A stretch of 22,224 bases of DNA, from the NCBI GenBank assembly GCA_005191425.1, contig SUPR01000061.1:1-22224 (forward strand). Reading direction: 5' to 3'. Of the stretch, positions 1 through 22,224 are shown one piece after another (the first letter of the stretch is position 1; each line of letters starts with the position of its first letter). Under the pieces are notes generated by a model. That model was given only the letters and a program-made list of their open reading frames with translations. It had not been told where the DNA came from and ran no database searches. This stretch comes from Candidatus Helarchaeota ASGARD archaeon Hel_GB_B (lineage in GTDB: Archaea; Asgardarchaeota; Lokiarchaeia; Helarchaeales; HEL-GB-B). The position numbers and the translations under genes are program-made.

Positions 1-330
1 TTATTAATAGGATATATTTCATTTCCTTTATTTTATTATATGATTGGTCTAATGTTTTCAATGTTTGGCATACAATTTGTTGAAAGTTTCTTTCCAAATA
101 TGATAGGAGGATGGCTCAGTCTAATTTCATTTATAATTGTGTTTATAGGATCTATAGTGGTACCAAAATCTGAAATAGTAGAACATGTAGAAAAAAAGGG
201 AACTCAAAAGGTCAAAGCCAAATCAAAAAAGATAAAACTTGAAGATGTAAAAATGGTAAAATGTATTTCTTGTGGTGCAATGATAAAAGAAACTGACCAA
301 TTTTGTCCAGAATGTGGAGCATTTCAATAA
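1..330 (+). CDS. Membrane protein with C-terminal Zn ribbon (5'-truncated by window edge)
   Basis: The frame of ORF 40..330 is open back to base 1 (LLIGYISFPLFYYMIG...), so the true start lies upstream. Hydrophobic helices are followed by a Lys-rich linker and CISC-x10-CPEC at the C-terminus. Confidence 0.8.
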   Translation, partial: LLIGYISFPLFYYMIGLMFSMFGIQFVESFFPNMIGGWLSLISFIIVFIGSIVVPKSEIVEHVEKKGTQKVKAKSKKIKLEDVKMVKCISCGAMIKETDQFCPECGAFQ

Positions 331-429
331 AAAAGTTTAAAAAACATGTAAAAAATCTAAATCAAAAATTTTAAAGTTATAAATTTTATTTTTTAATTTT
401 ATATAGAGAGAAATAGAAAAAAAGATTAA

Positions 430-1500
430 TCATTCTTTTAATAGGCGTAAAAATTCTTCGGGTTCTTCACCTTCTTCAATAAAAATTTCCTTTTGTACAC
501 CTGCGCGCTCTAATTCGAATTTTCTAGCTAATTGACCTGCTACGACTTTTTCTTTTACGTTCGCTTTTGAACCAATCCAAATAAATGTTGTATCAGAGTT
601 TCGGTCATCAAGAAGGAATACATCTTCAGAGTCTAGGCTTTCTGCTTTACACGGGACTTGTATATATATCATCTCATTTATTGAATCAAATTCTTCACTT
701 GAAATCCTGTATAGAACAGGTTTCCAGACTTCCTTCTCTACAGGTTTGAGTAATGATTCTGCCACGTCAGAATCTACAATTTTTAGACCTGAAACTAACT
801 TGAAAAACACAGGGTAGTTATGCTCGCTTCCTTGTTCAATAGTGGTAATTTCTGGTTTTCCTCTTCTTTCTTCGTCCAGTTTTTTTGATAAAACAGCTGC
901 TGCGAACTTTTCATCCGTTGAGGAATTAATGCCGATCCAAATAAATATTTGATCCCCATTATCGACAATATATGCATCGCCAGTAGTAAAAACAGGTTTA
1001 GGTATCTCTACCAATTCACCTTTTTCAATTCGATAAAATTTTGGTTTATCAAAAGCTTTAACTTCCTTAATTTCCCCGACAACCAAGTGTTTAGGGAATT
1101 CAGGAGGTTCGGTTCCCTCTTCTATATGGACAATTTTTGCACTATACATTTTTTCGGACGATTTTAATTTGGTAGATTCAGTTCCCGCCTTATATGATAA
1201 CATAGGACTTGACAAATTGCTACCCTTCCAGATCCATAACGTATTGTTATCTGGATCTGTAATAATGAAAATACCTCTAGAGTCTAAACTTTTAGTTGAA
1301 ACTACACCCTCTTTAGTTATTTGAAAAATCTTTAGCTCTTTTTTCTCTTTCTCAACTTCAGTATCTTGAATTCTAATAGATGTGGTTATTTCTTCTTCTC
1401 CTTTTTCACGTCTGGTATAATGACAGATAGGACACACAAGATAGTCATTTTCTTCATTCATCGGACTGCCACAACGGGGACATAATTTTTTTTGTTGCAT
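430..1500 (-). CDS. Gelsolin-family protein: N-terminal Zn ribbon plus three gelsolin-like domains
   Basis: CPRC-x12-CPIC at aa 7-26. Three repeats carry the gelsolin pattern (F/Y)xI...L(D/T)x(G/E)D(A/V)(F/Y)(I/L)(V/L)D...(I/F)WIG...EG.E at about aa 55-136, 152-236 and 259-356. SD-like AAGGTG at 1508-1513. Confidence 0.88.
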   Translation of the reverse strand: MQQKKLCPRCGSPMNEENDYLVCPICHYTRREKGEEEITTSIRIQDTEVEKEKKELKIFQITKEGVVSTKSLDSRGIFIITDPDNNTLWIWKGSNLSSPMLSYKAGTESTKLKSSEKMYSAKIVHIEEGTEPPEFPKHLVVGEIKEVKAFDKPKFYRIEKGELVEIPKPVFTTGDAYIVDNGDQIFIWIGINSSTDEKFAAAVLSKKLDEERRGKPEITTIEQGSEHNYPVFFKLVSGLKIVDSDVAESLLKPVEKEVWKPVLYRISSEEFDSINEMIYIQVPCKAESLDSEDVFLLDDRNSDTTFIWIGSKANVKEKVVAGQLARKFELERAGVQKEIFIEEGEEPEEFLRLLKE

Positions 1501-1590
1501 ATTTAAACACCTTCTATATAAAATTATGTCCTCTCTCTTCTATATAAATTATTTTGAAATAGTATAGAAAACTAAAATATAATAATTAAA

Positions 1591-2370
1591 TTAAATGAGT
1601 GCCATTAATTGAGTAATAGCTTCATGTAGTGAATTAATAAAAGTTTGAATTATTGATTTACATCTAACTTTATCTTTAAATTTTTTACAATCAATTGATG
1701 AAGCATAGAGTTCAATATCATGACCATATATTGATAAGAATTTTTTATCGTTAATAGGGTCAGGAGCAGTCCATTCACTATATTCCCGAATTTCTGATAA
1801 AATTTCAAATAAAAAGGAATTAAGAGTGTCACAATTATCAAATATTTGTTCTTTAATTTCATTAATCGTTTTTAATCCATGATTTTTAATCCAATTAATA
1901 TATTCAAAATTTTCTTCATCTTGTAAATTTTCCGTTGGTCCGATTGATTCTTGTGGGTGTTTTTTTATAGTTGTTTCTAATTTATCACTTTCTTGCTTTA
2001 TTTGAACGGACGATTTAACAATTGGAGGGAGTTCTACTTTTTCGACTTTTTCAGGTTTTTCAGAAACTGGTTGATGTTCATCAATTTCAGGTGTAGCAGT
2101 CAAGGGCTCATTAGAGTCCATTATTTTCGGTAAATTTTCAGTTTCTTCATTTTTGGAAACGATATCTTGGGAAATAGCAAATTTATTACCACATCGAAGA
2201 CAGTATTTATTATTAATATCATTTGGAGTTCCGCATTTTGGACATATTTTTTTTCTTGTTGATTTTTTAATATTTGGTTCTACTTTTTTATTGTTTCTTA
2301 AGTCATATCGACAATACCTACAAAAATTCCATCCTTTTTCAATAGTGCGACCGCAGTTTGGGCATTTCAT
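1591..2370 (-). CDS. Double Zn-ribbon protein with disordered linker and unknown C-terminal helical domain
   Basis: CPNC..CRYC and CPKC..CLRC, then a Pro/Glu/Lys-rich linker and a helical C-terminus. Start moved from TTG 2400 to ATG 2370 (MKCPNCG) because GGTGA lies at 2378-2382. Confidence 0.8.
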   Translation of the reverse strand: MKCPNCGRTIEKGWNFCRYCRYDLRNNKKVEPNIKKSTRKKICPKCGTPNDINNKYCLRCGNKFAISQDIVSKNEETENLPKIMDSNEPLTATPEIDEHQPVSEKPEKVEKVELPPIVKSSVQIKQESDKLETTIKKHPQESIGPTENLQDEENFEYINWIKNHGLKTINEIKEQIFDNCDTLNSFLFEILSEIREYSEWTAPDPINDKKFLSIYGHDIELYASSIDCKKFKDKVRCKSIIQTFINSLHEAITQLMALI

Positions 2371-2660
2371 CAATAATTCACCAAATAAGAATATCTTCAA
2401 TGATAATTTATTAATTTGGATCTAATAAATGTTAATGTATTCTTAATTTAAATTATGAATGAACTTTTAAAAATTAAATGTACTTGTTTTGAAAATATTT
2501 ATTTAAGTTTTTTAAATTTGGGAAAGAAAAACCCGAAAAAATAATAATTTATGATAGAAATTTGAAAAATCCCAATAAATATAAATTCAGAATTCTAATA
2601 ATTATCGAATGAATAATAGCTTAAAGATAATTTCAAAATCTAAAAAATAAGGCGTAAATA

Positions 2661-4253
2661 ATGTCAGATGAATTAAAAGAGAAGCTAAATAAAATAGAGT
2701 TGACAAAAGAAGTAAGGACGCTAGTTATTAAGGCATTAGGGGCTTATAAAAAAGGTGATTTAAATGAAGCTGCGGTATATTATGAAAAAGCTGCAGAAAT
2801 TTCAAATAAATTGGGGCATCCTGATTTAGCAGACCAATATAAAGGAAAAGCCGCATCATTACGGACAGGAGAAAAAACAATTGAAACAAAACTCAATGAA
2901 AAAGAAAAACATAGCATTGAAATGTTAAGTAAAGCCGAAGAATATATTAATAAAGGCGAATTTGGAAAAGCAGCTGTTGTATTTGAAAAAGCTGCAGAAA
3001 TGGCGCCTAAAGACCGGGCAACAGAATTTAGAAGAGAAGCAAATGAATTATTTAAAAAAGAAAAAGAGATGGAATCAATTAGGACTACAATAAGGATAAG
3101 AGAAGAATCAAAAAATAGATATTCTGAATTACTGGAAAAAATTAAGGATAGTATTAAAAAAGGGGACGTAGATAATGCTGTAAATTATATTGAAAAAGCA
3201 ATAGCCATAGCTAAAGAATTAGGAAAGAAAAATGACATAGAAAAATTGAGAGAACAAGCCTTAGAATTGAAAAAAAGCAAAATTGAAAAAATGGAAACAG
3301 AAAAAAAGGAGAAAAAAGGGTTCTCAGAAAGAGGAGAAATTGTTGAAGAATATACTAAAGTCTTAGAAGAATTAAAAAAAGCTTTAACTACAAATAATTA
3401 TAAATTAGCTTTTGAAATGTATATAAAAGCAGGAAATCTTGCTCTTCAGATGGGAGAACCAGATAGAGCTGAATTATATAGAAAAAAAGCGGAAGAATTA
3501 AGAGAAGAAGTGGCTAAACAAGAAGAAAAAGAAAAATTACTAAAAAGAAAAGAAGAATTGCTAAATAACATCGATAAATTGGATGAAAAAAGAAGTCCAG
3601 ATGAATTGATATTATATTACACCGAATTAATTGATACTTTATATGATCTAGGAGAAACAAATGAAGTCCAAACATATAAAAATAAAATTGAGAAATTAAA
3701 ACTAATAAAAGAACGCCAAGACCTAGAAAATCAAGCCAAAGAAGCACTAGATGAAAAGAATTTTGAAAGAGGATTAAAATTTTATAAAGAAGCAGCTAAA
3801 ATTTCCTTAAAGTTAGGAGATAATATCACATATTCGGATGAAATTAAAGATATTGAAACAAAAGTAGAAAAAGTTTCAATGCATAGAAGTCTAATTGATA
3901 ATAGATCAATTGCTATTGCCAATGCAAAAAAATTTATGGACGAAAATAACTATGACGCTGCAATTAAGGAGTTTAAAGAAGCTGCCAGAATTTCTGATGA
4001 ATTAGGCGAAATTGAAATTGCCCAGTCATATAGAGAAACTGCAGAAAGATTGAACAAAGATAGAGATATTATTAAAGAAAAAAATAAATTTATAAAAGAA
4101 GCAGAAGAAGCTATTAAAGAAAAAAATTATAAACTCGCTAGTGATTATTTTGAACAAGCTGCAAAGTTTTGTGAAAAATTAAGTGAATTAAAAGAGGCCG
4201 AAAAATTTAGAAAAAAGGCAAAAGTTATTTCAGAATTAGCAAAAATTGATTAA
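2661..4253 (+). CDS. All-helical repeat protein (about 8 three-helix TPR/MIT-like units)
   Basis: 530-aa ORF with a recurring unit such as KALGAYKKGDLNEAAVYYEKAAEISNKLGHPDLADQYKGKAASL, joined by charged coiled-coil segments. Confidence 0.85.
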   Translation: MSDELKEKLNKIELTKEVRTLVIKALGAYKKGDLNEAAVYYEKAAEISNKLGHPDLADQYKGKAASLRTGEKTIETKLNEKEKHSIEMLSKAEEYINKGEFGKAAVVFEKAAEMAPKDRATEFRREANELFKKEKEMESIRTTIRIREESKNRYSELLEKIKDSIKKGDVDNAVNYIEKAIAIAKELGKKNDIEKLREQALELKKSKIEKMETEKKEKKGFSERGEIVEEYTKVLEELKKALTTNNYKLAFEMYIKAGNLALQMGEPDRAELYRKKAEELREEVAKQEEKEKLLKRKEELLNNIDKLDEKRSPDELILYYTELIDTLYDLGETNEVQTYKNKIEKLKLIKERQDLENQAKEALDEKNFERGLKFYKEAAKISLKLGDNITYSDEIKDIETKVEKVSMHRSLIDNRSIAIANAKKFMDENNYDAAIKEFKEAARISDELGEIEIAQSYRETAERLNKDRDIIKEKNKFIKEAEEAIKEKNYKLASDYFEQAAKFCEKLSELKEAEKFRKKAKVISELAKID

Positions 4254-4263
4254 GATTATTTAT

Positions 4264-4737
4264 TTATTTTTTTATAAATTTATCATCAATATAAGCTGCA
4301 AGAATTTTACCAAAAAATAATCGATGACTACAAATATTACCAGATTCAACTGTATGTATCACTTTACATTCATAAGATATCATTGCTTCTTCAATATATG
4401 GGACAGAAATGTTTTTTGAAGGTGTAAGATTTACACCAGACTGTTTAATTTTATCAGAATCTCTACCAGATGAACTACCAGCCATAAGAACTATTGATTC
4501 AATATCAGGAGACGGAACATTTAAAGTAAATTCATGAACCTCATTTAATAATGAATATGTGTATCTTGATGGAGCAACCGCCACCGTGCAAATTGGAAAC
4601 CCCCATAATTCACCAATGCTTTTCCACGCTAATGCCATCATATTGATTTTACCACTATTACTTCTTGAAACTAACAAGCAATCCTTTTTTATGGTAATAT
4701 CAGCAAAATCATATGGGTCTATCTCTTTTTTTGTCAT
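4264..4737 (-). CDS. Flavin reductase-like (flavoredoxin-type, FMN-binding split barrel) protein
   Basis: Family motifs N.M.L.W, VAVAPSRYTY, EFTLNVP, GSSSGRDSDK, PYIEEA..SYEC, H.LFFGKI. Start set at ATG 4737 (MTKKE) behind GTGAGGT at 4740-4746. Confidence 0.88.
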   Translation of the reverse strand: MTKKEIDPYDFADITIKKDCLLVSRSNSGKINMMALAWKSIGELWGFPICTVAVAPSRYTYSLLNEVHEFTLNVPSPDIESIVLMAGSSSGRDSDKIKQSGVNLTPSKNISVPYIEEAMISYECKVIHTVESGNICSHRLFFGKILAAYIDDKFIKK

Positions 4738-5082
4738 ATACCTCACTTGAAAAAATAATGAATATTGCTACTTTATTTTATGTAAATATTTAAGTTTTTT
4801 TAAATTTAAGTTGGTTTATTTAAATGGTATTTAAAATATTTTTAGATATTTAATTGAATAACGTATTAATTATTTACTAAGGATTTTTAATTGATTTTAA
4901 AACCTTTAATAATTCTTCCGCTGAATTATTCTCTTTAATTCTTTTTTCATATTCATTTTTATATTTTTTTAAATTGCCCCTCTATCAAAATGTTATCCAC
5001 TAATATTTTTATTAATAAAATAGAATTGTCTTTCCTCAGTTCTTTTAAAATTTAATATCTCCTCCATAAAATATTTTCTGGT

Positions 5083-5118
5083 CTCCTTGCTATCATCAAG
5101 GAGTAATTTCCACTCCTT
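5083..5118. repeat. Overlapping pair of short inverted repeats (CTCCTT / AAGGAG / CTCCTT, 15-nt period)
   Basis: CTCCTTG-n7-CAAGGAG (5083-5103) and AAGGAGT-n7-ACTCCTT (5098-5118) share the central arm. Confidence 0.6.
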
Positions 5119-5180
5119 ATTTTTTCCTTAACTTAATAGATTTATTAAAATTGATTTAATAAATAACTAATATGTTAAAT

Positions 5181-5996
5181 TTAAAGTTTATTTAATAATT
5201 TTTTAGCAATACGACGGGCTGATTGTGCTTTAACATTGGATGGGTCCAATTCAATAATCATTTCAAAACATTCCAATGCTTGTTTAGGGTCATTTAATTT
5301 GAAATATATCATTCCTTTTTCGTATAATGTATCTGGATTAATTTCAATTGAAAGCGCAATATCAAAACATTCTAATGCATCGTGATTTTCATCTATTTTG
5401 TTTAAAAGAGATCCTTTCGAACTCCAAATTTGGGGGTTATTAGGTGCCAAATCCAATGCTTTATCATAACAAAGTATTGCGCTTTCAAATTGTCTCATTT
5501 TTTCAAGCACTAAACTTGTACTAAACCAAAATTCAGGATTTGAATCAATAATTAAGGCATTTTTATAGCAAATCAATGCGTCTTTAAATCTTTTTTGATC
5601 TTTTAATACATTTCCTTTATTAAACCAAGAATTTGCATCTTGGGGGTCTGTTAGAAGCGCTTTATCAAAACAATCAAGTGCTTTTTCCAAATCATTTAAT
5701 TTATGGAAGATAACACCTTTATTTACGAGTGCTTTCGAATTAAATGGATTTATTTGAAGTGATTTATCATAGCAATGTAAAGCTTGATTTAATTTATTTA
5801 ATCGCGAATATAGTACACCTTTATTAAACCAGATATCAGATACTAATTCATTATTGATATTATCATTAATATTATTATTTTTTTCATTAACAATTTGGTC
5901 AATAATATCGTCAAAATAAGCTATGGTATCTTCAATTTTTTCGTTGATGTCTGTATCTAATGCATCATTATAAGATTTATCTAGAAATTTCTTCAT
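5181..5996 (-). CDS. Tetratricopeptide repeat protein
   Basis: About six canonical 34-aa TPRs (W.NKG..L..L....EA..CYDKAL..DP), preceded by an acidic, Asn-rich N-terminus. Confidence 0.92.
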   Translation of the reverse strand: MKKFLDKSYNDALDTDINEKIEDTIAYFDDIIDQIVNEKNNNINDNINNELVSDIWFNKGVLYSRLNKLNQALHCYDKSLQINPFNSKALVNKGVIFHKLNDLEKALDCFDKALLTDPQDANSWFNKGNVLKDQKRFKDALICYKNALIIDSNPEFWFSTSLVLEKMRQFESAILCYDKALDLAPNNPQIWSSKGSLLNKIDENHDALECFDIALSIEINPDTLYEKGMIYFKLNDPKQALECFEMIIELDPSNVKAQSARRIAKKLLNKL

Positions 5997-6267
5997 TCAT
6001 ACACCAATTTATTGGATTATTATAATCTATAAAAGGAAATGAGATATAAAAATATTATTTGGAACAAATTTTGTAAATAATTAATACTAAATTATGTATT
6101 AATGTGGAAAACATTGGTCGTAGATTGATAGTAAAAATTATTTAATATTATTGGGTGACATAGGTAGAAATTTAGCCTAGATGCCCAAACATAAAAATCG
6201 ATTAAAATAGTTAATTTTTAAATTGAAATTGAAATATAAAATAAAAAAATAAAACAAAATGGAGTTA

Positions 6268-7986
6268 TTAATCCAAGCTATTGTTTTTATGGTGAAATGG
6301 AGAGTTTTTAGATAACCATTCTGGTGCCAGAGTCAAAAATTTTAATGGACCAAGAAATTTTTTAAATAAATCCCAGTCCTGATCATCGAGGGCAGATAAA
6401 AAGCATATTAGAAATATGAAAATACCAGTATTAATACCAATTCCTACTAAAAATCCAGTAGGAATACCGTTCAAAAATGTATTATAGGGATAAACAAAAT
6501 TCTCGATGAAATATGAAATGATATTTGCAACAGCTACGCTAACTGATCCTTTTAATAAAATGAATAGATAATATTTTGAGGGTTTTGTAGTATATTTAGG
6601 GAGCGACTTAAATAGAAAAGGTAGAACAAATATGGTAGGGATAAGAAGACCTAACGGCCCCGCAAATAATGCCATATATTTATTAGTATAGAGACTAAAT
6701 AATATGATTAAACCTGGAGTTAATACAAAAACACTAATAATAATAATTAATATATAAATAAAAGCGACCTTAGCACGCCCCAAACCTACCATCATAGATG
6801 CGATAATGAATACAATCCCAATCATTGTAGCTGAAATTGCTAATAAAATAAAAGGCACATATCCAGGTAAATATTGAGCAGTATGAAATAACTCTAAAAT
6901 TGGATGAGCAAGTCCAATATAAAATACAAGAAACATAATGCTAATATTAAATCCTGTTTTAAAACATTGCCCCACAAGTTTGTCTATTAAATCCTGGTTA
7001 TTCCGCGCCTTGGCTTCAGAGACTGCCGGGATCTGGGGCCAACCATACATATTTATAGCACCCATAACCCCAGAATATCCCAGTAAAATTCCAGCAATAC
7101 CGACTATCGGGTCATTCGGACCAAAAAACATTTGATAATACATAATTTGTATCCAGAAAATCGATTGATTTAAAATTACCTGTGGGACAGTACAATAAAA
7201 ACCATATTTACTAATTTTAACTGGAAATTTCCAAGATGATGGTAATTTATAAATGGAAAAAACATTATACGGAAAAATCCTTCTTGCAAATATTAAAGCG
7301 AAAATTATTTGAATGAGGGGGGCCGCAAAAACTTGGGCTAGAAATGTAATCTGATTATAAGGAGGAGGTACATAAAAAATAGATAGAGTTAAAGTAACTC
7401 CACCAATTATTCCTGTAAAATTAATGATAGCAATCGTCTTAAATTTCTGAAACCCACCTATATTCCCTATCAAATTATCTCTAAAAAAAGAAAAAAATAT
7501 AGCAAGCCCAGCAAATAAAAATATGATACCATAAATATATGTTAAAAATTTAAAAGATAAAAATGAAATGACCATAAAAATCGATAAAATTGAAATTCCA
7601 AATATATTCGTCGATAAAGAACTAGCCCGAGCATATTCTAAAGCCGTCTCTTTAGATTCAACATAAGATTCGGCAATATATTTCGAAATAGATTGGTTTA
7701 TCCCTCCTGATAAAGATGATATAATTATAATCATTGAATTTGCAGTACTTAATAATGCATATCCAGATGCACCAATACCTATATCAGGCCTTGATACGAA
7801 AACAGTAGCAATCCACCCAAATAACCCCGCAATAAGCCCTGCAATCATAACAGACGTTCCACCAGAGATCATATTTGCGACTGCATTATCTTCAAATTCG
7901 TTCTCTTCCTTGCTTTTTAACTTATATACACCTTCAGACTTATTCTTTTTTGTTTCATTAGACTTTTTATTTTCATTTGAAACCAT
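6268..7986 (-). CDS. MOP/MATE-superfamily oligosaccharide flippase-like membrane protein
   Basis: 572 aa with roughly 14 hydrophobic segments. Patterns typical of polysaccharide-biosynthesis flippases: 'SGGINQSISKYIAE', 'PQIPAVSEA', 'YLPGYVPFILLA'. Confidence 0.75.
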   Translation of the reverse strand: MVSNENKKSNETKKNKSEGVYKLKSKEENEFEDNAVANMISGGTSVMIAGLIAGLFGWIATVFVSRPDIGIGASGYALLSTANSMIIIISSLSGGINQSISKYIAESYVESKETALEYARASSLSTNIFGISILSIFMVISFLSFKFLTYIYGIIFLFAGLAIFFSFFRDNLIGNIGGFQKFKTIAIINFTGIIGGVTLTLSIFYVPPPYNQITFLAQVFAAPLIQIIFALIFARRIFPYNVFSIYKLPSSWKFPVKISKYGFYCTVPQVILNQSIFWIQIMYYQMFFGPNDPIVGIAGILLGYSGVMGAINMYGWPQIPAVSEAKARNNQDLIDKLVGQCFKTGFNISIMFLVFYIGLAHPILELFHTAQYLPGYVPFILLAISATMIGIVFIIASMMVGLGRAKVAFIYILIIIISVFVLTPGLIILFSLYTNKYMALFAGPLGLLIPTIFVLPFLFKSLPKYTTKPSKYYLFILLKGSVSVAVANIISYFIENFVYPYNTFLNGIPTGFLVGIGINTGIFIFLICFLSALDDQDWDLFKKFLGPLKFLTLAPEWLSKNSPFHHKNNSLD

Positions 7987-8266
7987 AAATTTAGATTTGT
8001 CAATTTATCATAAAAAGATATTGAAATTTTCAATTTTAGAAAATTATTGATTATTATTATTAGATTGAGTTTAAATTACATTTTAATATCTATAAATTAA
8101 TATTAAAATCGATACTGAATTTAATTTTAAATTAATAACAATTTTAAATAATAATAATCACACGTATATTTATTAAAAATTTATGAATTTCATACTAAGA
8201 TTTATATAATAAATTTAATGTCTTTAATTACTTAATTAGAAACAGATAATTTAATGGTGTATTAAA

Positions 8267-9127
8267 TTGAAACTTTTAATTCTTTATTTTAGTGGGACAG
8301 GAAATACAGAATATGTTTCATCATATATTGAAGATTCACTAAAAAAGTTAGGACTTTCTATAGAGGTTATTAGAGTATGTATAGAAGTATTTCCGCCTGA
8401 AAAAGTTTGGGATTTTGATTTAATATGTTTTGGGTTTCCGATATTTGACCTTGACAGTCCGGAAGTTGTTAAAAAGTATTTAGAGAGAATACCAAGTAAA
8501 CCGGGAGAATTATTACCGATTGGATTGTTTATGTTTGTAACAATGGGGTATTCAGCAGGTAATGCGATCAGGAGGAATTTTAAGAGATTGGAGAAAAAAG
8601 GTTTTGTTTTTTTAGGGTCTGTTGCGGTGAAAATGCCAGGTTCTGATGGACTTATAATGCTAAATGAGGACTCTAAATATGTTAAAGAAGCCCTTGAACG
8701 GAATTATGACGAAATACCCGAAGTAGATAATTTTATTGACAGGATAAAAGAAATAATAATAAAAATTAAAAGTAAGCGAGATATTGCACAATTTAAGTCA
8801 AAGTTACCGCTTTCTGTGGGCAGTTTATTGATATCGCCTTTTTTTAAACTAGTTTACATTATATTGATAGGATATTTAAAGAAAAGATTTAGAGTTGATG
8901 AGAATTGTATAAGATGTGAGTTATGCGTCAAAATTTGTCCAAACCATAATATTTCTCTGATTGAAGATGAAATTATTTTTGATAAAAAATGTTCACTATG
9001 TTTACGTTGTATTCATCAATGTCCGCAACATGCAATTCAAATTGGGAAATATACCGTTAATAAATTCCGTTGGCATGGGCCAAAAGGGAATTTTAAGCCT
9101 TTAAAAATGTTAAAAGAAGTTTATTAA
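8267..9127 (+). CDS. Flavodoxin-ferredoxin fusion (EFR1-family-like)
   Basis: N-terminal flavodoxin motif YFSGTGNT and GFPIF. C-terminal 2x[4Fe-4S] motifs CIRCELCVKICP and CSLCLRCIHQCP. TTG start with GGTG upstream. Confidence 0.9.
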   Translation: MKLLILYFSGTGNTEYVSSYIEDSLKKLGLSIEVIRVCIEVFPPEKVWDFDLICFGFPIFDLDSPEVVKKYLERIPSKPGELLPIGLFMFVTMGYSAGNAIRRNFKRLEKKGFVFLGSVAVKMPGSDGLIMLNEDSKYVKEALERNYDEIPEVDNFIDRIKEIIIKIKSKRDIAQFKSKLPLSVGSLLISPFFKLVYIILIGYLKKRFRVDENCIRCELCVKICPNHNISLIEDEIIFDKKCSLCLRCIHQCPQHAIQIGKYTVNKFRWHGPKGNFKPLKMLKEVY

Positions 9128-9567
9128 GGAGAATTTCCAGTTATTCAATTAAATTTATTGAAAATAATTGATTTTAATTTAAAGAAAAGATTTATCCTCA
9201 TTTTTTAACATAATAGAGGAAAATTTTAAAAATTTGATTAAATTAGAAAAATAAATCTAATCTAATGGTTAAAGAATTGAATGGCTGTAAATTAGACTTT
9301 AAAAATTTCATTATATAAGATATTATAGGAATTAACATTATTTAAAAAAAAAATCTTGATGATTTTTAAATTAGCATTTGTAATAATAAATAATTTTAGA
9401 AAAAGTATTGAAAAGTTAAGGAGATTTGAATTTAAACTTGATATATTTAATATCTAAAATGGGAAAAAATATTTAAACTATGTTATTTTCTGTTTTTTAT
9501 AGTATCTTTTTAAAAAAAATTACATTTCAAAAAAAAATAAAGAATATATCAAAGAAGATGGAAAGTT

Positions 9568-11652
9568 ATGGAACCTTTATTTTTTACTTTAAATATCATT
9601 GTCCCAATAATAGCAGTGATTTCAATTATAGTAGGGATACTATTAATATTCAAGATTAAACAGATGGAAGAAGGGTCAGATGAGATGAAGAAGATTGCAA
9701 AAGCGATCAGAGAAGGAGCGAATGCATATTTAAAAAGGGAATATTTCTACATATTGATTATATCGATAGTTTTAGCGGTAGTTTTTTACTTTACATTGGA
9801 TTTTATCTTTTATGGAGGTATCCCATTTACGCTTATTTCATTTGTCTTGGGATGCGGTGATTCAATTTTATGTGGGTATATTGGAATGTATATTGCGACG
9901 CAAGCAAACATTAGGACAGCATATGCTACGAAAGGAGGAATAGGAGAAGGTCTAAAATCTGCTTTTAATGGAGGAGCAGCATTAGGTTCATTTATGATGG
10001 GAATTATCCTTTTATCGATATTTGGACTTTTCAATATCTATAGTTTTATAGGGTATACAGATCCCATATACTTGACTGGTTTTGGGTTCGGAGGAAGTTT
10101 AGTCTGTATTTTTAGCAGGGTTGGAGGCGGAATTTATACAAAATCTGCGGACATAGGTGCGGACCTTGTAGGTAAGGTGGAGAAGGGTATTCCAGAAGAC
10201 GACCCACGCAATCCAGGTGTAATTGCAGATAATGTCGGAGATAATGTCGGAGATTGTGTAGGTATGAGTGCAGACCTTTTTGAATCGCTTTCAATAACCT
10301 TAGTGGTATCAATGATTATATCCTTTGAACCTGAAATTAATTTGGGGTTAAATGGACTTTATTTTGCTATATTAGTAGTTTGCGCTGGAATAATATCATT
10401 TATAGTAGCAATATTTATCACAAATAAAATATCTGCAGGGAATAATCCAATAAAAGCATTAAACAGAGGATTATTAATATCAGGAATAATTTCGATTGTA
10501 CTTTTTGGAGCTTTTGCAGCTTTGATGTTATTTAATCAGGGAGCTTATACTGGAGGAATGTGGCATTTCAATTTACCTATATGGGTAGGTGTATTATTAT
10601 CTGCCATAATGGGCTTAATTGTAGCAATTATTATTGCGTATAATACGCAAATTTTCACGTCAGGTAATCACAAATATGCTAGAGAGATTGCAAAAGCGGG
10701 TGAAACAGGGCCTGCTACGAATATACTAAAAGGATATTCAATAGGACTAAAATCAATAGCAATTCCGGGAGTTATGGTAGCTATTACGATAATATTTGCC
10801 TATGAATTTGCAGGGATTTATGGGATAGCCCTGTCGTCTCTTGGACTATTATCAATGACAGGTATGATCCAATCAATAGATACATTTGGTGCAATTTCGG
10901 ATAATGCAGGTGGTATAGCTGAAATGTCAGGGCAGGATGAGCTTAGAAAAAATACTGATGTTTTAGATGAGGCAGGAAATACAACAGCAGCCAGTGCAAA
11001 AGGTTTTGCAATAATCTCTTCAGGGCTTGTAGCTCTTGCAACGGTGGGTGCAGTTATTGATGAAACAAATATCACTAATTTTGTAAATATAGCATTAAAT
11101 AGTCCATTAATAATTGCGGGACTTTTTATTGGCGCAATAATACCATTTCTGTTTTCATCATTATTAATTGGAGCAGTAGAGAATACAGCATTCAAAATGA
11201 TAAATGAAATTCGTAGACAATTTAAAGAAATTGATGGATTAATGGAAGGAAAATCAAAGCCAGATTATGCGAAATGTGTGGATATCGCTACAAAAGGAGC
11301 ATTAAAAAACTTAATAATTCCAGGGATTATGGGAATCATAGTATCAATAGCCGTAGGGTTTATATTAGGTAAATATGCATTGATTGCATGTCTTTTTGGT
11401 AATATAGTTGTAGGGTTACTTATGGCTATCTTCCTTGCAAATGCAGGTGGTGCTTGGGATAATGCGAAGAAATGGATAGAAAAAGGAAATCTTGGTGGAA
11501 AAGGATCTCCAGCTCATAAGGCAGCAGTAATTGGAGATACTATCGGTGACCCATTTAAAGATACTGCAGGACCATCTATTAACTCATTAATTAAAGTAAT
11601 GAACATGATTTCCTTGTTAATAGCACCAATATTAGCAGTAATATTCTTGTAA
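9568..11652 (+). CDS. hppA: Membrane-bound ion-translocating pyrophosphatase, K+-dependent, probably Na+-pumping
   Basis: Signature motifs GGGIYTKSADIGADLVGKVE, IADNVGDNVGD, DTFGAISDNAGGIAEM, GGAWDNAKK, GDTIGDPFKDTAGP. GNTTAA variant and DLFES in helix 6. Confidence 0.95.
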   Translation: MEPLFFTLNIIVPIIAVISIIVGILLIFKIKQMEEGSDEMKKIAKAIREGANAYLKREYFYILIISIVLAVVFYFTLDFIFYGGIPFTLISFVLGCGDSILCGYIGMYIATQANIRTAYATKGGIGEGLKSAFNGGAALGSFMMGIILLSIFGLFNIYSFIGYTDPIYLTGFGFGGSLVCIFSRVGGGIYTKSADIGADLVGKVEKGIPEDDPRNPGVIADNVGDNVGDCVGMSADLFESLSITLVVSMIISFEPEINLGLNGLYFAILVVCAGIISFIVAIFITNKISAGNNPIKALNRGLLISGIISIVLFGAFAALMLFNQGAYTGGMWHFNLPIWVGVLLSAIMGLIVAIIIAYNTQIFTSGNHKYAREIAKAGETGPATNILKGYSIGLKSIAIPGVMVAITIIFAYEFAGIYGIALSSLGLLSMTGMIQSIDTFGAISDNAGGIAEMSGQDELRKNTDVLDEAGNTTAASAKGFAIISSGLVALATVGAVIDETNITNFVNIALNSPLIIAGLFIGAIIPFLFSSLLIGAVENTAFKMINEIRRQFKEIDGLMEGKSKPDYAKCVDIATKGALKNLIIPGIMGIIVSIAVGFILGKYALIACLFGNIVVGLLMAIFLANAGGAWDNAKKWIEKGNLGGKGSPAHKAAVIGDTIGDPFKDTAGPSINSLIKVMNMISLLIAPILAVIFL

Positions 11653-11807
11653 TTAATGCCAAATTTAAACATTTCTTTTTATTTTTTAAAAGTTTAAATT
11701 ATTTTTATGATATTTTTTATAAGCAAATTAAATTATTAATAAACATTGAAAAAACCTTCAAATAATAAATTTATAATTATAATTATAATCAAAAAGAGTA
11801 TTTATTT

Positions 11808-12299
11808 ATGAAACATAACAAAAATTATCTCTTAATAATTGCAATTTGCTTTGGGTTAATTGGATATATTATTTTCTATTTTAAATTTCTTATTAATTTT
11901 GTAGATTATCTTAGAATTACGGAATATGAATATGACAAGTTATTTTTATGGACTGTCATAAATTTGATTATTTTATTAATTTTCCAGATTCCATCGATTT
12001 TGATATATTATAATTATAAATTAAAGATAGTTGTTGTATCAGAAATAAATGATTTGTATCAAGAAGGGGAATTAATTGAATTAGAGATTCAAATTAGTGA
12101 TAGCTCTAATTTTATTTTTATTGATGTAAATTTAGAAATAAAATGGCCAGAGAATAAGTATAAGTTGAGTATTTTTGAAAAATCATTTTTGATAACATTA
12201 GAAACTGCGGGTATGATAGGTATTCATAATTTAATAATCTCTGCTTCTAAAAAAGGTTATTTTAGGTCAGTTTGGAAAAGAGAATTTGTAATAACATGA
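11808..12299 (+). CDS. Hypothetical membrane protein with C-terminal beta-rich (possibly Ig-like) domain
   Basis: Two hydrophobic N-terminal segments, then alternating beta-strand-like patterns (IELEIQI, VNLEIKW, LIISASKKGY). Confidence 0.65.
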   Translation: MKHNKNYLLIIAICFGLIGYIIFYFKFLINFVDYLRITEYEYDKLFLWTVINLIILLIFQIPSILIYYNYKLKIVVVSEINDLYQEGELIELEIQISDSSNFIFIDVNLEIKWPENKYKLSIFEKSFLITLETAGMIGIHNLIISASKKGYFRSVWKREFVIT

Positions 12300-12331
12300 T
12301 TTTATAATGAATTTTTTTTGAAAGGAAATTT

Positions 12332-12946
12332 TTACCAGGTTTTAAAGAGTTTTTCCTGGTTCATTTTTATTGGCAACCCAATATGATTTAAAATAAGAGA
12401 CATATATCGTATTTTTGAAATTTCTTCAGCAACTGACACATTCATTAAGGCGTCTTCTAAGGTTATTCCCCTTGCGAATATTCCGTGAGATCGGATCATA
12501 CAGCATGGATAATTTTTCAAAATGCGAGGTACATTTATTGCACTTTCAACAGGGCCTACTGGGTATTTTTGGTCAATTACGGGGATTTTTTTAATGAGAA
12601 ATGCGCCTTCTGCGTCCACAGCTATGATATCATCTTCAACTAGGGATAAAGCGATAGCATGAGGGGGGTGAGCATGAATTACAGCAAGAGCAGAAGTTTG
12701 CAAATAAATTGCTCTATGGACGCCAGTTTCAGTTGAAGATATCATAATAGAAGAGTCATTTTCAAATAAGGGGACTTCTACAAGGTCCGTAATTTTGAGG
12801 TCGCCTAACATAGCCCCTCTTCTTTTAATTATAATTTTATTCCCAGTCCTTATGGAAATATTTCCACCATGGGATGATACTAAATCATGCGAATCTAAGT
12901 ATTTTCCAATTCGTCTAAACTCATTATAAATTTTTTTAGAAATCAT
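12332..12946 (-). CDS. Class II (Zn-dependent) aldolase/adducin-family protein, fuculose-1-phosphate aldolase-like
   Basis: GGNISIR, STE..VHRAIY (catalytic Glu), HAHPPHA (two Zn His) and IRSHG (third His). Confidence 0.92.
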   Translation of the reverse strand: MISKKIYNEFRRIGKYLDSHDLVSSHGGNISIRTGNKIIIKRRGAMLGDLKITDLVEVPLFENDSSIMISSTETGVHRAIYLQTSALAVIHAHPPHAIALSLVEDDIIAVDAEGAFLIKKIPVIDQKYPVGPVESAINVPRILKNYPCCMIRSHGIFARGITLEDALMNVSVAEEISKIRYMSLILNHIGLPIKMNQEKLFKTW

Positions 12947-14731
12947 TTAACTCAACCTTATTAAATTTAACTTTTTTAAAGTTTGATGGGTGGGAATTCC
13001 ATCAATGTCCCAGCCTCGAACTAAATAATAATCATTGATTAGTAATTCAATATCGACAGTATTTCCAGAGGAAGAACCTTCAGTAAAAGGTTCATTCAAG
13101 AACCTATCCGGTAAAGTATCATCATTTTTTGAAAAGCCTTCTCTCAAATTGAATAATCGTTCTAAATTAAATATTCGTTCGCCAATTTCCATTAAATTTT
13201 CTATAGAATATTCAATACCAGTAGTTGCTGTGATAAATCTTGCAAGGTGGTCCAAGCCTACAGAATAATTCAAAAATTTACATGTTATAAGAGAATCAAT
13301 GACAGCAGCTTCATCCTGAGCGTTTTTTAGTAAATTAGCCTTACTGGCGGGAGAAAATCGGTCGATGAGTTTTGGTGTTCCTAATATTTCCAGACCAATT
13401 AAAAAGCCACGTAAATGACATGCACCCCTATTTGAAGTTGCATACCCTAAGCCGTGACCTACAGCACCACGAGGGTCGTAAGCAGGTATTTCAAGTTTTT
13501 TAACCTGCATTGCATATTGAATGCCACCCCTTTTTTCTGCTAAATTATAGGAACCTTCAGCTAATTCATCTCCAAAATCTTTTCTATATGCTATTTTTTT
13601 TATAATATCAATTAATTTCTCTTTATCTCCAAAATTTATCCCAGTATTTGATAGACCCCGCTGATTTAGTTCCATTTCACATGATATTGTCACACCAGTT
13701 GATATAGTGTCCAGTCCAAGTAAATTGCAAAAATAATTTGCATTGGTTATATATTCGAGATCAAAAATGCCACATTCAGGGCCTAATGCCCATAAAGATT
13801 CATATTCAGGCCCTTTTCCGGTCATAGTCTTAGTTTTTGTTAATCTACCACAAGCAATAGGACATCCATAGCAAGATTCTTTTTTAATGAAATAATTTTT
13901 TTTCAAAACTTCTCCAGAAACAAGATTAGCTCGTTTGTCAAATCCTTTTTGAAAATTATTTATAGGAAACAGACCATAAAAATTAATAATGTTTACCAGT
14001 GCAGCAGTACCAAACTCAGATAGACCTTGAGAAGTAATGGGAGCTTCAATTAATTTATCATTTGCAGTTTTTACAAAATTAGAAAGGTTTTTTGGGTCAT
14101 AAATAGGTATTTTCTTGCTACCTTTAACGAGAATAGCTTTCAAGTTTTTTGACCCCATAATTGCACCAACACCACCTCGACCGAATGCTCTATGACAATC
14201 ATTCATAATTGAAGCAAATTTAACGAGATTTTCGCCTGCAGGGCCTATCATCAAAGAATTGAACTTTTTATTACCTTCATTGTCCAAAATTGAACTGGCC
14301 TTATTTACATCTAGTCCCCAAATATTGCTAGCTGATTCAATTGAAATATTTATATCTTCAATTTTTATGTAGATCGGACTTTGAGATTTTCCTTTTATAA
14401 TTAAAGCCATAAATCCGCATTTTTTAAAATTATAACCCCAAAATCCACCGGTATTGGACTCGAAAATTGTATTAGTTAAAGGAGACTTTGTAGCCAGGTG
14501 CGACCGTCCACTGGTCGGAACGGAGGTAGCTGTTAAAGGGCCAACAGTAAAAATTAAAATATTATCAGGACCTAATGGGTCTATCTTTGGTTTTATTAAA
14601 TCAGTGAGTAATTTTATTCCTAAACCTCTACCACCAATATAATTCTTTAAAATTTTCTCTGGAATAGTTCCAATATTAATTTTTGAAGTAGTTAAATCAA
14701 TCTCTATAAATTTATCAAACCATCCGAACAA
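12947..14731 (-). CDS. aor: Tungsten-dependent aldehyde:ferredoxin oxidoreductase (canonical motifs)
   Basis: GGRGLG, SGR...KSPLT, GRGGVGAIMGSKNLKAI, CxxCxxxC (CYGCPIAC), GPEYES, GLDTIS, EIPAYDPRG, SNRGACH, DSLITC, LERLFNLREG. TTG start behind GAAGGA. Confidence 0.95.
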   Translation of the reverse strand: MFGWFDKFIEIDLTTSKINIGTIPEKILKNYIGGRGLGIKLLTDLIKPKIDPLGPDNILIFTVGPLTATSVPTSGRSHLATKSPLTNTIFESNTGGFWGYNFKKCGFMALIIKGKSQSPIYIKIEDINISIESASNIWGLDVNKASSILDNEGNKKFNSLMIGPAGENLVKFASIMNDCHRAFGRGGVGAIMGSKNLKAILVKGSKKIPIYDPKNLSNFVKTANDKLIEAPITSQGLSEFGTAALVNIINFYGLFPINNFQKGFDKRANLVSGEVLKKNYFIKKESCYGCPIACGRLTKTKTMTGKGPEYESLWALGPECGIFDLEYITNANYFCNLLGLDTISTGVTISCEMELNQRGLSNTGINFGDKEKLIDIIKKIAYRKDFGDELAEGSYNLAEKRGGIQYAMQVKKLEIPAYDPRGAVGHGLGYATSNRGACHLRGFLIGLEILGTPKLIDRFSPASKANLLKNAQDEAAVIDSLITCKFLNYSVGLDHLARFITATTGIEYSIENLMEIGERIFNLERLFNLREGFSKNDDTLPDRFLNEPFTEGSSSGNTVDIELLINDYYLVRGWDIDGIPTHQTLKKLNLIRLS

Positions 14732-14851
14732 GTTAATTCCTTCAAATTTTGGATAAAATATAAATTTTAGACTGTGAATTACTAAAGAATTTAGGGAGTT
14801 TATGTTATTTATTATGATATTTATTATATTAAACAGTTTTAATTTACTAAT

Positions 14852-15214
14852 TTACTCTATTTTTAAGTGATACCAAATTTCATCCCGGATTATCTTTTTA
14901 TTTCTATGTCCGCATTTACAATTGAAAACAATAATTTTTAATGGAAATTGGAATCGTTTAATTATATCATTATCGTTTTCCATTAATTTCTGAAAATTAT
15001 CAAGATAAGCCCAATCTTCATTGTATTCACCGCAGTTATCGCACCTAAAAATATCATGTCGTAAAATAGGTATCCAATTTTTTCTGTCCTTAAATTTTAG
15101 GAACTCTTCGAATTTATTTTTACATTTCCAACAAGAATATTTAATTCTAACATTAAATCCTTTAATATTTATTTTTACCGGGACAAGATCTAAATTACAA
15201 TTTGGGCATTTCAT
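14852..15214 (-). CDS. Small Zn-binding protein with duplicated Cys modules
   Basis: CPNC...CWKC and CDNC...CKCGH in 120 aa, 71 bp downstream of the GTPase gene on the same strand. Confidence 0.75.
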   Translation of the reverse strand: MKCPNCNLDLVPVKINIKGFNVRIKYSCWKCKNKFEEFLKFKDRKNWIPILRHDIFRCDNCGEYNEDWAYLDNFQKLMENDNDIIKRFQFPLKIIVFNCKCGHRNKKIIRDEIWYHLKIE

Positions 15215-15285
15215 ATTATTTTCATCTAAATTAGGGTCATTTTTAGATTTATTAATTTTCTTATTAAATAGAAATTTAAAAGTTC

Positions 15286-16638
15286 CTATGTAATTAAATA
15301 TTGAATTTTATTAAATCGCAATTCGATGATCTTTTCTTGCAAATCTCGCTTTAATTCTTCAAGCGATTTTAGTTTTGAGTTTAATTGTAGTATTATTTTA
15401 GAATTTTTTTTGTTTTTAGCATTATTTATTTTTTCCTTTAATTCCTTAATTTCGGAATCAATTTCAACGATTTTATTGGACATTTCATTAATTTGTTTAT
15501 TTTGTTCATCAATATTTTTTTCATCAGGGTGTATTAATTCAATCAAATCTTTTGAGGATTTCTTTTTATTTTCAATTAAATTTTTAACGTATTCATTAAT
15601 TGATTCAGAAATACTTTTAGATTTAGACATGAAATATTCGGCGATATCTTTTTCACCCAATTCATTCGATAAAATGGCTATTTGTTCATAAATTTTGGGG
15701 ACTTTATTTAAATTACCGGTCAATTCTAATGTTAATTCAGCTAGTTGTATTAAGTCATCTCTAAGTACCATTGGTTCGATCAATGCTTGTATTTCTTCAC
15801 TTAATTCAAGGATTTCGGCAATATAACTTAGCATATTAACTCTTTGGTCCTCATTTATCGCTATTAAAGGAAAGGTCGGGACATTCAATAATTTTCCAAT
15901 TATTTCTGGAGATTTTTTGTGGGGCAGGTCTTGTTTGTTGGCTATGGCTATTACCTTAGATTCTGGAGATTCGCGTTTAATTAGGTCAACAAAATATCTA
16001 TTCCTTTTTATTTTAGAAATTTCTTGAGATGAATCAATAACAATAATAATTATATCTGACTTTTTGATAAATTTATTCCAGGTAAAAGAAAACTGTTCCT
16101 GTCCTGCGAGATCCCAGCCACTAAATGTTAAATTTCCTATTTTAATTCCAACGATATTTCCTACAACTGTAGGAATGTGTTGCATCGGGATATCTTCTGC
16201 CCGAATTAATTTGGTAATAGTAGTTTTACCAACTCCGCCTAGACCTATAAAAACAATTTTAGGACTTAATTCCTTGAAAAATTCCAATACAAGTTTAGTT
16301 AAATTATCATGATTGAGTATTTTTATAGATTGATCATCAGTAATTTCTATTTGTTCTTCAAATTTTAAATTAAAAATTGTAATACAGTTTTTTACATCCT
16401 TTAAATCATCTGTAAAATCAGTAATTAAAATAATCATATATTTTAGGGTGCAATTATAATAGTAAAATACCCTATATTTTATTAAATTTAAAAAATCAAG
16501 GATATTTCGGTCTAAATTATAAGTTAAATCGTTTAGTAAATATACTAAATAATTAATTTTGTCTGAAGAAAATGATTTGCCGAATTTTTTGTATAAAATT
16601 ATTTGATAATTATTAATTATAAGTATTTCTCTTAACAT
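15286..16638 (-). CDS. Multidomain small GTPase: longin-like N-terminus, Arf-like G domain, three-helix unit, coiled coil
   Basis: G1 GLGGVGKTT, G2 IPT, G3 WDLAGQE, G4 NKQD. The about 120-aa N-terminal region has a beta-beta-alpha-beta-beta-beta-alpha-like order. C-terminal heptad-rich tail. Confidence 0.88.
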   Translation of the reverse strand: MLREILIINNYQIILYKKFGKSFSSDKINYLVYLLNDLTYNLDRNILDFLNLIKYRVFYYYNCTLKYMIILITDFTDDLKDVKNCITIFNLKFEEQIEITDDQSIKILNHDNLTKLVLEFFKELSPKIVFIGLGGVGKTTITKLIRAEDIPMQHIPTVVGNIVGIKIGNLTFSGWDLAGQEQFSFTWNKFIKKSDIIIIVIDSSQEISKIKRNRYFVDLIKRESPESKVIAIANKQDLPHKKSPEIIGKLLNVPTFPLIAINEDQRVNMLSYIAEILELSEEIQALIEPMVLRDDLIQLAELTLELTGNLNKVPKIYEQIAILSNELGEKDIAEYFMSKSKSISESINEYVKNLIENKKKSSKDLIELIHPDEKNIDEQNKQINEMSNKIVEIDSEIKELKEKINNAKNKKNSKIILQLNSKLKSLEELKRDLQEKIIELRFNKIQYLIT

Positions 16639-16785
16639 TTTTCTACATAAATTATTTATGAGAATTTGGTTTTGAGAATTATTTAAAATTCATTTAAAAT
16701 TATATGAAATTGATTGAATAATTCATAATAAATTGAATTTATAAAAAGTAAACATATTAAAATTATAAAATTGGAATGATAAATT

Positions 16786-17565
16786 ATGGAAAATAATAAA
16801 ATTAAGCAAAATGATATTGTACTGATCGTATATGACAATAACCATAAATGGTTGATAGATTTAAGCGTCCAAAAGGAATTTCATACAAATAAAGGAGTAA
16901 TAAATTGTGAAGATTTGATCGGAAAGGAATTTGGGATTAAAATAGAAAGTTCATTGGGTAAACCGTTTTATATTTTGAAGCCAACAATTAGAGACATTAC
17001 ATTAAAGACAAAACGGAAAACTCAGATTATATATCCAAAAGACGCATCGTTCATAATTTACTTTACTGGAATAAGATCGGGCTATAGAGTACTTGAGGCA
17101 GGAGTAGGTAGTGGCGCTTTAACATTGGCACTGGCATATTATGTAAGTCCAAATGGAAAAATTTATGGTTATGAAAAAAATGAAACACATTATAATGTAG
17201 CAAAAAAGAACCTTGAGAAATTTGGATTTGATAAAGTAGTTGATTTAAGATTAAAAGATATAAATGATGGTTCTGATGAGAAAAATTTAGATGTTATTAT
17301 TTTAGATTTAGCAGACCCATGGAATATTATACCTAAAATCTCGGGTTGCCTAAAAAATAGTGGATATATTGTATGTTATTCACCAACTACTTCCCAAGTA
17401 GAAAAAACTCTTAGAATTTTAAAAAGTCACGGGTTTTATTATATTCATACATTAGAAATTTTATGTAGGACATGGCAACCCGAATATGATAAATTAAGGC
17501 CTAATACACGAATGATAGGACATACTGGATTTATAACGTTCGCAGTTAAAGTTTTGGAGACATAA
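16786..17565 (+). CDS. trmI: tRNA (adenine-N1)-methyltransferase (m1A57/58, GCD14/TrmI family)
   Basis: TQIIYPKDA, SAM motif VLEAGVGSGALT, ILDLADPW, YSPT, LRP..RMIGHTGFITFA. Confidence 0.95.
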   Translation: MENNKIKQNDIVLIVYDNNHKWLIDLSVQKEFHTNKGVINCEDLIGKEFGIKIESSLGKPFYILKPTIRDITLKTKRKTQIIYPKDASFIIYFTGIRSGYRVLEAGVGSGALTLALAYYVSPNGKIYGYEKNETHYNVAKKNLEKFGFDKVVDLRLKDINDGSDEKNLDVIILDLADPWNIIPKISGCLKNSGYIVCYSPTTSQVEKTLRILKSHGFYYIHTLEILCRTWQPEYDKLRPNTRMIGHTGFITFAVKVLET

Positions 17566-17610
17566 AAATCTAAATTTAAAGAATAGAAGAGTGAAAAAGT
17601 TTTTTAAAAA

Positions 17611-18105
17611 TTAATCTTGACTCCTTGCATTGGCTAATTCAATAATCAATCTTGATGTCGCGTCTACCCTTCTCTTTTGCGAATATAATTCAAATGGTTC
17701 GAATTTTATTGCATTTTCCGGACAAAATTTAACACATTGTGGTCCATCTTCAAATTCTATACATTGATCACAGATAAAGATCCGTTCCTCTTTTAGAGAC
17801 ATTGAAATTGCTCCAAAATCACAAGCTCTTACACAAAAGCCGCATCCAACGCATTTATCTTCGTTTAATTTCATAATACCAGTTTTTTCATCTTTTTCTA
17901 ATGCATTCCAAGGGCAAACAGTTTCACATGGCGGGTTCTCACAAAACTGGCAGCTTAAAGCAAAGTTTATAGCTGGCTCGATTCTTATAACATTAATTCT
18001 GGAATAATATGGATTAAATACGTCCATATGTACTGCAGAACAAACAAATTCGCATATTTCACATCCTGTGCATTTTTCTGAATCAACAATTAACTTTTTT
18101 TGCAT
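17611..18105 (-). CDS. 4Fe-4S dicluster protein, AOR-associated electron-transfer subunit
   Basis: CTGCEICEFVC, CQFCENPPCETVCP, CVGCGFCVRAC and CDQC...CVKFCP (about four clusters). Directly downstream of the second AOR. Confidence 0.92.
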   Translation of the reverse strand: MQKKLIVDSEKCTGCEICEFVCSAVHMDVFNPYYSRINVIRIEPAINFALSCQFCENPPCETVCPWNALEKDEKTGIMKLNEDKCVGCGFCVRACDFGAISMSLKEERIFICDQCIEFEDGPQCVKFCPENAIKFEPFELYSQKRRVDATSRLIIELANARSQD

Positions 18106-18111
18106 AAAATA

Positions 18112-18118
18112 ACCTCCT
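18112..18118 (-). promoter_or_regulatory. Shine-Dalgarno (AGGAGGT) of the 4Fe-4S gene, overlapping the AOR stop codon
   Basis: Minus strand reads ...GGAAAA TAA GGAGGT TATTTT ATG, consistent with translational coupling in an operon. Confidence 0.75.
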
Positions 18119-19965
18119 TATTTTCCTCCCATTTTATCAATACAAAATTCAAGCCCCAAATCTTTTAATTTCTCCTTGGATGGAATGCCCTCCTTTGACC
18201 ATCCTCGAAGTTCATAATATTTATCTAACATTTTATCATATTCTTTCCGGTCAATTATCGCGCCTCTATTAGGTTCATTATTAAGTTTCTCTTTAAAAGT
18301 TCTTTCTGGTGGATAATCATAGCTTCTTACAGCTCCTTCTCTAACGTTAAAACATTTAACCAGATTGTGAATTCTTTCACCTATTTTTAGCATTTTTTCT
18401 CCATCCATTAGAATACCTGTAATTAACTGATATATTTCTGCTAATTCATTCACGCCAGAATAACAATTACCAGTAAATTTACAAATAATAAGAGAATCCA
18501 TAACAGCATATAAATTTTCAGAACTAATTATTGATTTAACATCATTTTGTCCAATTTTCATCCTTTCAATCCCGTTATTTGGATCAAGAATATAAGACCC
18601 ATTCTGTAAATAATTAGTCCCTGTAAGAGATACAGATAGAGCTAATGCAGTACTTTGTAGGGTCCTAAGAGAATACCCAGGTAATTCTAATCCTTTTATA
18701 TTCATTGCAAACTCTTTCGACCCATTTCCCCAAGTTTCTGCTGCAAATTTAGAACCTTTTGCCAATATTTTTCCGACTTCTGTTTTTCCGAATGCAATGT
18801 CCTCAATCATCTGGATTAATGCTTCTGTTTTACCAAACTTTAATTGAATTCCGCCAGTATCATTATCATTTATTATTCCTTTTTCATAACATTCCATAGC
18901 AAAAGCTATTGAAACTCCCACAGATATAGGATCAAGCCCATAATTGTCGCATAATGCTACTGCTTTAATAATTGATGGTATATCACTTATTCCACAACAA
19001 CTTCCTAATGCAAAAATTGATTCGTAGTCTAAGGGGGTAAATATACCTTTATATTTTCCCTTAGAAATATAAGAGATATGATTACATGCAACTGGACAAT
19101 TGGAACAAGCAATATTTTTTGTTACCCAGTTTTTAAGTATAGTTTCACCGCTTATTTCTTCGGATTTATTGAATGTACCGTGAATAAAGTTATTAGTAGG
19201 AAGTGCTCCTATTTTGTTTAAAACAGATACATTAGCGGGTGTACCTATATTTTTATATTTTGACATAATAGGACCGGATGCGGTCTTAACTAAGTCATAT
19301 GCTTTTTCCATAAAATTCTTATGATCTGCAACTTCGATGCTTTTTGTCCCACTAAATGCAATACATTTTAGGTTCTTAGAGCCCATTACTGCCCCTAACC
19401 CATTTCTGCCTGCTGGGCGGTTATTATTCTTTTTTAGACATCCTATCGGCGATAAATTCTCGCAAGCCTGCCCAATTGATATTACCGCTATCTTATCATC
19501 TTTATAAAGATTTTTAACATATTTTTCAGTTTGTTCGGTATCTTTTTTCCCCCAAAGATCCTTTGCAGAGTGAATTTCAATATTATCATCATTAATAAAT
19601 AAGAATACGGGATCTGGTGCCTTCCCTTTTATTTCTATAATGTCATATCCAGCCCTTTTCATTTGTTGCCCAATAGACCCATGGATAACTTCCATCCCAA
19701 AAAGTCCTGTTAATGGAGATTTAGCAAAAACACAACAATTTGAGCTTGAAGGTAATATAGTACCTCCAGCACATCCTGTCGCAAATACCAAAATATTTTC
19801 GGGCATTAATGGGTCTATACCTGGCTTCAGCTCGTCCCATAATATTTTTGCTCCAAATCCATATCCGCCAATATATTCCTCACAAAATTGATTAGTAATC
19901 GTATCTTTCTCAATTTTATTTTCACTTAAATTAATTTTTAATATATTTCCTGTATATCCTTTCAT
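18118..19965 (-). CDS. Aldehyde:ferredoxin oxidoreductase-family protein with divergent active-site motifs
   Basis: AOR fold motifs KSPLTG, GR.GLGAVMGSKNLK, CSNCPVAC, DSLIIC and FNVREG are present, but the SGR, DTIS and RGACH motifs are altered. Confidence 0.92.
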   Translation of the reverse strand: MKGYTGNILKINLSENKIEKDTITNQFCEEYIGGYGFGAKILWDELKPGIDPLMPENILVFATGCAGGTILPSSSNCCVFAKSPLTGLFGMEVIHGSIGQQMKRAGYDIIEIKGKAPDPVFLFINDDNIEIHSAKDLWGKKDTEQTEKYVKNLYKDDKIAVISIGQACENLSPIGCLKKNNNRPAGRNGLGAVMGSKNLKCIAFSGTKSIEVADHKNFMEKAYDLVKTASGPIMSKYKNIGTPANVSVLNKIGALPTNNFIHGTFNKSEEISGETILKNWVTKNIACSNCPVACNHISYISKGKYKGIFTPLDYESIFALGSCCGISDIPSIIKAVALCDNYGLDPISVGVSIAFAMECYEKGIINDNDTGGIQLKFGKTEALIQMIEDIAFGKTEVGKILAKGSKFAAETWGNGSKEFAMNIKGLELPGYSLRTLQSTALALSVSLTGTNYLQNGSYILDPNNGIERMKIGQNDVKSIISSENLYAVMDSLIICKFTGNCYSGVNELAEIYQLITGILMDGEKMLKIGERIHNLVKCFNVREGAVRSYDYPPERTFKEKLNNEPNRGAIIDRKEYDKMLDKYYELRGWSKEGIPSKEKLKDLGLEFCIDKMGGK

Positions 19966-20677
19966 TCTTAATCATCACTTTGTTTTTCTTAATGAACCTT
20001 TAGAATTAACTCAAAGAGGGAATACATTTTTCACTCTGAAGATATAATTTTAATATTACATTTTGCTTATTTTATATAAATGAAATTTTTTTTTTAAATG
20101 AACTTTATTTCACGGACATATTATTACAAAAACTTCTATTAAAAATTTTTATCTTTATACACATAATTCCTAATAATACTCATTACATGAATTTATTAAA
20201 TTTATGATCAAGATAGATTAGTTGATATTTAAAATTTTTTAATCTCTCTTTAACTTATCCGAATGAAAAAAAATAATTTAAATTAGCCCACAATAAGAAT
20301 GATGTATTTTAAGTCTTGAAATTAAATTTAAGCAAAAAAATAATATCCGATTTTATATATAATATTTCGGGGTAATTATAAATTATAAAATTTCAGAATT
20401 ATATTAAATTATGAATTTTAGCACTTCAAATATAGAAATCTTTTCGAAACTTTTTATAAATGTGTCCAATGTAGCTTATAGACTAAAAAATTTTATGAAT
20501 GTTTTTATTAAATGTAATTAGGAAAATTTGGATTTATTTTTTAATTGAATATTATTAATTATTATCGAATTTTCTCTTCTAAATAATTTTTCTCTATCTT
20601 TTAAATTGTTAAGATGTATCGAGAAGATTCGGATAAAAAATGGTAGATATTCCAGAGAATAAAACTAATTACTTTGT

Positions 20678-21001
20678 TTATCCACCACCAAATATTAAAA
20701 ACATTAAGACATTATCATTTTCTTTGAGTATTGTATTCAAGCCATTAAGGGCATTAATATGTTGGTCATTTATTAAAACAACGATCATATCTCTTATTTG
20801 AGAGAATGCATCTCCATATTTCTTGTTAAGAAAATTAAGTAAATCTAAGACGGACGTATTATTTTCAATATATAGGTTAATTGTTTTATTATTTCCAATA
20901 ATCGATGGCCAAGCAGATAGAAATTTAACCGTGATTTTAATACCTTTTTCCGATGATTTTTCTCCTTGAGTGATTTTACTTTTAGACATTTGAATTCCCA
21001 T
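20678..21001 (-). CDS. MoaD/ThiS/SAMP-like ubiquitin-fold sulfur carrier
   Basis: ITVKFL.., SVLDLL..L..KYG, IVVLIN..HI..L.GL.T.LKENDNV and a C-terminal ...IFGGG. Alternative start ATG at 20989. Confidence 0.88.
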   Translation of the reverse strand: MGIQMSKSKITQGEKSSEKGIKITVKFLSAWPSIIGNNKTINLYIENNTSVLDLLNFLNKKYGDAFSQIRDMIVVLINDQHINALNGLNTILKENDNVLMFLIFGGG

Positions 21002-21700
21002 ATTTTTTTTTCGTCTCGCAAAATTATAAAAATTTGATTAAACATTTTTTATGAATCTTTTGAAATTAATATTTGAAAAATAATGAAATTCTAGTTGTTA
21101 TTACATATTATTTCTTATTTTAAATAATTATTCCATAAATTAAAAAGGTTATTTATTGGTTAATTCTGTGCATTTTCAAAATATTTTTCATAATCTTCTA
21201 TGATTTTCCTTTTATATTTTTAAATTTTTAAGATATTATTAAAAAAAATCAGATTATTAGTAATTTTAATTATAAACAATCGATTTTCCAAAACTTAAAA
21301 ATAAATTAGATGGCATGTTATGAAAACAGATATAATTATATTTCTAATAAATAAACTAAAAAAGTGTTAAGAATTCATGTTTAACTATGATTTTTACTAA
21401 AAGTTTTTAATAAATATATTATTATCAAATAGATTTAACCGAATAATCAGAAAAGAGAGAAAAATACCACAGAAAAAGATGATATTAGGGATATAAAATA
21501 TAAATATAAATTTTTTGTTATAAAGTATATTTAATGGATGTATTAATTACAAGTGTTAATTTTACAAGATTAATAGTCTGATGTATTGTGAAAACATAAA
21601 ATTGAAATGATGAAAAAAGTAAAAGCAATTGACAACAAAAAATATAATGTTAATTTTAGCATAATTTTTTAGTATATTATCATTTAATTCAGAATTTTAC

Positions 21701-22224
21701 CAAAGTCATCCGAGAAAGCCACCTCATTTAGGGGGTGGATGAATCGGATAAGAATTGTTATTAAGATTAAGAATATTAAAAGGATATTAAAAACTATAGG
21801 TCTAAAAGAACTAGAGGTCTAAAAGGTTTAAAACTATAAAAATATAGTAAAAGTAACGAGGTCAAATGAGTAGATGAAAATTCATAGAGCAATCAAAGTC
21901 AGGTTATACCCGAATAAAGCACAAGAGGAGATGCTAAACAAGACCTTTGGTTGCTGTCGGTTCATCTACAACAAGATGCTCGAGGAACGGAACACGGTCT
22001 ATGAAGAATTGAAGGGTGATAGCCAAGCCCTTCACGACCATAGATATAAGACCGAGAAAGAGTATAAAGAGCAGTTTGAGTTCTTAAAAGAGGTGGACGC
22101 AAAAGCATTGCAATCTGAATGGAGACATCTTAAATCAGCTTATACGAACTTTTTCAGAAATCTGAAAAAAGGGATTAAGAGTGGCTTTCCCAAGTTTAAA
22201 TCCAAGAAATCACGGCAATCCTAT
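21701..22224 (+). mobile_element. IS200/IS605-family element (IS1341-like, no tnpA seen), left end to window edge
   Basis: Subterminal hairpin CCACCTC-ATTTAG-GGGGTGG (21719-21738) inside ATCCGA...TCGGAT (21708-21749). TTAC at 21697-21700, AAAG at 21715-21718, and tnpB starting 173 bp in. Confidence 0.8.
21874..22224 (+). CDS. tnpB: TnpB RNA-guided endonuclease (3'-truncated by window edge; absent from the ORF track)
   Basis: Own translation: MKIHRAIKVRLYPNKAQEEMLNKTFGCCRFIYNKMLEER...FEFLKEVDAKALQSEWRHLKSAYTNFFRNLKKGIKSGFPKFKSKKSRQSY. This has the HTH_OrfB_IS605 N-terminus and the FPKFK motif. Open to the window end. Confidence 0.95.
   Translation, partial: MKIHRAIKVRLYPNKAQEEMLNKTFGCCRFIYNKMLEERNTVYEELKGDSQALHDHRYKTEKEYKEQFEFLKEVDAKALQSEWRHLKSAYTNFFRNLKKGIKSGFPKFKSKKSRQSY

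Follow-up and report, generated by a model that had tools for sequence, protein, structure and literature searches.

Gene, zinc ribbon and linkers

The window analysed here, i.e., the whole stretch of 22,224 nucleotides of contig SUPR01000061.1, carries on its minus strand an open reading frame at positions 430-1500, and according to the ORF list and its translation this gene encodes a protein of 356 amino acids, the 356 codons being followed by a TGA stop codon (430-432); all features described below lie on the same strand. About 38 full-length homologues of 341-397 amino acids were recovered by homologue search, and the residue conservation given here was read from a 37-sequence family alignment, in which the three gelsolin domains were equated by common-profile alignment. 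From the N- to the C-terminus, the protein is made up of a CxxC...CxxC zinc ribbon, a charged linker and the gelsolin domains D1, D2 and D3. Reading of the flanking sequence revealed a candidate TATA-like box TTTATATA at 1541-1548, located 41-48 nt 5' of the ATG, a GGTG, likewise upstream of the ATG (1508-1511), and a run of seven T just past the stop codon as candidate archaeal terminator (417-423). Due to these upstream elements and the T-run, the gelsolin gene looks like a transcription unit of its own. A homologue with 78% identity shares the same flanking genes, namely those for a zinc-ribbon protein, a TPR-like protein and a flavin reductase, while the neighbours of a homologue with 50% identity are unrelated; the homologue neighbourhoods compared yielded no operon-level clue, neighbours being kept only in close relatives.

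The zinc ribbon comprises residues 1-31 (1408-1500) and contains four conserved cysteines arranged as C7-P-R-C10, within the knuckle CPRCG (1468-1482), and C23-P-I-C26, i.e., the knuckle CPIC (1423-1434). C23 and C26 were invariant among 34 module sequences, and C7 and C10 were present in at least 90% of them. Three short strands with pLDDT values of 70-83 were predicted for this part in the AF2 models; sequence and predicted model taken together, two CxxC knuckles are placed on a small beta structure, which bears out the N-terminal zinc ribbon proposed in the initial annotation. None of the Pfam zinc-ribbon families matched at its cut-off: Prok-RING_1 scored highest with 19.2 vs. 29.1 bits, and the other sub-threshold matches were Ribosomal_S27 (14.4 vs. 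22.3) and DZR (13.5 vs. 27.3). The ribbon is followed by a charged disordered linker (residues 32-53; 1342-1407), with pLDDT below 50 for residues 34-50. This linker had previously been described as acidic; its presence was confirmed, and its charge is mixed and only mildly acidic, as 9 acidic and 7 basic residues were counted among the 27 residues from 30 to 56.

The second linker, between D1 and D2 (residues 139-150; 1051-1086), is short, weakly conserved and of variable length among the homologues. As judged from mean pairwise identities, the ribbon (0.54) and D1 (0.50) are conserved well above their linkers, for which values of 0.30 (ribbon-D1) and 0.24 (D1-D2) were obtained. The best-conserved linker, with a mean pairwise identity of 0.65, is the one connecting D2 and D3 (residues 237-258; 727-792). 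It includes the tetrapeptide LKPV inside SLLKPVEK (733-756), with the family variants LKKV and LKHV, which by its position and sequence is a candidate WH2-like motif.

Gelsolin domains and their Ca2+ sites

The whole protein matched the Pfam gelsolin model PF00626 with 119.7 bits in three stretches, and in a six-frame scan of the genome D1, D2 and D3 scored 25.6, 55.8 and 46.7 bits, respectively, so that all three pass the gathering cut-off of 21 bits. Furthermore, the WxG motif was found in 37/37 sequences in each of the domains (W91/G93 in D1, W188/G190 in D2 and W308/G310 in D3). The three gelsolin folds of the initial annotation were thereby recovered, including that of D1, whose predicted structure matched a solved gelsolin domain as described below.

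2DGels are regulated by Ca2+, sever and cap actin filaments and sequester actin monomers. In the protein studied here, D2 (residues 151-236; 793-1050) corresponds to 2DGel domain 1 and to eukaryotic G1/G4, and D3 (residues 259-356; 433-726) to 2DGel domain 2. Residues 154-351 matched Loki2DGel (PDB 7WHG) at 1.5e-41 and Thor 2DGel3 at 7.7e-34. The Type II site of D2 is formed by G174, D175 and E197, each present in 37/37 sequences, and its Type I site by D209 (37/37), G214 and P216 (36/37). When aligned to human gelsolin by HMMER, G174/D175 fell on the 'GD' of G1 and E197 on 'DE', and D209, G214 and P216 were aligned to the human Type I Asp, Gly and Ala/Pro; in human G1 numbering, we take the equivalents of these D2 residues to be G65, D66, E97, D109 and G114. 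In D3, the Type II site consists of E292 (34/37), D293 and E317 (both 37/37), and a Type I-like site of E329 (Glu or Asp in 37/37), G334 and Q336. Thus, the Type II residues that had been noticed earlier in the second and third domains were found to be conserved throughout the family. Being two tandem domains with Type II and Type I signatures that are invariant or occupied by Asp/Glu in the 37 sequences, D2-D3 is an Asgard 2DGel core. A 2DGel in the strict sense has exactly two domains and an optional C-terminal tail, whereas here the ribbon and a third domain precede the core.

This third domain, D1 (residues 54-138; 1087-1341), belongs to the single-domain, ProGel-like class. Residues 1-140 were modelled with AF2 from 34 homologous modules, and in this model D1 displayed strands at residues 57-61, 66-69, 77-82, 87-92 and 122-127 and a helix at residues 99-115, with pLDDT values of 78-90; the resulting order strand-strand-strand-strand-helix-strand is the canonical one of gelsolin. 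An exhaustive structure search with VIA-align returned Thor ProGel (7C2F) as the top match of D1, with a Z score of 14.1 and an rmsd of 1.6 Å over 83 of 88 residues, and Foldseek likewise placed 7c2f_B first (E 2.1e-6, TM 0.81). The structures of G1, G2, G3 and 2DGels reached Z scores of 10-12, ProGel leading gelsolin G3, fragmin F3, adseverin A3 and the 2DGel domains by two Z units, and cofilin/ADF-H folds scored 5-7. A protein-atlas look-up with residues 1-140 returned gelsolin clusters alone, with scores below 0.9. Within the limits of structure prediction, D1 adopts a gelsolin fold. At the level of sequence profiles, domain 2 of Thor 2DGel3 (35.2 bits) and ProGel (33.7 bits) were about equally close to D1, and for this reason the link between D1 and ProGel is based on the structural match together with the tree that contains the single-domain proteins. 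The short single-domain candidates P0125 and P0103 gave no match to 7C2F with phmmer.

The positions of D1 that are equivalent to the Ca2+ sites of D2 and D3 are occupied by other residues in every homologue of the 37-sequence alignment. R75 at the first Type II position and L101 at the Type II Glu position vary, G76 stands at the Type II Asp position, which is never Asp, and the acidic Type I position is taken by K113 (Lys in 36 sequences and Arg in one).

The ribbon-gelsolin cassette and its proposed function

An exhaustive search of 1.84 billion representatives with a profile of the ribbon and D1 (ZnR+D1) revealed that this ZnR-Gel cassette occurs in three settings. The first is the N-terminus of the three-domain family described here. 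In the second, the cassette is N-terminal to a long coiled coil rich in Glu, Arg and Lys, the longer members of which (P0060, P0071 and P0076) end in a weakly HhH-like region (HHH_5, E 9.5e-4). In the third, it is located C-terminally, behind a coiled coil of 200-300 residues (P0080 and P0082-87), P0080 originating from a Helarchaeota MAG. The zinc ribbon accompanies a single-class gelsolin domain in all three architectures. Below the cassette proteins, the search listed free single-domain proteins, followed by 2DGels and eukaryotic gelsolins.

With regard to distribution, the order to which the window belongs was surveyed through its species-representative genomes; three of them contained the full-length form and three others fragments of it, each of these genomes also possessing ZnR-Gel paralogues. 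Matches at E <= 1e-20 were obtained in 135 of 144 other genomes of the class; among the matches listed, coverage was confined to residues ~150-355, and these were mostly open frames of ~300-385 amino acids, corresponding to the Loki2DGel form that is extended at its C-terminus. Across 161 genomes sampled from the whole phylum, matches to the cassette profile outside the source genome were limited to its gelsolin part, mostly in ORFs of 92-187 amino acids, and the ribbon part was matched in none of them. Among the genomes searched, the three-domain form is confined to one order of Lokiarchaeia. The NCBI records of the homologues are mostly named Candidatus Helarchaeota, and the DNA was seen in hydrothermal-vent and marine-sediment metagenomes; no RNA data set was listed for the gene.

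The source genome is 93.7% complete in 182 contigs. In the six-frame PF00626 scan, its only matches were the three domains of the protein encoded at 430-1500, and all single-class paralogues proved to be missed or under-scored by the Pfam model: altogether the genome has three genes with gelsolin domains, the other two being P0067 on contig 120, a ZnR-Gel-coil paralogue with CPRDG as first knuckle, and P0068 on contig 110, a GelX-like protein. Since no other Pfam-gelsolin match was detected, the protein studied here contains the only 2DGel core of the genome, and as the sole carrier of such a core it is probably the main Ca2+-responsive actin regulator of these archaea. A Lokiactin is encoded in the same genome (446 bits), in which the PIYEG motif is kept.

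Taken together, we consider it likely, with a probability of roughly 0.7, that the gene codes for a Helarchaeales 2DGel with an N-terminally fused module consisting of a ribbon, a linker and a single-class gelsolin domain free of Ca2+ sites. 2DGels act on actin under Ca2+ control (Akil et al., 2022; PMC9433394), and in the structures of the Loki and Heim 2DGels the Type I and Type II sites of both domains are occupied, four in total (PMC9433394). The WH2-like motif between the two domains of 2DGels reads LRRV, LKHV or LVDV (PMC9433394), and LKPV in the D2-D3 linker occupies the equivalent position. By analogy with Loki2DGel, D2-D3 would interact with actin and take up to four Ca2+, the WH2-like linker included, and the identity of ~50% and the intact signatures suggest that this would lead to Ca2+-dependent severing, capping and sequestration. 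In all likelihood, the protein would function as a 2DGel that has gained a further module.

As for the added module, Thor 1DGelX was shown to sever filaments without Ca2+ dependence and ProGel to bind to filament sides (PMC7444086). Since these members of the single-domain class act without Ca2+, the N-terminal cassette would most likely add a Ca2+-independent contact to the protein, for which a second actin or filament-side site similar to those of ProGel and 1DGelX appears the likeliest. The Type I Ca2+ is normally shared with a Glu of actin, E167 in the rabbit protein, which the Lokiactin of the source genome retains in its PIYEG motif. We infer that Lys113, located at the Type I position of D1, could form a direct pair with this Glu and take the place of the Ca2+ bridge. 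Tethered to D1, the zinc ribbon may serve for docking or targeting, as is suggested by its constant association with this domain and by the disordered linker. In its most far-reaching form, the proposal is that the ZnR-Gel cassette represents a previously unrecognised mobile and Ca2+-free actin-binding module, in which the conserved Lys hard-wires the contact to the actin Glu, which has been joined to three partners in one order and which, when combined with a 2DGel, would provide one constitutive and two Ca2+-gated contacts; this we put forward as a tentative reading, rated well below even.

An alternative is that the cassette serves targeting or regulation without contacting actin, docking the core to a membrane-associated protein, a nucleic acid or another cytoskeletal element, or autoinhibiting it. 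The C-terminal Zn domain of Loki2DGel showed no association with F-actin, and another cellular feature was proposed as its target (PMC9433394); moreover, the coiled coils and HhH-like ends of the paralogues suggest a scaffold role, and the attachment of the ribbon through a disordered linker would fit such a function. However, the tested members of the class of D1, i.e., Thor ProGel and 1DGelX, act on actin, and the top structural match of D1 is ProGel solved in complex with actin, so that we regard a module without actin contact as rather unlikely, albeit a serious contender.

Origin of D1 and comparison with known gelsolins

The domain tree was calculated with IQ-TREE (LG+C20+F+G4, PMSF) from 176 gelsolin domains. 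D1, D2 and D3 were taken from 11 family members, both domains from 18 2DGels and G1-G6 from seven eukaryotic proteins; 26 single domains linked to a zinc ribbon, 35 further Asgard proteins with a single domain and an archaeal protein with four domains completed the set, from which Thor ProGel and 1DGelX are absent. A branch supported with 99/99 in this tree, which is based on a 92-column alignment and a bootstrap that had not fully settled, separates a side of 71 domains, on which the zinc-ribbon-linked class is joined only by 34 of the 35 single-domain Asgard proteins, from a side holding every domain of 2DGel cores and eukaryotic gelsolins, including G3 and G6. All copies of D1 fell into a set of 23 domains together with the N-terminal ZnR-Gel-X paralogues (82/88), D2 clustered with 2DGel domain 1 and eukaryotic G1/G4 (99/100), and D3 with 2DGel domain 2. 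The per-domain phylogeny suggested in the initial annotation has thus assigned D1 to the single-domain Asgard class and D2 to the group of G1/G4 and 2DGel domain 1. The sites point in the same direction: Asp at the position of D175 was found in 0/72 domains of the single-domain class and Lys or Arg at the position of D209 in 72/72, whereas the Type II Asp and Glu are almost always present in 2DGel and eukaryotic domains. With the ZnR+D1 profile, single-domain proteins scored 72-84 bits and 2DGels 49-62 bits, and the closest matches in other Asgard families were ORFs of 92-104 amino acids.

The tree, the topology tests given below and the class-wide site pattern agree: the protein arose when a ZnR-single-gelsolin cassette was fused to a 2DGel, and it does not contain a decayed copy of one of its own domains. 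Such a copy would be expected if an internal triplication had been followed by decay, D1 then being a degenerate D2 or D3 that is devoid of Ca2+ sites. The gelsolin fold and the WxG motif common to all three domains are compatible with this origin, as are the nearly equal profile scores of D1 for Thor 2DGel3 domain 2 and ProGel. AU tests, however, rejected D1+D2 as a clade with a lnL difference of 122 (p = 1.6e-4) and D1+D3 with a difference of 114 (p = 1.1e-4), the 99/99 branch sets D1 apart from every domain of 2DGel cores and eukaryotic gelsolins, all 72 single-class domains lack the Type II Asp and have Lys/Arg at the Type I position, and the cassette is also found without any 2DGel core; a triplication is accordingly very improbable. 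The initial annotation stated that domain 1 had lost its Ca2+ residues. Their absence holds for every homologue, but a loss is contradicted by the AU tests and by the fact that the whole single-domain class is without them.

A slightly different question is posed by the eukaryotic three-domain gelsolins (severin, CapG, fragmin and G1-G3), of which the protein might be a surviving precursor. Three gelsolin domains in an Asgard archaeon invite this view, and with Foldseek the full-length AF2 model was aligned over ~330-370 columns to CapG, G1-G3 and villin V1-V3 (E 1e-19 to 1e-21), the relative placement of the domains being of low confidence in the AF2 models (pTM 0.37 and 0.55). Yet the order of the domains does not fit: where the eukaryotic proteins have G1-G2-G3, a single-class domain is followed here by a G1-like domain and one similar to domain 2 of 2DGels, so that the G1-like domain comes second and the additional domain stands at the N-terminus instead of being a C-terminal G3. 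Moreover, the 99/99 branch separates G3 and G6 from D1 and places them with the 2DGel domains, and among the genomes searched the architecture is restricted to one order of Lokiarchaeia. A direct precursor thus seems most improbable, and the earlier suggestion of a three-domain Asgard form independent of the eukaryotic ones holds, given the position of D1 in front of the core and apart from G3/G6. The fragmentation of the source MAG into 182 contigs might raise the suspicion that two adjacent genes were merged by an assembly or gene-calling error, but this can practically be dismissed in view of the unbroken reading frame, the ~38 homologues of the same architecture from many samples and contigs of up to 467 kb, and the near-identical DNA in runs from at least six studies.

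The accepted route of gelsolin evolution leads from one domain to two, three and finally six, and this evolution has been used to argue that Ca2+-regulated actin dynamics are older than eukaryotes. The fusion described here means that an Asgard lineage arrived at three domains by another route, i.e., by joining a Ca2+-free single-domain gelsolin to a 2DGel and not by re-duplication, and it calls for caution because the number of domains does not equal ancestry. The protein also represents a natural construct for the effect of a Ca2+-independent gelsolin domain on a Ca2+-gated severing core, and the class-wide exchange of Asp for Lys at the Type I site is testable.

That Helarchaeota 2DGels have an extra N-terminal 'potential divergent gelsolin domain' was mentioned in one sentence by Akil et al. 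(2022; PMC9433394), which includes no zinc ribbon, fold test, domain origin, Ca2+-site analysis or distribution. Consequently, the assumption that the combination of domains was undescribed does not hold for the extra N-terminal domain, while it does for the N-terminal zinc ribbon: in the literature searched, a library that is not the whole literature, we found no report of the N-terminal ribbon, the other cassette architectures, the origin of D1, the class-wide Lys or a characterisation of the protein, and no description of a '3DGel' or of an Asgard gelsolin with a zinc ribbon placed in this way.

Among characterised gelsolins, Loki2DGel (MKD1-2DGel; 7WHG) from the same class, Lokiarchaeia, likewise has two tandem domains, each carrying Type I and Type II signatures; its WH2-like motif between them is LVDV, where the candidate motif of the protein described here reads LKPV. 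It also possesses an appended CxxC...CxxC zinc module, which looks unrelated to the short N-terminal ribbon. In Loki2DGel, this zinc domain is C-terminal, comprises ~60 amino acids, follows a linker of 69-79 amino acids and is not accompanied by a third gelsolin domain, whereas the module described here is N-terminal, has ~30 amino acids and is followed by a third gelsolin domain. Thor ProGel and 1DGelX are single-domain Asgard gelsolins, the kind of protein with which D1 clusters, ProGel being also its top structural match, and the lack of a Ca2+ signature in D1 is in accordance with their reported Ca2+-independent activity; in contrast to ProGel, with which it shares an identity of ~24%, D1 is not free-standing, since the ribbon precedes it and the 2DGel core follows. 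The eukaryotic three-domain gelsolins CapG, severin, fragmin and G1-G3 have the same number of domains and a similar length, and D2 is G1-like (99/100). Unlike in these proteins, the extra domain is N-terminal and stems from another lineage, an equivalent of G3 is absent and only two domains are Ca2+-competent. The protein is, in conclusion, a convergent three-domain gelsolin that was made by fusion and is specific to one order.

Lys or Arg at the Type I position and a four-domain form

In all 72 single-domain-class gelsolin domains of the tree set, the class to which D1 of the gene at 430-1500 (-) belongs, Lys or Arg stands where the Type I site has its Ca-binding Asp, whereas 2DGel domains and eukaryotic G1/G4 carry Asp or Glu there. 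No discussion of this class-wide Lys/Arg was found in Akil et al. (2020; PMC7444086) or Akil et al. (2022; PMC9433394). A further arrangement is seen in P0081, an NCBI metagenome protein of 477 aa with four gelsolin domains. Its first domain alone retains the Type II signature G-D...E, and at the Type I position domains 2-4 each carry Trp. Asgard-type gelsolins of more than two domains therefore occur in more than one form.

The zinc ribbon-gelsolin cassette beside coiled coils and other zinc ribbons

The cassette of zinc ribbon and D1-class gelsolin domain was also found joined to long helical segments. In P0080, which belongs to a Helarchaeota MAG, and in P0082-P0087, P0090 and P0091, all of them public metagenome proteins, an N-terminal coiled coil of 200-300 residues, weakly matched by crescentin, tropomyosin and intermediate-filament rod models, precedes a C-terminal CPxCG...CPNTxC motif and D1-class gelsolin domain; these proteins may be linkers between filaments and actin. 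No protein of this coiled-coil-first type was found in the Hel_GB_B assembly. In P0060, P0071 and P0076 the cassette comes first and a very long helix rich in Glu, Arg and Lys comes next; the C-terminal region of these proteins is conserved and weakly matches a helix-hairpin-helix model (HHH_5, E 9.5e-4).

CxxC...CxxC zinc ribbons are also present in the genes on both sides of 430-1500, namely at the C-terminus of a membrane protein (1-330, +) and as a double zinc ribbon in a 269-aa protein (1591-2400, -; DZR, 39 bits). This flanking arrangement recurs beside the 78%-identical homologue (L012) and is absent beside a 50%-identical homologue (L010).

A paralogue, a GelX-like protein and a second actin-family match in the same genome

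A second, divergent actin-family match in this genome (152 bits; contig 168, locus L009, C168:13385-14515, -) lies within an 861-aa open frame, which may encode an actin-related domain fused to another part. The 228-aa paralogue P0067 (contig 120, L005:1489-2175, +), for which no Pfam family of any kind was matched, comprises a zinc ribbon with three Cys only (first knuckle CPRDG), a D1-class gelsolin domain and a repetitive Glu/Ala/Arg/Lys coil. In P0068 (290 aa; contig 110, L007:1438-2310, +), a gelsolin-like N-terminal domain, scoring below the Pfam cut-off at 17.8 bits, is joined through a long linker rich in Pro, Gln, Ser and Thr to a C-terminal domain of ~90 aa, an architecture that resembles that of 1DGelX/GelX.
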